A stretch of 64,000 nucleotides of DNA, from the IMG/VR virus record IMGVR_UViG_3300025009_000079; one strand, written 5' to 3'. The notes under the pieces were generated by a model. That model was not told where the DNA came from, did not search any database, and saw nothing but the letters and a program-made list of their open reading frames with translations. The translations under genes and the position numbers were made by a program. This document shows, piece after piece, positions 1 through 64,000 of the stretch (positions within the stretch are counted from its first letter, which is position 1; each line of letters starts with the position of its first letter). Origin of the DNA: an uncultured virus (IMG/VR IMGVR_UViG_3300025009_000079) (taxonomy: Duplodnaviria > Heunggongvirae > Uroviricota > Caudoviricetes).

Positions 1-193
1 CTCCACGGAAGAGTTCCCCCATGCGTCCACGGAAGAGTTCTCCCTTGCCACCACGGAAGAGTTCTCCCTTGCCACCACGAAAGAGTTCCCCCTTGCCTCC
101 ACGGAAGAGTTCTCCCATGCCACCACGGAAGAGTTCTCCCTTGCCACCACGGAAGAGTTCTCCCTTGCCACCACGGAAGAGTTCCCCCTTGCC
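1..193. repeat. 24-bp tandem repeat (ccacggaagagttctcccttgcca), about 8 copies, coding
   Basis: Directly visible, no spacers. Confidence 0.95.
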
Positions 194-303
194 CGTTGAA
201 CAATTATCCTGACCGACGCCTTAATTTCAATCTTGGTGTAATTGTCGAATCGCTCGGGCAGTGAGTCTAATTCACTTTGATTTGTAACTACGATTGTTTT
301 CAC
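1..303 (-). CDS. Octapeptide-repeat (ARENSSVV) beta-solenoid-like phage protein, runs off the window edge
   Basis: Not in the ORF track. GTG at 303 after a G-rich SD; reads MKTIVVTNQSELDSLPERFDNYTKIEIKASVRIIVQRARGNSSVVARENSSVVARENSSVVAWENSSVE. Confidence 0.75.
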   Translation of the reverse strand, partial: MKTIVVTNQSELDSLPERFDNYTKIEIKASVRIIVQRARGNSSVVARENSSVVARENSSVVAWENSSVEARGNSFVVARENSSVVARENSSVDAWGNSSVE

Positions 304-460
304 GATTTCCCCCCCCCTCCACAAAAGTCTTGTACTCCGCAATGATTCTTCTGATCTCTGCCGCCATGGAAGTACCACCCGTTTTCGCTCGTTTCATGAG
401 CCACTTTTTCAGGTCTTTGGGAAGATAAAGTTCCGTTCTTTCCATTGTGTTCTTGCCCAC
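272..460 (-). CDS. Ribbon-helix-helix (Arc/CopG-like) DNA-binding protein
   Basis: RTELYLPKDLKKWL...SMAAEIRRII pattern; SD upstream. Confidence 0.7.
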   Translation of the reverse strand: MGKNTMERTELYLPKDLKKWLMKRAKTGGTSMAAEIRRIIAEYKTFVEGGGNRENNRSYKSK

Positions 461-525
461 ATAATCACCTCCCTTCCTTGTACGGTTGCGTATACGGTAA
501 CATCTGGCAAAAAGAGAGTCAACAA

Positions 526-732
526 CTATTTCCGCTTCTTCCCAAACCTCTCAGCGTCGAACCCATCCCGCCCCTCGTTGACTGCGCGTTGAACCTGGTC
601 CTCGTACAGCCTAAGCTCGCGGTAGGCGCGGTCGTATTCATTCTGCGCTCGAAAGAGGTCTGCCCTTTTGTCTCCCAGATCACGACGCATGTTTTCCAGG
701 CACTTTTGATGCCATTCAATCGGATGCTTCAT
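526..732 (-). CDS. Hypothetical protein (coiled coil)
   Basis: ORF with SD-like purine run in a minus-strand operon. Confidence 0.6.
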   Translation of the reverse strand: MKHPIEWHQKCLENMRRDLGDKRADLFRAQNEYDRAYRELRLYEDQVQRAVNEGRDGFDAERFGKKRK

Positions 733-887
733 TTCTTATCCTTTCCTGATTCTTTCCTTGATCGCCGCAACAACAATATCAATGATCCGATGCGCGTCCG
801 AGTCAATGTAACCAAGCGTGCCTAAGCCATCGCAGATCTTGAGGCACCGTTCGCGTTCAAGGCTACGAACTTCCTTTGCGATATCAA

Positions 888-1187
888 CTAGTTCTCCTCG
901 ATTATGGCAACATTGACAGCCTTCATATTTGGCACACTGTCAATAAGGCTCTTCCGGATGAAGTCACCCGCTCCCTTGGCAAGCTCAATCTCGAAAATCT
1001 TGGCGCTCAGGATGTCGCTTTGAGCCTTCACCTTATCGAGTTTGTCCAGAAGCCATTCCGAATTTTCGTCCCACCCGATTTCGTCCATGCACTCCATGGC
1101 TTCGGGTGCATACTCGCCTTCGTACCGTTCTACTCGCTGTGCGAAAATCACATAAAGTCTCATCGTCGCTCTTTTCATCGCCCCCAT
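888..1187 (-). CDS. Hypothetical protein
   Basis: Globular acidic composition, operon context. Confidence 0.6.
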   Translation of the reverse strand: MGAMKRATMRLYVIFAQRVERYEGEYAPEAMECMDEIGWDENSEWLLDKLDKVKAQSDILSAKIFEIELAKGAGDFIRKSLIDSVPNMKAVNVAIIEEN

Positions 1188-1384
1188 GTGCGCTGAGGCT
1201 TATTCACCCCTCAAGCTCTCCACATAGGATCGTCCAGGCGAGAGCCATGTAGATCCCCCATTTCTGAGCCAATCTCTCAACCTCGTATTGCGGCGGCATG
1301 CCGAAAGGTTGCCGATGAGCCGCACCCTGCCGATAACGAACACTTTTGTTCGCTATTCCACCAGCCCCGCAGGGGGAGCCAACA

Positions 1385-1621
1385 TCACGATTGACCATCC
1401 ATTGCGTGTTTTACGGTTGGGCATAGCCTGTCGGTGTTGTAGTTCCACCATCGCAACAACTTCTCCATCTCTGGTGGCCAATAAAACTGGACGGGACCGA
1501 AGTCTCTAAGCGTCTCAGAAAACCCATCTGGATGATAATAGATGGCGTACCATCGTCCGTTAAAAGTGACGAGGTTGATGGGCTTGTCTTCTCCCCACGA
1601 CCACCCTGGCTTGTTTTTCAT
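1385..1621 (-). CDS. Hypothetical protein
   Basis: Operon context. Confidence 0.5.
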   Translation of the reverse strand: MKNKPGWSWGEDKPINLVTFNGRWYAIYYHPDGFSETLRDFGPVQFYWPPEMEKLLRWWNYNTDRLCPTVKHAMDGQS

Positions 1622-1624
1622 TGA

Positions 1625-1999
1625 CTATCCGCACCGCAAGCAGTGCCCGCAACCCGGACAGGGCCGCTTCACATCATCCAATACCTCACCGCATCTATCA
1701 CACCGCTCGAGTCTTATCTCCGTGTGGCGCTCGCCGTAGTAGGGGTGGCGCCGGTCAAGCTGCGGGTGGGGTACTGTGTAGGGTTTCTGGTCTTCCATGT
1801 CATTCTCCCGACTGGGCGCGCTGGTAACTCGCCTTTGTGCATGACGGCACGTAGCGTTATCTCTAAATATCAATCGTTCAGACGGATCTCCGTTCAATGC
1901 ACAAGCCATCACCATGGCTTCATCTAGGGTTTTTGCGTGGACCGCAATACCCTCGGCCATTAGCCGACCTTTTCTGATCCGGTCGAAATTCCACCGCAT
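1625..1999 (-). CDS. Hypothetical protein with C-terminal zinc ribbon
   Basis: CDRC..CPGCGHCLRC; GGAG SD. Confidence 0.55.
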   Translation of the reverse strand: MRWNFDRIRKGRLMAEGIAVHAKTLDEAMVMACALNGDPSERLIFRDNATCRHAQRRVTSAPSRENDMEDQKPYTVPHPQLDRRHPYYGERHTEIRLERCDRCGEVLDDVKRPCPGCGHCLRCG

Positions 2000-2096
2000 A
2001 TCATCTCCTGCCTAATCTTCGTCATCTTCCTCGAATTGGTCACAATCGCAAGACGGCGCTCCACCCTCAGATTCTAGCCGTCGAGGGCAATGATTT

Positions 2097-2693
2097 TCAC
2101 ACCAGTGCTGTCGTGTGCATGGTTCGTGTTTTTCGTTGACCATCTCGCCCATTCTCATCCTCCCGCCGACTGAGTGCGCCGATAACTCGGCCTGGTGCGC
2201 TCTCGTCCCATCCGATAGACTCATCGCCCATGTGGTGCTTACGATAGGCCATCTGAGTGGCGTTCAGGAGTTGATAGTTGCGCTGTTCGACTTCATGCGC
2301 CACGGCGAGCCACCCTCGTTGCATGGCTGGCTTCAGCTCGTCGAACTTCAAGCGCTGGTAGCACTCGGGGACCACCTCCGCAATTTGGTAGCGGTAGGTT
2401 TCGTACATGGCCGTGGCAACTTCTCGACTCGATTCTTCCGCCGAGCCTATTGTGGGCCACTTGGGACCGACACGAACGCCTTCAACGATCCTGGATTGCT
2501 CAAACCATGCGTCGTATTCGACTTGCGGCATATCTTCAGGCAGTTCGTCCTCGTAAGACCATCCTTTCGGGTCGCAGCATGTTTCCCAATTAAAACGCTT
2601 TTCTCCGCACTCGAGACACTTCACGAGTATGCCGCGCTTTTCCATGATTCGCATGTTTCTGACGAGCTTCCTAAAATTATAGTTCCGAGTCAT
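2097..2693 (-). CDS. Hypothetical protein
   Basis: ORF with GGAGG SD before MTRNYNF; the 3' end may be frameshifted. Confidence 0.5.
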   Translation of the reverse strand: MTRNYNFRKLVRNMRIMEKRGILVKCLECGEKRFNWETCCDPKGWSYEDELPEDMPQVEYDAWFEQSRIVEGVRVGPKWPTIGSAEESSREVATAMYETYRYQIAEVVPECYQRLKFDELKPAMQRGWLAVAHEVEQRNYQLLNATQMAYRKHHMGDESIGWDESAPGRVIGALSRREDENGRDGQRKTRTMHTTALV

Positions 2694-2916
2694 GGGTTTC
2701 ACCTCCATCCGCTTCCATCTCACCAAAGACTAGCCCACCATTGACCCAACCACCTAAGTGGGTCGTGTAGAGCCAATCCGATTCCAAAGCCGGTTATCAG
2801 TAGCAAAAACTCATCCAGTGACATGCTTTCCCTCCCTTTCGTTCTGTTTCTTGCTGTTTTCCATCCGGATCCTGATCGTGCAGACCCGACCCTTGCTTGC
2901 CACGATTCTCCCCTCC

Positions 2917-3197
2917 TCATCTACGTTGCCACTCGCTTGCCTTGTTTTTGCGCCTGTTCTCCGTGGTGCAAGGGATGCACTGATACGCCAGCCCGAATTT
3001 GTTTGCCGGTGTCCTGGGGAAATGCTCGGACGTGAAGGGCTTCTTCTCTTTGCATATATCACAGATATGGACTTCAGGCTTCTCGGTGTACCTGCCCTTG
3101 CTCTTTGGATCTGCTCGGTTCTGTTTGCCATTGGATGCGGTCCTTGTAATGGCTGAGTCGGGACACTTGAGACAGTAGGAATAGTCAGCGACATCCC
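2917..3197 (-). CDS. Zinc-finger protein resembling the non-catalytic N-terminus of phage HNH/EndoVII proteins
   Basis: CDICKEKKPFTSEHF...GLAYQCIPC; start approximate. Confidence 0.5.
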
Positions 3198-3441
3198 CGC
3201 CTGGAACCGTGCCCTTTTCGGCCTGTCTGATCCTGGCGGCGCAGGGCGGCACGAATGATCGAGTATTTCACTTCGGGCAATGGAAGAGTGCTTGCGTGGC
3301 TAGTCTATTCATCGTTTCACCACCCGGGTGTTCGCCCCTTCCCGCGCCATTTGGCATAGGCCGGCGACGAGAAAGCCGACGAATGTTCCGACAAATAGTC
3401 CGACTCCAAAAGCAATCCAGATCATTCCGATTCCTCCATCA

Positions 3442-3657
3442 CTACCAATCTCCCCCGTCATTGGGGATATCAACTGAATCCACCAGATAATCCGGATCAA
3501 CGCCGTCCGTGGACAACATTGCGCGCTCTCCGAGATCATTCTTCTTCATCACGCACAGCGTCCCATTGGCCGAAAACAGCCACAATGTATCGGGCCATTT
3601 CTTGGCGATTCGCTTCAAAGAGCGGATTGCCGCCGCCTCTTCCTTTGTCGGATTCAT
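3442..3657 (-). CDS. Hypothetical protein
   Basis: MNPTKEE start after GGAGG. Confidence 0.55.
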   Translation of the reverse strand: MNPTKEEAAAIRSLKRIAKKWPDTLWLFSANGTLCVMKKNDLGERAMLSTDGVDPDYLVDSVDIPNDGGDW

Positions 3658-4067
3658 TTTCTGCCTCCCCCATGACTTATCAAAAAGCTCCTCGGCCAAA
3701 CCGCATTCCACGGTGTTCCTTACAGTGGTCCGCGCAACGATAGCATCCATTGTGGTCCGTGAGATTGCCGCATCCAGGAAGAAGGCATTTGTGCTTGGGA
3801 CGATTCACTCTGTATCTACGCGGCAAACAGGAGTGAATAATCGAGCCAATGTCAAAGATGTCATAAATGATACGGCTACCTCGATTCCTAAACAGAAAGA
3901 CCTCATCTTCCACCTTTATCTTCTCCCTTCCCACCATTCCCCAAGTCGAGCCGCGCAGTCAACGAGCACGCCCAGGGCCACGAGCAGACCCGCGATGATC
4001 ATCCCGACGAGCAGACAAAACCACACGAGATCCCATCCTTGCAGGTTTTCCATGATGGCCCCCCTCG

Positions 4068-4322
4068 TTACCCTTCCACAAACACGCGATCTTGACCGGC
4101 CACGCCGGGCGGCGTAATCTCCCGAATCTCACCCAGTTCCACGAGCCGGTCAATGTAGGCTATCATCATCCAAGAATCCCCCGCGATGCCCTTGCAGGCG
4201 TTCATGATCTTGAATGCTCCCGCTTCCTCAAGCAACTTGTGGGCTCGATCCCTAACCTTAAGAAAGTCTCGCTGCGCCTCTTCCGTGAAAAGCCTTGGTT
4301 TGATTTCTTTATATTGGTACAT
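4068..4322 (-). CDS. Hypothetical protein (possible winged helix)
   Basis: First gene of the leftward operon; IDRLVELGEIREI. Confidence 0.6.
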   Translation of the reverse strand: MYQYKEIKPRLFTEEAQRDFLKVRDRAHKLLEEAGAFKIMNACKGIAGDSWMMIAYIDRLVELGEIREITPPGVAGQDRVFVEG

Positions 4323-4760
4323 GGTTTCCCTTTGATCCCTCCTTGAGGAAGCCCGGCCAGGAAGGAGGGGACCTGACCGGGCGTTTGCCCCTGAGTGCTC
4401 GCGGGGGCGACGAGACCGGTTACTCGCTTCCGGCAGCCATTTCCATCAGGCGGGTTATGCGGCCATTGTGAGCGCCGCATCTACACAATACCCAATGTAG
4501 ACTTAGGCCGACCTATACCGGGAGCCTCATTCGTGCGGTCGGTCACACTGTCGAGGCCCCCCGCCCCATTATTGCGAGGCGCTCAGGTTTCCTTAATCGG
4601 CCCTTTCGAGCCGGTTGTTTTCGACTGGAAGATCTGCCCCCTGGTGATACTACCCACGTCCCGAGTTTTCGCCGCTCGCGCGGAGGCGGTCATTTTTTCA
4701 TGCTCGGCCTTCCAGGCATTTTAACGGCCCTCTCGAGCCGGTGTTTTCAATGGTAGGTAA

Positions 4761-4838
4761 AGAATCGGCGAAAATTCCGGGTATGTCAAGCACAAAATGA
4801 AAGATTTTTATTGCAATTCTGAAATACTTTGATACGAT
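4761..4838. promoter_or_regulatory. Divergent sigma70-like promoters
   Basis: Minus: TTGACA-17-GATTCT; plus: TTGCAA-16-TACGAT with extended TG. Confidence 0.6.
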
Positions 4839-4867
4839 GTCTTCACGTCATTTTAAAAGGGGAAGGC

Positions 4868-5065
4868 ATGTTTCGAGAACCACGGAAGGAAGATATTGCA
4901 CGAGCGCTTGGCATCTCGCCAGTGACGCTCTGGCGCTACGAGTCGGGGCGGTCGGAATGGCCCGCGAAACTGGCGCGGGAGTATGCCAGGATTACGAGAA
5001 AGAAGTTGAGTGAGGTACTGGAAGAAAAGGGGGATTCCAATGCAAGACATCCAGGAGATGGTTGA
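4868..5065 (+). CDS. XRE/Cro-like HTH regulator
   Basis: EDIARALGISPVTLWRYESGR. Confidence 0.8.
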   Translation: MFREPRKEDIARALGISPVTLWRYESGRSEWPAKLAREYARITRKKLSEVLEEKGDSNARHPGDG

Positions 5066-5339
5066 TTTGCTGGAAAAGGAGGGATGCAATCCAGTTCGGT
5101 CGGAGCTTGGTGGAGAATCATTCCAACGCAAGATCCAGTTCTCTGCATGTGGGGTTGACCATTACATTGAATGGTGGTCCAACACAGCCTACCTGACTAT
5201 CGGTGATTTGTATTCGAACTACATCCCCTTTGACAAGCTGTCTGTCGATGTTGCTTGGCCGTCATGTCGTCGCGGGCTTCGATTCAGTGAGGGTGATCGG
5301 TTCATTGTCGTGGCTACCAAGAAGCTTGACTGGCAATAG
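5040..5339 (+). CDS. Hypothetical protein
   Basis: SD GGGGG, follows the HTH gene. Confidence 0.6.
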   Translation: MQDIQEMVDLLEKEGCNPVRSELGGESFQRKIQFSACGVDHYIEWWSNTAYLTIGDLYSNYIPFDKLSVDVAWPSCRRGLRFSEGDRFIVVATKKLDWQ

Positions 5340-5632
5340 AGCGGGTTGAGCCCGGAAGGGTTCCCCAATAAAATCAACGTGGTGCACAACAAGGAGACTG
5401 AGCGATGAACTGGAAAGCCAGGGACCACCCCGGAACGGTCGGAACATAATCCGCGGAAGCGGATACTTCCGAAGAATCTTGCAAGTAGGTCAAATTTGTG
5501 CTTCGAAGTACCGGCCGGCCGCCGTATCGGTTGATGGGGCTGTGTCAGACGAGCAGCTTGGCGGCTGGTCGTGCAGTAAATCTATGTAAAGGCATTGGGA
5601 GCTTCGGGTTGTCCGAATGTCTCCCCGACAAA

Positions 5633-5920
5633 TCACGAGCTCTTGAGCATCACATTGACGGGGCCAAGCGTAAATGCACCAGTTGGAACACCAGCTCGGT
5701 ACTCGCTACGAGTTGAATCATTCAACCGCTTGGAGCATGGAATTGTGATTGTGTCATCGGCCGTTGGCACCCATTCCGTCTCTCCGTCCGGCCTGGTTTG
5801 GAGAATCACGCCAGCCGTAAACGAACCCCATACCGTCAACGTCCCTCCATGGATTCCCATTCGGATTGGATCGGTCCACTGATTTTCGGCCGTGATCTCC
5901 TTGTTTACCGTTCTTCCCAT
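5633..5920 (-). CDS. Putative small virion beta protein
   Basis: Coupled end of the structural operon. Confidence 0.55.
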   Translation of the reverse strand: MGRTVNKEITAENQWTDPIRMGIHGGTLTVWGSFTAGVILQTRPDGETEWVPTADDTITIPCSKRLNDSTRSEYRAGVPTGAFTLGPVNVMLKSS

Positions 5921-6123
5921 TATGGTCCTCCAATCACGGGTTGTAGAATGTTTTCCATCATCCCACTGAGTATATTCCTCAAGATGTAGACCTGTCCCGA
6001 TCCAGGCGTGGTTGCCCCCAACGTGTCAAGTAGCCCATAAGTAGAAAACAACGCAGCCCGCTCGGACGCCGGGATGCCTGGCGTCGAATACGAGCCGAGG
6101 CTGACCACGGAAAACCAGTCCAC
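5920..6123 (-). CDS. Hypothetical protein
   Basis: Stop/start coupling on both sides. Confidence 0.55.
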   Translation of the reverse strand: MDWFSVVSLGSYSTPGIPASERAALFSTYGLLDTLGATTPGSGQVYILRNILSGMMENILQPVIGGP

Positions 6124-6653
6124 TAGAGTCCTCCCATCCAGGTCATGTCATTCACGGTTTGCCGGTCTTTCGTGGCCCACCTTTTCAGGCGTTGCCATTT
6201 CGTTTGCTTGGCCTTCATGGCCCCCCTGGTTTTCTCGCGCAGCAATGCCGCCGTACTCTTGAGCTGCCTATCCTTCTTTTCAATGACGGCGGAAAGCTCA
6301 ACGGCCAAATCCTCCGCATCAGTCACATAGCCTGCTATTCCTCGGTTAGTTGCTCCCTCAAGCTGCTTCGCAAACTGGATTCTTTGCTCTCGATCCATTT
6401 CAAGCACGATTCGCAGCATGTCATGAGTGATCGCAGTGCCGGCTTTGTCAATGCCGCAACCGCAAGGGCATTTGTCAATAGGGTAAGTTTTGCCATTGGC
6501 TACCTCCATGAAAAAGAGCTGGATTCCAACATCAATAGTTTCGGCATTGACTCCGCGCTTGGCTGCCTCTTTCTTTACCCAAGCGATGGATCGCTCCACC
6601 GTGTGTCCGTCAGCCGTGTAAGGCTCGAAGAGTTTTTCATAGTCGAGAAGCAT
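6123..6653 (-). CDS. Hypothetical protein
   Basis: Translational coupling. Confidence 0.65.
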   Translation of the reverse strand: MLLDYEKLFEPYTADGHTVERSIAWVKKEAAKRGVNAETIDVGIQLFFMEVANGKTYPIDKCPCGCGIDKAGTAITHDMLRIVLEMDREQRIQFAKQLEGATNRGIAGYVTDAEDLAVELSAVIEKKDRQLKSTAALLREKTRGAMKAKQTKWQRLKRWATKDRQTVNDMTWMGGL

Positions 6654-8881
6654 CAGATCACCATCCTTTTTCGAGTGGTGAATGTTCCATCCGAGGAGAA
6701 GGCCGCAGCGATTGAGCCGAGGGAAGCTCCAACATCCGAGAACTGCTCCGTGGCTCCATCGGCTTCAGTAACAATCATTTTGTTAATCAGGGCAATCGCC
6801 ATCTTAACCACATAATATGCCATCTTTCCAGAGGTTGCAGCGGAAAGTTCATCCAGGTTTCCGGCTCGCGTTGCCGTAAGCCGCGTTTCCAGATCGTCCA
6901 CAAGGTTGTCAATGACCGTGAGTACATCTGGAATAGTGGTCCCGGTGTCTTCAAGGATTAATGCCAGGTGGCTCCCTGCCGCTTCAATCGCTGTCTTAAT
7001 CTCGGCAGATGTCGGGATGTCGGTAATCGCCATGTCGAGGAAGGCTGCCTTGGCATTTGTCCACACGGCGTCACTCAGGGCCGTTGCCGCAAGGGCCGCA
7101 TTATCGGTGCCCCTCATGTCCGTGTTGGTCGTACACACGTCGATGGTTCCAGTGATGTCGGCAACGATGTCTCCTGTTGCGCCAACGACCACAAGGCCGT
7201 TTCCGGCAGAGGAATTGACATTGACCGCATGGCTTCCAGCCGTGGCGGATATTGCACTCCCGTTGGTGCTGTTAAGTCTCAAGGCATGACTATTCCCGGT
7301 TCCTGTCCCTTGCAGATCTACGGCGATCCCGCCGGCATCCGAATTGGTGACTGCCATGGACTTCATTGTCAGGGTTGCCGCAGCTCCTCCGTGAGCCCCG
7401 TTTCCAAGCAAGACGGTATCCGTGGCAGGGTCGAAGTAATCGGCGGTGGGTTTTGTTCTAGCTTCAAACTCCGCCACCGTTGGAACATCGGCAACGGCAG
7501 TCGCAAGAGCCCCAATCTCTGTGTCTACTGCCGCCAAAATAGCCGCCACCTCCGTGTCAATATACCCTGCCACGGTCGCCAAGTTTGCGGCGGTAGCCAA
7601 TGCCGATGCGGTGATTGCATCCTGAGCTTCCGACTGAATTGCTCCGAGCGCCGTGGCATTCCAAGATGTCGTACCATCGCTCTTTGGCACTTTATCTAGT
7701 TCTGACTGAGTGGCGAGGAGACTTTTGATATCACTCGAACAGGTCACATTGAACGTGAGGACGCCATCCGACTTCGGAACCTTGGCAAGTTCACTCGTTA
7801 GAGCTGCAACCTCAGTGTCCAGAAGGTCATCTATCGTATCCACGCTTGTTTGCGTTGCCCTGCTTGAAACCGTGGCATTAATGTTGTCACCAAGAATCTT
7901 TCCAGCCGTGCCCGCACCGTATGCCCCAGGGATGGTGGTTGCCCATGGATCTCCGGCAGAACCAGCCGCATTAAGAGCATTACCCGTGCTTCCCGCTCCA
8001 AGATGGCCAGAGAGAATTTCATCCCATACGGCATCTGCTATTCCAGCTTCGGTGAGAGCCGAACCTCCAGCATTGTCGGCAATCTCCTTTACGACCGAAC
8101 CGGCAACCGCCGCCGCATAGGTTGTCGCACTGTCGGTATTGAAAAGGTCCGCAAGTGCCGTGGCTTGAATTTCGTCCACGGATACGTTTGCAACCGCCGT
8201 GTCAAGTTCCGCCTTGGTTGGCGGGTCATAGGCCACCAGTGCATCATTGCATTCACTTTGAATCGCGGCAAGGGCAGTGGCGTTCCAACTGCTTGCTCCG
8301 TCACTTTTCGGAACCTTAGCAAGTTCGGCGGCTGTCGCAAGAGCAGTCAGGCCGGCTCCGGCAGCCCCGATATCATCAGTCTGTGCCTCGATATCCACAA
8401 GGTTCCCAGCAACCGTTGCTCCACTGCCAAGGTCAGATGGGGTTCCAATGCGCGATTCCAAGTCGTCAACCAGCGTCTCGATGGCACTCAGTCCATACGT
8501 GGCGTTCTTGAGCAGAGCCAGCGCACCCCCACTCCGCTCGATGGAGAAAGCCCCAACCCAAGCATTGACCGTGGCGCCGTCAACCGTGGTCCCCTCAACT
8601 CGGACCTGATACTCCCCGGCGGCAACCCAAAACCCGGCAACGGTGTTGTCGGAGGTATCCAGCGCAATCAAGTGGTTTCCGGTAATCCCATCGTAATCCA
8701 CGCTCATTGTAACGCCAGCAGCATTGTTTCGCTGAGTAGTGCCGCCATTCTTGTGGACGTGGACATCAGTGTTGACGAGGTTTGTGATGGTTACGCTCGC
8801 GCTCGGATCATCCGAAGAAAACGTGTTGAACGGAATATAGACCGTTGCGCCGGTTGGAAAATCTCCAAAGTATGAAACCAT
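6653..8881 (-). CDS. Ala/Thr/Asp-rich fibre-like virion protein
   Basis: 742 aa; internal VPKSDG repeats, IADAVWDE motif, tail region. Confidence 0.7.
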   Translation of the reverse strand: MVSYFGDFPTGATVYIPFNTFSSDDPSASVTITNLVNTDVHVHKNGGTTQRNNAAGVTMSVDYDGITGNHLIALDTSDNTVAGFWVAAGEYQVRVEGTTVDGATVNAWVGAFSIERSGGALALLKNATYGLSAIETLVDDLESRIGTPSDLGSGATVAGNLVDIEAQTDDIGAAGAGLTALATAAELAKVPKSDGASSWNATALAAIQSECNDALVAYDPPTKAELDTAVANVSVDEIQATALADLFNTDSATTYAAAVAGSVVKEIADNAGGSALTEAGIADAVWDEILSGHLGAGSTGNALNAAGSAGDPWATTIPGAYGAGTAGKILGDNINATVSSRATQTSVDTIDDLLDTEVAALTSELAKVPKSDGVLTFNVTCSSDIKSLLATQSELDKVPKSDGTTSWNATALGAIQSEAQDAITASALATAANLATVAGYIDTEVAAILAAVDTEIGALATAVADVPTVAEFEARTKPTADYFDPATDTVLLGNGAHGGAAATLTMKSMAVTNSDAGGIAVDLQGTGTGNSHALRLNSTNGSAISATAGSHAVNVNSSAGNGLVVVGATGDIVADITGTIDVCTTNTDMRGTDNAALAATALSDAVWTNAKAAFLDMAITDIPTSAEIKTAIEAAGSHLALILEDTGTTIPDVLTVIDNLVDDLETRLTATRAGNLDELSAATSGKMAYYVVKMAIALINKMIVTEADGATEQFSDVGASLGSIAAAFSSDGTFTTRKRMVI

Positions 8882-9591
8882 TATAACGGTCCTCCGAATG
8901 GTCCTGAAAAGGGTCTATGGAATGGATTGTGAATGCCTGTCGTCGCCCCGCCCGCCGCAGCGCCCTTAATCTCTATCCCTGCAATCGTCCAATCCTGGCC
9001 GTCCGGAACGGTCATGCCGATAGCTTTGTTGCCCGCTGCGCCAGCATCGGGATAATAGCCCCCAAATACACCGTAATTGGAATTATCACCAGGGAATCCG
9101 GTCATTGGGGTAAAGGAACCAATGGTCGTATTGGCGGTCTGAGTCCCGGTTCTTGCGTTCCAATCGGATACAATCATTACAATGGCAGAGTTTGCCGCCA
9201 CACTGGACAGTGTTACTGCTGGATCGCCAGACGAACCAGCTGTTTGGTTTTTTGCCCCTATGCCATCAGAACCCCTGAAATGGTAAACGCAGCCACCAAA
9301 ATGAGGGATTGTATTATTGAGCGTAACCGCTACGGTTAATGACTCATTCCCTGTGCATGTATATGTCCAAACTGCTATGTGAGAAAGACCTACGTTTAAA
9401 TACTGAGAAACCCAAGATGACGATCCGTTTTCAGTTATTCCAAGGATGTCTTCGCCTTCAGTTGCCGCCATGCCAACAAGTATGTCCCCAGCCTGTATCG
9501 ACACGGCAGACATGAGTGTTTTTGTCGCGGGATTGGCGTTTGTCCAATTCGCCGACTCATACTTATTTACAAGTGTTGGTGCAGTTGCCAT
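8881..9591 (-). CDS. Putative virion beta-sandwich protein
   Basis: Thr/Gly/Ala-rich, coupled to neighbour. Confidence 0.65.
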   Translation of the reverse strand: MATAPTLVNKYESANWTNANPATKTLMSAVSIQAGDILVGMAATEGEDILGITENGSSSWVSQYLNVGLSHIAVWTYTCTGNESLTVAVTLNNTIPHFGGCVYHFRGSDGIGAKNQTAGSSGDPAVTLSSVAANSAIVMIVSDWNARTGTQTANTTIGSFTPMTGFPGDNSNYGVFGGYYPDAGAAGNKAIGMTVPDGQDWTIAGIEIKGAAAGGATTGIHNPFHRPFSGPFGGPL

Positions 9592-9592
9592 A

Positions 9593-9889
9593 CTAGATCA
9601 CCAAGACTTGGACGAGAGGTTCAATGTACTGAGCAGGTTTATCCGTACTCAGAAGAGTCTGCTTTTGATACCCGAGATACATATTCTCGAAAGCGAGACA
9701 TGCCGCTCGAATTGCGTAGATATCGTTGGCGTCGTAGCCATAACCGGTCAAATCCTGGTCGGTTAAAGTCGCAAAGTAGCTATACATGCGATGCCACCGT
9801 TGCGCGATTCGGAACGTGTCGTTGGCAACCGTGGTCAACTCGCGGTCCAGATCTGTTTTTGCCGGCTTTGAAATATTTAGCATTTGCAT
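9593..9889 (-). CDS. Hypothetical protein
   Basis: Operon context. Confidence 0.6.
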   Translation of the reverse strand: MQMLNISKPAKTDLDRELTTVANDTFRIAQRWHRMYSYFATLTDQDLTGYGYDANDIYAIRAACLAFENMYLGYQKQTLLSTDKPAQYIEPLVQVLVI

Positions 9890-9938
9890 TTTCCTTTCCT
9901 AAAGTTTCTTCCACGTCGTTACTCGCTTAACAGCCCAA

Positions 9939-10361
9939 TCATTCAGTCCTCTCAATTTGTACAAACTTCATCATGGGTTCACCCGCAGGCCCAAAGCCTA
10001 TCTCGACCACGAGCCGAAATCCACCAGGCACACCGGGAGCGACATGATCCGGCACAACCCATGACACTTCTTGGCTATATCCAGACTCGTTCCCTGCCAC
10101 ATCGTAAGCCGTGGCCGCGAAATAGACGGTCCTGCCATCCTCGGGAGTGATATCTATTGTGGCTGTTTTCTGCTCGTTTGCTACGGCTGGAACATCAACA
10201 TGGGCCGTGTAGCTCCGTGAGGCATCGCCCCAGTAGATTCGGTAGCCCGCCAGGTCCGGCTCCGTGTTGGGGTTCCATGCGAGCGTTACAGGCGCGGCCT
10301 GGGCGAGAGATGCCGAGAAGACCAGCATCGCCAGAATTGCAATGAATCGGGTTTTCGTCAT
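9939..10361 (-). CDS. Fibronectin type III domain protein with signal peptide
   Basis: VTLAWNPNTEPDLAGYRIYWG...YFAATAYDVAGNESGYS; N-terminal AQA cleavage motif. Confidence 0.85.
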   Translation of the reverse strand: MTKTRFIAILAMLVFSASLAQAAPVTLAWNPNTEPDLAGYRIYWGDASRSYTAHVDVPAVANEQKTATIDITPEDGRTVYFAATAYDVAGNESGYSQEVSWVVPDHVAPGVPGGFRLVVEIGFGPAGEPMMKFVQIERTE

Positions 10362-10440
10362 TTCTACTCCCTTGAAGTGGGGTTGTCCTTGTCTTTGTTT
10401 CCGTTATGTCCGTGGCGGGTTGGCCGGACGCCCCAAATTG

Positions 10441-12528
10441 TCACTCCATTACGGTAATGAGCAATGTTTGTGCATTGGTCCCAAGCGCAAGATATCCAGT
10501 CCCGTCAAATTTCTCGATTTTTGCATCCACGGTGTTTGCTGTCGCGTCTTCCGAACCGGCACTGAATCGTTTCGTGGTAGCCCCAAGCCCTGAATTGGTG
10601 GTACTCATCATTGTCTGGATTGCGCTTGCAGTCACCAGTCCCTTGGTGAACGATATTACGGCCCCTTGCGCGTCCGTGGCAGGAGCGGCGGAGAGGATGG
10701 CGTAAGGATCTGATGCAACCGTGATGGTTCCGGCTCCGTTGCTGGTCACACGCGCCACGCGAGGATACATATGCTTTATCGTGCGAGTGGTGGTGATGCC
10801 GTAAGTCCCGAACAGTTTGGTCCATCCGGTAATCAATTGAGGCCCGAATGTCAGATAGTCGCTCGTCCTGGCAACTGCGCCATGATCCGCAACCAGAATG
10901 GCGGTAGCGTAGGGTCCAGACGCTAGACTCCATTTGTTCCCGGTTACTGTTCCGTACTGCACTCCACCGAGAATCAATGCTCCCGTGTGCGTGCCGGTCA
11001 ATGTCACTGCATTGTTGGCTATTACCACGTTGTCGGCATGTCTGACTGTCATCCCGTGAACGTAGTCATTCCCGCTGTTGACAATATTCCCATCTATCAC
11101 CAACCCATCGAAAGTATATACATTGGTTGACCCATTATATAGAGCATTAATCACAGCAATGGAGTTATATTCGTCTGTAGAGTGATTAAGCAATCCAGAT
11201 AATTTGTTACTTGAGATTGCTATGTTTTCGCTGTCTCCGTTTTCGGTGTTAATATATATTCCGTTATATCCTCCTGTCATTACATTGTTAGTAACAACAA
11301 GTCCACGGTGAACCCTAAACGCCATGCACGCCTCAACATAACTCGTAGCAACATTTGACCAGTCTACGATGTTCCCGTCAATTACTGCGTTGACATTCCA
11401 TGGCTCGGAATTGCCGACCTGGATTGATCCATAAATGGAGTGCCTGTCCGTTGCTGTAGAGAGAAATCTGTTGTTACGGATCACAACATCGTAGCAAGTT
11501 TGATAGTTTATCCCATATCCACCCGCCGTCAGGCCGGCGTAATAAACGTTCCCGTGTGAATAGTTGTTTTCAATCGTAAGACGCTTCGCTCCCAGTGCGT
11601 TGATAGCCGTGCAGAATACGGTAAACTCACAGTCTCGCACAATCACGTCCGTTACATTCGGCGTCGAATAGGTCGCCGTGGTGGGAGCGGAAAGCATTAT
11701 CGCGGAAGGCACCTCTCCAGGACTCCCGGTTCCGTCAGCCGCCCCAACGAATTTTATTCCGGATATCGTCACCCCTGCCGTAGCCACGTAGGTCGAATCA
11801 TATCCTATGTCGATTATGGCCCCGGTCGTATCGGTGGTCTGGATGACAGTTTGGCTCGCCCCTTTGCCGAGAATGTTTGTGGACTTTACGACCGAAAGGG
11901 TATGCCTCGTACCGGAATAGCGGTTCATGAGGTAGGTTTTGGCGTCAAGCTCGACTGTATTTGCGGCCTCGATAGCGCATTGCATCGCCGTTGCTGAATC
12001 GGTCGGTGACGCGGAAGCCCCAAACATTTCGGGAGTAGCAACAGACAGTCCTATTACTTCCCCCGGCGACGCGTCAAACATCTGCTCGCCGTTGTCTTCG
12101 AGGTGCGAGCCTGCCGCGAAGGTCAGGGTATTTGCGGCGGTAGTGGTCAGAACGAAGCCTGGTATGGTCGTGAAGGTGGTCCCGGAAGGTATGGTCAAGG
12201 GAGCCGAAAGCGTAACATCGGCGGACAGAACCACGCGCGGCGTGCTTGCATTGGCAATAGCCGCGATCAACTTGGCCTCGGTCTTTGGATATGCCGTCGA
12301 AGTATACTCCATTAACTTCTCGGGCGTGATCTTCTTGGTCTTTCCGGATGATGAGATCCCGGTATCGGAGACATCAACAATCGGAAACACGTCACTGTCG
12401 GATGGTAAATCTGTCAGGCTGGGAAGATCGCTAATTCTAGCATCGGCAGCAAAAAGACTATGTGGAAATGCCGCTATCAAAAATACGCAAATCCAGAACG
12501 ATGCCATAACCGAAGTAAATCGCTTCAT
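10441..12528 (-). CDS. Tailspike-like right-handed beta-helix protein 2
   Basis: TPEMFGA...DSATAMQCAI, ILGKGASQTVI, Asn-rich parallel beta-helix repeats. Confidence 0.8.
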   Translation of the reverse strand: MKRFTSVMASFWICVFLIAAFPHSLFAADARISDLPSLTDLPSDSDVFPIVDVSDTGISSSGKTKKITPEKLMEYTSTAYPKTEAKLIAAIANASTPRVVLSADVTLSAPLTIPSGTTFTTIPGFVLTTTAANTLTFAAGSHLEDNGEQMFDASPGEVIGLSVATPEMFGASASPTDSATAMQCAIEAANTVELDAKTYLMNRYSGTRHTLSVVKSTNILGKGASQTVIQTTDTTGAIIDIGYDSTYVATAGVTISGIKFVGAADGTGSPGEVPSAIMLSAPTTATYSTPNVTDVIVRDCEFTVFCTAINALGAKRLTIENNYSHGNVYYAGLTAGGYGINYQTCYDVVIRNNRFLSTATDRHSIYGSIQVGNSEPWNVNAVIDGNIVDWSNVATSYVEACMAFRVHRGLVVTNNVMTGGYNGIYINTENGDSENIAISSNKLSGLLNHSTDEYNSIAVINALYNGSTNVYTFDGLVIDGNIVNSGNDYVHGMTVRHADNVVIANNAVTLTGTHTGALILGGVQYGTVTGNKWSLASGPYATAILVADHGAVARTSDYLTFGPQLITGWTKLFGTYGITTTRTIKHMYPRVARVTSNGAGTITVASDPYAILSAAPATDAQGAVISFTKGLVTASAIQTMMSTTNSGLGATTKRFSAGSEDATANTVDAKIEKFDGTGYLALGTNAQTLLITVME

Positions 12529-12547
12529 AGTTTTATCTGCCCTTTTC

Positions 12548-12841
12548 CTAGTTGATGGTAACGTACAAAGTCCCGCCGTCAATCGTGGTCAGAACGAACC
12601 CCTCGAATGGAACTTCGGGGGACGGATTGATCCACGTCTCGATGCCCACCGTCTCGTGATTCGGCGCCCCGGCAATGGCTCGGACGGGAGCCCATATGGC
12701 TCCGCCCCTGGTATCCTTGGTCACCAGATCATTGTCCGCCGCATTGGGGTGGTAGTCCATCCTGGATATGAAGACCGGACCTGTCCATATAGTCCCGGCC
12801 GTATCGAGCGCCCATACTCTTCCGGTTATTGCGTTTGCCAT
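12548..12841 (-). CDS. Small virion protein
   Basis: Between tailspikes, GGAGG SD. Confidence 0.6.
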   Translation of the reverse strand: MANAITGRVWALDTAGTIWTGPVFISRMDYHPNAADNDLVTKDTRGGAIWAPVRAIAGAPNHETVGIETWINPSPEVPFEGFVLTTIDGGTLYVTIN

Positions 12842-12898
12842 TTTATCGATTCCTCCAGTCCAAGCTCATGATCCGTATTGGTCCAATCTTTCGCCAAT

Positions 12899-14896
12899 TT
12901 ACTTCTTGGCCCAAGCCCCTGCTTCGTAGACATAGAATCCAGCCCCCGTTCCGCCTGGGTTCCAGGTTGCCCCGTCCGCATACGCCATCATGCCGTTGGC
13001 GGGAGATGCCGGTTCAGCCGTAAGCACTCGCAGATTCACGACATCGCTCTTGAATTGGTCACCGGCTGCCAAGGCCAGGCTGTTGGCCCCGTCCCGGCTC
13101 AGCTCCACGTCGGCCGCTCCCGCCGCGTCGTACCATTTCAATGTGCCGTTCAGCAGCATCCCGAACCGCTTCACTTCGTTCAAGAACAAAGAGAAGATGG
13201 TATTGGTGGTTCCGGTCCCGTAGAGTTGCTTCTCTTCGCTCACGGTGTGGGTTGACCTCAGGTCGTACAGTCCCCTGACCGCGGAAGCCGGGTAATAGTT
13301 CGAGTTGTCGGGCACGATCACGTTCCCGGCCCCCGACGCCAAGCGGATGCACGAGCCTCTGACCGTCCACGATTCATCCGCGTCGGTATCCCCGAGGGTT
13401 GTCACCAAAAAGAAATCGTTGCCGACAACGGTCCCGGTTCCGGTGTTGAAATGGACGAAAGTTGCAGCGGTCGCGGCCTCATAGCTATGCACATCCTGGA
13501 ACACATTATCCGCGATGGTTGCGTTGGGGGCCGAGCCGCTCGCCGAGTCGGTCAGGTAAATGCCGTTTCGCAGGGCCTCCACCAGTTGGCAGTTGGCGAC
13601 CACCATGCGCTTTGACCCCAAGTTGTATATCAGGTCGGCCGGGTCCGGGTCTCCCGGCGTGGTGTTGCCGTGAGCCGCCGCCTCCGCGATGTCGTCGGCG
13701 TCGGTGGATTGAGAATCGGCATGCGTTCGACCGTGGATCTTCGTGCCGATGAAATGCACGGCCGGGGAATCCTCGATCACGGCTCCGTGATAGTAAAACC
13801 GCTCTATCACGCTATGGCCCGTGAATCGGATCGAATTGCTGTTGCGGCCACTGACGGCATCGGGTCCAATGTAAAGCGGAGGCACGCCGTCCGATCTGTT
13901 GGTGACCCACTTTCCGTTGTGCATCAGCATCAAGTTCTGGAACTCGGAATCCCACACGCCTTCCAGCCACAATCCATAGCCGACCATGTTGCTGCTGTAG
14001 AATTGGTCCGTATGCACCTTGTTGGCCGAAACGATCTTCAACCCACCCGTAGCGACGTGGTCCCCGTCGAGTTTGATCCCCTCGAGTTTGATATCGTTAA
14101 GGGGAGACGCACCGGAAAACGTGAGCATGTCGACGGCCGCGGTGGCCGTGAATACTGTTTTGTCCCCACCGTCCCCCAGGATTTTGACCGATGTGGTGAC
14201 CGTCCTAGCCTCGTTCCAGTCATAACTCCCGGCCGGCACTCGTACCGGGATGTCCGAGCTTGCCACGGCCACAATGGCAATGTAAAGGGTCGAGTCGTTG
14301 ATTGTACCGAACATCGCCGGCGAAACTCGCTCCACGGTTCCGGCTTGAAATATTACCCCTCCCGCCACGGTGGAGAACATCTGAGAGCCATTGTCCTCCA
14401 GATGGGAGCCAGTGGCAAAGGTCAGGATGTTCACCGCATCCGTGGTCAATATCGCTCCGGGCAGGGCCGAATAACTCACGCCGGACGGGATGGACAGTGG
14501 AGCCGACAAAGCTACGGAATCGGCCAAGATAATCCGGGGTGTTGTCGCGCTGGCAATGGCCGAAATCAGCCGCGCTTCCGTTTTGGGATACGCCGTTCCC
14601 GTATATTCTCCGAACCTGCCTATGACAACATTGTCATACGTCGTTGTAATGTAATTGGTCTTGGACAGCACCAGCTTGAAGTCTTGATCTCCATCGTAGT
14701 CATCGTCGGAAACCCAAAAGCTATAGAACCCGTCTATCGCGGTCGTGACGGTGCTGCCGGCAATGGGGGTGACCGAGTCTTCCGATTCGTAGATGGTTGC
14801 GAGAGTGCTTGATCCGGATAGGTAGACGGTCACGGTCCCGCCCTGGATTACTCGGCCATTTGCGTCGCAATAGGTATCTTGATGAATGTATCTCAT
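12899..14896 (-). CDS. Tailspike-like beta-helix protein 1 with N-terminal particle-binding domain
   Basis: DANGRVIQGGTVTVYLSGSSTLATIY N-terminus; VSPAMFG; ILGDGGDKTVF. Confidence 0.8.
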   Translation of the reverse strand: MRYIHQDTYCDANGRVIQGGTVTVYLSGSSTLATIYESEDSVTPIAGSTVTTAIDGFYSFWVSDDDYDGDQDFKLVLSKTNYITTTYDNVVIGRFGEYTGTAYPKTEARLISAIASATTPRIILADSVALSAPLSIPSGVSYSALPGAILTTDAVNILTFATGSHLEDNGSQMFSTVAGGVIFQAGTVERVSPAMFGTINDSTLYIAIVAVASSDIPVRVPAGSYDWNEARTVTTSVKILGDGGDKTVFTATAAVDMLTFSGASPLNDIKLEGIKLDGDHVATGGLKIVSANKVHTDQFYSSNMVGYGLWLEGVWDSEFQNLMLMHNGKWVTNRSDGVPPLYIGPDAVSGRNSNSIRFTGHSVIERFYYHGAVIEDSPAVHFIGTKIHGRTHADSQSTDADDIAEAAAHGNTTPGDPDPADLIYNLGSKRMVVANCQLVEALRNGIYLTDSASGSAPNATIADNVFQDVHSYEAATAATFVHFNTGTGTVVGNDFFLVTTLGDTDADESWTVRGSCIRLASGAGNVIVPDNSNYYPASAVRGLYDLRSTHTVSEEKQLYGTGTTNTIFSLFLNEVKRFGMLLNGTLKWYDAAGAADVELSRDGANSLALAAGDQFKSDVVNLRVLTAEPASPANGMMAYADGATWNPGGTGAGFYVYEAGAWAKK

Positions 14897-15384
14897 AGTT
14901 GAACTTTCTCCCATCGTTTTCCTACGTTGATCGCAGTGATGGTGTTGCGGTTCACCCTGAACATTTTGGCAATGTCTTTCTGATACAACAATTTTGACTT
15001 GAGAAGTATCTTAATGAGCCAAACTTCTCCTTCTTTCAATTTTGTACCCCCCACAAATCGCCCCTTTGCAACCATGTCTCTCATGTTGTCGCTAGCAGTT
15101 CCAATAAACAGGTGATTTGGATTTACACACAATGGGTTATCGCACTTGTGGAGGACGAACTTCCCTTCATCGACCGGCCCATTATGAATTACCCACGAAG
15201 CTATGTGCGCCTGTATTCTTCTGTTATTGTCGTAGAATCTACCATACTTCTCCCCACCACACACGGGGGCAGTCCATTCCCAACACTGATTCGCGTCGGA
15301 AACCCTGACATTGCACCAGAATTTATCCTGAAGACTTACCTTGCAGAACTTACCGGAAGAATTCCTGTTGTGGGTTTGTCTCAT
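14893..15384 (-). CDS. Free-standing HNH homing endonuclease with C-terminal HTH
   Basis: CWEW...YGRF...AHIASW...VLHKCDNPLCVNPNHLFIGTASDNMRD. Confidence 0.92.
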   Translation of the reverse strand: MRQTHNRNSSGKFCKVSLQDKFWCNVRVSDANQCWEWTAPVCGGEKYGRFYDNNRRIQAHIASWVIHNGPVDEGKFVLHKCDNPLCVNPNHLFIGTASDNMRDMVAKGRFVGGTKLKEGEVWLIKILLKSKLLYQKDIAKMFRVNRNTITAINVGKRWEKVQL

Positions 15385-18300
15385 TCTTCTCTTTCCTCAT
15401 CGTCAAGTGTTGTTCCTGCAACCCTTGTCATTATCCCGGCCATCTTGCGAGCAACGGTCATGTCTGGAGTTTTCATTCCTCGGATCAAACTACTCCTGAA
15501 TGCTTCATTGTTGAAATAAAGATCGGCAATCTTTTTTGAACTTAGCTGAGTTACTGTCATCCAGACTGGATGCCTCACCCATTTGTGGAGTTCATTTATT
15601 GTTGTTTGACCTGTTCCAGAAGGGTTCCCCGACATCTTCTCGGCTGTCGTTATGGTCTTGCTCACTTCATAGAGGTTGTCCAACCCTTCTCGTTCTGCCT
15701 TGGTTAGCATCACATCCAAATTGTCTGTCATTTTGTATTTGTCATAGGCCGTTGAAAACCTGGCATGATTTATTGACTGCTGTTCTCCTTGCGAGATCAT
15801 CCCCTCGAACCATGCTTGCTTTATTTTCTGAAACGACCTTGGTCCTGCTACCTGTCGCAGCCTGGTTATATCTGACACATTTGGCTTTGCCTTGAAAAAC
15901 TTGGCAGCAACATCTTCCGGGCTTGTCGAGTTCATCATTTGCCGTATCTGACTATCTTTCCAGACTCGTATCCCTGGAAGGGCCTTGTCACCCTCTCGAT
16001 AGAATTTGTTGGCTATCTCAAGAGTTTCCTTTACGGCGGGGTCTTCCACCTTTGCACTGAAAGCCGCTATATCATCGCCTATGGCATTTGAAAGGGACCG
16101 GAGAATCCTCTTGTTGTTAAAATCACTAGTTTTCTCAATCATCTTGCCAAGCGAAGACTTGTCGGCTCTTAACTCAGACCAAGTGTAAGCCGGCTCGACG
16201 CTCTTCTGGATAATTCGATTTCCTTGAGCATCCAATATCGGACTGACTTCAATGCTCGCATTTTCTGCCTTGCCGGTGATTCTAAGTATCCTCTTTATCG
16301 TGGGAGATTCTAATTTCCCAAGTTCATCCATGTGTTGAGCCGCGGCGTCGGCAAGGTTTTTCGTGTCAATCTTCGTCTCGGGAGGCACGGGAACTCTGTC
16401 ATATAGAATCGATGCTTTTTTGTTGAACGCCCTATATCGGTTCCATGAAGTCTTCTGAGCCGACCGCCCCGCCGCCAGTGGATCTACTGTTCCCCCAAAG
16501 AATTCCTCTTGGACTTTTATGGCATAGTCTTGAACCTGCTTGGCTTGTTCTTGCCGAGCTTTTTGGACAATGTTCGTTGAACCCATGTTCTTTTCGAGTT
16601 GTGATTCCAAAAGCCCAACACTTTTCTTCTGCGTTGTTTGTGCTGGAGTGAATTTGACTCCTGTCTCACGGCTCAGCGCCTCTCTCCCCGCAACCTTAGC
16701 CGCTTGCCCTGATAGTTGACCAGTCACCGCAGGGGTTGACATCCCGCCCTTCCATGCGCTTATGGCTGGACCAACGACTTGTCCTCCCCCTTCTAGCGCC
16801 GCTCCGGTCAAGACCTGTTTCCCGGCCGAAATGAATCTTCCCGGAAGAGATTCCGTTGGCTTTGTACCTGCGTATTCTTCCAAAAGATCTGCGGCTTGCG
16901 CTCCCATGCCGTATCCCAATCCAGCCCCAGCCATAGTTCCGGCTACTGGAGCAACAGCACTTCCAGCAATTCCGCCAGCCACCATCCCTGAAGTTTCCAG
17001 GACTGGTCGCACATAAGGGGAAGCGGCCCCGGCTATCCTTTGTCCCCACGAACGATCATCCTTCATGGCGTCACGAGCCTCTATCCCTGCGGCCTTGAAC
17101 AAATCCTCATCCGACATGGACGACAAATCCACTCCTGCTATTTTGGCCAGTTCTTCGTCTGACATGCCGGATAGGTCTTGTGTGGGTCCATCTTGTCCGG
17201 CATTCAAACCACCGATGGATTGCTGTTGGGTGGACCGCTGTGCTGGTTGCCCCAAACCAGACATCGCACTTGACACCTTCGATGCAAATTCTTTTTGCTC
17301 CTGAGTTACATCCAATGCGCTTGGATCTCCCGAAATGATTCTCCCTACAATGGTTTCCTTCTGCGCTAGTTCGTCCCCACCGCCATACTTCTTGAAAGCC
17401 TCTTTCTGTTTGTCGGTAAGCTCGAAATTCGGAACCATGTTGTTTTGTCGCATGGTGAGTCGGGCGAATTCATTCTTCGCAACGGCCTGCTTCTCTGGCT
17501 CTGACAACGTACTGTATGGGTTAAGAACGATGGTTCCGCTATTGAAGTCCGCCATGCCTCCTACCTTGGGATTTTTTTTGAACCACCGATCTTCATCTTG
17601 AGATACTTCTCGTATCGGGTATTTTTGTTGGGGAGGCTGCTGTGCTGATTGAGTCGCACCAGCTTCAGCCAACATCTTTTCGCCCACATCCTTGGTGATT
17701 CCCTTGTCTTCCGGGTCATATCCGAACTTCCGCATGAAGTGCTCCATCCATGCGGTCGGATGGTCTTCGGACTTGAGCATTTCCCCCGTCTTGGGATCGG
17801 ACGACGACCAATGATACATTCCGTCATGCTTGTTTCGCTCAGGGACTATCCCGGCAGCCTTGAATAAATCCTCATCCGACATGGACGACAAATCTACCCC
17901 TGCTATTTTGGCAAGCTCTTCGTCTGACATGCTGGATAGGTCTTGTGGTCCCATCTCAGCATGATGCAGTTCGGCATACCTGGTTGCCTCCTCTGGTGTT
18001 TTAAAAATTCCAAGGTGTTTTCCTGTTTTTCTGTACTGATCGAAGGCTTCTTCCGGCGACATCTCCCTACCATCGTCGGCAATGGTTGGGACCAAAACTT
18101 CACCCTGATCCGTTCCAAAGCTCATGGACTTCACTGTACTAGTTGTTCCGTCTGCGTTTTTGACAATTGGTCTTGTGCTATAATCAATGTTTCCCGGAAC
18201 TATCGGCTGTAAGTCTGACAAATCGCTATTGCTCGTACCCGGAATCTCTGCCGCTTGAGCCTCAGACGGAGATACAAACTTGGAAACCTTCTCGGCTATC

Positions 18301-19670
18301 CTCGAAAGATAGTTCTTGGTTTCGTCCGGCATGAATCCTTGCTTGACCCTTTCGGGTCCAGCGTTGTATGCCCAAAGAGCATCATGCCAACCGCCAAACT
18401 TGTCCTTCTGTGCCTTGAGATACCTGAATCCGCCGCTCAGATTGTCGATGGGATCTTTGGGGTTGACACCTAAATCCTTGGCCGTATTGCCAGTTATGGT
18501 AATGTATCCATCTCTCCACATAACCCACGTTTTATTCTCAACGGACGGGCACCATACTGGTTCAGGTGGGACTAATACATATTTCGTCCTTGTAGTAGAC
18601 GCACTAGTAACGTTGCGCGACTTAACATGGCCTTGATATTTATTTTGCGTATTGTACGTTTCCCCATTGATACGCGTTGTTCCTGCCAATCTAACCAATT
18701 TAAGGTTTGACACTTTGCCAATTAAGAATAAAAGAGTTTGAATATCTCTGGCCCTATCTAAATCAGATTGACAATAAGACTGAAATCCATTATTTTTTTG
18801 GCTAGCATCGGTATCAAGAAGTGATTTCCACAATATGTCTGCTTGCTTCCTGGTAATATTTGTTAATAGATTTGTTGATAATCGTTTTTTGCCTTCATGT
18901 AACAACCAAGTAGATATCAACCTTGCAGAGTCTCCAGTTATGCACCATCTATACTTACCTTCTGTTTCACTCTCATGGGCCATAACCCCACTTTTCTCTA
19001 TGGCCGATCTGAACAGATCTACTAAGTCTTTTTGGTAAATGTCAATTTGGTTGCCTTTCTTTCCTATGCTCCCGTCAGCAAACACGAGGCCCAGAAGATA
19101 TACTAAATCATCATCAACAACTTGTGTGTCACAAAAAACATATTCTCCACCACGGACTATATTCTGTCTACGTGGAAGGATAAGATCTGTTGTCTCTTTC
19201 ATGACCAACTGTGGATTAATGCTTCTTCTGTTGTTTGGAAGAACCTCTATAACCCATTTATGATTTTGAGTTACAGTAAAGTCGAATCCTTGATTGAATA
19301 TTCTGATCAATGGCCCTGGATTTTCATAAAAATGTAACTCCAGTAATGGTTGAAGCTCAATGCGTGATGATGTTATATTATAGGTGAATATCTGCTCTCC
19401 AACTGAAAGTTCGTCGTAACGTTTCCATCCGTTTGCCGTGAGGGCCATGCAGTCCAAAGTAACACATGCCGGCATGAGTTGAGTGAGCCCCATTGCGCCC
19501 TTGGGCGACACGGCTTCCTGATTCCACTCCGACTCTTGGCCGATCAACGAATGCGCCAGCGGCTTGGGTATCCCATGCTTTTGGGCAAGAATGTCGGCCG
19601 AAGTTTTATGATCCAACTTGGCGGCTCTTAATAGGTCTTCATCCGACCAATCCATTGATTTGTTCTCCAC
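15381..19670 (-). CDS. Large internal virion/ejection protein with N-terminal lytic transglycosylase (SLT) domain interrupted by an intein
   Basis: QES...AVSPKGAMGLTQLMPA|TAKDLGVNP...NLSGGFRYL...ALWAYNAGP. Confidence 0.85.
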   Translation of the reverse strand: MENKSMDWSDEDLLRAAKLDHKTSADILAQKHGIPKPLAHSLIGQESEWNQEAVSPKGAMGLTQLMPACVTLDCMALTANGWKRYDELSVGEQIFTYNITSSRIELQPLLELHFYENPGPLIRIFNQGFDFTVTQNHKWVIEVLPNNRRSINPQLVMKETTDLILPRRQNIVRGGEYVFCDTQVVDDDLVYLLGLVFADGSIGKKGNQIDIYQKDLVDLFRSAIEKSGVMAHESETEGKYRWCITGDSARLISTWLLHEGKKRLSTNLLTNITRKQADILWKSLLDTDASQKNNGFQSYCQSDLDRARDIQTLLFLIGKVSNLKLVRLAGTTRINGETYNTQNKYQGHVKSRNVTSASTTRTKYVLVPPEPVWCPSVENKTWVMWRDGYITITGNTAKDLGVNPKDPIDNLSGGFRYLKAQKDKFGGWHDALWAYNAGPERVKQGFMPDETKNYLSRIAEKVSKFVSPSEAQAAEIPGTSNSDLSDLQPIVPGNIDYSTRPIVKNADGTTSTVKSMSFGTDQGEVLVPTIADDGREMSPEEAFDQYRKTGKHLGIFKTPEEATRYAELHHAEMGPQDLSSMSDEELAKIAGVDLSSMSDEDLFKAAGIVPERNKHDGMYHWSSSDPKTGEMLKSEDHPTAWMEHFMRKFGYDPEDKGITKDVGEKMLAEAGATQSAQQPPQQKYPIREVSQDEDRWFKKNPKVGGMADFNSGTIVLNPYSTLSEPEKQAVAKNEFARLTMRQNNMVPNFELTDKQKEAFKKYGGGDELAQKETIVGRIISGDPSALDVTQEQKEFASKVSSAMSGLGQPAQRSTQQQSIGGLNAGQDGPTQDLSGMSDEELAKIAGVDLSSMSDEDLFKAAGIEARDAMKDDRSWGQRIAGAASPYVRPVLETSGMVAGGIAGSAVAPVAGTMAGAGLGYGMGAQAADLLEEYAGTKPTESLPGRFISAGKQVLTGAALEGGGQVVGPAISAWKGGMSTPAVTGQLSGQAAKVAGREALSRETGVKFTPAQTTQKKSVGLLESQLEKNMGSTNIVQKARQEQAKQVQDYAIKVQEEFFGGTVDPLAAGRSAQKTSWNRYRAFNKKASILYDRVPVPPETKIDTKNLADAAAQHMDELGKLESPTIKRILRITGKAENASIEVSPILDAQGNRIIQKSVEPAYTWSELRADKSSLGKMIEKTSDFNNKRILRSLSNAIGDDIAAFSAKVEDPAVKETLEIANKFYREGDKALPGIRVWKDSQIRQMMNSTSPEDVAAKFFKAKPNVSDITRLRQVAGPRSFQKIKQAWFEGMISQGEQQSINHARFSTAYDKYKMTDNLDVMLTKAEREGLDNLYEVSKTITTAEKMSGNPSGTGQTTINELHKWVRHPVWMTVTQLSSKKIADLYFNNEAFRSSLIRGMKTPDMTVARKMAGIMTRVAGTTLDDEEREE
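18486..19466 (-). mobile_element. Intein (327 aa) with LAGLIDADG endonuclease
   Basis: Starts CVTLDCMALT, block B TQNHKW, YLLGLVFADGS, ends VWCPSVENKTW...ITGN followed by T; visibly AT-richer than flanks. Confidence 0.92.
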
Positions 19671-19675
19671 TTAAC

Positions 19676-21289
19676 TCATTGACTTAATTCTTTCATGGCC
19701 TGATCTCTATTCATTCCAGCCTTAACTAAAGCTTCTACTCCCTTTTCAAGCGGTATTTTGTTTTTATTAATCAAAATTTTAAGTGCGTCCGTTTGAGAAA
19801 TTGACGACTTTTGGGGTGCATTTCTGGATGGTTGCGCTCCACCGGCGTTACTACCGGACAATATCCCCTTGAGTTGCTGAATCTCGCCCTCAAAGCCAAG
19901 CCTTCTGTTCTCCATTTCACGCCTCAGCAGACCGACAACTTCCGATACTTGCTCTTGAGTTTGTGCAGCATTCAACATTTCGTCAACTTCTCGCCTGGCT
20001 TGATCCGATGTAACCCCGCCACCGGTAGCAGATGACGTAACCTTGGCATACTCGTTTATGGCCGTCCGCATCGCGGCATCAAGTTTTGCAATGTCGGCAT
20101 CTCCAGCTATTGACCGTTTCCCGGCATTGATCCATTTGTTCATTACTGGAATGCCAGTTCTGTCCACTTTCTGAGACAATTCCTCAACTATCTTCAGGTT
20201 CTTGCTTGCGGTGTCCGAGAATGCCAGTATCTTAGACTTCTGAGTCTCGAGGCTCGTAAGTGCGGCCCTTGAAGCCTTGTATGTGGCTTGTTTTAATGCT
20301 TGATCTCCTGCGCCTTCTCCGCCACCTGTCATCTCACCTACTTTATTGAGAACCTTAATCCTCGCCTGTGTAGCGGCCTTGCCCATGCCCATGCCAGGGA
20401 GTTCTCCGGTTTGTATGAATCTATTGGCCATGAAATCCAGAGCTTCCGGCGTAAACTCTTCACCTACCTGTGTTGATGCATCTGACCTAGCCTTCGCCGT
20501 TGAACCTGCAATCCTGGCTTTCCGCTCCTCCATGCTATCCAGAATGGCCTTTGCTTGAGGGTCGCCCTTGAGCGCCCTGTTTGTCAGGGATATTTCGGTT
20601 TCAGATCCCTTCTTGGTTCCGGTGCCAACCACGGTCTCCATGCCCGTTCCAGGATCGAACCTTCTGGTTTCGATTTCGCCCTCGCCGATTGGGACTTCGT
20701 TGTACTTGGGGCCTCCCAACTTGGCAACTTCCCTGGCCTTCTCCAACGCCATAAGATGCTCACTCACCTTCGGATCAAGCACCTCACCCAAGGCAAGCCA
20801 TTCATTTTTCAGGAACTCAACCTTTTTGGTTGCAGCCGCCAACTCTTCTGGCTTTTTTATCTTTCCGCTGGCGAGCTCGGCTCTGGCATTGAAATAGTTT
20901 TTCTCAGCATCGTTATACATGCTCTGCATCATGGCGGAACCAAATTCATTGGTGAGTTTTATGCTTGATACCAAACTTCTCATATCGTTCTTGCGTATCA
21001 TCTCTCTTCCGCCGGGCATGCCATCCTTTTGCACAGCACCCTCGCTCCTTGCGTGCTCGACAAACATATTTAATGCACTCGGGTACTTGCCGAGCTGGGT
21101 AGTTCCAAGGAGTGATAATGGAATGAGTTTGTTACCTTCAGCCTCTTCATCGGCCAGCTTCTTCTGCTGATACTGAAACTTGATGGCCTCGCGCTTCTCG
21201 GTCTCGTCATTAATAGCCATCTGCTTCATCTGGCCTATGTTGCTCATGATCGCCGGGGTGGCCCGACCTAATGCATCAAGGAATCCCAT
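19676..21289 (-). CDS. Putative ejection/DNA transfer protein
   Basis: Helical 537 aa, position in podovirus internal-protein cluster. Confidence 0.65.
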   Translation of the reverse strand: MGFLDALGRATPAIMSNIGQMKQMAINDETEKREAIKFQYQQKKLADEEAEGNKLIPLSLLGTTQLGKYPSALNMFVEHARSEGAVQKDGMPGGREMIRKNDMRSLVSSIKLTNEFGSAMMQSMYNDAEKNYFNARAELASGKIKKPEELAAATKKVEFLKNEWLALGEVLDPKVSEHLMALEKAREVAKLGGPKYNEVPIGEGEIETRRFDPGTGMETVVGTGTKKGSETEISLTNRALKGDPQAKAILDSMEERKARIAGSTAKARSDASTQVGEEFTPEALDFMANRFIQTGELPGMGMGKAATQARIKVLNKVGEMTGGGEGAGDQALKQATYKASRAALTSLETQKSKILAFSDTASKNLKIVEELSQKVDRTGIPVMNKWINAGKRSIAGDADIAKLDAAMRTAINEYAKVTSSATGGGVTSDQARREVDEMLNAAQTQEQVSEVVGLLRREMENRRLGFEGEIQQLKGILSGSNAGGAQPSRNAPQKSSISQTDALKILINKNKIPLEKGVEALVKAGMNRDQAMKELSQ

Positions 21290-21301
21290 GATCGTATCTC
21301 C

Positions 21302-22045
21302 TCAAAAAAGACCACCGACGCCACCAAGGAGACCTCCAACAATGCCGCTGGCTATGTCTCCTTCGTTCGTGAGATATCCACCAACGGCCCCGACTCCCGC
21401 TCCGATTCCGACACCCCATCCGGTGGACCCGGTTAAAGCCTTCACGCCTGCTCCGATACCGGCACCAACGGCCCCTGGAAGAACCCAGTCCTTGGCGAAA
21501 TCCATGGCTCCGCTTCCCGCCGCCCCTCCACCAGTTACAGCCGGAGTGCCGGTGGATGGAACCATATGGGAGGGGGTGGCCGCATCCGCCATGCCGGTAG
21601 GAACCCCGGTTGGCGTGGTGACGGGGACCGTGGTCGGAGTGGTCCCGCTGAATATCGTTGCCGATCCCGTTGGGGATTGATTCTGAGCGCCACCAAGTCC
21701 AATGGCCGGCTTGAGCTTATTGATCCCGCCCATAATCGCTTCCTTGCCGCCCATCTGCCACAAGGCGCTGCCGATGGTGGCTATGCCGGTCATCCTGGCT
21801 GCATCCCTCTGATCGGCCAAGGCTTCTTTCTGAAGTTCATACGTCTTCTGCCATTGCTCTTGCTGGATGGCTTGACCGCGATTCTGCAAAGCCCTACCGG
21901 CCTCGACATCCAGGGCCGCGGCATATGCGGCTCGAATATCGGCATCGGTTACAGATCGACCGGAGGCGCGGACCTGGCGCAAGTGAGCGTTGATCTGCGA
22001 CAAAACTTGCGGTGAAAGTGTTTGCTGGTATCCTTCTTCGGCCAT
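21302..22045 (-). CDS. Putative ejection (pilot-like) protein with glycine zipper
   Basis: Gln-rich coil, GxxxG hydrophobic C-terminus. Confidence 0.6.
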   Translation of the reverse strand: MAEEGYQQTLSPQVLSQINAHLRQVRASGRSVTDADIRAAYAAALDVEAGRALQNRGQAIQQEQWQKTYELQKEALADQRDAARMTGIATIGSALWQMGGKEAIMGGINKLKPAIGLGGAQNQSPTGSATIFSGTTPTTVPVTTPTGVPTGMADAATPSHMVPSTGTPAVTGGGAAGSGAMDFAKDWVLPGAVGAGIGAGVKALTGSTGWGVGIGAGVGAVGGYLTNEGDIASGIVGGLLGGVGGLF

Positions 22046-22060
22046 CTCTCGGCCTCCTTC

Positions 22061-22960
22061 CTATCGGTTCTGATACACTGCCCGTGCTTGCGGTGACGTT
22101 ATCGCCGGGCGCTGGTATGTGGCGGGTGCTATCGCCGGGAGACCGCTTCTTTTTCTCATCTCGTCGAGGATTACGCTTCCTGATCCACCTGCGTTGGATA
22201 GTCCAGGTTGTGCCTCTGATACCATCCCGCTGAATTCGGCCACCGCTTCTGGATCGTGAGTGCCGAATGGTCCCGTTGTCATACTTGCCAATGATGGATT
22301 GGATACCGACATGGCTGTTTGGGCTCCAACTCTTCCTACCGTCTCTCCAATCGCGGCCCCGATCGGGCCACCGACAACACTTCCAGCCAAGCCGCCAACC
22401 ATGCCGGCCCTGTTCCCGACCGCATTCTGTCGGTCGGCGAACCCTTTGGCCGCATCAAGGGTGCCAACGGGCATCCCTCTTGCCACCGATACCTGTTGGC
22501 CGGGGCGCATTCCGTAACCGAATGGGTTGGATGCTATCTTGCCCATATCAACGAGCCCACTGAAGAGCCCCCCGAATTTGTCCCTGTAACCAGACCAGAT
22601 ACTTGCGATTGACGTGCCTTCATCGGAAAGACCACCGACCATGCCACCGAATGTGCCCAGGGATGGATCTCCTATACTCCCGCCGAAGGTGCTTGACTCG
22701 GGCGCCGCCCCCTCAAGAGACGCACCGAACGATCCCGACTCGGGAGCAGCCCCTTCAAGGGATGCCCCAAATCCTTGAGATCCCCCAAAACCTTGTGCCC
22801 CGATGCCATCCCCTCCCGATTCGGACGATGATCCACTACCATCGGCACTGCTGTCGGCGCCACCCGTCGAAGATCCTCCGCTCCCGTCTGCCGAGTCGCC
22901 TTCGTAGAAGTTCGCAACCCGGGTGTCCCACCATTCAGATCCGTCAAACCGAAGAGCCAT
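22061..22960 (-). CDS. Gly/Ser-rich putative internal virion protein
   Basis: FGASLEGAAPES x2, glycine zipper. Confidence 0.6.
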   Translation of the reverse strand: MALRFDGSEWWDTRVANFYEGDSADGSGGSSTGGADSSADGSGSSSESGGDGIGAQGFGGSQGFGASLEGAAPESGSFGASLEGAAPESSTFGGSIGDPSLGTFGGMVGGLSDEGTSIASIWSGYRDKFGGLFSGLVDMGKIASNPFGYGMRPGQQVSVARGMPVGTLDAAKGFADRQNAVGNRAGMVGGLAGSVVGGPIGAAIGETVGRVGAQTAMSVSNPSLASMTTGPFGTHDPEAVAEFSGMVSEAQPGLSNAGGSGSVILDEMRKRSGLPAIAPATYQRPAITSPQARAVYQNR

Positions 22961-22972
22961 GGCTCAGTCTCC

Positions 22973-25900
22973 CTATTTGGTGTCTTCCCTCACGACCATG
23001 TACTTGATGCCCAAAAATAGCGGCTCGAACCCGACCGTTTCATTGTCCGTGGTCATGGATAGCTTAAAGCGGTGATACACGTAATCGCCCATGTCCTTCT
23101 CGCTCAATTTGGGTGAAGCCACCCTGTATCCGGTTCGTGAAGGCGATAATGTGTAGGACGTTCCGGTCGTATTGGTGTCCCCATAGTGGGTCAGGGTTAT
23201 GGAATTCGTGGTGACCGTCTTGGCCACGCAATGAAACATGAAGTTCCTGACCTTGGTAACGACCCAAATGCTTCCCTCGTGAAGCGCGACGTCCCCTGTC
23301 TCCAAGACATGGACGATATCGTTCCCATTGAAATCGGTTCCGTTGTCCAGCCTCAAGACCCGCCCATCATCGGTCATGCCGTAGTTGTAAACGGCGCCCT
23401 TGACGCCCCGCACGCGGAGTCCCGTTTGGAGGTACTTACCCGTTCCCCTGTCAACTTCGTACCAACGTTTGCGCCTGAGATCGTAAACCATCTCCCGATT
23501 GCACGTCTCGCTTGTTCCCGATGCGAAGCACCAATGGTACTCATCTTTCGATTGATTGTAGAACCCTTCCGATTCCTTGATCTTGTCGAGATTTATGGCC
23601 GTGGGATACCGCTGATCGAAACAATCCTCGATGTCGGAGTGTATCGGGATGAACCCCTTGCCGTCGAAAATGTAAATGCCGGACGATCCCTGGAAGATGG
23701 TAATGGTTCGGTTCGACTGAGCATAAAGCTCACTGGGCGCGTTGGTGGTGACTATCGTTTTGGGAGACGGACAGCCTATGGATGCCGAGACTTGATAAGT
23801 AGCCCAATCCTCCGGGGAATTCCCGGCAATGACCCAAGTTTCGTTCTGCTTGAAAAATACCACCACGTTGTAAAGACTCGACCCGAATTGGCTATAGAGC
23901 CAAGACCCGCCCATGATGCCGGATTCGTCACCAAAATACAGCTCCCCCGAATCATCGCCGTTAAAAACTTCCGCGCTCTCCGATGCGGAATAGATGACCG
24001 CATTGGGCTTGCTTCCGACTCGATTACACAGAAACAGCCTTCCGAGAGCATAGAGAGGGAATTTGTATGGATCGACGGTGGTTTGGGCCGGAATGCCCGT
24101 TATGTTGTAGATCCGGGTGTCAGCGTCGATGGCCTGATCGAACTCGACCTTATAGAAATACAAGGGGACTTGGCCGAAGTAGGTTACGTCCGTGGGATTG
24201 CTGGTGGTTGGGACCAATGGATCGGTGGAAGTACCGCTCAGCCCTGGATCATCCATGATGTGGGTAAACTCCAACGCCTTGGCGGGAGGGTTCCACGATA
24301 TGACGCCGGACCTGGAAATGGAGATAGCCTCGTGGCTGGTCGCATCACTCAGCTTTCCAACACTCGTCCATTCCTCGCCGCTCCAATATGAGATCGTGCA
24401 TACGGTGTTTGCCTGCTCGTTGGTCATATCCCCCGGCATGTAGATATGAAGGCCCATCATCCTGTCGGGAAATCCAACGACAAAATGGTCCGTAGTCGGC
24501 ATTCCTCCCACATCCAGGTACGTGGTTATGGTTGACGGCTCGTAAGCCGTGTCGAACACATTCAATGTGTAATCGACATATTTCTCATCCTCGCTTTTCT
24601 GGCACGATGCGATTGTCCGTTCTATTCCATCCCATACGTCCTTAATGGTCTGGAACGGGGCGTCAACGGTGAGATGGGATAGGACGGTGTTGGAGGAATT
24701 GGATAGATAAACCCGATACCAATACAAGGACACCATGTCGATGATGCCGAGCTTCGCGGTTGACACCGTGGAATTGAACGTAACGGTCCCGGTTGCTCCG
24801 AAGCCGCCCGTGTTGTCCACGAGGCTTCCTGTCGATACCCATTTCGACCCGTTCCAATAATCCACATAGAGCGTCCCGGCCACGGCGTTAGCCGTCTTGA
24901 CGTATGCCTTGAAGCCTTGGATCGGCCTCGTCGACCCCAGGTAGCAGTACGCTTCATCCGTGCTGTTGTTGTAGGCCCTGTTCGGATCATTGAAGTTAGC
25001 GGTGTGCCTTGCAACGCTACTGAGTCTGATCTCATCCATGTTTCCGACGAAGTAGTATTGATCGGTAGCCCCATCGTAAAACCTGCCGATCTGCACCACT
25101 CCGGTATAATTTGCCGCCCGCAAGACCGAATCGACACTCGACACCAAGTCTCCGTCAACAAAAATACGCCAAGCATCCCCGCTTTCGGAAATCTCCACAT
25201 GATGATCTGTGTCCACGGAGATTTTTCCGGCCCCGCTGGTGGCTATGGTGCTAATAACGGATGCCACGTTAACCCGGATTCTCACGGCCCCGGTCGTGGT
25301 AATCTCGATGGAAAACCAGTTGTTGGCATCGGTGTAATGAGAATAAAGACATTGGATGGCCGCAAGGCTGCTGGTTCTGATCTGTTTGTCGTAAGTGAAG
25401 ACCCCGCCGGCCATGTTGAAGTCGGCATTGTCTGGAATAGTGAAATACGATGTTGCGCCATCCAGTAATGCGGAAGCCGATCCAAACTTCTTCACGACCG
25501 TGTCCCACGTAATGTTTACGTCGGTTACGGTGTGGGGCGTCGTCGGGCTCGTGTCCGTCACGTTGCCGTTCAGCGAGAGCAGGAGGAGAGTGTAGGCGTC
25601 TATCCCGCCTTCGATGGTATGAATCTCGGCAGTGTTGTCCGTATCGGTCAAATTGTTTCGAAGCGCATCCGTGTAGTCGTACTTGAATGTTCCGTTGGGA
25701 TCGTAGTTTACGAATGCCCCTATTTTGAGCTCATCCCCGCCCCAGATGCACGACTCTTCCGTATTGCAATATGCAACGTTGCCATTGGGTGCCTTTGAGA
25801 AGAAACCCCTGGAAGCCCCCGTTGCGTCAGTGTGAAGCGCGGTCGAGTTGAAATCGCCTTGATCGGGGATGGCCGTGTCATTGGTGAAAATCTTGCTTTC

Positions 25901-26164
25901 CGTCTTGGCTTCATTGAACGCTTGAACGAGAAGATGACTCTCGGCCGGCCGATCCTTGGTGAAATGAAAGGCGTTGTCAATGAGTGGATGAGACGAAAGG
26001 GCGGTGGTGTTGATTTTAGTGCATCCGGCGATGCCCTTGACGCCCGCATCCGTATACCTCAAGTTCTTGAGCGTGACGTAGTTCGTGCCGACAAGCGTCC
26101 CGTCGAGGGCCGTGATAAGCTTCCCCTGGAGGGCTATTTCCTTTGTGAGCCGGTTATCGGACAT
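22973..26164 (-). CDS. Tail nozzle/stabilisation-like protein with inserted LamG-like domain
   Basis: About 1060 aa, beta-propeller-like C-half (SIGCPSPKTIV), follows adaptor; KFGSASALLDG...GNMDEIRLS. Confidence 0.7.
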   Translation of the reverse strand: MSDNRLTKEIALQGKLITALDGTLVGTNYVTLKNLRYTDAGVKGIAGCTKINTTALSSHPLIDNAFHFTKDRPAESHLLVQAFNEAKTESKIFTNDTAIPDQGDFNSTALHTDATGASRGFFSKAPNGNVAYCNTEESCIWGGDELKIGAFVNYDPNGTFKYDYTDALRNNLTDTDNTAEIHTIEGGIDAYTLLLLSLNGNVTDTSPTTPHTVTDVNITWDTVVKKFGSASALLDGATSYFTIPDNADFNMAGGVFTYDKQIRTSSLAAIQCLYSHYTDANNWFSIEITTTGAVRIRVNVASVISTIATSGAGKISVDTDHHVEISESGDAWRIFVDGDLVSSVDSVLRAANYTGVVQIGRFYDGATDQYYFVGNMDEIRLSSVARHTANFNDPNRAYNNSTDEAYCYLGSTRPIQGFKAYVKTANAVAGTLYVDYWNGSKWVSTGSLVDNTGGFGATGTVTFNSTVSTAKLGIIDMVSLYWYRVYLSNSSNTVLSHLTVDAPFQTIKDVWDGIERTIASCQKSEDEKYVDYTLNVFDTAYEPSTITTYLDVGGMPTTDHFVVGFPDRMMGLHIYMPGDMTNEQANTVCTISYWSGEEWTSVGKLSDATSHEAISISRSGVISWNPPAKALEFTHIMDDPGLSGTSTDPLVPTTSNPTDVTYFGQVPLYFYKVEFDQAIDADTRIYNITGIPAQTTVDPYKFPLYALGRLFLCNRVGSKPNAVIYSASESAEVFNGDDSGELYFGDESGIMGGSWLYSQFGSSLYNVVVFFKQNETWVIAGNSPEDWATYQVSASIGCPSPKTIVTTNAPSELYAQSNRTITIFQGSSGIYIFDGKGFIPIHSDIEDCFDQRYPTAINLDKIKESEGFYNQSKDEYHWCFASGTSETCNREMVYDLRRKRWYEVDRGTGKYLQTGLRVRGVKGAVYNYGMTDDGRVLRLDNGTDFNGNDIVHVLETGDVALHEGSIWVVTKVRNFMFHCVAKTVTTNSITLTHYGDTNTTGTSYTLSPSRTGYRVASPKLSEKDMGDYVYHRFKLSMTTDNETVGFEPLFLGIKYMVVREDTK

Positions 26165-27081
26165 CAACGCCTCGCCCTAAAATTGACGGAAATTTGACGC
26201 TTCTCCCGCAAACTCTTCGTGATGCTGGCGCCGAAAAGCCTGCACTGGTTGTCGAAGAACACATACATGGCATCGCCGAATGAAGGCTCGCCGTCCCTGT
26301 ACTTGTAAAGCCAGAAGGCGTACTTCACGAGTGCCGACGAATATTGAGACGGAAACTTGTACATCCCATAGTCCGAGAAGACCGGGGCAGGCCTGGTCAC
26401 ATACGGAACCGTGATCGTGTATCCCGCCATGGACGTAGCAGGATCAACCACGATCTTGTATCTCCCCTGGGGCTGAATCACGTAGGCGTCTCCAGCCGTC
26501 CAATCTTTATTCGTTCCCTCGAAGAGCGCGGTAACGAGCGCCGTATTGCTGGTCTTGGAGAGAACGATACCGTCCGACCCATCCGTGGTGTTATGGACGA
26601 TATCTCCAGCCGACACGTTGGCAAACTTCGTGCTGGAACTGGTATCGGTGAGCGTACACTCCCCCCCGGATGATGCCCCGACGCCGGTTGCCGTCCCCGT
26701 AATTCGAGCCGAAAGAGATGACACATCCGTTATGGTGAAGTAGTCCGGGATTGGCTGAGAAGTCGTATTGTTCCCGTAGTAGACATCCTCGTAGTCCCGG
26801 AACGGGATGAAGTAATCGGTGGTTCCGTCGCTCATTTTGATGAACCGACGGTTTCCATCCTCCCGCATGAAGAAGTCCAGGAAGTCGGCATTCAGCGTGT
26901 AGTCGCTTTGGCCAGCCTCCGTGGTGATGGTCTGCGTGGACCTCAAGCATTTCGTTCGCGTGGTGAATTCAATCGCGGCCTGGTAGAGATACTGATAGGC
27001 CGTGAATTCACTGAACCACGACGAGTTGGAAGACTCGTTAAGAAGGTCTCTCAAATCACGTAGGTACAGTTTCCCGTCCAA
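26164..27081 (-). CDS. Head-tail adaptor / tail tubular-A-like protein
   Basis: LRDLLNE...W...YL..A..EF, TTEAGQSDYTL, ALVKYA. Confidence 0.65.
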   Translation of the reverse strand: MDGKLYLRDLRDLLNESSNSSWFSEFTAYQYLYQAAIEFTTRTKCLRSTQTITTEAGQSDYTLNADFLDFFMREDGNRRFIKMSDGTTDYFIPFRDYEDVYYGNNTTSQPIPDYFTITDVSSLSARITGTATGVGASSGGECTLTDTSSSTKFANVSAGDIVHNTTDGSDGIVLSKTSNTALVTALFEGTNKDWTAGDAYVIQPQGRYKIVVDPATSMAGYTITVPYVTRPAPVFSDYGMYKFPSQYSSALVKYAFWLYKYRDGEPSFGDAMYVFFDNQCRLFGASITKSLREKRQISVNFRARR

Positions 27082-27099
27082 TGGAGCCCTCTTTCTGCG

Positions 27100-27333
27100 T
27101 CACATGAACTGGCGCGAAGAGTGGAATTTCTGGAGTATGTCCTTTACGTCCTCGTATTTTTCCCTTACTGTAAATTCATTCTGAACATCTAGTGCGATGA
27201 GGGTTCCCTCCAAAATATCATACGGCTCTTCCCTTAGCGGGTAAGGATACGGCTTACATGTCAGTACCCTGTCCAGACGCACCCATATCGGGGTATTGTC
27301 AACACTTGTAAACTCGTGAGTGCATGGCTGCAT
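27100..27333 (-). CDS. Hypothetical protein
   Basis: Coupled ORF. Confidence 0.55.
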   Translation of the reverse strand: MQPCTHEFTSVDNTPIWVRLDRVLTCKPYPYPLREEPYDILEGTLIALDVQNEFTVREKYEDVKDILQKFHSSRQFM

Positions 27334-28139
27334 CATTTGTCGTCTCCGGTTTTCCTCCCAGGCGGCCTTCCTCTCTGACCCTGGTTCTTCTCCAGGACGG
27401 TTGCGAAGGTGTCGGCCGTGCGCTCGGGTGCCCCAAACGCCGGGTTGCCCATGGCGGCATCGGCGATTTGAGCCTTGACCATGCTTGCGATCATGGCCGA
27501 AAGTGCAGCCATGGGATTCTCGGGCTCACCAGTGAAGGGCTCTACCTTTTCGGTGCGGCATGTGGTCTTCCGTTGTTCCAGCACTCCGGTATTGCTCTGT
27601 CGCTCGAGCCTACGCCCGATGATCTTCCACGCCTTCTCCGCCTCATCCCTTGATACGAGATTGTCGCTATTGGCCTTGAGGTTGAGAGACTGAACAATGT
27701 CCGGCTCCATCTTGATGCAGGGCATCTTCTGCCTCATCATCTCGTCATGGGCCGAAGCCGACCCGTACCGCATCTCATCATAGGTGAACCTGGCATCGAC
27801 AATGCGGCTTTCGAGCTCACGGTGGACTCGCTCAAGGTGTGCCCGCTGCCCGACGTTAAGGCTCGGTTGCGACTCCATGATCTTGTCGAGCCGCTCCTTG
27901 CGCTGCTTGATGTCGGCAATATGCGTGGGTTGAGCCTGTACCGGGACTTGTCCTCGCTCCATCATCCGCTCATCCGAGGCGATGGATTCCTTGAGGTCGT
28001 CGATGTGGCGGTTGAAAAACCATGCGGGGTAGGACGACATGACCGCCCCGTCCTTGTGCCCGTCCTTGCGGTCAACCGCTCCGAAAAAGCTGATTTTGTC
28101 GGCTCCTGCCGTCTTGTCGATAATCGTGGTGGTTTCCAT
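27333..28139 (-). CDS. Hypothetical protein
   Basis: 268 aa, AAGGA SD, AT-hook-like RGRPP tail. Confidence 0.7.
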   Translation of the reverse strand: METTTIIDKTAGADKISFFGAVDRKDGHKDGAVMSSYPAWFFNRHIDDLKESIASDERMMERGQVPVQAQPTHIADIKQRKERLDKIMESQPSLNVGQRAHLERVHRELESRIVDARFTYDEMRYGSASAHDEMMRQKMPCIKMEPDIVQSLNLKANSDNLVSRDEAEKAWKIIGRRLERQSNTGVLEQRKTTCRTEKVEPFTGEPENPMAALSAMIASMVKAQIADAAMGNPAFGAPERTADTFATVLEKNQGQRGRPPGRKTGDDK

Positions 28140-28165
28140 ACGGTTCCTTTTGGTTGGGGTTTAAT

Positions 28166-28201
28166 CCCTCTTCCTAGACGACTCACTATCCAGGAAGAGG
28201 G
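28166..28201 (-). terminator. Hairpin, putative terminator
   Basis: ccctcttcct...aggaagaggg. Confidence 0.5.
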
Positions 28202-28207
28202 TGAAAG

Positions 28208-29203
28208 TTACACTGCCCGATAGATGCCGCAAGTATCGGCGGCGGGAGTTGGATTGTTCATAATGAGAAGGTTGTCGAGATCATCAACATCCCACTTTCC
28301 GGCCGTGGTTCCATTCCATGCCGAACACTGATCCAGCACGATAAGACCCTGCGTAGGATTGGCCGCGAACTTGAACACGCCAGCATTGCTGTTGGCGTAG
28401 TTGGTGCTGGTCGAGATGAACTTGCACCGGGTAAAGCTGTTGATTTCATCGAGAGACGTGGCCGCTGCGACTTTGACCAACGGGTGATTGGTGTCGTGCT
28501 CGATTCGCCGGTAAATCAGGCAATCCTCGAACTCGACATTCTTCACCGTGTTGGCCATCCATATCTCGAAGTTTGCAGCCGTGCCAGCCGCGGTGGTGTT
28601 CAGCCCGATGCGGCAGTTCTTGACATACAACTCCTCGACGCCGTTCAGGTAGAGCGAATAGGCGTTGGCGATATCATTGGCGTCGTTTCCTATGCCAGAG
28701 ATATGGCACTGATCCAATCTGTTCCTGTCCCCCGTAACCTGGAAACATCCGGTCGGGTTCGTGCCGGCAACGCCCGCATAGAATTGGACATTGGCGATGT
28801 AACAACCATCGGCCGAAAGGGTGAAAAGGTTACTGGCCGTGTCATACGTACTGGAAAAGGCTACCCTGGACCGCTGCGAATACACCGATCCGCTGTTTAC
28901 TCCAATGAGGTGAGTCATGTCCTTGGACCAATCCAGGGTTGACCCCTGATAGTCCGTGGTAGCTGATGCCGTATTACTTTCACTGTGCAGTAGCACAACG
29001 TCATTTCTGCCAGCCACGACTTCGCTGCTGGAAATAACCTTTCCGAGAGTTTTCCACGCTCTGTCCGGCCTGTCTCCCGGGTTGCCGTCATTCCCCGAGT
29101 AGGGCTTGACGTGCCAAATGTTACCCCCAGTGAAGGCAAGCCATGGGGGAAGGGACGGATATACGGGGATGCCTCTGATTTGAACGAGTTTTTGTTGGGA
29201 CAT
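28208..29203 (-). CDS. Capsid-associated beta-helix protein
   Basis: GNDGNPGDRPDRAWKTL motif; directly after the capsid gene. Confidence 0.65.
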   Translation of the reverse strand: MSQQKLVQIRGIPVYPSLPPWLAFTGGNIWHVKPYSGNDGNPGDRPDRAWKTLGKVISSSEVVAGRNDVVLLHSESNTASATTDYQGSTLDWSKDMTHLIGVNSGSVYSQRSRVAFSSTYDTASNLFTLSADGCYIANVQFYAGVAGTNPTGCFQVTGDRNRLDQCHISGIGNDANDIANAYSLYLNGVEELYVKNCRIGLNTTAAGTAANFEIWMANTVKNVEFEDCLIYRRIEHDTNHPLVKVAAATSLDEINSFTRCKFISTSTNYANSNAGVFKFAANPTQGLIVLDQCSAWNGTTAGKWDVDDLDNLLIMNNPTPAADTCGIYRAV

Positions 29204-29289
29204 TTCTAATTTCCTTTCTGCCGGTCAATGGTTTGTTGACCGAGGCGGAATGACCCGCCTCAGCAGGGTTTGGGTCAACGGATAGATCG

Positions 29290-30213
29290 TTAAGTTACCT
29301 GGTGCCAGTACAGATGGCGCCATCCAGTTACGCCATTGGCGAACCTCAGATAAATCGACAACTTGAGCATGTAGGTGTCGAAGTCCCAAGTGGTATTGGG
29401 GTCCGGTTTGATGCGCTCGATCCACTTCATGAACTTCTTCATGAGGGACTTGGACGCCATGCCCCAGCTCGCCGTATCGAAGTCGTCCAGGTACGGAAGG
29501 GCCATGATCTCGTAGCGGTCGGCGTGGAAGTTCTTGTCCGAAGCCGCCGTCTGATACCCGGATTGGGTCTTGACAAAGGTCCACGCCGCCTCTTCCTGAG
29601 TCTGCGGCACGATGAGGACCAGATCGTCGGGCATGTTGAACCGCTCCCCGATGTCGTCCCGGAACATCTTCATGGCGAGCCGCGTGGTGGCAATGGACGT
29701 GTTGGTGAGGGGCGAAGTGCCTAGATTGTCGAACCCGCTGGACGTGCTGACGCCCGACTTGGTGGTATGGCTATTGGATGCCAGGGCCACACCCTCCTCC
29801 GACGTGGTGAAGTCGAATGCCGCCGTGGCCGCATACGCAAAGGGGCGCACCTCGTACTTGACTTGGACTCGCCGTATCGATTCCGACAGAAGACTCGCCC
29901 GGTCGGTCAGAACGCCGTACCTCTCGTCGTCCAGGAGCTTTCGCTCGAACTGGAGACCGCCGGCGAACTCCTTGGGCTCGATTTTGGTGTACCATCCAGG
30001 GAACATGGAGAGGTACGAAAGCTGACCGTTGAACCTGGGGACATCCTGAATCCCGGTGATTCCGTAGAAGTCCTCATAGGCACGCTCGGAAGTGATGACA
30101 TCGTAGATTTTATCCTTCACGGACGGGATCTCGTCGTATTTCTGACGAACCACCCGCTGAACGTGTCCCTCGACCAATTTCCGAAACTGGGCACTTGTTA
30201 CAGGGCTACCCAT
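29290..30213 (-). CDS. Major capsid protein (HK97 fold, Mu gpT-like)
   Basis: TSERAYED, EGVALASNSH, LVLIVP, WDFDT...RFANGVTGWR; after scaffold. Confidence 0.85.
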   Translation of the reverse strand: MGSPVTSAQFRKLVEGHVQRVVRQKYDEIPSVKDKIYDVITSERAYEDFYGITGIQDVPRFNGQLSYLSMFPGWYTKIEPKEFAGGLQFERKLLDDERYGVLTDRASLLSESIRRVQVKYEVRPFAYAATAAFDFTTSEEGVALASNSHTTKSGVSTSSGFDNLGTSPLTNTSIATTRLAMKMFRDDIGERFNMPDDLVLIVPQTQEEAAWTFVKTQSGYQTAASDKNFHADRYEIMALPYLDDFDTASWGMASKSLMKKFMKWIERIKPDPNTTWDFDTYMLKLSIYLRFANGVTGWRHLYWHQVT

Positions 30214-30245
30214 GGTGATTTACTCCTTTCATCCTTCATCAAGGA

Positions 30246-31064
30246 TTAGGTTTCCTCGACGGGGAGGAACTGGTAAACGTTGAACCTGAACTCGACGTAT
30301 TCCTTGCCGGATTCACCAAGGAAGAGCCTTGCAATATCAACGAAGTAGTAATCCGCCGAAAGGGCCGCGTCGTTCTCGACATACGAGGCTGTGGCGTCGA
30401 ATTGGATAAGCGACGTTCCGAATGCCCGAATGTTGGAGATGAGGAACTTGTCGCCAACCGCCGTGGCGTAGGGGAACGGGGAGTCGACGGTGTGTGTCGT
30501 TGTGCTGGCGCTCGAAAGGGCACGATAGATGCCCATGTTGAGACCCTTGGTACAGTACGCCGTGGTCTGCCCGGCGATGGTGGTAAAGTCGATTGCCGCC
30601 GTGTTAAAGCCCATGCCGGTAGCACTCGCTCCGGCCGTGACGGTGGATGCAGTGGGCGCCGTTCCGACCGCTCCATCATAAATGGGCATCCGAATCAGCG
30701 TCTCGGGGGTAATCTTGGCGATCTGCACATACGCCTGCTTGTCATTCCCCCACTCGCCCTCGATGCCCATCATATCGACGGTCATGTTGGCGTTGCTGGT
30801 GATGATGGACGTAATGCTGTTTCTCTTTGCGGTTGAGTTGTAGAGCTCCACTTGACGGCTCGTACCGACCACCACGCCGCAAGGCACCCCGTAAGTCGCA
30901 AAGGTTCCCTTGCCAGTAACGTCACCGATGCCGGCCGCCGCACCAAGCACGTTCACGCCGGTACTCGTGGCCGTGACAATGCAGCCCTCATAGACCGTGT
31001 TTGCGGCATTGGTGGCTACCGGAGCCCAAATCAGTTGAGGATTTTGGGAAACTACTTCAGCCAT
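30246..31064 (-). CDS. Putative capsid decoration protein
   Basis: Thr/Ala/Gly-rich, precedes the capsid gene. Confidence 0.6.
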   Translation of the reverse strand: MAEVVSQNPQLIWAPVATNAANTVYEGCIVTATSTGVNVLGAAAGIGDVTGKGTFATYGVPCGVVVGTSRQVELYNSTAKRNSITSIITSNANMTVDMMGIEGEWGNDKQAYVQIAKITPETLIRMPIYDGAVGTAPTASTVTAGASATGMGFNTAAIDFTTIAGQTTAYCTKGLNMGIYRALSSASTTTHTVDSPFPYATAVGDKFLISNIRAFGTSLIQFDATASYVENDAALSADYYFVDIARLFLGESGKEYVEFRFNVYQFLPVEET

Positions 31065-31075
31065 TGAAATGCTCC

Positions 31076-31639
31076 TTATCTAAAATCGCCTCGATAATTC
31101 CTGGTTCCGCAAAAAGGGCAGCCGCCAGTAACCTTCGAGGCATACGTCAATTTCACGGGATCGGCCGTACCATCGGCACAAATAGCCATCCCCCTTTTGT
31201 GCCCTCTCCGCATCGAGTAGGACGCCAACGTCAGGTCTCCCCCAAGATCAACGTCTCTTATCTGATCCATTCCGAGGGCCGTTGAGCCGTCTTCGAGAAG
31301 CAGTAAGTAGCCGTCTTCTTGGAGAATTCTCCCCGTGCTTAAACCGGAGCCATGGTTGAGTCCTTCCTCATACAAGCTCAGAGTGGCAACCACTCCACGA
31401 TCAGACCCGGCAGACTGCGGATAATTGTCGTAGTAGAACTCCGCACCGTCCCCGGCCCTCGACTGAGCACCCCCCAAATCATCCCGCTCCGTGTCGCAGA
31501 TGAACCCGCACTTCCAACACTTGACGTACCGGCCATGCTCTTTTTTGTCGGGGGAGTCCTTTCCTTGAATGGTGAGTGTTCGGGCATCGTGCCTGATGCG
31601 CGTTCTCCCACCGAGTCTATATTCTCTCCCGTAAGACAT
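31076..31639 (-). CDS. Hypothetical protein with split zinc finger
   Basis: CWKC...CPFC; LLLEDG motif. Confidence 0.65.
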   Translation of the reverse strand: MSYGREYRLGGRTRIRHDARTLTIQGKDSPDKKEHGRYVKCWKCGFICDTERDDLGGAQSRAGDGAEFYYDNYPQSAGSDRGVVATLSLYEEGLNHGSGLSTGRILQEDGYLLLLEDGSTALGMDQIRDVDLGGDLTLASYSMRRGHKRGMAICADGTADPVKLTYASKVTGGCPFCGTRNYRGDFR

Positions 31640-31645
31640 TTAGGA

Positions 31646-32542
31646 CTATGCTCCCATGATGTCCGCAACATCCTTGTCGGATAACCCCATCCTCATGGCC
31701 GCTCGCCTGGCATGATCGTCAAGCTTGACCTTTGGGACTTCTTTTGCCTTGGCAGCCATCCCTGACGGGGCACCAAGGGGGGCTCTCGGCGGATCTCCCT
31801 TGAGAGGATTCTTCGGCGTCTCATCCTTTTTCGGTCTTGCGAGTCGTTGCTTCAAGACGTGAGCCTGCGCTGCGTAGTAGTTGGTTTCGGCATCGATAAG
31901 CGGGTTTCCCGTGCGGATCACATTGTACGGGGCTCCGGCCTCGGTTGATAGCTTTACCGCCTCCTCATGCAGGGCAGAATCGTCCGCCTCGGCTCCAAGC
32001 TTGGTGAGCGTCGAAAGATATCCCGTCTCGTATTGCGTTCTTTGGACCGTCTGCTCCTGGACCTTGCGCTGCTCCAGTTGAGCGATGCGCCTCTCGAGCA
32101 GAGCGTCGAACTCTTTGCGGGTCGAGGGGATGTACTCGTCTTCCTCTTCCGCCTCCTGGCCTTGAATCATGCCCGGAGCGGCTTCTTTTTGTTGCAGAAG
32201 GGAAGTCAGGATTTGAAGCGTCTGGTTGGTCTGCTGAATTTGCTGCTCGTAAACCTTGAGAGTACCTTCAAGAGCGGCAACCTTGCGCCCGAGTTGCGAC
32301 CGTTCCTTATTGTCCTTTGGCTTCGGTGGCTCCTCTTGTTCCGCGCGCTCGGCTTCCTTGTCTTCTTGGTCGGTCTCTCCGGTGTCGGCAGGAAGGTCGG
32401 CGGACTCGTCCGATACTTTCTCTTCCCTGTCTACAACGGGTTCGTTTTCAATGAAGGATCTTGCTTCCTCCGCGGCCCGGTGCAGATCGTCAAGACTGAC
32501 GTCTTGCTGCTGGCTGGCATCGTTGGCGTCTTCGGGTGGCAT
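31646..32542 (-). CDS. Scaffolding protein
   Basis: Acidic disordered N-terminus, coiled coil, C-terminal AAMRMGLS helix-turn-helix. Confidence 0.75.
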   Translation of the reverse strand: MPPEDANDASQQQDVSLDDLHRAAEEARSFIENEPVVDREEKVSDESADLPADTGETDQEDKEAERAEQEEPPKPKDNKERSQLGRKVAALEGTLKVYEQQIQQTNQTLQILTSLLQQKEAAPGMIQGQEAEEEDEYIPSTRKEFDALLERRIAQLEQRKVQEQTVQRTQYETGYLSTLTKLGAEADDSALHEEAVKLSTEAGAPYNVIRTGNPLIDAETNYYAAQAHVLKQRLARPKKDETPKNPLKGDPPRAPLGAPSGMAAKAKEVPKVKLDDHARRAAMRMGLSDKDVADIMGA

Positions 32543-32659
32543 AAAGAAAAACTCCTATCATGGCTTCCAAGATTGCCGTGATGGGAGTTTCTTGGAGTGC
32601 GGATTATGTGATGGGTCTCGAAGGATTCCTTGGAGGAGTGTCCTTCTTTGTATTACACG

Positions 32660-32691
32660 AATATAATCACGTTGTTACTTGTTGTTGTCAA
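32660..32691 (-). promoter_or_regulatory. Putative promoter for the head operon
   Basis: TTGACA then TGATTATATT in an AT-rich gap. Confidence 0.45.
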
Positions 32692-32709
32692 GGGAAATTA
32701 TGCCCCTGG

Positions 32710-32907
32710 TTAGCTGTTCTTGCGAGCCAACTTATCCAGATAGTCCATTGCCTCTCTGGCTCCGACGCACATCACCTTGGATAGTAACGCTGGATTGCGA
32801 GAAAGAACCTTATATGTCTCTGACTCGTTGAAAAAATAATCGTTCATTGTTTTTTCAAGGTTCAACAAATTATCCCAAGCCTTCTGACCATCATTTATAA
32901 TTTCCAT
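32710..32907 (-). CDS. Hypothetical protein
   Basis: AGGAG SD. Confidence 0.55.
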   Translation of the reverse strand: MEIINDGQKAWDNLLNLEKTMNDYFFNESETYKVLSRNPALLSKVMCVGAREAMDYLDKLARKNS

Positions 32908-32910
32908 CGT

Positions 32911-33150
32911 TCAAGCTCCTTTCTTTTCGGTTATCTTGACGCTCTCATTTAAGTTGATGTTGCTCACCCCGCCGGCAAAGAAGTTGATCTGGATGTTGCC
33001 GTATTTCCTTTGGCTCATCCACTTAACGACCTCCTCAACTATCCTTTCTATGGACGGCTTCTGGTCGATAATTCTGTTGACGACCAACTGATTCTCTATG
33101 TCCAAAATCTGGTTTTTTATCAATCGCTTTTCGTCCAAGTTAGCTCCCAC
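32911..33150 (-). CDS. Hypothetical protein
   Basis: KYGNIQINFFAGG..ESVK. Confidence 0.6.
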   Translation of the reverse strand: MGANLDEKRLIKNQILDIENQLVVNRIIDQKPSIERIVEEVVKWMSQRKYGNIQINFFAGGVSNINLNESVKITEKKGA

Positions 33151-33472
33151 CTTTGTAGGTTTTAAGCTGATCCTCTATTTTGAGCTCATAGTCAAAATGC
33201 TTGGCGATCTTGGATGCCCATAGAACCAAGAGCTGATCCAAGACCCTGAACTTGATCGAGTCCTCCGTGTTGGCTTCCTGCTTGGCTATCTTGACCAGCA
33301 AGGCGCTCCATTCGGCCTGGGCTTCCCCGAGAATCTGCTGGCCTGGAACGCTTGATATGGCGTCAATGAATGCCTGACCCTTGCCCAATGTGGAAAGAAT
33401 GTTGACAGTCCTTTTCTTCCCGAAGGACTGAACGAACTGCGAGAGTTTGTCTCTTTGGAGTGCGTCGGCCAT
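33140..33472 (-). CDS. Hypothetical protein
   Basis: GGAGG SD before MADAL. Confidence 0.6.
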   Translation of the reverse strand: MADALQRDKLSQFVQSFGKKRTVNILSTLGKGQAFIDAISSVPGQQILGEAQAEWSALLVKIAKQEANTEDSIKFRVLDQLLVLWASKIAKHFDYELKIEDQLKTYKGGS

Positions 33473-33616
33473 TACATTACCCCTCCGCGCAGAAGGCTTC
33501 TTCTGTCTCTTCTGCCACCGTTGAATTGTCGGAAGCGTGCATGGCGTCAATCTGGTCTCTGTATTTTCTAATCAAGGCCCGCGTCACTTTTATATCTTCG
33601 AGTGTGATTAAGTCCA

Positions 33617-34141
33617 TTATGAGGCATCCTCCTTGACTTCAAACGGGACTTCCATGATTTCTGGTTTGTCGGATATCAGGAATCGTGAATAGACCTGATA
33701 TTTATCGGGTGAATCAAGCCATCCCTCGTTACAATACTTCTTGTTACTGGAAGAACACGTACATTCCCGAGGCACCCACACCTTCTCTCCATAGTACTCC
33801 ACAAATCTGTAATTGACCGACTCCGGGGGCTGTGTCTTTCTGGCCACGTCAAAACAAGGGCCGTGATATTCTAGTAAAACCCCCATCTCTGGCATCCTGC
33901 GCCAATAGAGCGTTTTGCTTGAATCCAACATGGGCTTCACGAAATCTGCAAATGCGTCGAAGGCTTGCTGTGCCGTTGCAAAGATTCTGGACGCTCTCCC
34001 GGTGAATATCTCGCCACTTATGATTTCGAGAAATTCCTCCCCGGTTGGTGCCATGGCAGAGATAAACCGCCTTGGATCTTGCGGCATGTCCTTGAAAAGA
34101 TCGAGAAGCTTCTCATCCCATTCGTGTAGGACTTTTCCCAT
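33617..34141 (-). CDS. Hypothetical protein
   Basis: SD; LYWRRMPE motif shared with neighbour. Confidence 0.6.
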   Translation of the reverse strand: MGKVLHEWDEKLLDLFKDMPQDPRRFISAMAPTGEEFLEIISGEIFTGRASRIFATAQQAFDAFADFVKPMLDSSKTLYWRRMPEMGVLLEYHGPCFDVARKTQPPESVNYRFVEYYGEKVWVPRECTCSSSNKKYCNEGWLDSPDKYQVYSRFLISDKPEIMEVPFEVKEDAS

Positions 34142-34161
34142 TATGGTTGGTCCTTTCTAGA

Positions 34162-34506
34162 CTAATCCTTCACCAAAATGGCGAATCTCGTATAGAAAAA
34201 ATCAGACACAATCTCTGGCCTTACTCGCCAAAACAATGACGACTTCGCCTTATTGATTTTGTGCATCGCCACGAGGTCTCCGAACCATTTGGAAAGTTGA
34301 CGATAATTGCCGTGATGCCCCGGTCTTGAGGCCATCTCGAAGCGAAGAACGATTCCATCTTCATCGCCCCCTGGTGGACAACCACTGACCACGCTCCAGA
34401 ATCCAGACTCGATGTCATTAATTTCCTCCATCACATTGAAGCATGGAAGTCTTTTTATTGATTCGCATCCGTAGCTTGGATTGAATATGTCGTTGTTTTT
34501 TGTCAT
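34162..34506 (-). CDS. Hypothetical protein
   Basis: LFWRVRPE motif. Confidence 0.55.
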   Translation of the reverse strand: MTKNNDIFNPSYGCESIKRLPCFNVMEEINDIESGFWSVVSGCPPGGDEDGIVLRFEMASRPGHHGNYRQLSKWFGDLVAMHKINKAKSSLFWRVRPEIVSDFFYTRFAILVKD

Positions 34507-34820
34507 CATTTGGTAGCCCCCAACTCCACGCCCCTAAAAGGCTTTTTGGGCTTGATTTCCCACCATTTGACGTCATTAATGCTCGACTTGTAATCTGGCC
34601 CAGGCTTGATTTCGAGCATGTCCATTAAGGCGTTGGCCCTGTCTGTTATTTCCATTGCGTCGGCTTCTCTGGTCGGTACCTCAATAAGTGCCTTGATTGC
34701 TGGCAGATTTGAGCTTTTGTGACATTCTGGACAATATTTTGGAGGTGCCCCTCTCAAGTCCATATTTATTGCGTAACCACAGTCTTCGCATAGCCACAAC
34801 ATTCTAACAGGCTTCATCAT
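34506..34820 (-). CDS. Zinc-ribbon protein
   Basis: CEDC...CPEC. Confidence 0.6.
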   Translation of the reverse strand: MMKPVRMLWLCEDCGYAINMDLRGAPPKYCPECHKSSNLPAIKALIEVPTREADAMEITDRANALMDMLEIKPGPDYKSSINDVKWWEIKPKKPFRGVELGATK

Positions 34821-34853
34821 TGCGTTACCCCTCCCATCTCAAAATACCGTTTC

Positions 34854-35153
34854 CTATGCCCAGCAAGTCGGGAAAGCATCATGTTTAGTCTCGCGTTGCT
34901 GACATGCACTCAGGCACGACACAAACACGGCCCCACACTTGGGACACGCATACCCATTTTTACCGTAATTGTAAATGCCGTCCTCTTCATAATCACAAAA
35001 AGAGCACATCCATTGGAATCCATGGGGGCCGTCGATAAAGTATGTTGGTCTTTTTTCTTGCATGAGCCTCTGATCTTGTTCTTGGAGTTGGTCAATTAGC
35101 CTTATTCTATCCAATCCATCCTTGAAACTGTCTTTAATGCTAGCCTGATTCAT
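34854..35153 (-). CDS. Zinc-ribbon protein
   Basis: CSFC...CPKC. Confidence 0.55.
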   Translation of the reverse strand: MNQASIKDSFKDGLDRIRLIDQLQEQDQRLMQEKRPTYFIDGPHGFQWMCSFCDYEEDGIYNYGKNGYACPKCGAVFVSCLSACQQRETKHDAFPTCWA

Positions 35154-35344
35154 TTCGCTATGTCCCCGCAATGTGGGCAGACATCAGGGTCAACGACTTG
35201 ATTCAAGCGTATCATTCTTCGGCATCTTCTACATTGAAGGTCCAAAAGATTGCCGTCCCATTTCGGAATGTATCCGCTCGAATCTTCTTCTATTACCTCC
35301 CCGTACAAATCATAAACATCCTTGCTCCCGGAGGTCCTCTCCAT
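35150..35344 (-). CDS. Zinc-ribbon protein
   Basis: CRRC...CPHC; coupled to portal stop. Confidence 0.55.
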   Translation of the reverse strand: MERTSGSKDVYDLYGEVIEEDSSGYIPKWDGNLLDLQCRRCRRMIRLNQVVDPDVCPHCGDIAK

Positions 35345-37362
35345 TACATTCCCTCTCCTGCATTGGCTCTAGCCATAACCTCGGTTTCACTCTGCTGTAT
35401 TCCGCTCTGGTTCGCCGTTGGTGCCTCAAATGTAGCACCTGGTAACGCCGGTCCTCCACCTTGCTGCCCGTTGCCTCCGCCTCCAGGAGCCTGCAACTGA
35501 GGCATAACCTTGGGATTCAAGAGTTTCCTCGACACATTAACAACCTCGTCACCCATGTAGGAAGCGCTGCGCTCAAACAGGTAGTTCAGAAACACCTTGA
35601 ACTGAGGGTCATTGGCATAGAGTTGAGCGTAAGGCGAAAGTGCCTGAATGAATTGGAGAAGGTTGCGAATCTTGGCCTGTTTGCTCTGCTCACCTTCGAT
35701 AGCTTGAGATAATGGCTTGAACCAGTAGTCCCTCGTGGGATCGAAGTGCATGACCTTCTGACCCATGAGTTTGTACCCGGTCTCAGGTTTTGCAAACCGC
35801 CACGTCATTTGCTGAATCATCCAGTAGAGTTGATCGTCGAACGTGTGCTCGAAGGTGAGCGCCTTGAAGTTGGATCTTTGGTTCGATCGGCCCTCGGCGC
35901 CGGCCACGGCCGTAGCAGTGGTAGACGCCCTGCTCGGTACATCCCCCATCGTGGTGGGGAACGTGGCGTCGAACTGTTGCATTTTGGATGAAAGTATCCC
36001 AATTTGATTCAAGGCACCACCGATGTTGTCGGAAATCTTAAACTCGGCTACATCCCCGATTTCCTTGACCATCATGGGATGACCTGGCTCAAAGTAGAGG
36101 GTGTCGTTGTCCTCAAGGCTCAGTTCCTTGGCCTGAAATGTCGGGATGGTAGCCAACATGGTTCGGTCCTGGCTGATATTGAATGTATCATCTATGGCCT
36201 TCTGGAGATCCCTTGCGTGCTTGGCATCCCCGAACCCACCGTCGTTCACGGGGTGGGGGTAGCAAAGGCCACGGATCACCGGGATGTACGGGATATCGTT
36301 GGCGTCGAGATATGGGGTCACATGGAAGGCTATTAGCGTCTGGCTACTGCCTTCGGATAGCGCCAATTCTTTGACTACATGGTGAAGCTCGGCGTCCTCA
36401 AGTGGTTCACCATCGTCGTCAATGCCGGGGCTCACCTTACTCGGAAGCCCGGTCATCTCATCCATCTCGTCAACAATGCACCAATCTTCACCATACCGTT
36501 TCAGAATGTCGAACTTCTTCTCGCCCTTCGGTGGAGCATACTCTTTGTCCTCTTCCTTGTTGAACGTTTCTCGGGCGGTCTCGGTCTCGTCTCCAGTGGC
36601 GATGTCTTCCAGAAGGTCAAGGTTGAAGTATCCGGCTCGATCCTTGTCCCGCTTGAGTTGAGAGAGGGTTTTCTCGGATCTCACGATCACATAGGGCTTC
36701 TGCTGGAGAGAGTAGACGTAGGAATTGTCCGTGAACACGTTACGGGGATCGAGGACTTCGTACTCGAACTGGTCGATAAAAACCTTTTCCCCCTTAATCG
36801 GCTGCTGAATAAGCTCGACTTTCGCAACCTGGGTCTCCGGGTCTTCAATCGGGTTGTCGTAAATATCGACGTCCATCTCTTGGTAGACGTCCTCATATCC
36901 AATGACAGCCTTCCGGCTTTGCTGGTTCCAAAGACACTCGGCGTAGACCTTCCCGTCGAGCCGATTCAAAAGCCTTGCCCTCACAAACTTGAGGTAATGA
37001 AACAGGCTCCTCTGGTTGAGGGTCCGGTTGATAAGCTCCTTTGTGGCATCCGCGGCCCTTAGCGCCTCAAGCGATTCGTCCTGAAGATAGCACTCCACGA
37101 AGTCCCTGGACTGGTAGTAGGTGTCCACGTCCATGCTGAGTTGGGTGAGCATATGAGAAATGAACTCGGGGATATGGATATCGGACATCCAATCGTAGTC
37201 CTTCTCCGACCTCTCGGCATCCAGGAGGGCCAAGTACGCCTCGAAATCATCGAAGTCAACCTGCTGATTTTGCTTACAGGTATCGTACTCGTGCATCATC
37301 GCGGAGCACATGGCACCTTCGATGGTTTCGTCATACTTGCGCTTGGGTGTCTTTTTTGCCAT
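35344..37362 (-). CDS. Portal protein (P22-like podovirus type)
   Basis: 672 aa, VLDPRNVFTD, DLQKAIDDTFN, TATAV; between TerL and scaffold. Confidence 0.85.
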   Translation of the reverse strand: MAKKTPKRKYDETIEGAMCSAMMHEYDTCKQNQQVDFDDFEAYLALLDAERSEKDYDWMSDIHIPEFISHMLTQLSMDVDTYYQSRDFVECYLQDESLEALRAADATKELINRTLNQRSLFHYLKFVRARLLNRLDGKVYAECLWNQQSRKAVIGYEDVYQEMDVDIYDNPIEDPETQVAKVELIQQPIKGEKVFIDQFEYEVLDPRNVFTDNSYVYSLQQKPYVIVRSEKTLSQLKRDKDRAGYFNLDLLEDIATGDETETARETFNKEEDKEYAPPKGEKKFDILKRYGEDWCIVDEMDEMTGLPSKVSPGIDDDGEPLEDAELHHVVKELALSEGSSQTLIAFHVTPYLDANDIPYIPVIRGLCYPHPVNDGGFGDAKHARDLQKAIDDTFNISQDRTMLATIPTFQAKELSLEDNDTLYFEPGHPMMVKEIGDVAEFKISDNIGGALNQIGILSSKMQQFDATFPTTMGDVPSRASTTATAVAGAEGRSNQRSNFKALTFEHTFDDQLYWMIQQMTWRFAKPETGYKLMGQKVMHFDPTRDYWFKPLSQAIEGEQSKQAKIRNLLQFIQALSPYAQLYANDPQFKVFLNYLFERSASYMGDEVVNVSRKLLNPKVMPQLQAPGGGGNGQQGGGPALPGATFEAPTANQSGIQQSETEVMARANAGEGM

Positions 37363-37411
37363 TAAAATCCCCTACATCCAGTTTCCCATTGCGTGTTGGC
37401 TGGGATATCCA

Positions 37412-37672
37412 TTAAACTCCTCTGTTCCAAGAATAGGTATCCGGACCATTTTCTCCATAGCAATATTCCGAAACAAATTTGAGATATTGGTCGCATTCTC
37501 CCATGGCTTCATACTCATACTCTTTCCCGTTGCAATCAAATGCAGTCTTCTTTACCAACTGACAGCCTGTAAGCGCCCTGACCATTTGGTCTATGGCAAA
37601 TGCCTTGTGTTTCTCCCCATCCATTTGCCCATATTTCATGGCTATGTCCAGGGCAAGTTTAACTTTTCTCAT
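37412..37672 (-). CDS. Hypothetical protein
   Basis: DGEKHKAFAIDQMVRALTG. Confidence 0.65.
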   Translation of the reverse strand: MRKVKLALDIAMKYGQMDGEKHKAFAIDQMVRALTGCQLVKKTAFDCNGKEYEYEAMGECDQYLKFVSEYCYGENGPDTYSWNRGV

Positions 37673-37854
37673 TAAAATCCTCTACATCCAGCAGTACCCC
37701 ACGACCACACCGGGGCAGGCATCAACTTGTCCATTTTGGCTTGGCAGCATGGGCATTCCGGATGTTGCTCGTCCGGGTTGCAATCGAAGGAGACGAAGCA
37801 CTCGGTCTTGAAACCGCATGATTTGCAGTAGTAGTCATAGATTCTTAGAGGCAC
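37672..37854 (-). CDS. FmdB-like zinc ribbon protein
   Basis: IYDYYCKSCG...CPCC...MPAP. Confidence 0.75.
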   Translation of the reverse strand: MPLRIYDYYCKSCGFKTECFVSFDCNPDEQHPECPCCQAKMDKLMPAPVWSWGTAGCRGF

Positions 37855-37875
37855 AAACGCTCCTAACTCAACATA

Positions 37876-38241
37876 TTACAAGGTTAGCTTTTTGACGAAA
37901 ACAAGCCCACGTCTTGGAGTGTCGCAATACTGTATACCATTCCTGTCACAGTATCCGACAATCTCGTCCTTATAACCAATGAACACGATTGACATTTTTT
38001 CATCTCTCGCCGCAACTCCGTCGAAGAACGAACCAAGCCCTGTCGATATATTCCGCAAATCAACAGACATGGACATGATGCGAAAACAATCATATTCTCC
38101 CGTCAAACTGTTCTGTGTCAGGGTAAGGATTCCTTCTCCGCTCACGTCAATGCAGGTTATTGACACTCTCTCAGACACAACATCTGGAAAATTCGACTTA
38201 AACGTATCCGATAGTTTCATCTTGGCCCCTACTTCCGTCAT
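37876..38241 (-). CDS. Hypothetical protein
   Basis: Coupled ORF. Confidence 0.5.
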   Translation of the reverse strand: MTEVGAKMKLSDTFKSNFPDVVSERVSITCIDVSGEGILTLTQNSLTGEYDCFRIMSMSVDLRNISTGLGSFFDGVAARDEKMSIVFIGYKDEIVGYCDRNGIQYCDTPRRGLVFVKKLTL

Positions 38242-38639
38242 GCGGCAATATCCTCTTTCTGTACGCCATCATTGCCGATACAGTCAAAGTATGCCCCACA
38301 TCGGTTACATGTCCACCGAAGAGAAAATTCTCTTTTCTTGCTTGTTATTGTGCCAGCCATTCTCCACTTGTGGCCTCCCGGCATCCACCCGCACAGCCAA
38401 GTTACCCATCCAGGGTAGTCTTCTCGCGTTTCAATGACCGGGAAAGAATGACTCCTACTGCCAATCTCAACATCACCATGCGGCAACACAAGCTCAGACA
38501 TGTAAAGTTCGGCTCTATCTCGATCATAGAACCTGGTCAGGAACAAATCTCCAAAAATACGAGATGACCAGTACACTTCATATTGGGGCTCTCCCAAATA
38601 AAATCCCTCTTTTAGCACATACTTCTTTTTAAGAAACAT
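38238..38639 (-). CDS. Hypothetical protein
   Basis: GAGG SD. Confidence 0.55.
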   Translation of the reverse strand: MFLKKKYVLKEGFYLGEPQYEVYWSSRIFGDLFLTRFYDRDRAELYMSELVLPHGDVEIGSRSHSFPVIETREDYPGWVTWLCGWMPGGHKWRMAGTITSKKREFSLRWTCNRCGAYFDCIGNDGVQKEDIAA

Positions 38640-38648
38640 GCCCCCTCC

Positions 38649-38849
38649 TCAGTATATAATCGGAATCATTATTGCCATGGCCGCAATATCAACGATATCC
38701 TCGAATATCTGCTGCCCATCGCTCTTCTTCTCGGGCGGCTTGGCCCGATTCGTTACCGTCGTTACACCGTCAACCGTTGTGGCTGTTGGCCTTGTTGTGG
38801 CGCAACCAGCCAGCATCATTACGCAGAGAGCTACGAGAACTGTCTTCAT
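38649..38849 (-). CDS. Putative lipoprotein
   Basis: MKTVLVALCVMMLAGC lipobox. Confidence 0.6.
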   Translation of the reverse strand: MKTVLVALCVMMLAGCATTRPTATTVDGVTTVTNRAKPPEKKSDGQQIFEDIVDIAAMAIMIPIIY

Positions 38850-39044
38850 CTTCCCCCCTCCATGTAACAGCAGCATCCAGCACTTCATTCACCAACTTAA
38901 CCGATGAATCAAGATCATTGACCGTACTCAGCAAATCAAAAGCAATCAGTCTTTCTATTCGATCCTTCGACCAATCAAGCTTGACTGCCCTCAATAGTTT
39001 CTCGGCCTCTGAAACGTCCAAGACTATGGCTCTTGGGCTGGCTA

Positions 39045-39275
39045 TCACGATACATCCTCCGTAGTTTCGCTTATTATTTCGCCACGGAAAATCATGGTAT
39101 TAAAATCATAAGTAATAAAAACCCTTGGGTCGTTGAACTCCACGCTGAGTAGTTTGCATATCAATTGCTTGGCGTAGAATTGATCCGCTCCAATCTTCAC
39201 GTCTGGATCGGATATTCCGCCAGTCACTTTATTGACTTCCTCCATGGTTACTTCGATTTTCGACATCTTGTCCAT
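39045..39275 (-). CDS. Hypothetical protein
   Basis: AAGGA SD. Confidence 0.5.
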   Translation of the reverse strand: MDKMSKIEVTMEEVNKVTGGISDPDVKIGADQFYAKQLICKLLSVEFNDPRVFITYDFNTMIFRGEIISETTEDVS

Positions 39276-39307
39276 CCTTTAGTTTCGGGTTGGAACGTAT
39301 ATTGTTG

Positions 39308-42013
39308 TCATCGCTTATCACTTCCGACCGATTTATAATACTGCCGTCCCTCGTGCCTCTCAACCGGGGCATTCGTCTTCCCAGCCTTGAAGTACGGGTT
39401 CTTGAGCAACGCTTCCCACACCATATTGAAATGGCTGTATTTTTGTTGGGGATTATCCTTCGCGTCCTTCAAGGTGGAGTTTCTTGAATCGGCCCACACG
39501 TCCCAAGACCACTTCTTCATGTGCTCCACGGCGTTCTTGCAGGTCGAAAACAGCCACAAAGTGGGGAGTCTTTTGGTGCTCCCGTCCCTGGTAACGAGAT
39601 TATTGAAGGGACGCCCGACCAATCGGCTGTTCTGGAGCCTCATTTTGATCTCATTCCGGCCCACAAGCCCCTTTGTGTCCCATGGGGTCCAGTATCCCCC
39701 GGTCCCATTCCCAGACTTCTTTAGCTCCAGCGATATCCGATTAATATCGTCCAGTAGGGTGATGGTATCCTTCTGAATCGTCCTTGCCTCCGGGTCCAGG
39801 AGGTTGATTTTGAATCTGTGGTCCATGCACCTTGAGGAAAATTCGTCCATGATGTCGAGCGTTGTGAATTTGTCCGGACTCATCCACGCTTCGGTCCATA
39901 TGAACATCTCATTGGTCGGGCTCATGGATGCCGCGCCGCATGCCCAATTCACATGGGGATGGATGTCTATCCCGCGCCCGTGGGTCCAAAACTGAGGGAT
40001 TCCATGAGGGAAATACTCGTTCTCGTCAATCTCGTGGATGCGCGAATCATACATCTTGAAGATTCGGCCGCTTGCCTGCCGGAAGATTCCATATCGCCTT
40101 GTGGCCTCCGTGTCAGGATCATCGTAGGTCAGTTTGCTCTTGATGGCTTCCATGTCGAGAGTTGGGTTGTCGTCGGTAGCGGCTTGCAGGACGGCTATCG
40201 TGGTCGGTTCTTTGGTCTTTTGGACCTGATCCGTCTTGGTATCCTCACCTTGGGTCTTGTAGAAATCGCAGATTGCCGGCGTTCTGATGTAGATAGCCGC
40301 CTGCTCGAAAAGTTCTGAGAAGGTCCAGGTTACTTTTTGGGCAGGAGTTAGGAATATTTGCATCTCACCGTTTTCTGCAATCAGCCGTGGAAGCTGTTCT
40401 TCCCAAAATGCTTCACCGGGCTCTTCATCGCAACTCACGGCGAGCCGCTGAGATCCAGCACCAGACTGGACGTCTTGGCTATACGACACAAATTCAACCA
40501 CTATGTCGGGTCCATCGTAAGCTACCGCTTTATCACCCAATCCAAAAACTTCACCCTTGTTAGGGTTCGTTATGATGATTGCCTTTGTTCTGGCCGTAAT
40601 GTCCCTCTTTAACAGAAATGGAGGCAACCATTTTTTTAGCTCGGGATAGGTCCGATTTCTGATTTCTGCACTCTCTGCACCCGACCCCTCTTTATCCTCT
40701 GGTAGATTTTCAGACGCCATCCTGAACGTTGTGGTCCCGCGCTTGTGAATGTAGATCGGCTCTCCGCACTCCGGGCACATCATATCTTTCGGGAAGGCTA
40801 TCTTTTTCGGCATAACATTTTGGTTTTTTGTCCAAAAACAATCTCCTGGTCTCACGTTGAAGTGGTGAAATCCAGGCCACGGAGCCGGTCTTGTAAACTC
40901 ATGACCGTTCTTGCACTCGAAAAACAGAACATTCTTCCTCGGGCACGGATGACTTCCAAGGAATTTCAAGACATTGCTGTATGCCATATAGCAGGACTTG
41001 CCGCTGTTGTGATGAATTACGCCGTTGTGGATGTAGTTGTGAAGCCCCGGAACCTCAAAATCCCATTTGACTCCTTCGCCTACTTTGACTATTGTGGAAA
41101 CCAAGGCGAACGAGGAAGGAGTTGATAATGCGAGTGAGTAAGGGTGGCTTGATCGGTCGCCCCCCCAAAGATTGGCCGATTGAGGAAATACGACGCCACG
41201 TGGAAGACCTTGGCTGGACCCACAGGGCGACAGGCAAGAAGCTTGGAGTGAACGAGAAGTATGTCTCGACCCTCTGCAAGAGGCACGGGATACAGTCTCA
41301 GCGCAGAGGTCCGAGAAGTGGACCTGGGCACCCCGATTGGGAAGGAGGTCTTTCGATAAGAAAGGGGTACGCCTATGTGTGGTTCCCGGAGCACCCGTTC
41401 TCAACCAAGGGAGGGTATGTTCTTCGGTCTCATTTGGTGATGGAAGACAAGTTGGAGAGATATCTTCAGCCTGGTGAAGTGGTCCACCACATGAACAACG
41501 ACACTCTAGATGATGACCCTGACAACCTCTTTCTGTTCCGGTCGAATGGACTTCATTTGAAGTATACACGGACTGGGAAAATTCCGAATTGGACTGAGGA
41601 CGGCATAGCGCGTATCCGGGCCGCAACTCAGAGACGCGAAGCCAACCGGAAGGCGTTAAAACAATGTGACCAGGAGCAGCAAGGAACGAACTCCCGTCCC
41701 GAAGACTAACCTTGTAGATATCATCCATTCCCTTTGAGAATGGCTCGTTCGCCTTGGCAACAACAACTTTCTCTCCATCCCACGCCTCAACGTGGAACGA
41801 TCCGGTTATTGTCTGGATCTCTTTAGATTCACCAGTAACCGGGTCAAAAATCTTACTCCCCTCGGCCAAGCATTGGTTTCCACAAAAAAGGCATACCCTG
41901 TCGTATTTGTATGGCAAAAGTAACGCCTGCCTCATGAGCCAAGTCATCTTGTAGCTCAAGAAAACCGAGAAGTCGTTAAGCTGTTTTACGGCTAGATCGT
42001 TGTCACTACTCAC
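39308..42013 (-). CDS. terL: Terminase large subunit with intein in Walker A (612 aa after splicing)
   Basis: GNQ|SGKS Walker A, VSCDEEP Walker B, FLTP, DNPTL, RGID nuclease motif. Confidence 0.92.
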   Translation of the reverse strand: MSSDNDLAVKQLNDFSVFLSYKMTWLMRQALLLPYKYDRVCLFCGNQCLAEGSKIFDPVTGESKEIQTITGSFHVEAWDGEKVVVAKANEPFSKGMDDIYKVSLRDGSSFLAAPGHIVLTPSGWLRVSELRPGYALCRPQSNSEFSQSVYTSNEVHSTGTERGCQGHHLECRCSCGGPLHQAEDISPTCLPSPNETEEHTLPWLRTGAPGTTHRRTPFLSKDLLPNRGAQVHFSDLCAETVSRASCRGSRHTSRSLQASCLSPCGSSQGLPRGVVFPQSANLWGGDRSSHPYSLALSTPSSFALVSTIVKVGEGVKWDFEVPGLHNYIHNGVIHHNSGKSCYMAYSNVLKFLGSHPCPRKNVLFFECKNGHEFTRPAPWPGFHHFNVRPGDCFWTKNQNVMPKKIAFPKDMMCPECGEPIYIHKRGTTTFRMASENLPEDKEGSGAESAEIRNRTYPELKKWLPPFLLKRDITARTKAIIITNPNKGEVFGLGDKAVAYDGPDIVVEFVSYSQDVQSGAGSQRLAVSCDEEPGEAFWEEQLPRLIAENGEMQIFLTPAQKVTWTFSELFEQAAIYIRTPAICDFYKTQGEDTKTDQVQKTKEPTTIAVLQAATDDNPTLDMEAIKSKLTYDDPDTEATRRYGIFRQASGRIFKMYDSRIHEIDENEYFPHGIPQFWTHGRGIDIHPHVNWACGAASMSPTNEMFIWTEAWMSPDKFTTLDIMDEFSSRCMDHRFKINLLDPEARTIQKDTITLLDDINRISLELKKSGNGTGGYWTPWDTKGLVGRNEIKMRLQNSRLVGRPFNNLVTRDGSTKRLPTLWLFSTCKNAVEHMKKWSWDVWADSRNSTLKDAKDNPQQKYSHFNMVWEALLKNPYFKAGKTNAPVERHEGRQYYKSVGSDKR
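41067..41095 (+). promoter_or_regulatory. Sigma70-like promoter for the antisense HNH gene
   Basis: TTGACT-17 bp-TATTGT. Confidence 0.6.
41128..41709 (+). CDS. HTH-HNH endonuclease nested antisense inside the TerL intein
   Basis: AAGGAG SD 6 nt before ATG; GHPDWEGG, GYVLRSHLVME, EVVHHMNNDTLDDDPDNL. Confidence 0.88.
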   Translation: MRVSKGGLIGRPPKDWPIEEIRRHVEDLGWTHRATGKKLGVNEKYVSTLCKRHGIQSQRRGPRSGPGHPDWEGGLSIRKGYAYVWFPEHPFSTKGGYVLRSHLVMEDKLERYLQPGEVVHHMNNDTLDDDPDNLFLFRSNGLHLKYTRTGKIPNWTEDGIARIRAATQRREANRKALKQCDQEQQGTNSRPED

Positions 42014-42249
42014 TACTTCTTCTTCCCCTTGGGTCTTCTTGCCACGGCTTGAAGATTCTTCGCTTCTTGGATAACTTTGGATGCCATTTGCTTTGCTTGG
42101 GTTTCAGCGGCCCTCATCCTTTTCGCATCACTTGCGATTTCTTGAGCCCTGGCCAATGTCCTGGCATCATCCTCGGCACGCCATTTCTTCTCTTCCTTGT
42201 TCATTTTCATTGAATTGCCTGCCCGTATTGGTGGTGAACATCCATTCAT
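42013..42249 (-). CDS. Small basic protein
   Basis: WRAEDDARTLARAQEI; coupled to terL. Confidence 0.65.
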   Translation of the reverse strand: MNGCSPPIRAGNSMKMNKEEKKWRAEDDARTLARAQEIASDAKRMRAAETQAKQMASKVIQEAKNLQAVARRPKGKKK

Positions 42250-42383
42250 CCCTTCTTCCCCTTGGTCCAGCCGCCGCCCTTCTTGCGTTTCACGCCGGTC
42301 GATTCAGAACACACAGCCCACGCTTTCACCTTGGGACTTTTCTTCTTCACTTTCTTGACGCATCTCTCGATCTTGGCGGGCAT
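42246..42383 (-). CDS. Small Lys-rich protein
   Basis: MPAKIERCVKKV...AWAVC. Confidence 0.6.
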   Translation of the reverse strand: MPAKIERCVKKVKKKSPKVKAWAVCSESTGVKRKKGGGWTKGKKG

Positions 42384-42668
42384 TTCCCTTCTCCCAAAAG
42401 TGATCCTTGGATTCGTTAGGAATGACCGTTGCCAGTTCTCCCGACAAAAACCATTTATGTGAATTACCCAGCCATTCGTCCGCCCAAAACTCAACATCGA
42501 CTTCATTCCCGCTACGATCACGCCATACAGGGCTGGACAATGTGACATTATGGAAATGTGCCACTTCGCTAACGCTCCCCCCTCGCTTCAATATCACGGG
42601 GTAACACCCTTTATGATTCGGCATTTTATCGGGATACTTAATCCATGGCTTTTCTTTGGCCGGCATGG

Positions 42669-42773
42669 CTACATCTTACCCTTCTTCATCTTCTTTTTGC
42701 CCTTCTGCTTTTTGCCGCCCGACATCTTCTTGTCCTTCGGCATTCCCTCATTCATCATGCATTTTTTTGCCAT
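42669..42773 (-). CDS. Small Lys/Met-rich peptide
   Basis: AGGAG SD; MAKKC...KKGKM. Confidence 0.5.
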   Translation of the reverse strand: MAKKCMMNEGMPKDKKMSGGKKQKGKKKMKKGKM

Positions 42774-43197
42774 GTTGCACTTCTCCTTTCTCGGCATGAA
42801 CAGCGTTACTCTTCTCCCAGATGACATTTTCAAGAATCCTGACCACGGCATGTCTCGCCGCATCGAATTCTTCCCTGTCCCAATTCCTGGAGCCAGCAAG
42901 CACGTCCATGGGTTCAAGCAAAAGCTCGCACACCTCATGGAAGGCGTCCCTTCGGATATTCTCGTCGGTCGGAGGATTCGCTATTGGATGCTCCCACGTT
43001 TTTGCCATGCAGATTGACGCGATGCGGTCACAATACTTTGCCGATAACCACGCCTTTGCTCCGGATGGTTTACCTTCATCGGTATGCAGAACGCGGACAC
43101 CCCATCCCTTGAGACCGAAAACATCAAGCCACTTGTTGGCTTCTTCACGGAAAACATTGAAATGTTCATCGGTTGTTTCAATCTTCTCGTCACTCAT
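42748..43197 (-). CDS. Zincin-like hypothetical protein
   Basis: AFHEVCELLL degenerate HExxH. Confidence 0.55.
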   Translation of the reverse strand: MSDEKIETTDEHFNVFREEANKWLDVFGLKGWGVRVLHTDEGKPSGAKAWLSAKYCDRIASICMAKTWEHPIANPPTDENIRRDAFHEVCELLLEPMDVLAGSRNWDREEFDAARHAVVRILENVIWEKSNAVHAEKGEVQHGKKMHDE

Positions 43198-43484
43198 TAT
43201 TTTCCCTTCGGGAGGAAGAAAGATTGCAGTCCACCACTACCCGACAACTCAAGAAACTTACCGCCAAGCCCCCCACCAACCACGATAGCCGTAATCATGA
43301 CAATGCCCCATGGGACGTCGGGGATGGCCGGTGGATTCGACTTCCAGGCCACGATACCCAGGATGACAATTAAGCCGGCGAACCACATGACCTTGATGAG
43401 CCTGTTGGAGCTTCCGTTACCCTTCTCGTCTTCGAGGATTCCGGCCGGTTTGATCTCTGGACATTCCGGCTGTTCTTCTGCCAT
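43197..43484 (-). CDS. Two-TM membrane protein, holin candidate
   Basis: Two hydrophobic segments after GNGSSNRL. Confidence 0.55.
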   Translation of the reverse strand: MAEEQPECPEIKPAGILEDEKGNGSSNRLIKVMWFAGLIVILGIVAWKSNPPAIPDVPWGIVMITAIVVGGGLGGKFLELSGSGGLQSFFLPKGK

Positions 43485-43789
43485 TAGAATGATCCCTCAT
43501 TATGAGCCGTCCCGCCACATTTTGCGCACAGCATACTCATTCTAACGGGTTCGGCTGGCTCTGCCCAGATAATCATGCACGTATCGCATGCCAATTTCTG
43601 CCAACCCTTGATGTCTTCCATGGAAAAACCTTGGTCAATAATATCGTCCATCTCCATGCTTTCTGAGTCTTGGAGCGTATCCGCGCTCGTCGGAACATGG
43701 CTCGTGATCTCCGCAAACTTCACGCTCTTTACAAGATCTTCCAGGAACATGGGCTCGTAGCTCTCGGTCAAAATGTCTCTCCCTCTCAA
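43484..43789 (-). CDS. Zinc-ribbon protein
   Basis: CDTC...CAKC. Confidence 0.5.
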   Translation of the reverse strand: MRGRDILTESYEPMFLEDLVKSVKFAEITSHVPTSADTLQDSESMEMDDIIDQGFSMEDIKGWQKLACDTCMIIWAEPAEPVRMSMLCAKCGGTAHNEGSF

Positions 43790-43938
43790 TCTCTCCTGGC
43801 CGAAGACTCAGCCACTCGCCGCCGCAATGGATGCACCGCTCCACCCACCGCCCCGCAGGATTCTCGGTACGGACCATAGTCCCTTCTCGGTATCCTGCTT
43901 TCGTTGAGATGTGGACTGCGTTGCATTCTGGCATGGCG

Positions 43939-44136
43939 TCAGAATGCCTCTATCCGTTCAGCCAGCACCACGGAATAATCGGTCATGATGGATGATTGCC
44001 TTCTCAATCGACCTTGTTCTGCTTGGGGAAGTTGGGCAAAAACCGGATTATCGAAGAATGCTATCAACTTCACAAGCTTGTCGTCCAATTCGGTTTTTTC
44101 GTCTACGACTCTCTGTTGATATTCATGTATTATCAT
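43939..44136 (-). CDS. Small phage coiled-coil protein
   Basis: YQQRVVDEKTELDDKLVKL...Q...M..YS.VL.ERI. Confidence 0.7.
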   Translation of the reverse strand: MIIHEYQQRVVDEKTELDDKLVKLIAFFDNPVFAQLPQAEQGRLRRQSSIMTDYSVVLAERIEAF

Positions 44137-44263
44137 TTTGGTCCTCCAGCCAGACACGATATTCTTAAAGTTAGCGGTGTTCCTATGGTTACAACAACTG
44201 CATCCCCTCCCCCCAATTATTTTCATGGCTCACTCCCACATTGGTCGATACGGCTTCATCGCC

Positions 44264-44617
44264 CTATGCACTCATGATTCTATCGGCCGTAGCCATTAAT
44301 CCATCCATGATACATCGTAAGCACGGCATAGACTCTCGCGTGCAATCGCCTCTGTGCTCTTGGTTTAATCCAGGCACCCATCCGTTGATCCATTTTTGCT
44401 TCAGTTCAACAAAATCTTTGTCGGGTAGATCTTCAATGGCTTCATCTTCTTTTAGCCACGTATCTAGATAGAGCATAAAGGCTATTGTATTTCTGTCGAG
44501 AATCATTCCCACATACTCCTGAACGGCCTCATCGCCCAAGTCCAAAGCCAGTCCCAACCGAGTCGAGATATGATTGACTCGGCATCGCACAACTCGTGCC
44601 GCTCGCGCATTCGGCAC
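44264..44617 (-). CDS. Hypothetical protein
   Basis: EHRGDCTRESMPCLRC; start uncertain. Confidence 0.5.
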   Translation of the reverse strand: MPNARAARVVRCRVNHISTRLGLALDLGDEAVQEYVGMILDRNTIAFMLYLDTWLKEDEAIEDLPDKDFVELKQKWINGWVPGLNQEHRGDCTRESMPCLRCIMDGLMATADRIMSA

Positions 44618-44658
44618 GCCGCGCAGCCGCAGTTTAAAATTCTGTGTATTTCCATGGT

Positions 44659-44934
44659 CTACCCCGCCGTTCCGATTGACGGATACAAATCCTCTGTGCT
44701 CGGCGTAACCGTTGGACGCAACTCGCCGTCAGGACCGATCAGCCCGCCAGCAGAATAAGTCACAGTCGGATAAACGGTGATGGGCTGCGCGGGATAAGAC
44801 GGCCAAACAGGAACGTAGGGTGTCTGATTTCCGGCCTTGGCAACCATCTCTTGAAGTTCAACGATCTTCTCCAAGAGTTTCACTTTTTCTCTGAGGTGTT
44901 CTATTTCTTTTTCTTGGTCGGTCATAATCTCCAC
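44659..44934 (-). CDS. Hypothetical protein
   Basis: Coil plus Pro-rich tail. Confidence 0.55.
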   Translation of the reverse strand: MEIMTDQEKEIEHLREKVKLLEKIVELQEMVAKAGNQTPYVPVWPSYPAQPITVYPTVTYSAGGLIGPDGELRPTVTPSTEDLYPSIGTAG

Positions 44935-45091
44935 CCCTTTACAACCCCTCGGCCCGGTAATCCCTAATCAAATCTATTGCCGTGAAAGTGACAACCGCCA
45001 CAGCAATGAGAGGCATGGACCACCAAGGCCATGGTATATCCTCATGATCCAGTTTGGCATTACCCAAGTGTTTCAGCAATGTCGTCATAGT

Positions 45092-45349
45092 CTAAAGCCC
45101 CGCAGCCCCGGCACCCATCGGAAGAGTGGCCGTGGCCTCCCGCGCCGTCTCGATATCGACCGTGCGCGTGGTGTTGCCGATGTTGATCTGGACGGCCGGA
45201 ACACCGCGACCCTCGGCGTCAACAGTTGCAACCGCCGTCATGCCGGGAGGAAGGGTTATCGTAATCTTGGCGTCCCGCATGTTGGCGCCACTGGCGCAGG
45301 CGCAGAGAGTCAACGCCATAACCATCAAAATCAATGCCTTGAACCTCAT
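45092..45349 (-). CDS. Putative lipoprotein
   Basis: MRFKALILMVMALTLCAC. Confidence 0.6.
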   Translation of the reverse strand: MRFKALILMVMALTLCACASGANMRDAKITITLPPGMTAVATVDAEGRGVPAVQINIGNTTRTVDIETAREATATLPMGAGAAGL

Positions 45350-45810
45350 ATCATCCCCCTCAATCCCCGGAAGTATCCCAAGAGATACTCCCGGTCGCAT
45401 GAATCAAGCGCCGAGCCCGCCGTTCGCCCCCTGCCAAAAATGGCGATGTATCCAAGCCGAGCCCGCACTTCTCGGGAACTTATCCCCTTTTGAAGCGCGG
45501 ATACCAGAAGGTCCATGGTCACAACGTCCTGCTCTAGCACCACGATTGCGGCCTTTACCGCCTTCCTAGCATCCGACTTGTCCTCCGGATTTTGCAGCAG
45601 GTACTCGCTCAGGCCGATTGCGCCGGCCGCCATGGCGATATCAATACCGGGTTGGGATTGCATGGAGTTTTCACAACCTGGCTTGACCTGGACCGGCGCG
45701 CAACCCGAAAAGAAAAGTAGTCCCCACATAAAAATTAGCGCCATCGTCCCCGCCGCCATTACCCCGATTGCCCGTTCAACTCTGCATGCCTTTGTGTGCC
45801 GAATCGTCAC
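45346..45810 (-). CDS. Putative lipoprotein
   Basis: LLFFSGC lipobox. Confidence 0.6.
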   Translation of the reverse strand: MTIRHTKACRVERAIGVMAAGTMALIFMWGLLFFSGCAPVQVKPGCENSMQSQPGIDIAMAAGAIGLSEYLLQNPEDKSDARKAVKAAIVVLEQDVVTMDLLVSALQKGISSREVRARLGYIAIFGRGRTAGSALDSCDREYLLGYFRGLRGMI

Positions 45811-46385
45811 TATTTCTCTCCTTCAATGTTCCTGAGAATTATCTTGGCGTCCAGGACCAGCCCTGAATGAGTGTGCCTGTCGAACCTGACTTCTCCGTCC
45901 ACGATGCGAGCCGACAGCCGCTCAAATCCGTTGGCCATATCGCCCCTAATTCCATCATGATACGTCGAGCCGTGTCCGAATCGCTGCCAAATGGCGAACG
46001 AGAGCAAGTAGACCATCGCCACGAGAAGGGGGACCAACTGCCAGACCAAGAATCTGGAACAGATGAACTCATCGTAGAAGCATGGCTCGTATATCATCAC
46101 CCACTGAGAAATGAACCGAACGCATTGATTGACGCCGATTGCGAAAAGCAGCACCGTGATCCACTTGAAAATACTGGATGCCGACCCCTTGACTCTCCAC
46201 CAGTCCGCGAACATGACGGCGCAAATAAGGCAAATCCCGGCGATGATCCCATGATAAAGCAGAAGCGCGTCGGCTATTTTGTAGTGGTCGATGAGCGTGA
46301 CCGCACCGATAATCCCGCTGGAAACGGCCCAAAAGAAAGCTATCCTGTATCCATTCAGGACCGATCTATTTCTTTGGGTAGTCAC
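45810..46385 (-). CDS. Multi-pass membrane protein
   Basis: Four hydrophobic segments. Confidence 0.65.
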   Translation of the reverse strand: MTTQRNRSVLNGYRIAFFWAVSSGIIGAVTLIDHYKIADALLLYHGIIAGICLICAVMFADWWRVKGSASSIFKWITVLLFAIGVNQCVRFISQWVMIYEPCFYDEFICSRFLVWQLVPLLVAMVYLLSFAIWQRFGHGSTYHDGIRGDMANGFERLSARIVDGEVRFDRHTHSGLVLDAKIILRNIEGEK

Positions 46386-46553
46386 AATATCGCCTTCTCC
46401 TCTCCAATGGAATTAGCCAGTCATCTTCACCATCGAGCATTGCCCGGCTTTCGTCCACGGCTTTCCGAGCCTCGGCCAAAACCTCCTTGGATCTCTCGCG
46501 CTCCTCCCGCCAAAAGTCGCCGCTCCAAATATCCACCAGGGTGCGAAGTAACT

Positions 46554-46760
46554 TCATCGGTCTCGCTCCCCGTCCCGATCTATCCTGCATAATTGACGGA
46601 GCATAGTGGCCATTTCCGCCATCAATGCCCGTTCTTCCGTGCGTTGATGCAGGCGTTCCGATTCCTGATCCACAATCCTGGATAGCAACCGAAACAACAT
46701 CCAGATCACACCCGCGGCCAGGAGGAGGCCAGGAACCTCGAAGAGTTTTACCCATTCCAA
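46554..46760 (-). CDS. Single-TM coiled-coil protein (holin-like)
   Basis: N-terminal TM then charged coil. Confidence 0.55.
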   Translation of the reverse strand: MEWVKLFEVPGLLLAAGVIWMLFRLLSRIVDQESERLHQRTEERALMAEMATMLRQLCRIDRDGERDR

Positions 46761-46770
46761 CGCATCCGCC

Positions 46771-47012
46771 TCATCTGCTAGTCACCTTACCGATAAAGCT
46801 CTGAACCACCTCCAAGTGAGATCGCATCTGAAGCCCCGTGGCCGATAGATTACCGGCGACAATAGCCAAGTCGTGAGCCCCATTGGTGGGTAATGATTCC
46901 GATTTAGTGTGGACCAGATCCCAGAGTTTAGATTCGGCGAGAGCGGCCGCGCCCTTGGAAGATTCTATGTGGAGGAGGATATCGGCGAGAATAGGGGATA
47001 TTGACATGGTCA
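46771..47012 (-). CDS. Hypothetical protein
   Basis: Helical ORF; start uncertain. Confidence 0.4.
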
Positions 47013-47399
47013 TGGCCCGGCTTTCTTGCGCGCCCTGCCGACCGAAACGCGCCGACATCGAGAGCACTGATAGAGGCCGCGACTATGATACGCCCCGGTA
47101 TCAAGCCGAGACACGAAGTCGAAGAGATGAAACCATTTGCAGTCGAAAAAAACGCAAAGCCACCCCACGATTAGCCCCCTTCCTGCTTGGCTCTCCCCTG
47201 CATCGGGCTCCGGGGCCAGAAACCGGGAAAGGAGGGGATCAAAACCCGACTTTGACGGCCCGCTGGAGCCCTTAGCAAAAGGAAGCACGAACAACGCACA
47301 CTTGGCAAATACCCACATTTTCAGTTTGTGTCAAGGGCATGGATTGATGTATCCTGTGAATGGATTGACGGCAACCGCGCAAAAGAGGGGAATAAGAGC

Positions 47400-48323
47400 A
47401 TGAAGAAGGGTCTACCGCAAGACTACCACGAAGAATTGTTATCCCGCCAAGGCTTCGATAAACTCGGAGTATCCATCTACCGCAACTCAATCAAGGAACA
47501 TGAACGATTCGTCCCACCCGAAGACACGCGAGAAGAACAAATCCGTTCATGCCTTTGGCTCGTGCATTCCATGGCGGGCAAGTTTCTGGGCCGAGGCGTG
47601 GATTATGACGACCTAGTCTCGAGCGGCAACGAGGGACTGGTTTTCGCTACTACGAAGTTCAATCCGGTAGCCTACCCGGGAGTGAAGTTCGGCAGCTACG
47701 CGGTCTGGTGGATACGACAGCGCATGATCCAGGAGATCCACTATCGGAGTCGAACAATCAAAATTCCAACCAGGATCTACGAGGATTACCGCAAAATCAG
47801 GAATGCTGCCAGAGTCCACAGCCTCAGTCTTACCGACCCGTCCGATGCCGCCAAACTCCAAGAAGAATCCGGACTGTCGACCGACCGCATAGCCAAGGTG
47901 ATTGAACACTATGAGATCCAATGCTTGAGCCTGGACCACCCTCTCCACTTCGACCGTGGAGATAAGGGCGACAGTGACGCCTGCCTGGTTGACGGAATCC
48001 CAAGTGAAGCGCCCAGTCAAGAGGACCTATACCAAACCTACGAAGTTCACCAGCGGCTCGACTCCCTCATGGGTCGCTTGTCTCCCAGGGAGCGCGACAT
48101 CATCGAGCGTCGATGGGGATGTAACGGATATGGAGGCGAACCCCAAACCATGGGGGAATGCGCCGAGGCTCACGGCAACATATCCAGGCAGCGCGTCCAG
48201 CAGCTCGAAACCAGGGCCATGGGGAAGCTTCGGAGGGCGGCCGGCACCTCGGTTAAAATCGGCGCACGGAAAGACCCGGTACGCCGTACCAATCGCATGA
48301 AGAAGGAGGAATTACATGACTGA
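47400..48323 (+). CDS. Phage-encoded sigma70-family (RpoD/RpoS-like) factor
   Basis: Region 2 DLVSSGNEGL...KFGSYAVWWIRQ; region 3 LSLD; region 4 LSPRERDII...ISRQRVQQLETRAMGKLR. Confidence 0.93.
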   Translation: MKKGLPQDYHEELLSRQGFDKLGVSIYRNSIKEHERFVPPEDTREEQIRSCLWLVHSMAGKFLGRGVDYDDLVSSGNEGLVFATTKFNPVAYPGVKFGSYAVWWIRQRMIQEIHYRSRTIKIPTRIYEDYRKIRNAARVHSLSLTDPSDAAKLQEESGLSTDRIAKVIEHYEIQCLSLDHPLHFDRGDKGDSDACLVDGIPSEAPSQEDLYQTYEVHQRLDSLMGRLSPRERDIIERRWGCNGYGGEPQTMGECAEAHGNISRQRVQQLETRAMGKLRRAAGTSVKIGARKDPVRRTNRMKKEELHD

Positions 48324-48582
48324 AGACGAAGAACGTGAGAACTGGCACAACGGCATCGGCACGCTTTACCGAGAGTCGGACATCAAGGAGTTGGTCAACT
48401 GCCCACCAGAGCGTGACCTGGTTGACTGGCTCCAGGCCATGGATGCGGTTTGCACGGCGGCGAGTGGGGTTATCAAAACTGCCTACCCGATGAGCCAATG
48501 TGCCCATAAAACTTGGATACTTCGCGGGCAGGAAGAAGCCGAAGCCCTAGACCGAGCCCTTAACCGACTACTTCCCCACTGA
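48316..48582 (+). CDS. Hypothetical protein
   Basis: GGAGG SD, overlaps sigma stop. Confidence 0.6.
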   Translation: MTEDEERENWHNGIGTLYRESDIKELVNCPPERDLVDWLQAMDAVCTAASGVIKTAYPMSQCAHKTWILRGQEEAEALDRALNRLLPH

Positions 48583-48594
48583 TCCATGAACGAA

Positions 48595-48627
48595 AACGGC
48601 CGCTCCCACGTACAAGGAGCGGCCGTT
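48595..48627. terminator. Bidirectional terminator-like hairpin
   Basis: aacggccgctcc...ggagcggccgtt. Confidence 0.7.
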
Positions 48628-49161
48628 AAGAATGTGCCCTACCTGATACTCCGCTTGTTACTGGCCGATGGGAGATGCCGCCGGGCCATTCTGGCGCCGA
48701 TACTGAAGACCTGGCTGATGTTTTCATCTAAATAGGTTCGATTGATGCGCGTCAAAGCTTGATCCTCATAGCGATCTCCTTGTGGGTGGTTTCAGTGAAT
48801 GATTTCAACTCTCTCCCAACATCAAAATTCATTCATGTTCTACGGTTCAAATTCTACCGTAGCCGATAAATTCCTGTCAAGAATTTTTTGATTCATCATC
48901 ATCCCCCTCAATCACACCCGCGCGAGCGGCCTTGAAGAATCACTTTTCATCACCATAGAGTTCATCCATGAGTCGCGTCATTTCCCATCCCTCTGCCACG
49001 GCGCGAACGGCAAGATTCAATAGCGCCGTGATCCTGGCACTATGCTTATTGATCTGACTCTCCAGTTCGACAATCTTATCGATGGGGCTGAGCCGAAGCG
49101 GGCCGTAGCACCACGGCCTACCGTAACGCCGCCATGTGGCCCGCTTCGGCTCAGCCCTGGG

Positions 49162-49542
49162 TTAGACGATCCAACACTCTGAAACCACCTCATCCGGGCG
49201 CCCCGGATCGTCTCCCCATCCTGGATGCCAGTGGGCTCTGATACTCTTTGCTGTCAGATCATTACCTGCACTCTCAAAAAAACGAGCCAACATCTCTCTC
49301 ATGGCTTGAGCTCCACCAACAAACATCTCCTCGGCCCGCTCCTCGGTGACATATCCCTCGGGGCCGACATCGCCATCATCTCCCCATGCTTCGATGCTCA
49401 TCGCTTCCTCCGTCCGTCTAACCTTTTGATGAGACTCACAATCTTCCCATGCCGTCCGCATGGACATTTTCCACACAGACGAATCTCCGGCCTTGCTCCA
49501 TACCGCACTTGGATGTGCGTCCCACCACTCTTCAAACGTCAT
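49162..49542 (-). CDS. Hypothetical protein (possibly two fused ORFs)
   Basis: GGAGG SD; internal GGAGG-ATG at MSIEAWGD. Confidence 0.5.
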   Translation of the reverse strand: MTFEEWWDAHPSAVWSKAGDSSVWKMSMRTAWEDCESHQKVRRTEEAMSIEAWGDDGDVGPEGYVTEERAEEMFVGGAQAMREMLARFFESAGNDLTAKSIRAHWHPGWGDDPGRPDEVVSECWIV

Positions 49543-49750
49543 CTTGATTCCTCCCCTCCTCACATTCCAGTTTATTCAAGCATCCCTTGCACGTAACCTC
49601 GCGACCCGAATCCTTCAAGACATTCAGAATCCGCCATCGCCAGTCGATATCTTTGCCGCACAGGGTTTTCTTTGCGTCAAAGGCACCATGTATTGGCCCG
49701 TAAATCGAATCGTCCTTGCGGCATCGGCTCACTAAGTAAAGGAGTGACAT
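49532..49750 (-). CDS. Small Cys/His protein
   Basis: IHG..KTLCG...VTCKGC. Confidence 0.55.
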   Translation of the reverse strand: MSLLYLVSRCRKDDSIYGPIHGAFDAKKTLCGKDIDWRWRILNVLKDSGREVTCKGCLNKLECEEGRNQDDV

Positions 49751-49753
49751 AAA

Positions 49754-50173
49754 TCACCCTTTCTTCACGGGAGCCTTGAGCGGACCAACGAATAGACCAG
49801 ACCTTGGCCGAGTAGAATCATCGGGATGCCAATTGCGAATGCTCCAGTTCTCAGGCAATCCGGGATCATCCTGAAATGTGGCCGGCAACCACCAGTAATA
49901 TCCAGGTTCCGTGAGTTGGTCGGCCGCGAGGTATTTTGGCTTGCCGACAAGATGCTCTATGAGGATGTCCTTGAACCGCAAAAAACCGTTGGCGCGTTGA
50001 TTGTTCTCTGGATCAATAGCCATCCCTAGTCCATAAAGAACATCGTTAATCAGAGTCTCGTCTGAGTAGTCCTCATACCCCGTCTGGTCTGAGTACGTGC
50101 TCATGTAATTCTGGAGATAAGCAACAGTAGTCTTCATTCTTGCGCGCTTTCCCTTTGTGGCTCTCGCATTCAT
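49754..50173 (-). CDS. Hypothetical protein
   Basis: TEPGYYWW motif. Confidence 0.55.
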   Translation of the reverse strand: MNARATKGKRARMKTTVAYLQNYMSTYSDQTGYEDYSDETLINDVLYGLGMAIDPENNQRANGFLRFKDILIEHLVGKPKYLAADQLTEPGYYWWLPATFQDDPGLPENWSIRNWHPDDSTRPRSGLFVGPLKAPVKKG

Positions 50174-50385
50174 GGCGCATCCCCTCTCTTGAGAACCTTC
50201 GCACCCTTCGCCCACTGGCGCCAAGTAGCAACTTGGCACTTCGATACCCAACTACTGCGACTGGACCGATATAAGACAATACCGGGTCCAGGAGACAACG
50301 GGACAACCACATATCTCTGTATCCCTGTCCAATTCTGGATCTCATCGCCTGGGATCGGATCTCTCCTTGGGTCTCTGTCACTCAT
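50170..50385 (-). CDS. Hypothetical protein
   Basis: RDPRRDPIPGD. Confidence 0.55.
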   Translation of the reverse strand: MSDRDPRRDPIPGDEIQNWTGIQRYVVVPLSPGPGIVLYRSSRSSWVSKCQVATWRQWAKGAKVLKRGDAP

Positions 50386-50668
50386 CGCCTACTCCTCCCT
50401 CGTTACACATCTCAAGCACGGCGCGCATGACCTCGACGTACTGACGAGCCTTGGCGACATCAACCGGCAAGCACGAAGAGCCTCCAACCTTCCAGTATCC
50501 GCGCCCGTTGCTCACTTGAATCACATCCGTATCCCCAACCCATCCAATGATCCTGCGCTCTCCGTACTCTTCGCGGTCGTCAATGCGGATGTCGAAAGCT
50601 GGTTGAGGTTTCGTCTTGTTGTCGGCAATCACACCCAAAACAGCCCTTAATAGTTTTTGCTTATCCAT
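50378..50668 (-). CDS. Hypothetical protein
   Basis: Coupled ORF. Confidence 0.55.
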   Translation of the reverse strand: MDKQKLLRAVLGVIADNKTKPQPAFDIRIDDREEYGERRIIGWVGDTDVIQVSNGRGYWKVGGSSCLPVDVAKARQYVEVMRAVLEMCNEGGVGDE

Positions 50669-50882
50669 GCTGGCATTCTCCCGCTCCTTTCCGCACCGAT
50701 TTTATATAATTCGACACTTGCCACAGCTTTGCCCGGAGTGACGAGGCTATGCTCTCCATTGAGCACCCCGATTTGTGTTGCCAGATTATTTCTCCCAATT
50801 CGCGCGGATTCAGCTCCGAGATGTCCCTGCGATTAGGACCACCTTCGGTATCAATCTGGATCTGTCTGAAGTCTGTGTTCAT
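50661..50882 (-). CDS. HTH-like small protein
   Basis: GCSMESIASSLRAKLWQVSNYI. Confidence 0.5.
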   Translation of the reverse strand: MNTDFRQIQIDTEGGPNRRDISELNPRELGEIIWQHKSGCSMESIASSLRAKLWQVSNYIKSVRKGAGECQHG

Positions 50883-50908
50883 CGCTCCCACTCCTTTCTG
50901 GTTGACTC

Positions 50909-51676
50909 CTACCTATCATATCTCAGTTGTGCGTCCCAATTCGTAGCGTCCCACTCCAAATACGCCTCAACAATCCAGTCATTATCCTCATCGGCCACGG
51001 AGAGTGAACATTTGCGATGAGTAATCACGAAGGCTGCAAGAGAGCGGTCGCATTGGAGCATGGGACCACTCAGTCCGTCGCTACAGATACTTACCTTCTC
51101 GTGGTGGTCATGGCAGACTAAAGTGTAGTCCACACTCATTTTTTCGCTCCTCCCTGGTTGACATTCTGGTTGGGATGGCTTGTGGACTAATCTCTTTGCC
51201 TCGGTCCACAGTGTTGCGTCCCCTTCAGTAAGAACCTCGAGTAACCGCTGCTTCTCTTTCAGATACACCCTTGCGAATCCCGGATCACGAGCTACGATGC
51301 TTCGCGTGTTGTCGATGAGATCAGCAAGCTTGATGGTTTTGGCTTCTGGACTAGCCTTAGCCGTGTGCTCCAGGTCGATTCTCTTCCTGATTGCCCGGTT
51401 TCCATCGGTCGGTCGGCTCACATCGGTCATCATTTCGACCATGCTGGCGACATTGGCGCCAAAGATATCCAAAATCACATCCAGCGATGCCCCGGTATCC
51501 TCGACGGTGTCGTGCATCCACGCCGCACAAAGCATGCCGAGCGAGTGAGGAACCGACCGCACCAGATCCACAACGGCCGCAGGATGGGTAATGTACGGAT
51601 CTCCCGTACATTTCCTGACTTGGCCGTGATGCCAGCGCGTTGCAAAGGATTTGGCTTTCAATTCTAAGAGTAGCAC
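50909..51676 (-). CDS. HD-domain small alarmone hydrolase-like protein (SpoT/Mesh1 type) with fused C-terminal ORF
   Basis: HHGQVRK.TGDPYITHP, MHDTVEDT, IKLADLIDN. Confidence 0.88.
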   Translation of the reverse strand: MLLLELKAKSFATRWHHGQVRKCTGDPYITHPAAVVDLVRSVPHSLGMLCAAWMHDTVEDTGASLDVILDIFGANVASMVEMMTDVSRPTDGNRAIRKRIDLEHTAKASPEAKTIKLADLIDNTRSIVARDPGFARVYLKEKQRLLEVLTEGDATLWTEAKRLVHKPSQPECQPGRSEKMSVDYTLVCHDHHEKVSICSDGLSGPMLQCDRSLAAFVITHRKCSLSVADEDNDWIVEAYLEWDATNWDAQLRYDR

Positions 51677-51696
51677 TTTCCCTCCCCTTCATCTTG

Positions 51697-51752
51697 GTTG
51701 ACATTTTCCCTAAACTTGTGCATATATATCATCGGTATCACATGAATGTCAA
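51697..51752. promoter_or_regulatory. Overlapping divergent sigma70-like promoters
   Basis: TTGACA on both strands, each about 17 bp from a shared ATATATAT. Confidence 0.65.
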
Positions 51753-51771
51753 ACAAAACTACGGAGGAACC

Positions 51772-51948
51772 ATGGAAACAGCTTGCCCAACAGAATGCGA
51801 TAAAATCGTCCGCCTACCCGCCGATTTCCACCGATACGCCAAGGCAGAGGCTTCCCTTGACGGCGTAGATCTCAAAGTCTGGCTCACTCGACTCGTCAAA
51901 GAAGAACTCGCCAGAAGAGGGAAGGAGCCGGCATGTGTCGAAAAATAA
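51772..51948 (+). CDS. RHH/HicB-like small DNA-binding protein
   Basis: VRLPADFHRYAKAEA...L..W. Confidence 0.65.
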   Translation: METACPTECDKIVRLPADFHRYAKAEASLDGVDLKVWLTRLVKEELARRGKEPACVEK

Positions 51949-52414
51949 TGGGGACCGGCCCAAGCTGAGCAACGGCATGGTAATGAGTGCCATTGTTGCC
52001 CGACCCGATTTGTCTGACGTTGAAGTCAGAGTTGCATTGTTGATTTTGCGAGAAAGAAACGAGGAAACGCTTGAATGTCGCATCGCGGAGCGCGGTATCG
52101 CTCTTCTGTGTGGACAAAAACGATACGCAGTCAATCGGATCATCAAGAAATTGATCGAGAAAGATATCTTGATTTCCAAGTGCGACTATGACGATATCAA
52201 GAAACGAAAGTCACCGTGCTATTATTTCTTCATGGAGGACATTACAGATGCACTAGACATGAGCCCACCACTGTCCATTGATCTAAAAACCCTCAAAAAG
52301 CTAGGAGCAGCTCTCGACGATATAGGAATGAGTCACATATTGGACTTGCTCCAAGGTCAGATCAAGGATGGGCAACAATCTACGGCCTCAAAAGAGGGTC
52401 AATTGCTCCAATAA
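51935..52414 (+). CDS. Winged-helix protein, replication-initiator-like N-terminus
   Basis: LSDVEVRV...ERGIALLCG..RYAVNRIIKKLIEKDIL. Confidence 0.65.
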   Translation: MSKNNGDRPKLSNGMVMSAIVARPDLSDVEVRVALLILRERNEETLECRIAERGIALLCGQKRYAVNRIIKKLIEKDILISKCDYDDIKKRKSPCYYFFMEDITDALDMSPPLSIDLKTLKKLGAALDDIGMSHILDLLQGQIKDGQQSTASKEGQLLQ

Positions 52415-52680
52415 ATACTAAAGAATACTCCTTGGAGCAATTTGTCACCACATACTGCCATAGATTGGCTCCCACTCTACATATGAGCTAGGAGCAGAAT
52501 TAGGAGATTCAAGACAACTTGACCAAAAATGGTGGCAACCAAAACCACACGGGCACCCTAAAATGGTTGCCACTTAGATCGGCGCCACGTAACGCTAAAT
52601 CGGCAATCTGGTTGCCTAAAATAAGATGTGACAACCGGCAACCCGACGAGACCCACCAACCCACACCAAGGAGCGAAGAC

Positions 52681-52896
52681 ATGACCAGAATGGATATAGT
52701 TCTCACCAAAGACATCTCTGAAAGTGAAATCAACTCCATGGCTACCGAGGACAAACTCGCCCACGCCCTGGCTCGGATTATGAGATGGAAAAACCCAAAT
52801 GGGACCATCATGGAGGCATACATCCCATACTGGCTGGCAAACCAAGGGAAGAGAGCCCTTGCCGAGTATGTTTCAAAAGAAGGGAGTGGGTCATAA
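52681..52896 (+). CDS. Hypothetical protein
   Basis: AAGGAG SD. Confidence 0.5.
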   Translation: MTRMDIVLTKDISESEINSMATEDKLAHALARIMRWKNPNGTIMEAYIPYWLANQGKRALAEYVSKEGSGS

Positions 52897-53090
52897 AGAA
52901 AGCTGAAATCATACAAATTGGCACCATCGACGAGAACGGACAGCCTCACGGATGGGCATTTGATTGTAATGGTGACCCCACAAAACTAGGCATCAACACC
53001 CAAGAAGACGGATCAACCATCTATGCAGGATGGACCGTTGAGGAGTTGCGAAGCATCGCAAGGTTGAATTGAGAGGAAGGAAACCACCCC

Positions 53091-53282
53091 ATGAGCGATG
53101 GCAAGGACCGAGTGATACAGATTGACGGAGAATGGATAGCCATCTTTAATTTCGACCATGCCGACCACTGGATGGATGACGAGTATCTGTCGGCCCTCAT
53201 TAACCGACTCAGGTGCCTCCAGGCGAAGCTGAGGAAGGCACGGGCTCAAGCCAAGACCATCACGGAGGAACGAAGACCATGA
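53091..53282 (+). CDS. Hypothetical protein
   Basis: SD, coupled. Confidence 0.5.
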   Translation: MSDGKDRVIQIDGEWIAIFNFDHADHWMDDEYLSALINRLRCLQAKLRKARAQAKTITEERRP

Positions 53283-53560
53283 ACCCAATCACCTGGATCA
53301 AAAACAAGCTTCACCAACACAACTACGACGCATGCAAATCATCTTGGGCCTTCACAACAGGGAACCTCGTCATGATCCGACAATACGTCTGCTCGTGCGG
53401 CTTCGAACACCCCAAATCCTCCACGCTCGTCGCATCCCTCGCTAATATGATCGCAGCCGAGGAAAACGAATCACGCATCAATCAAGGCAAGGACGGAGAA
53501 ATCGTCAAACTTGTCACCACTATCACTCAAAATGGCGTGTCACGCGAAGAGGGGTGGTGA
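53279..53560 (+). CDS. Hypothetical protein
   Basis: GGAGG SD. Confidence 0.5.
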   Translation: MNPITWIKNKLHQHNYDACKSSWAFTTGNLVMIRQYVCSCGFEHPKSSTLVASLANMIAAEENESRINQGKDGEIVKLVTTITQNGVSREEGW

Positions 53561-53604
53561 TTCCGTGGGCAACCTTTACCACAACCACGCCGAAAGGAGA
53601 AACC

Positions 53605-53823
53605 ATGACCAGAACATGCAGAGCTTGCGGTAAGACTATCGAGGTCGGATATGACTTGTACTACCAGATCGACCTGTCATTCAAAGATCCATACGGGATG
53701 AATATCTTTACTGGGGCTTCGGACGAAAATCACGCCGCATTCTGCTCTACTGAGGCTTGCGCCAAGAAAGCGGCCGACTTCCTGAAACACTTGCAAGGGA
53801 TCTTTATTCACACCTCCGTGTAG
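53605..53823 (+). CDS. Zinc-finger small protein
   Basis: CRAC...FCSTEAC. Confidence 0.55.
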   Translation: MTRTCRACGKTIEVGYDLYYQIDLSFKDPYGMNIFTGASDENHAAFCSTEACAKKAADFLKHLQGIFIHTSV

Positions 53824-54202
53824 ATGTGTATGCGTGAGTGTGACTGTGTGTTTATGGGGAAGGTGCGAGTGCGTGTGGGTGTGTGGGGATGTTAAGGCGA
53901 TTTGGATGGCGAACCTCTCGGCTGGACGTCCCGCTACTCTCACCCCCATGAGTCACCATGGGTCTCCATGCCTCCCCATGGTGGCAAGCTACCACCTGGT
54001 GAGGATGAAACGCCGATGGCATGCCGACCAGGTGGAGTGGTAGCGTCAGATCTCTCCAGCCAATGCCGACCTGGAGTGTTGGGGATAGCGTTGGGGGCGC
54101 AAGCATGGCTAAACCGATACCATCGCTAACCTGCCGACAACGCTACGCAAATAGGCAACCAGTGCTATAATGACCCTTGGGTTGTTAACCCAAAGACCGG
54201 CC

Positions 54203-54763
54203 TCATTCATCCCCAACGTCGATAACCCCGTCCTCTTCATCACTGGGGAGCTCCGGCTCGGCCTGAAACTGGATACCGGCCTGGCCAAGAGCCGCGGCTA
54301 CGTTGGGAAGGAGGACTGCGGCCGATCCTGCTTGGAATATGTTTTGAATTAGTACAGACGGCGCGTGAGAGGGAAAGATCCCCATAGTCTGTCCAATCCG
54401 CCCCTCCTTCTTGTCGGCAAGAGCAAGGATGGCTTTCTCGCTCTCGCTAAGCTCCTCGATCCTGGAAGCCTTGCCGGTTTTGGGGTCGACGTGGACGCCC
54501 GGGGATGGTTCTGTCTCGAGGCGCTCGTAGATCTTGCCGGCTTTCTTGAGGCACTTAATATGGTTCCCAACCAGCAGCCCAGCCGATTGAATGATGATCT
54601 CTTGGCTTATCCGTTCGACCAGGGCCTTGACTTCGGACTTTTTGAGGCGGCTATTGACGGTTGGAGTGGAGCATCCCAAGGCTTTGGCTATGGCTCTCTG
54701 TGACTCTCCGGCAGCACTAAGGGCCACTATTTCAGCGGTGTTATTGAGTGGAGTTCTCCCCAT
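54203..54763 (-). CDS. Terminase small subunit candidate
   Basis: N-terminal HTH SQRAIAKALGCSTPTVNS, helical core, VLIQNIF and acidic VIDV tail. Confidence 0.55.
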   Translation of the reverse strand: MGRTPLNNTAEIVALSAAGESQRAIAKALGCSTPTVNSRLKKSEVKALVERISQEIIIQSAGLLVGNHIKCLKKAGKIYERLETEPSPGVHVDPKTGKASRIEELSESEKAILALADKKEGRIGQTMGIFPSHAPSVLIQNIFQAGSAAVLLPNVAAALGQAGIQFQAEPELPSDEEDGVIDVGDE

Positions 54764-54810
54764 GGCATGGGCTCCTTGCTTCGACGTTAAAGAAAAGTGG
54801 AGAATATTGT

Positions 54811-55146
54811 TCACTTTTGGTTTTTGTAGCCAAGGTATTTTTCATATACCGTGTCTGCATTCTCTTGGGACCGATCTTTGGCGGCCGACAGCATGGTTCT
54901 TGACATTCTTCCCCATGACTTAACGGCGTTGCACCCCTGGCAAGACAGAATGCAGTTACTGGTTGTCCTGGAACCACCTTTACTTATCGCCACAATGTGT
55001 TCGACGACCGGCATTGTTGTTTCTGTGGATACCTTCATCCCACAATACTGACACACACCGTGGTATACGTCCATGAGTGCGAGCAGCAAGGGCTTATGTT
55101 GATGCCGTGGGACAATTTTGAGTACATGGTAGGTTTCTGATCTCAT
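54811..55146 (-). CDS. HNH endonuclease
   Basis: CQYCG...VEHIVAISKGG...NCILSCQGCNAVK. Confidence 0.88.
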   Translation of the reverse strand: MRSETYHVLKIVPRHQHKPLLLALMDVYHGVCQYCGMKVSTETTMPVVEHIVAISKGGSRTTSNCILSCQGCNAVKSWGRMSRTMLSAAKDRSQENADTVYEKYLGYKNQK

Positions 55147-55298
55147 AAGACAGCTCCCCTTTTTGAAGAATATTGTTCAATTCCCTCTTAAAGAATACTA
55201 ATGCGGACCACGCTTCGTCAACCATCTCCTGTAAACCAGCACCACAAGCCAATCCGCAACTATTTTCATCCCAACTACCATTTTGCTGCATTTTTTGC

Positions 55299-55326
55299 TT
55301 GACAGCATTACAGCATGTGTTATCTT
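55299..55326 (+). promoter_or_regulatory. Sigma70-like early promoter
   Basis: TTGACA-16-TATCTT with extended TG. Confidence 0.7.
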
Positions 55327-55541
55327 GTGCTCAACACGGTAAGAAAAGCCAAGCGGCACGCGAAAACAAGCCTCCGCACTCTTGGCTGGCTCTCTAACAA
55401 CCGAAAAGCTCATCACCTGGCGGCAGACAAGCCCGGGTGTCCATCCTGCCGAGGCCGACCGGGGCCGTAGCAGTAGCGGGGTAGGGAAAGAAGAGATTGT
55501 GTGTTTTGTTAAGGGCTCAGACAAAAAGGAAGGGGAATCAC

Positions 55542-56153
55542 ATGAGCATCAATTACGATCCGGGCAGAGTGAACAGAGAGCAATGGCTTACAGACGCAAT
55601 CACCATGCTTCGTCCCGATTTCAAGGCCATTGGGTTACAGATACCGGCAGAGGTAAGGGTGTCTTGTGGATGGAGCTCCAAGGGTGCGAAGGGTAAGGCC
55701 GGATTGTCGCGTATCGGGGAGTGCTGGTCTCCTGCATCCTCTTCGGCCGGCTACCATGAGATTTTCATCAGCCCCATAATTGACGATGCCTTGCTTGTGG
55801 CCGCAACCCTGGTGCATGAGCTTGTCCATGCTTGTATAGGCGTCGAGCAGAAACACGGTAAGGTATTTGGCAAGTTCGCCCGCAAGATTGGCCTCAAAGC
55901 TCCCATGAAGGCAACCACGGCGGGGCCGAAGCTAACCGAGCGGCTGACCGAGCTGGTCAGAATTAACGGCGAGTATCCACATGCGCGCATGGAAGCACTC
56001 ACAAACGGCAAGAAAAAGCAGGCAACGAGGATGCTGAAAGTGTCTTGCCCAACTTGCGGCTACACGGTCAGAATCGCGGCCAAGTGGCTTGAGGAAGGGT
56101 TTCCGACTTGTCCTTGCGGTACGGAAATGAAGGCGGATGAGGTCGAAAAATAG
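55542..56153 (+). CDS. SprT-like zinc metallopeptidase with zinc ribbon
   Basis: TLVHELVHA...HGKVF; CPTC...CPC. Confidence 0.8.
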   Translation: MSINYDPGRVNREQWLTDAITMLRPDFKAIGLQIPAEVRVSCGWSSKGAKGKAGLSRIGECWSPASSSAGYHEIFISPIIDDALLVAATLVHELVHACIGVEQKHGKVFGKFARKIGLKAPMKATTAGPKLTERLTELVRINGEYPHARMEALTNGKKKQATRMLKVSCPTCGYTVRIAAKWLEEGFPTCPCGTEMKADEVEK

Positions 56154-56244
56154 GGTGTTTACACGACTCATTTTCGAGCCCTGAATAAAGCACACAACGA
56201 GAATCATCCTTTAGTGGATGCCATGGAGAAAGAGAGAACGAGCC

Positions 56245-56442
56245 ATGATAACAGTGTACGCATTGAATAATGACCAGGGCAAACTCATGTTTGAATTCAT
56301 TAACCGGGGAGAATATGCCGAGCCTCAGTATGCGGCACGGGCACGGGACAAGCACTCCGGGAAGTTTTACAAAGTGGAGACGGATCACCTTTCCGAAGTC
56401 CGGCGCTTGGCTGTTGACTTCGGGCACGACATTGACCTTTAG
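56245..56442 (+). CDS. Hypothetical early protein
   Basis: Array context. Confidence 0.5.
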   Translation: MITVYALNNDQGKLMFEFINRGEYAEPQYAARARDKHSGKFYKVETDHLSEVRRLAVDFGHDIDL

Positions 56443-56515
56443 CGCCAACAAACCCCAGCCATGGCATGCACCGAAGGATGATCTATAACCCACTAACAGC
56501 CAAAGGAGAGGGACA

Positions 56516-56716
56516 ATGACACACGCACCCAAGTTTTGGAGAGAGTATGTTCGGTCGGCATCTGATGGAGATATCGACCGAATGGCAAGATTTGATCATC
56601 TGATCCTTGACGGATTCGGTGGGGAGAGCGCTGCATACAAGGCAATGGAGGGCAGAATGTATGCTCACAAACACGCTCTCAAGGAAGCTCGTGAAGCCTG
56701 CAAGCGAATTGCCTAA
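56516..56716 (+). CDS. Hypothetical early protein
   Basis: Strong SD. Confidence 0.6.
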   Translation: MTHAPKFWREYVRSASDGDIDRMARFDHLILDGFGGESAAYKAMEGRMYAHKHALKEAREACKRIA

Positions 56717-56845
56717 AACCGCAAAGGAGAGGACACTGGCGCAAGCCTTTCTGATTCTCCGCCTGCCCGCCCTGGCAACGGGGCGGATAGGAAAAGAGGC
56801 GAGAGGGCAGACGACAACAAGCAACCATATCGAAAGGGGGATCAT

Positions 56846-56998
56846 ATGGCAGAGTTGACACCACGAGACATCGAAATACTGAGAGGCTCCATTAACCGCG
56901 CAGTGAGGATTGATCTGGACGAAGACGCGAAGATTAAGGAGCTGTTTCTCCTCTACCTGGTCACGGAGCCCATGGGTGAGTGCGTGAAAACTTCCTGA
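56846..56998 (+). CDS. Hypothetical early protein (50 aa)
   Basis: AAGGGGG SD; MAELTPRD. Confidence 0.5.
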   Translation: MAELTPRDIEILRGSINRAVRIDLDEDAKIKELFLLYLVTEPMGECVKTS

Positions 56999-57084
56999 CT
57001 TGCTCCTGCCCATCGGCTCTGGTCGGTGGGCGGCATGGAAGCCATGAAGATGACGACAACCAACAACCAAAAGGAAGGGGAATT

Positions 57085-57624
57085 ATGAAACTCTTACAAA
57101 AAGTAACGGAATGGAAAGAATACACGGAGCACTCTACACGTTGTAGAATGCGCGTAACTTACGGTTTCGATGTCGCTTTCGCCCAACGCTACAAACAAGC
57201 TCCATGCTTTAGCATCACTGCCGACATCGAGCGCAAGAGACGTACTAAGTGGCTCGAAGATTCTTTCGGGTGCTTGCATGACGAAATCCGCGCACATTTC
57301 CCGGAGTTGGCATCCCTCATCAAATGGCATCTGGTAGCGTACCCATTCAAGCCTATGCACTATCAAGCGAATGCGCTTTATTGGCTCGAAATACACTTGG
57401 GATGCTCGAAGTATGGTAGTACTCAAAGCAATGTCGATCCATTAGAAGCTTTCAAGAGTCAAATTGTTTTCGGGATACTGCCGGACGACAAGGAGCGCTT
57501 CGAGCAGGTATTAGTGGATTTTGTGGCAAGCAGGGATCTAAAAACGCCGCTTTATGCGTGGTTGGAATCGCGCATTCCACAAGCTCAAGTAGTGTTCGAG
57601 CGCGAAATGAAAGAGCTGGATTGA
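57085..57624 (+). CDS. Hypothetical early protein
   Basis: FSITADI...GCLHDEIRAHFPELASLIKWHL...PMHY.AN. Confidence 0.7.
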   Translation: MKLLQKVTEWKEYTEHSTRCRMRVTYGFDVAFAQRYKQAPCFSITADIERKRRTKWLEDSFGCLHDEIRAHFPELASLIKWHLVAYPFKPMHYQANALYWLEIHLGCSKYGSTQSNVDPLEAFKSQIVFGILPDDKERFEQVLVDFVASRDLKTPLYAWLESRIPQAQVVFEREMKELD

Positions 57625-57747
57625 TTGAAATGAGTCGAGTCGAGTAACCTCCTAACTTTTTGCCTGCCGTAACCCTGCCCTGATGGGGTTGCTGGCAGGA
57701 ATGGAGATATGCGGAGTAAACGACAACTTAACGAGAGGGAGACGACG

Positions 57748-58113
57748 ATGAAAAAATCCGAATTGACAATCGTAACGGGAGAACGGCATCGGCTAACACC
57801 ATACGCATGGGGAGACAGGTCCATCATGGTGGACGAGGATGCAGTGACCGAAAGCACCAGAGAGGCATTTGGTTTGGATGAAGCTCCCGACCCCGACTCC
57901 GATCAAAACGACAAACCGGAGTGGGTACAGGTTTATCGTGACGCCAACGGCCAGCACTACGCCGTGACCGATGCCGACGTGCGGCGCGATGCCTACCGGA
58001 AAACGGAAATCCCTGAATATTGGGCGAAATGTGATGACCCAACGCAGCCCGATCAATACGGATCTGTTTGGGTGGCTCAGTCGTGGTCCTCTTTTGATGA
58101 CGAAGAAGAATAA
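57748..58113 (+). CDS. Acidic hypothetical early protein
   Basis: SD in repeat element. Confidence 0.6.
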   Translation: MKKSELTIVTGERHRLTPYAWGDRSIMVDEDAVTESTREAFGLDEAPDPDSDQNDKPEWVQVYRDANGQHYAVTDADVRRDAYRKTEIPEYWAKCDDPTQPDQYGSVWVAQSWSSFDDEEE

Positions 58114-58209
58114 CGCAAATCCTGATTTCCCCCTACGCTCTCTTAACCGGGAGCGCGGGGAGAAGGCAGGCGAAATTGACGGTAACCACAAACGAGAGGG
58201 AGAAAGGAA

Positions 58210-58467
58210 ATGAGCGAGTATCAATTTCTATGCGGATGGGGAAAGCTAAAAAACCGGCGCGCCGTCGAGCGGATCGCCCGGAAACACGGCGCACAATACA
58301 TACTCTACACCGAGCCGCAATGCTCCTGCGGGTATGGGTGTCCATCCGGGGAATGCGAAAACAGTACGCGGCACTGGTTTGCGGCCGAAAACATGGGAAC
58401 GACATTCGATGATTCCCGCGCATTCGCCGTTGAAACGGATCTCCGGGCGGCTGGAATTATTGAATGA
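58210..58467 (+). CDS. Hypothetical early protein
   Basis: RHWFAAENMG. Confidence 0.6.
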   Translation: MSEYQFLCGWGKLKNRRAVERIARKHGAQYILYTEPQCSCGYGCPSGECENSTRHWFAAENMGTTFDDSRAFAVETDLRAAGIIE

Positions 58468-58560
58468 TTTCCTGATTTCATCGGCCCCGTCAGGGATGGC
58501 GGGGCTTATTGAAGGCAGGCGAGGCGGCATGATAACCACAAACGAGAGGGAGACGAGAAA

Positions 58561-58731
58561 ATGAAGATTAAATTGGCCCAATACGAATTGGAAATGGACC
58601 AGGACTGCAAAAACATCGCGGATGGTTGGGAGATATTCCCTTCGGCAGTCAACGAGCTCCACATTTCGCCCACTGATTTTACCCGTGCGGAGCAGACCAC
58701 GGACGATAGCATCATCGTCCGTGAGGAGTAA
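58561..58731 (+). CDS. Hypothetical early protein (56 aa)
   Basis: Bounded by repeat elements. Confidence 0.55.
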   Translation: MKIKLAQYELEMDQDCKNIADGWEIFPSAVNELHISPTDFTRAEQTTDDSIIVREE

Positions 58732-58824
58732 ATCCTGATTTCCCCCTACGCTCTCTTAACCGGGAGCGCGGGGAGAAGGCAGGCGAAGCAGACGACAACC
58801 ACAAAAAGGAAGGGAGAACGACCA

Positions 58825-59103
58825 ATGCAATTCTCAGCACTCGGCCTTCAAGCCGATCACGACGAAAACGGAATCCTGCGGGTCAACGCAGGCGGTGAAA
58901 CCAATCACGAGATGCCCATGACCGGCATCGACGCAAACGAACTGGCGCGGGACTGCTACTTTTATCTCCTCGAAGGGGACGTTCCCGAAGAATGGCTTGA
59001 GGCGCACAACATGGAGAGCAGGATCTCCGATGCGCTCCAGACCGAAAGTCGGGATGCGCTGGTGAAATTAGAGGAAGAGGTTCTCGACTTCTTCCGCGAC
59101 TAA
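58825..59103 (+). CDS. Acidic hypothetical early protein
   Basis: SD in repeat element. Confidence 0.6.
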   Translation: MQFSALGLQADHDENGILRVNAGGETNHEMPMTGIDANELARDCYFYLLEGDVPEEWLEAHNMESRISDALQTESRDALVKLEEEVLDFFRD

Positions 59104-59141
59104 CCCACCGAGCCCGCTTCGGCGGGCGGAAAGGATAACCC

Positions 59142-59330
59142 ATGGAAGAGAAAACCCAGGTAACCGTGAGACTCCCAGACAGTTTGGTTTGGGGGCTCAA
59201 AAAGGAAGTGGTCCGGCAACGGATTAACCTCCAGACCGCCGTACAGCGCGCTATCGAGCAGTGGCTCGCTTCAACAGATGGAGAGAAAGACCGTTTCGAG
59301 GGTCTCCCAGTGCCCAGGGAGGGCATGTAG
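59142..59330 (+). CDS. RHH DNA-binding protein
   Basis: QVTVRLPDSL...LQTAVQRAIEQWL. Confidence 0.7.
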   Translation: MEEKTQVTVRLPDSLVWGLKKEVVRQRINLQTAVQRAIEQWLASTDGEKDRFEGLPVPREGM

Positions 59331-59332
59331 CC

Positions 59333-59518
59333 ATGAACTTACTCGTAAATTCTCCAATAGAAGACCCAATGACACCGGCGTACATGCGGCAACTCATCCT
59401 TTCCGATGACGGTAAGCCGAGCGGTAGGGATCTGGCCTGCGTCTTGGATGTGACCCAGACCGTGATCCTGCCCGAGTGGGATAGGGTCGTGGTGGGTGGC
59501 GAAGTGGAAGAAGATTAG
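59333..59518 (+). CDS. Hypothetical protein
   Basis: Follows the RHH gene. Confidence 0.45.
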   Translation: MNLLVNSPIEDPMTPAYMRQLILSDDGKPSGRDLACVLDVTQTVILPEWDRVVVGGEVEED

Positions 59519-59547
59519 GACTAATCACACAAAAAGGAGAGGTAACT

Positions 59548-59976
59548 ATGACAATCGACCAGATGGTTGAAGAGTTTCAGTGTCCAGGCTGCGTATTGGG
59601 CAGTGACACGTCATGCGGATCATACAACTACGACGCCAACGAGTTGCGGTGCATCTCGCACGTATGCGGGACAATGATCGGTTTCGGGAATACCGTTGCT
59701 CTCGGGCTCCCCAAGGGCTTCAACAAAACTGGATGGCACAAGGACGGCACGCCCCGAAACAAAATGTCCATCCGTTTGTACCCTGAGGGCCAGAAGCCGG
59801 CATGGGATCACCTCAACGTGCCTGTATGGGCCATGGAAGAGAACGGCTTTCTCTTCGTCCGCACATTTGCGCCTCGAATAGATGCCACATGGGTGGACGT
59901 GATCGAGGGCGGGAACATGGGAATGGTGCCAGAATCAACTATCGACGTCGGTGAGTTTGTTGATGAGATCGACTAA
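59548..59976 (+). CDS. Hypothetical protein
   Basis: QCPGC; FLFVRTFAPRI. Confidence 0.65.
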   Translation: MTIDQMVEEFQCPGCVLGSDTSCGSYNYDANELRCISHVCGTMIGFGNTVALGLPKGFNKTGWHKDGTPRNKMSIRLYPEGQKPAWDHLNVPVWAMEENGFLFVRTFAPRIDATWVDVIEGGNMGMVPESTIDVGEFVDEID

Positions 59977-60001
59977 CCCAGATAAGGAGGGAAGCAAAAC
60001 C

Positions 60002-60232
60002 ATGAATCCAGAGAAGCACGAAATCATAGAAGAACTGGCAGACGACTTCGGTAAATTCCGCAAGGATTATTCCGGGCGCGGAATGTACGGGGAAACGTGT
60101 GTTGGAATCGTGACGGGCGACCCCACCGGATGTATCGAGGAGGCCGAAGCCCGTGGTGTGCGCGGGGCTGTCACCGACAGTATGGGACTGTCAATAATCG
60201 TGTACTGGCCGAAGGTGAAGTATCCCGATTAA
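60002..60232 (+). CDS. Hypothetical phage protein
   Basis: YSGRGMYGETCVGI...DSMGL.IVYWP. Confidence 0.7.
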   Translation: MNPEKHEIIEELADDFGKFRKDYSGRGMYGETCVGIVTGDPTGCIEEAEARGVRGAVTDSMGLSIIVYWPKVKYPD

Positions 60233-60253
60233 CCCAAATAAGGAGGGCCTATC

Positions 60254-60607
60254 ATGACAGGATTTGATGTCTACCTCATCACCAGATGCGGGGCAATACA
60301 AGCGTTGTTCATTGTCGTGGCTATTGTAAGTGGGGTATTGGGAATCATCGCACTGGCGATAGAAGTCCTGGATGAGGACAATGAATTACCGCCACTAAAA
60401 AAATGGATAGCCGCTTCATGTATTATCTGTGGCATTTCGTCGGTGGGTGCTGTCTTGATGCCAGACACGAAAGAAGCCGCGGCAATCTACCTGCTGCCCA
60501 AAATAGCCAACAACGAACAGGTTGGCGCTATCCCGAGCAAAACATTAAGCGTCCTGGAAGGGAAGCTTGATGAGTGGATCAAAGATATGGGCAAGGATGA
60601 CGATTAA
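60254..60607 (+). CDS. Membrane protein
   Basis: Two TM segments, MPDTKEAAAIYLLP. Confidence 0.7.
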   Translation: MTGFDVYLITRCGAIQALFIVVAIVSGVLGIIALAIEVLDEDNELPPLKKWIAASCIICGISSVGAVLMPDTKEAAAIYLLPKIANNEQVGAIPSKTLSVLEGKLDEWIKDMGKDDD

Positions 60608-60771
60608 CCCAAACAAGGAGGGCCATGGAGAATTTCTTGCAGTGATCCTGTGTTAGTTGATACAAGTGGATTTGATATTTTGTTGGGGGATCGGGACGCC
60701 GGTCAAGGTTCTTGCCCTTCTCGCAAGGACCACCCCAACATCCACAATCTTTCAACTGAGAAGGAGTTGAG

Positions 60772-61413
60772 ATGTCAAACATTACCGTTAATGATCCCCG
60801 CTTCAAGCAGTATGGCCTAGTGCCAATTCGTTCAAATGTATGTGTATCAATTGACATTAATGCCACCAAATTGGTTTATGGTGATTGTGATAGGGAACAG
60901 AAGCATGTTCCTTGGTTCTCATCAGATACGATGTCTCAAAGCAACGTACCTGGGATTGACTTTTATATAGAAAAGGAAGATGTTGACTTTCTGATTGCCA
61001 AATATCACAAGGACGTAACTGAGTCCATTAATGAAGTGCTAGATGAATGCGACAATTGCATCGAAACTGGATTACTAGAATACAGAAAGAAAAGAAAAAG
61101 AAATAGGACTTCTAAATTGATATCTTCTGCCCTTTCTCCAACGAGACACGCAGGCCACATATATGTTATGCGGGCAGGCAACACATCCATGTTCAAAATT
61201 GGATACACAACAAGGTCTCCACTGTCACGGATGCGTGATATTCAAACAAGTTGCCCGTATGAACTTGATCTCTATTCAGGGTTTGAAACCGATGACTGTC
61301 TTGTCTGTGAAGCTAGGATGCACGGAATTCTGTCTGAATATAGGACCATTGGAGAATGGTTTGATGCCGACACTGAAACAATAGATTCAGCTATTGATTC
61401 CATGTTCCGATAG
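60772..61413 (+). CDS. GIY-YIG (T5orf172-like) domain protein
   Basis: GHIYVM...FKIGYT...RMRDIQTSCP...GEWF. Confidence 0.85.
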   Translation: MSNITVNDPRFKQYGLVPIRSNVCVSIDINATKLVYGDCDREQKHVPWFSSDTMSQSNVPGIDFYIEKEDVDFLIAKYHKDVTESINEVLDECDNCIETGLLEYRKKRKRNRTSKLISSALSPTRHAGHIYVMRAGNTSMFKIGYTTRSPLSRMRDIQTSCPYELDLYSGFETDDCLVCEARMHGILSEYRTIGEWFDADTETIDSAIDSMFR

Positions 61414-61536
61414 TGACGCTAAAAAGCGCTGTCGTGAAAAAACCAAAGCCCCCAAGGAACCGATTTTCCAAGGGGGCCAGCCTCACCACGTGAAGCCGCT
61501 CAAAGCCGCGTGGTGCCCGTCTGGTTCATTGCCTGG

Positions 61537-61752
61537 TTATGCACTGGTTTTCTCTCGCTTAACCCCGCAAAACGGGCAATAAGCCGCCACAATCGTGCGG
61601 GCTCGGCCCCGTTTCTTCTTCTCAACCTTTTCGGATGAGATCACGATATCCACCCACATTTGGGACATATCCTCAGATAAGCTGAGGGCGGTCCCGACTC
61701 GTGTATTGTATTGCGCCAACTGAGCATCCACCTTCTCTAAACACTCACACAT
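61537..61752 (-). CDS. Small Cys protein
   Basis: MCEC...YCPFCG. Confidence 0.65.
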   Translation of the reverse strand: MCECLEKVDAQLAQYNTRVGTALSLSEDMSQMWVDIVISSEKVEKKKRGRARTIVAAYCPFCGVKREKTSA

Positions 61753-61957
61753 CTTCTCTCCCCTCGCGGCCTAACGTGGCGATAACCCGCGCCGGCCTAC
61801 TCCGACCCACGCAGCACATCGGACGTGCTGGCCCTCACGGGACACCCGGTCTCGGTGCAATCCCGAACCATCTCCCAAAACCAGCACTCCCCGACATCAA
61901 CGCCGATTGCCTTTCGCCACGGGCAGTGCAGCCAATTTACCAGGACCTTCCACGCCA

Positions 61958-62443
61958 TCACCAATCCCCCAAAATACCCACCAAAGCATTCCCGTCCTTT
62001 CTCCGCAGAATACAAAACCCGTGGCGAATCCACTCGTCCCGTTCATCATCGGTCATATCGCGCTCCAATTTGTGGATTCGGCGCATCTGGTGGGTACGCT
62101 TGCTAATAGCTAATTGTCTGGCTGGGTCCGGCCTCGGCATCTCGCACAATGGACATGCGTCTTGATCCGGCCCCATGTGGATTCCACAGCGGGAGCACGG
62201 GTGCAAAGATTGGTCGATAATTCCTCTGAGCGTGGTCGGCTCCACGTCGCCCGGTGCATTAAAATCCTTTCGACAGTCCCGGCAGTACCCCGAGTCGTCA
62301 ACCTGCCTGTTTTTACCGCACCGTGGGCACATTGCAAACGTCATGGCGTATGATGGTTTGTCGATTTTGGCTGTTCTCTCATACTGGATTCGGCCCGGCT
62401 CCGCGTCGCTCGGTGCGTTGAGTTCTTTTTGATCCTGACACAT
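61958..62443 (-). CDS. Double zinc-ribbon protein
   Basis: CPRC..CRDC, CSRC..CPLC; NAPxDxEP twice. Confidence 0.55.
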   Translation of the reverse strand: MCQDQKELNAPSDAEPGRIQYERTAKIDKPSYAMTFAMCPRCGKNRQVDDSGYCRDCRKDFNAPGDVEPTTLRGIIDQSLHPCSRCGIHMGPDQDACPLCEMPRPDPARQLAISKRTHQMRRIHKLERDMTDDERDEWIRHGFCILRRKDGNALVGILGDW

Positions 62444-62655
62444 CAAAAATCCTCCTCATACACCCCATCGTCAATGACATGTAGGGCATCCATGACCGCC
62501 GTAACCTCGGAATCCCTTGGCGAGATCGATCCTTCCGCCCCGAGCTTTGTCAGCATCCGGTTAATGGCGTGGTACAGTGGCTTCCACGAGCGGTTGCTCA
62601 GTGGATGATCTGTTCTTGGCGTTGTCGCTTTCTCCAGGTCTAGCCCTTCAAACAT
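62443..62655 (-). CDS. Hypothetical protein
   Basis: GGAGG SD. Confidence 0.55.
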   Translation of the reverse strand: MFEGLDLEKATTPRTDHPLSNRSWKPLYHAINRMLTKLGAEGSISPRDSEVTAVMDALHVIDDGVYEEDF

Positions 62656-62925
62656 TTTGTCCTACCTCCATCCATCACCACGTGTCAATCTCAACCTGAA
62701 ACCCAAGCCATGCAACGATGCACTCACCGAGCCCGGTGATAATCTTGGGCCTCAGTCTCCAATAACCGGGCTTCCAGTAGAACGTAAAGCTGATCAATTC
62801 CAACCTCCTTAATGCAATGTGTCACCAGCGCCCCGTGGTTGATTTCCAAAAGTCACCGTGTAGGATTTTACGTTTTTACCCCTTGCGTCGATTCACGGGC
62901 AAATTTCGAGCCTTCTGATGGCATT

Positions 62926-63366
62926 TTAATCGTTGAGCGCAACTATCGAAATCAACATACCGGGACGCTCTCCATCCCTCACGTACCGCTTTTCAATCTG
63001 ACCCTCACATACCTGGCAGTCATCCCGCCACATGCCGAGCTGAGTGAGGACATCGAGCACCGCTTTGTCTAAATTATCACGGTCGGGCCGGCCAGTGTGA
63101 AAAGCCGGAGCATCCAGCCTCAACTGGTCAGAGTGTTTCCCGGTCCGATAGTGCCCCTTGATCCGCGGGAAGCGAAAACATGCACTCACTGAGACCGGTC
63201 CCTCAATCGGCTTATCCGGGAGATGCTTCCGCGCCTCGATAGCCACGAGGGCTTTCCAGTCATCGGCCGAATGATCTGGATGAATGGAGGCGTGTTTCCC
63301 GCGGATAAATGCTCTGCCTCGCGGCTGGCCCTTCGGGATTCCGATCACGTCGAAGTCAATGCTCAT
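62926..63366 (-). CDS. rusA: RusA-family Holliday junction resolvase
   Basis: GIPKGQPRGR, RPDRDNLDKAVLDVL...WRDDCQV. Confidence 0.9.
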   Translation of the reverse strand: MSIDFDVIGIPKGQPRGRAFIRGKHASIHPDHSADDWKALVAIEARKHLPDKPIEGPVSVSACFRFPRIKGHYRTGKHSDQLRLDAPAFHTGRPDRDNLDKAVLDVLTQLGMWRDDCQVCEGQIEKRYVRDGERPGMLISIVALND

Positions 63367-63499
63367 TAGATCTTTCCTCCCCATCTCAAAAGATACCGCA
63401 TCATCCCCATGGCGACCAGGCACGTTTGCGGGTCGTTGGTGCAGCGGCCTTCAGCTTGTTTGTGGCAGTGGATTTGGTGTTTTTTTAGGGGGCACATGC

Positions 63500-63691
63500 T
63501 TATCTCCCGTCGTGCGCGTCATAACACACCTTGCAGACCGTTCGGCAAAATGGAGAATCCCAATTAATTTCCCCCTCAAAAAACGGAAGCCCATATTCCT
63601 CGTAAACCTCCAGACCACACAGGGCACAATCTGCCGTTTGTCGATCCAGCTGGATAATCTGCCAAATTCCGTGTTTCTTTAGGGGGCACAC
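63500..63691 (-). CDS. Small zinc-binding protein
   Basis: CALC...CKVC. Confidence 0.45.
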   Translation of the reverse strand: MCPLKKHGIWQIIQLDRQTADCALCGLEVYEEYGLPFFEGEINWDSPFCRTVCKVCYDAHDGR

Positions 63692-63693
63692 GG

Positions 63694-63951
63694 CTACTCC
63701 TTGCTCTCAATTTGGAGCCTGTCAGCAATTCCAACTTTCACCACTTCATCCCCCGTGATTTGCCCATACTCATCCCCAAGATATGAAATCATGTTTCGAT
63801 TGGAGTTGTTCGCTCTGTGGATTCCAGTTAAGAGGCCCGGTGACTTACTCATTGACGCCGGGAGTCCGTTATAGATTTTCATGAAGTCCTTTCGCTTCCA
63901 CTCCAGATCATCCACGAGCCATTCACCGGATTGAATCCATCCACCCATCAA
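63694..63951 (-). CDS. Hypothetical protein (may be the 3' part of a gene outside the window)
   Basis: ORF at window edge. Confidence 0.4.
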   Translation of the reverse strand: MMGGWIQSGEWLVDDLEWKRKDFMKIYNGLPASMSKSPGLLTGIHRANNSNRNMISYLGDEYGQITGDEVVKVGIADRLQIESKE

Positions 63952-64000
63952 CTCGATGGTTCGCGCTATTCTGCCATCCTGAAACTCGACGGTTCGATAC

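Follow-up and report, generated by a model that had tools for sequence, protein, structure and literature searches.

A terminase intein of an uncultured tailed virus with a putative HNH homing endonuclease gene on the opposite strand

The terminase locus of an uncultured caudovirus (IMG/VR record IMGVR_UViG_3300025009_000079) probably carries a composite selfish element whose two parts lie on opposite strands: a mini-intein in the P-loop of the terminase large subunit (TerL) and, antisense to it, an independently translated HNH homing gene. We give this interpretation a probability of roughly 80%. The HNH gene would occupy, in antisense orientation, the usual site of the in-frame endonuclease of inteins. 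A ribosome translating terL would read the reverse complement of this gene and synthesize a disordered linker of ~160 residues, constrained only to lack stops, which protein splicing would take out along with the intein to yield an intact TerL. The nuclease would be translated from its own + strand message via its own Shine-Dalgarno site, and would cut intein-less terL at the P-loop codons, with repair copying the whole unit of intein and HNH gene. We infer the transcription, timing, splicing and cleavage specificity of the element; splicing is suggested by the retention of the splicing residues, by the fold and by the host gene being essential, and homing by the family membership of the nuclease, the presence/absence pattern and the replacement of alleles. 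A sequence-only reading of the window (the whole stretch of 64,000 nucleotides that we analyzed) had already proposed a dual-strand mobile element. This proposal is partly supported. Sequence, comparison and structure prediction bear out the P-loop intein, the selected antisense HNH gene, the two frames kept open and a linker that is predicted to be disordered and would leave with the intein, but not the novelty that this reading implied.

A mini-intein and an antisense HNH gene at the terL locus

The dual-strand layout of the terL locus is confirmed (Table 1). The insertion point of the intein is located between GNQ and SGKS, in the Walker A motif of TerL, and the junction codons are those of Cys1 (41870-41872, after ...GNQ), the terminal Asn (41006-41008, in VIHHN) and Ser+1 (41003-41005, in SGKS). 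All four borders (41005/6, 41128, 41709 and 41872/3) are bridged, without joints or indels, by contigs X5/X6 from a second sample and study. The + strand ORF extends over 41092..41709 and would encode 205 amino acids if it started at a TTG, or 193 from the ATG at 41128. The GC skew turns positive over 41000-41700. Among the sequencing runs searched for this stretch, no RNA run was listed as containing it.

Table 1 Features of the terL locus and of the HNH gene within it
Feature	Position	Strand	Remark
terL precursor ORF, 901 aa from GTG (candidate start)	39308..42013	-	No stop anywhere in frame
N-extein, C-terminal end ...CLFCGNQ (Walker A first half)	41873..42013	-	
Class-1 intein, 289 aa, Cys1 ... 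His288-Asn289, then Ser+1	41006..41872	-	Residues and predicted fold
Intein N-lobe, residues 1-93, blocks A and B, His69	41594..41872	-	pLDDT 95-98, beta strands
Read-through linker, intein residues 94-253, antisense to HNH core	41114..41593	-	Without predicted fold
Intein C-lobe, residues 254-289, blocks F and G (VWDFEV...NYIHNGVIHHN)	41006..41113	-	pLDDT 87-98
C-extein, 565 aa, begins with SGKS (Walker A second half)	39308..41005	-	
HNH homing-endonuclease-like gene, 193 aa from ATG 41128	41128..41709	+	Antisense within intein
HNH gene: N-terminal HTH, residues 18-52	41179-41283	+	
HNH gene: HNH core, residues 75-148	41350-41571	+	
HNH gene: C-terminal helix, residues 157-186	41596-41685	+	Faces intein N-lobe
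Shine-Dalgarno-like AAGGAG, 6 nt 5' of ATG 41128	41116..41121	+	Read from sequence
Sigma-70-like site TTGACT-17-TATTGT, upstream of HNH gene	41067..41095	+	Weak, not above chance; 1 found vs 0.9 expected (shuffles)
Terminator-like hairpin, ~90 nt past HNH stop	41799..41819	+	Weak, not above chance; region: 3 found vs 1.9 expected

The 289-aa segment is, judging from its residues and its predicted structure, a real class-1 intein with a HINT fold, for which splicing itself is a prediction. The claim that an intein of this length with its splicing blocks splits the Walker A motif could be read directly from C1, the block B histidine H69, D271, the H288-N289 pair and S+1. C1, K47, H69, D271 and N289 are invariant across 71 intein-frame sequences. 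The Pfam Intein_splicing profile scored the segment at 33.5 bits, just below its curated cut-off of 35.8, and matched 37 of the 59 complete host ORFs of relatives (E ≤ 1e-4), a few of them above that cut-off. In the AlphaFold (AF2) model, confidence was high for residues 1-93 (pLDDT 95-98) and 254-289 (87-98), with a splicing domain for which Foldseek retrieved 26 matches in the PDB at E ≤ 1e-3, 25 of them to inteins and the remaining one to a bacterial intein-like (BIL) HINT domain. At 0.87, the target TM-score was highest for the splicing domain of Mtu RecA (2imz_B, rmsd 2.3 Å). Residues 94-253 had a pLDDT of only 40-51 and almost no secondary structure, with a single 4-residue helix at 95-98. 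The intein is thus predicted to consist of a folded mini-intein of ~130 residues and a disordered linker of ~160 residues, in keeping with the earlier view that the motif-less central stretch is the antisense read-through of the HNH gene.

The host gene encodes the terminase large subunit, an assignment that follows from a profile link to terminase-bearing exteins and from its head-packaging gene context. The own extein of the window had no terminase match in Pfam or PHROGs, the C-extein family profile (A2), run as a sequence-profile search against the PDB, had no match below E 0.16, and blastn in distant mode found no match to the terL region among 50,697 phage records. Terminase_6N/6C was matched by 25 of the 59 complete host ORFs of related loci, and when A2 was aligned by hhalign with a profile of the C-exteins carrying these Pfam domains (A3), the probability reached 97.8% (E 9.4e-13, 284 columns). 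Downstream, weak PHROG matches pointed to a portal (35344-37362, E 8.3e-05) and a major head protein (29290-30213, E 2.3e-07).

On the opposite strand, the ORF appears to be a real HNH gene combining an HTH with an HNH_3, I-HmuI-like core and encoding a putative homing endonuclease. It matched the PHROG family phrog_10730, 'HNH endonuclease', at E 3.8e-20, plus five further HNH families. Searching both strands with HMMs had been proposed as a check on the locus: on this strand, Pfam HNH_3 gave 23.2 bits, just below its curated cut-off of 24.8, as Intein_splicing had remained below its own on the other. Homologues at E ≤ 1e-5 numbered 27, of which 24, the window protein included, had a precomputed PF13392 assignment. 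A family alignment of 26 sequences contained H68, W71, G74, H120, H121, N140 and H143 as invariant columns and N133 as a column conserved at ≥90%; the motifs GHPDWEGG and EVVHH...N...H correspond to these invariant columns. The complete 193-aa gene with an N-terminal HTH, GHPDWEGG and an HNH_3-type core described from sequence is in this way borne out. H120, H121, N133, N140 and H143 represent the His/Asn/His residues of the catalytic beta-beta-alpha region. The AF2 model of the protein had a mean pLDDT of 83. Its first-ranked structural match by VIA-align was the homing endonuclease I-HmuI (1u3e_M, Z 6.8, rmsd 2.7 Å over 70 residues), a match that at this Z may reflect a common arrangement only; Foldseek against the PDB returned nothing at E ≤ 1e-3 for this model, with 1u3e_M at rank 11 (E 0.46).

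Distribution and modular loss of the element

The layout is common in phages; the family comprises at least 579 IMG/VR stretches and is inserted at two adjacent P-loop sites, in a single fixed register. The window copy has no close DNA relative among the loci, in which the closest HNH sequence is 51% identical. The layout also occurs in the GenBank genomes of cultured phages, namely the Pectobacterium Sabo group and Pseudoalteromonas PHS3 (KX912252), in which expression timing, splicing and homing are directly testable. The GenBank records of these cultured carriers are mis-annotated, with the HNH gene lacking in some and the N-terminal half of terL in others, which makes the layout a practical matter for genome annotation.

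Several related forms differ in which parts they retain. An intein-less allele (L006), with a TerL 75% identical, reads GNQ directly followed by AGKS. Two loci, L181 and L182, agree at all 708 aligned nucleotides, their sole difference being one 522-nt in-frame gap that deletes the HNH core from L181. Among 66 loci picked by the N-lobe alone, with a 13-sequence N-lobe alignment (A5), four mini-inteins had no HNH match at E ≤ 1e-5 and two retained the HNH tail only. In yet another locus (L154), a free-standing member of the HNH family adjoins an uninterrupted terL. Taken together, these alleles show, at the level of sequence comparison, that the HNH gene is lost modularly and that the intein is sporadic, with intein-less alleles in existence. 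A homing cycle would be expected to pass through just such forms, with a free-standing gene next to terL, the complete element, HNH-less mini-inteins and the empty allele as its stages.

Ten pairs of loci had C-exteins more than 80% identical and HNH and HINT sequences only 53-59% identical, which we interpret as probable allele replacement. Pairs of the opposite kind, with HNH above 80% and extein below 60% identity, numbered zero among 85 loci, so that recent horizontal homing left no direct sign in this set. A strict 5-mer Shine-Dalgarno motif preceded a candidate HNH start in 59 of 128 loci and was absent in 69, as against 3.9% of internal start-like codons preceded by one, a per-codon rate not strictly comparable with the per-locus 59/128.

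These forms bear on whether the nuclease moves the intein at all or is instead a domesticated packaging accessory, retained in terL for work with the terminase. Kala and co-workers are said to have dealt, in 2014, with phage HNH genes lying beside terminase genes. Such neighborhoods are described as common in phages, at least in the part of the literature consulted (PMC3592412), and both the purifying selection on the HNH gene (see below) and the free-standing relative directly beside terL in L154 would suit an accessory function. Yet the HNH gene is dispensable, as L181 lacks it while being otherwise identical to L182, and the close relatives include HNH-less mini-inteins as well as intein-less alleles. 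In the ten allele-replacement pairs the HNH gene co-varies with the intein and not with the extein, and its build, in which an HTH is joined to an HNH_3 core that structurally resembles I-HmuI most, is that of a homing endonuclease. Accordingly, we regard a packaging role as improbable and favor a putative homing enzyme.

Selection on two overlapping frames

Host and HNH frames are both open along the entire HNH gene. In their register, the first codon positions of the two frames are paired, and the third position of HNH codons lies opposite the second of host codons; as had been noted, the wobble positions are therefore not common to the two frames. The HNH tail (residues about 155-193) overlies intein residues 55-93, including the block B His69, again as described from the sequence. 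Synonymous-codon shuffles of the window HNH gene gave an expectation of 6.84 antisense stops in the host register, with none of 500 shuffles being stop-free. The Poisson probability of zero stops is ~1e-3 for this gene, which reproduces the initial estimate that both frames would be open by chance in about 1 of 1000 cases or fewer.

The family strengthens this result considerably. Whether related intein alleles keep both frames open had been suggested as a comparison: the host frame is open across the HNH gene, always in one register, in 133 of 135 distinct related loci, and the host register of these 133 contained 0 antisense stops, against 765.9 expected from synonymous-codon shuffles. Control registers were close to or above expectation, with 755 stops observed for 755 expected in one and 1282 for 1118 in the other. 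A stop-free host frame would be expected of any insert in an essential gene and hence speaks for a need for read-through, not for splicing.

Substitutions were counted in 14 disjoint close pairs, many of which come from one clade (CLAPEQEIYDPV), so that the pairs are not fully independent. Opposite the HNH core, linker substitutions at host positions 1/2/3 numbered 44/201/24; that is, the HNH wobble, equivalent to host position 2, takes 201 of the 269. The N-lobe had 24/5/126 and the C side of the intein 16/10/63. Across the overlap, changes in the HNH frame were 212 synonymous and 103 non-synonymous, as compared with 40 and 275 in the host frame. Judged by these patterns, the selective regime changes along the intein, acting on host amino acids in the splicing lobes and on HNH amino acids in the center, where purifying selection had been anticipated in the HNH frame only. 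Since the central changes land on the HNH wobble, the host frame there appears to be held merely stop-free. The data support that both frames are maintained open by selection, and they provide an unusually clean case of DNA in which one strand is selected for its amino acids and the other only for the absence of stops, with a switch of regime at domain borders.

The same counts speak to the idea that the antisense ORF is a silent relic of a free-standing HNH gene that landed in a mini-intein, leaving only the terL frame to matter. Mini-inteins derived by deletion do indicate that HNH loss is under way in some lineages. In a relic, however, the HNH frame should be eroded by stops and non-synonymous changes. 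Instead, this frame is intact in 133 loci at identities down to about 36%, retains the invariant residues of the catalytic region, and concentrates its changes at wobble positions with a two-fold excess of synonymous ones; we consider this explanation very unlikely.

Also conceivable is a fractured terL gene, whose two polypeptides, each with one half of a split intein, would be translated apart and ligated in trans, the HNH gene lying between the halves. Such genes, in which a free-standing endonuclease gene separates the parts of a split intein, are described, as far as the cited account extends (PMC2677866). Separate translation of the halves would nonetheless make an open host frame needless, whereas that frame is stop-free in all 133 loci, for which ~766 stops would be expected, and the host ORFs are continuous in the window (901 aa), in PHS3 (708 aa) and in Sabo (754 aa). 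We rejected a split intein on the grounds that the host gene is not broken into two ORFs, and hold it to be extremely unlikely. An assembly artefact inverting a segment at the HNH borders has practically no probability left: the window is of metagenome origin and nothing else was found to speak for it, while the contigs of the second sample cross the borders intact and the layout recurs in 132 other distinct loci and in genomes of cultured phages.

Within the preferred reading of a mini-intein with an antisense homing gene, the antisense layout may itself be a selected design rather than a frozen accident. The nuclease could then be produced from its own promoter and ribosome site with its own timing, for example early in co-infection, and terL late. 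We put this forward tentatively and think it rather unlikely. Were it true, convergent transcription or the Cys/Ser/Arg-rich linker could make TerL maturation conditional, and the single register, from the window to Pectobacterium and Pseudoalteromonas phages, would correspond to one old and very successful two-strand homing class overlooked by annotation.

Comparison with known systems

Antisense endonucleases in inteins have precedents, and in this respect the novelty implied by the sequence-only reading does not hold: LAGLIDADG (1998) and VSR-like (2025) cases are already in print. Antisense LAGLIDADG genes in the inteins of Synechocystis DnaX and of a Chloroflexus SpoVR-like protein are credited to Gorbalenya 1998 and Gogarten 2002, as cited in a preprint (bioRxiv 10.1101/2025.01.02.630785) which, in the sections considered here, adds actinobacteriophage inteins with antisense LAGLIDADG or VSR-like endonucleases, some of them in terminase large subunits. 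The same sections note that annotation pipelines miss such overlaps and report HNH endonucleases in-frame only. Going by these sections, our element resembles those inteins in that a separate endonuclease ORF on the opposite strand replaces the in-frame domain, between splicing blocks and with the intein frame open, in that the in-frame translation of that part is structureless, and in that some of the hosts are TerL. It differs in its nuclease, which is of the HNH_3, I-HmuI-like type with an N-terminal HTH instead of LAGLIDADG or VSR-like, and in belonging to a large family (at least 579 stretches of IMG/VR) that occupies two adjacent P-loop sites in one fixed register. No paper on an antisense HNH gene in an intein was found in the literature searched. 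Four papers that looked promising in this regard (PMC8966425, PMC6669764, PMC6293099 and PMC10694778) proved unrelated.

Hidden endonucleases also occur out of frame on the same strand, as reported in the portions consulted of the respective sources, for a ShiLan-domain HNH in a phage methylase (PMC11855218), for an endonuclease VII-like ORF in actinophage inteins (bioRxiv 10.1101/2025.01.02.630785) and for a cyanobacterial dnaX intein (bioRxiv 10.64898/2026.09.14.751524). As these portions present them, they share with our element a stop-free host frame over the overlapping endonuclease ORF and a sporadic, homing-like distribution. The ORF is here antisense, with its own Shine-Dalgarno site, unlike theirs, and the ShiLan case involves no intein. 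Fractured genes, in the account consulted (PMC2677866), likewise have an endonuclease gene with its own start between N- and C-terminal intein parts, whereas the host gene is here unbroken, with no stop in 133 of 133 loci.

Known inteins of phage genes that combine HINT and HNH_3-type domains resemble our element in the association of a splicing domain with this type of nuclease, but theirs belongs to the intein polypeptide and is set free when this splices, whereas here it would be a separate protein with its gene on the opposite strand. The HNH homing endonuclease I-HmuI (PDB 1u3e) comes from a group I intron, not an intein, of a Bacillus phage. The window protein and this enzyme both join an HNH core to a helix-turn-helix DNA-binding module, although identity is ~20% and the HTH is N-terminal in our protein. 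Within the literature searched, three aspects alone appear to be undescribed: the use of an HNH nuclease, how large the family is and its fixed register. Among the rare inteins that have their homing enzyme gene on the opposite strand, the element would raise the number of nuclease types to three and contribute by far the largest family yet.

Anatomy of the intein, the antisense HNH gene and the host gene

The window contains a terL intein with an HNH gene on the opposite strand, as the sequence-only reading had described; an ORF listing and direct reading of the junctions agreed with all of its coordinates, motifs and frame relation. Across the junctions (slashes), the minus-strand protein reads ...CLFCGNQ / C-LAEGSKIFDPV ... 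NGVIHHN / SGKSCYMAY. GC skew is positive across 41000-41700, within a gene block that is otherwise negative.

Features of the terL intein locus and of the head-gene region downstream
Feature	Position	Strand	Basis or remark
terL precursor ORF, 901 aa	39308..42013	-	ORF listing
HNH ORF	41092..41709	+	ORF listing; 193 aa counted from ATG 41128
Intein Cys1	41870-41872	-	read directly from sequence
Intein Asn289	41006-41008	-	read directly from sequence
Ser+1	41003-41005	-	read directly from sequence
AAGGAG	41116-41121	+	6 nt upstream of ATG 41128
Portal	35344-37362	same as terL	downstream of terL; weak PHROG match, E 8.3e-05
Peptidase	31646-32542	same as terL	downstream of terL; weak PHROG match, E 1.4e-05
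Major head protein	29290-30213	same as terL	downstream of terL; weak PHROG match, E 2.3e-07

The 289-aa piece scored 33.5 bits against Pfam Intein_splicing, below the cut-off of 35.8, and the intein-frame translation had no match in PHROGs. In an AlphaFold2 model built from 71 intein-frame sequences (alignment A4), residues 1-93 (pLDDT 95-98) and 254-289 (pLDDT 87-98) were all beta strands, and residues ~95-250 (pLDDT 40-51) had one 4-residue helix (95-98) as their sole secondary structure. A Foldseek search of this model against PDB gave 26 matches at E<=1e-3. One is a HINT domain of the bacterial intein-like (BIL) type and the other 25 are inteins, which include 6frg, the Ssp DnaB mini-intein (E 4.4e-8), and 2imz_B, the splicing domain of Mtu RecA (target TM-score 0.87, rmsd 2.3 A). 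Residues C1, K47, H69, D271 and N289 were invariant in A4. Together, the fold model, the PDB matches and these invariant residues indicate that the element is a mini-intein, with ~130 residues predicted to fold and a 160-residue insert predicted to be unstructured. Intein residues 55-249 are overlapped by the HNH gene, whose core faces the linker and whose C-terminal helix faces the N-lobe with the block B His69.

The plus-strand ORF scored 23.2 bits against Pfam HNH_3 (cut-off 24.8) and matched six HNH-endonuclease families in PHROGs (best E 3.8e-20). With tblastn it matched 27 phage records, the best eight being Pectobacterium and Dickeya phages (E 2e-14 to 5e-13, with 36% identity across 73% of the query), and 27 relatives were found in the protein database at E<=1e-5, 24 of them with precomputed PF13392. 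Invariant columns in the family alignment A1 (26 sequences) were R59, G61, P62, S64, G65, H68, W71, G74 ... E117, H120, H121, N140 and H143. The AlphaFold2 model obtained with A1 (mean pLDDT 83) showed a three-helix N-terminal domain (18-52), a core (75-148, pLDDT ~86-98) and a long C-terminal helix. Among 48,161 PDB representatives its top match was I-HmuI, an HNH homing endonuclease (1u3e_M; Z 6.8, 70 residues at rmsd 2.7 A, spanning model residues 73-150), and the N-terminal domain matched HTH DNA-binding domains with Z 5-6. Since Foldseek alone gave no PDB match at E<=1e-3, structural support is moderate. By these sequence matches and the predicted fold, the ORF on the plus strand is a genuine gene.

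The window's C-extein had no terminase match in Pfam or PHROGs, and nothing below E 0.16 among PDB sequences. The profile of this extein and its relatives (A2) nevertheless matched a profile of C-exteins bearing Terminase_6N/6C (A3) over 284 columns that take in the DEEP Walker B region (hhalign 97.8%, E 9.4e-13). In 59 complete host ORFs of related loci, searched at E<=1e-4, we found Terminase_6N and/or 6C in 25, Intein_splicing in 37 and nothing in 9. The profile match, the terminase matches in related ORFs and the neighbouring head genes place the host gene as TerL. Its Cys-rich stretches right after Walker A (40700-40990, C-extein residues ~5-105; CPRKNVLFFEC... and ...MMCPECGEP...) look like a zinc-ribbon insertion, which may account for the missing direct profile match. 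At the terL start (41967-42012), a 38-nt stretch showed a depth spike in all four runs (132 vs ~30 in sample X1); it is common to another 10-11 kb contig that differs upstream of 42012 (loose ends, one consensus), and could come from a repeated regulatory element or from a relative whose upstream region is different.

A family with two open frames in a constant register

The stretch was found in groundwater metagenome runs, with no RNA run among the sequencing runs matched. In X1, possibly the source sample, one contig spans 40500-41996 with zero differences. In X5/X6, a different sample that may be a single data set under two entries, separate contigs bridge 41005/6 and 41128 (40839-41257), 41709 (41406-41732) and 41872/3 (41703-41996) without joints or indels, which rules out an assembly inversion at the HNH borders; the layout is not an artefact.

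A search for related loci based on A1 retrieved at least 579 relatives in IMG/VR (80 kept), 90 in JGI metagenomes (80 kept) and four MAG contigs. Removal of minus-strand matches and of duplicates with identical HNH-match DNA left 135 distinct loci, including the window's own genome (L012). The four MAG contigs are short (2.4-3.5 kb) and resemble fragments of phage terL; their bins carry the labels Nanoarchaeota, Clostridia, Altiarchaeales and Pirellulales, which are therefore not necessarily those of the host.

The expectation that intein alleles keep both frames open was borne out: in 133 of the 135 loci one antisense frame was stop-free over the entire HNH match, always with HNH codon position 1 facing host position 1, and usually as part of an ORF of 750-900 aa. 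In one exception, L165, the match begins at the contig end and the usual register is open as far as the sequence reaches; the other, L154, is a free-standing HNH relative. Synonymous shuffling of the codons in each HNH gene, 500 times per locus, gave an expectation of 765.9 stops for the host register of the 133 loci, where the observed number was 0; the other two antisense registers had 755 vs 755 expected and 1282 vs 1118 expected. For the window's copy 6.84 host-register stops were expected, and none of its 500 shuffles was stop-free.

Two cultured phages carry the same arrangement in the identical register, with 0 antisense stops there vs 11-14 in the other registers. Pectobacterium phage Sabo (PQ008974, locus L176, 37606-39870) has a continuous 754-aa ORF (...GFG/CVHP...HIHHN/TGKS) opposite a 232-aa HNH ORF that is unannotated, GenBank having only 'hypothetical protein' there. 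Pseudoalteromonas phage PHS3 (KX912252, locus L178, 17336-19462) has a continuous 708-aa ORF (...GAG/CVHP...AVHHN/SGKS), of which the GenBank record annotates only the C-terminal 391 aa, together with the HNH gene.

Substitutions were counted in 14 disjoint gapless intein pairs (91-99% nucleotide identity), which are not fully independent because a single clade supplies many of them.

Substitutions by host codon position along the intein
Region	Sites	Position 1	Position 2	Position 3
N-lobe before HNH stop	2681	24	5	126
Linker opposite HNH core	6251	44	201	24
N-lobe opposite HNH tail	1567	6	23	17
After HNH start, including C-lobe	2047	16	10	63

The HNH wobble position is host position 2, and the N-lobe opposite the HNH tail combined the lowest substitution rate with a mixed pattern. 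Over the whole overlap, the HNH frame had 212 synonymous vs 103 non-synonymous changes, and the host frame 40 vs 275. By codon position and frame, selection thus acts on the intein protein in the splicing lobes and on the HNH protein in the centre, where the host frame is only kept open. Of the sequence-only interpretation, what concerns structure and evolution is supported.

Insertion sites, proposed homing-cycle stages and expression signals

In 75 of 134 in-register loci the intein occupies the window's site, N[RQ]/C...HN/[ST]GK; in 40 it lies three codons downstream, at GK/C...HN/[TS], and 19, mostly incomplete contigs, were left unassigned. Quick ML trees were built for 85 loci; on the HNH and the HINT tree alike, the insertion-site label required 3 changes vs ~23 in shuffles, and HNH and HINT pairwise identities were correlated (Spearman 0.53). 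L006 is an empty allele: its TerL shares 75% identity with that of the window and reads GNQ/AGKS with no insert. Ten pairs showed allele replacement, with C-exteins 84-87% identical and HNH and HINT only 53-59%; no pair of near-identical elements in divergent exteins was found among 85 loci compared.

Among 66 distinct loci picked by the intein N-lobe alone (alignment A5), 59 had the antisense HNH, four were mini-inteins of 132-167 aa without an HNH match at E<=1e-5, two were mini-inteins in which nothing of the HNH gene but the tail facing the N-lobe was left, and one was another mini-intein. Two IMG/VR contigs with inteins of 136 aa (L181) and 310 aa (L182), both starting at 2501, are identical at 708/708 aligned nt around the intein and differ solely by one 522-nt in-frame gap, the HNH core being absent from L181. 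Persistence of the HNH tail favours a deletion over an insertion; L181 is a very recent HNH loss that left a mini-intein.

L154 (1..2159) carries a family member of 194 aa (1541..2125, +) divergently upstream of an uninterrupted, intein-less terL (1..1557, -; GGTRSGKT). On its antisense strand a frame stays open over 203 aa, but in another register, with HNH position 3 facing position 1; chance in a GC-rich gene is the probable cause. Another free-standing relative lies among structural genes in MW202481. Some host terL ORFs of 1090-1255 aa have a second intein farther down (L099, 1108-4377, with two Intein_splicing stretches; L067, 452-3976, with a LAGLIDADG_3 match near residue 1023; L058, 850-4614; and L199, where the P-loop holds a mini-intein and another intein-like start follows downstream).

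A strict 5-mer Shine-Dalgarno preceded a candidate HNH start in 59/128 loci vs 3.9% of internal start-like codons, a comparison that is only indicative because it sets loci against codons. In the window, neither a sigma-70-like site (41067-41095) nor a terminator-like hairpin (41799-41819) exceeded shuffle expectation. A 331-aa ORF (47328-48323, +) matching phrog_351 'RNA polymerase sigma factor' (E 2.9e-48) is a phage-encoded sigma factor, and scans for host sigma-70 promoters may for that reason be unsuited to the middle and late genes of this phage.

Relation to known inteins

The suggestion that the arrangement is without precedent was wrong, as inteins with antisense endonucleases are a known, rare kind. 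In the available part of a preprint (bioRxiv 10.1101/2025.01.02.630785), non-canonical intein regions translated in-frame have no recognisable structure, such inteins are considered probably under-annotated, and HNH appears only as in-frame. No full text among those searched describes an intein with an HNH gene on the opposite strand. The ShiLan 'hidden HNH' (PMC11855218) and a dnaX intein (bioRxiv 10.64898/2026.09.14.751524) are related cases but same-strand, and in fractured genes (PMC2677866) the host gene is broken, unlike in the window's element. What appears new relative to the known, rare non-canonical kind is the HNH type, the large family and the fixed register.
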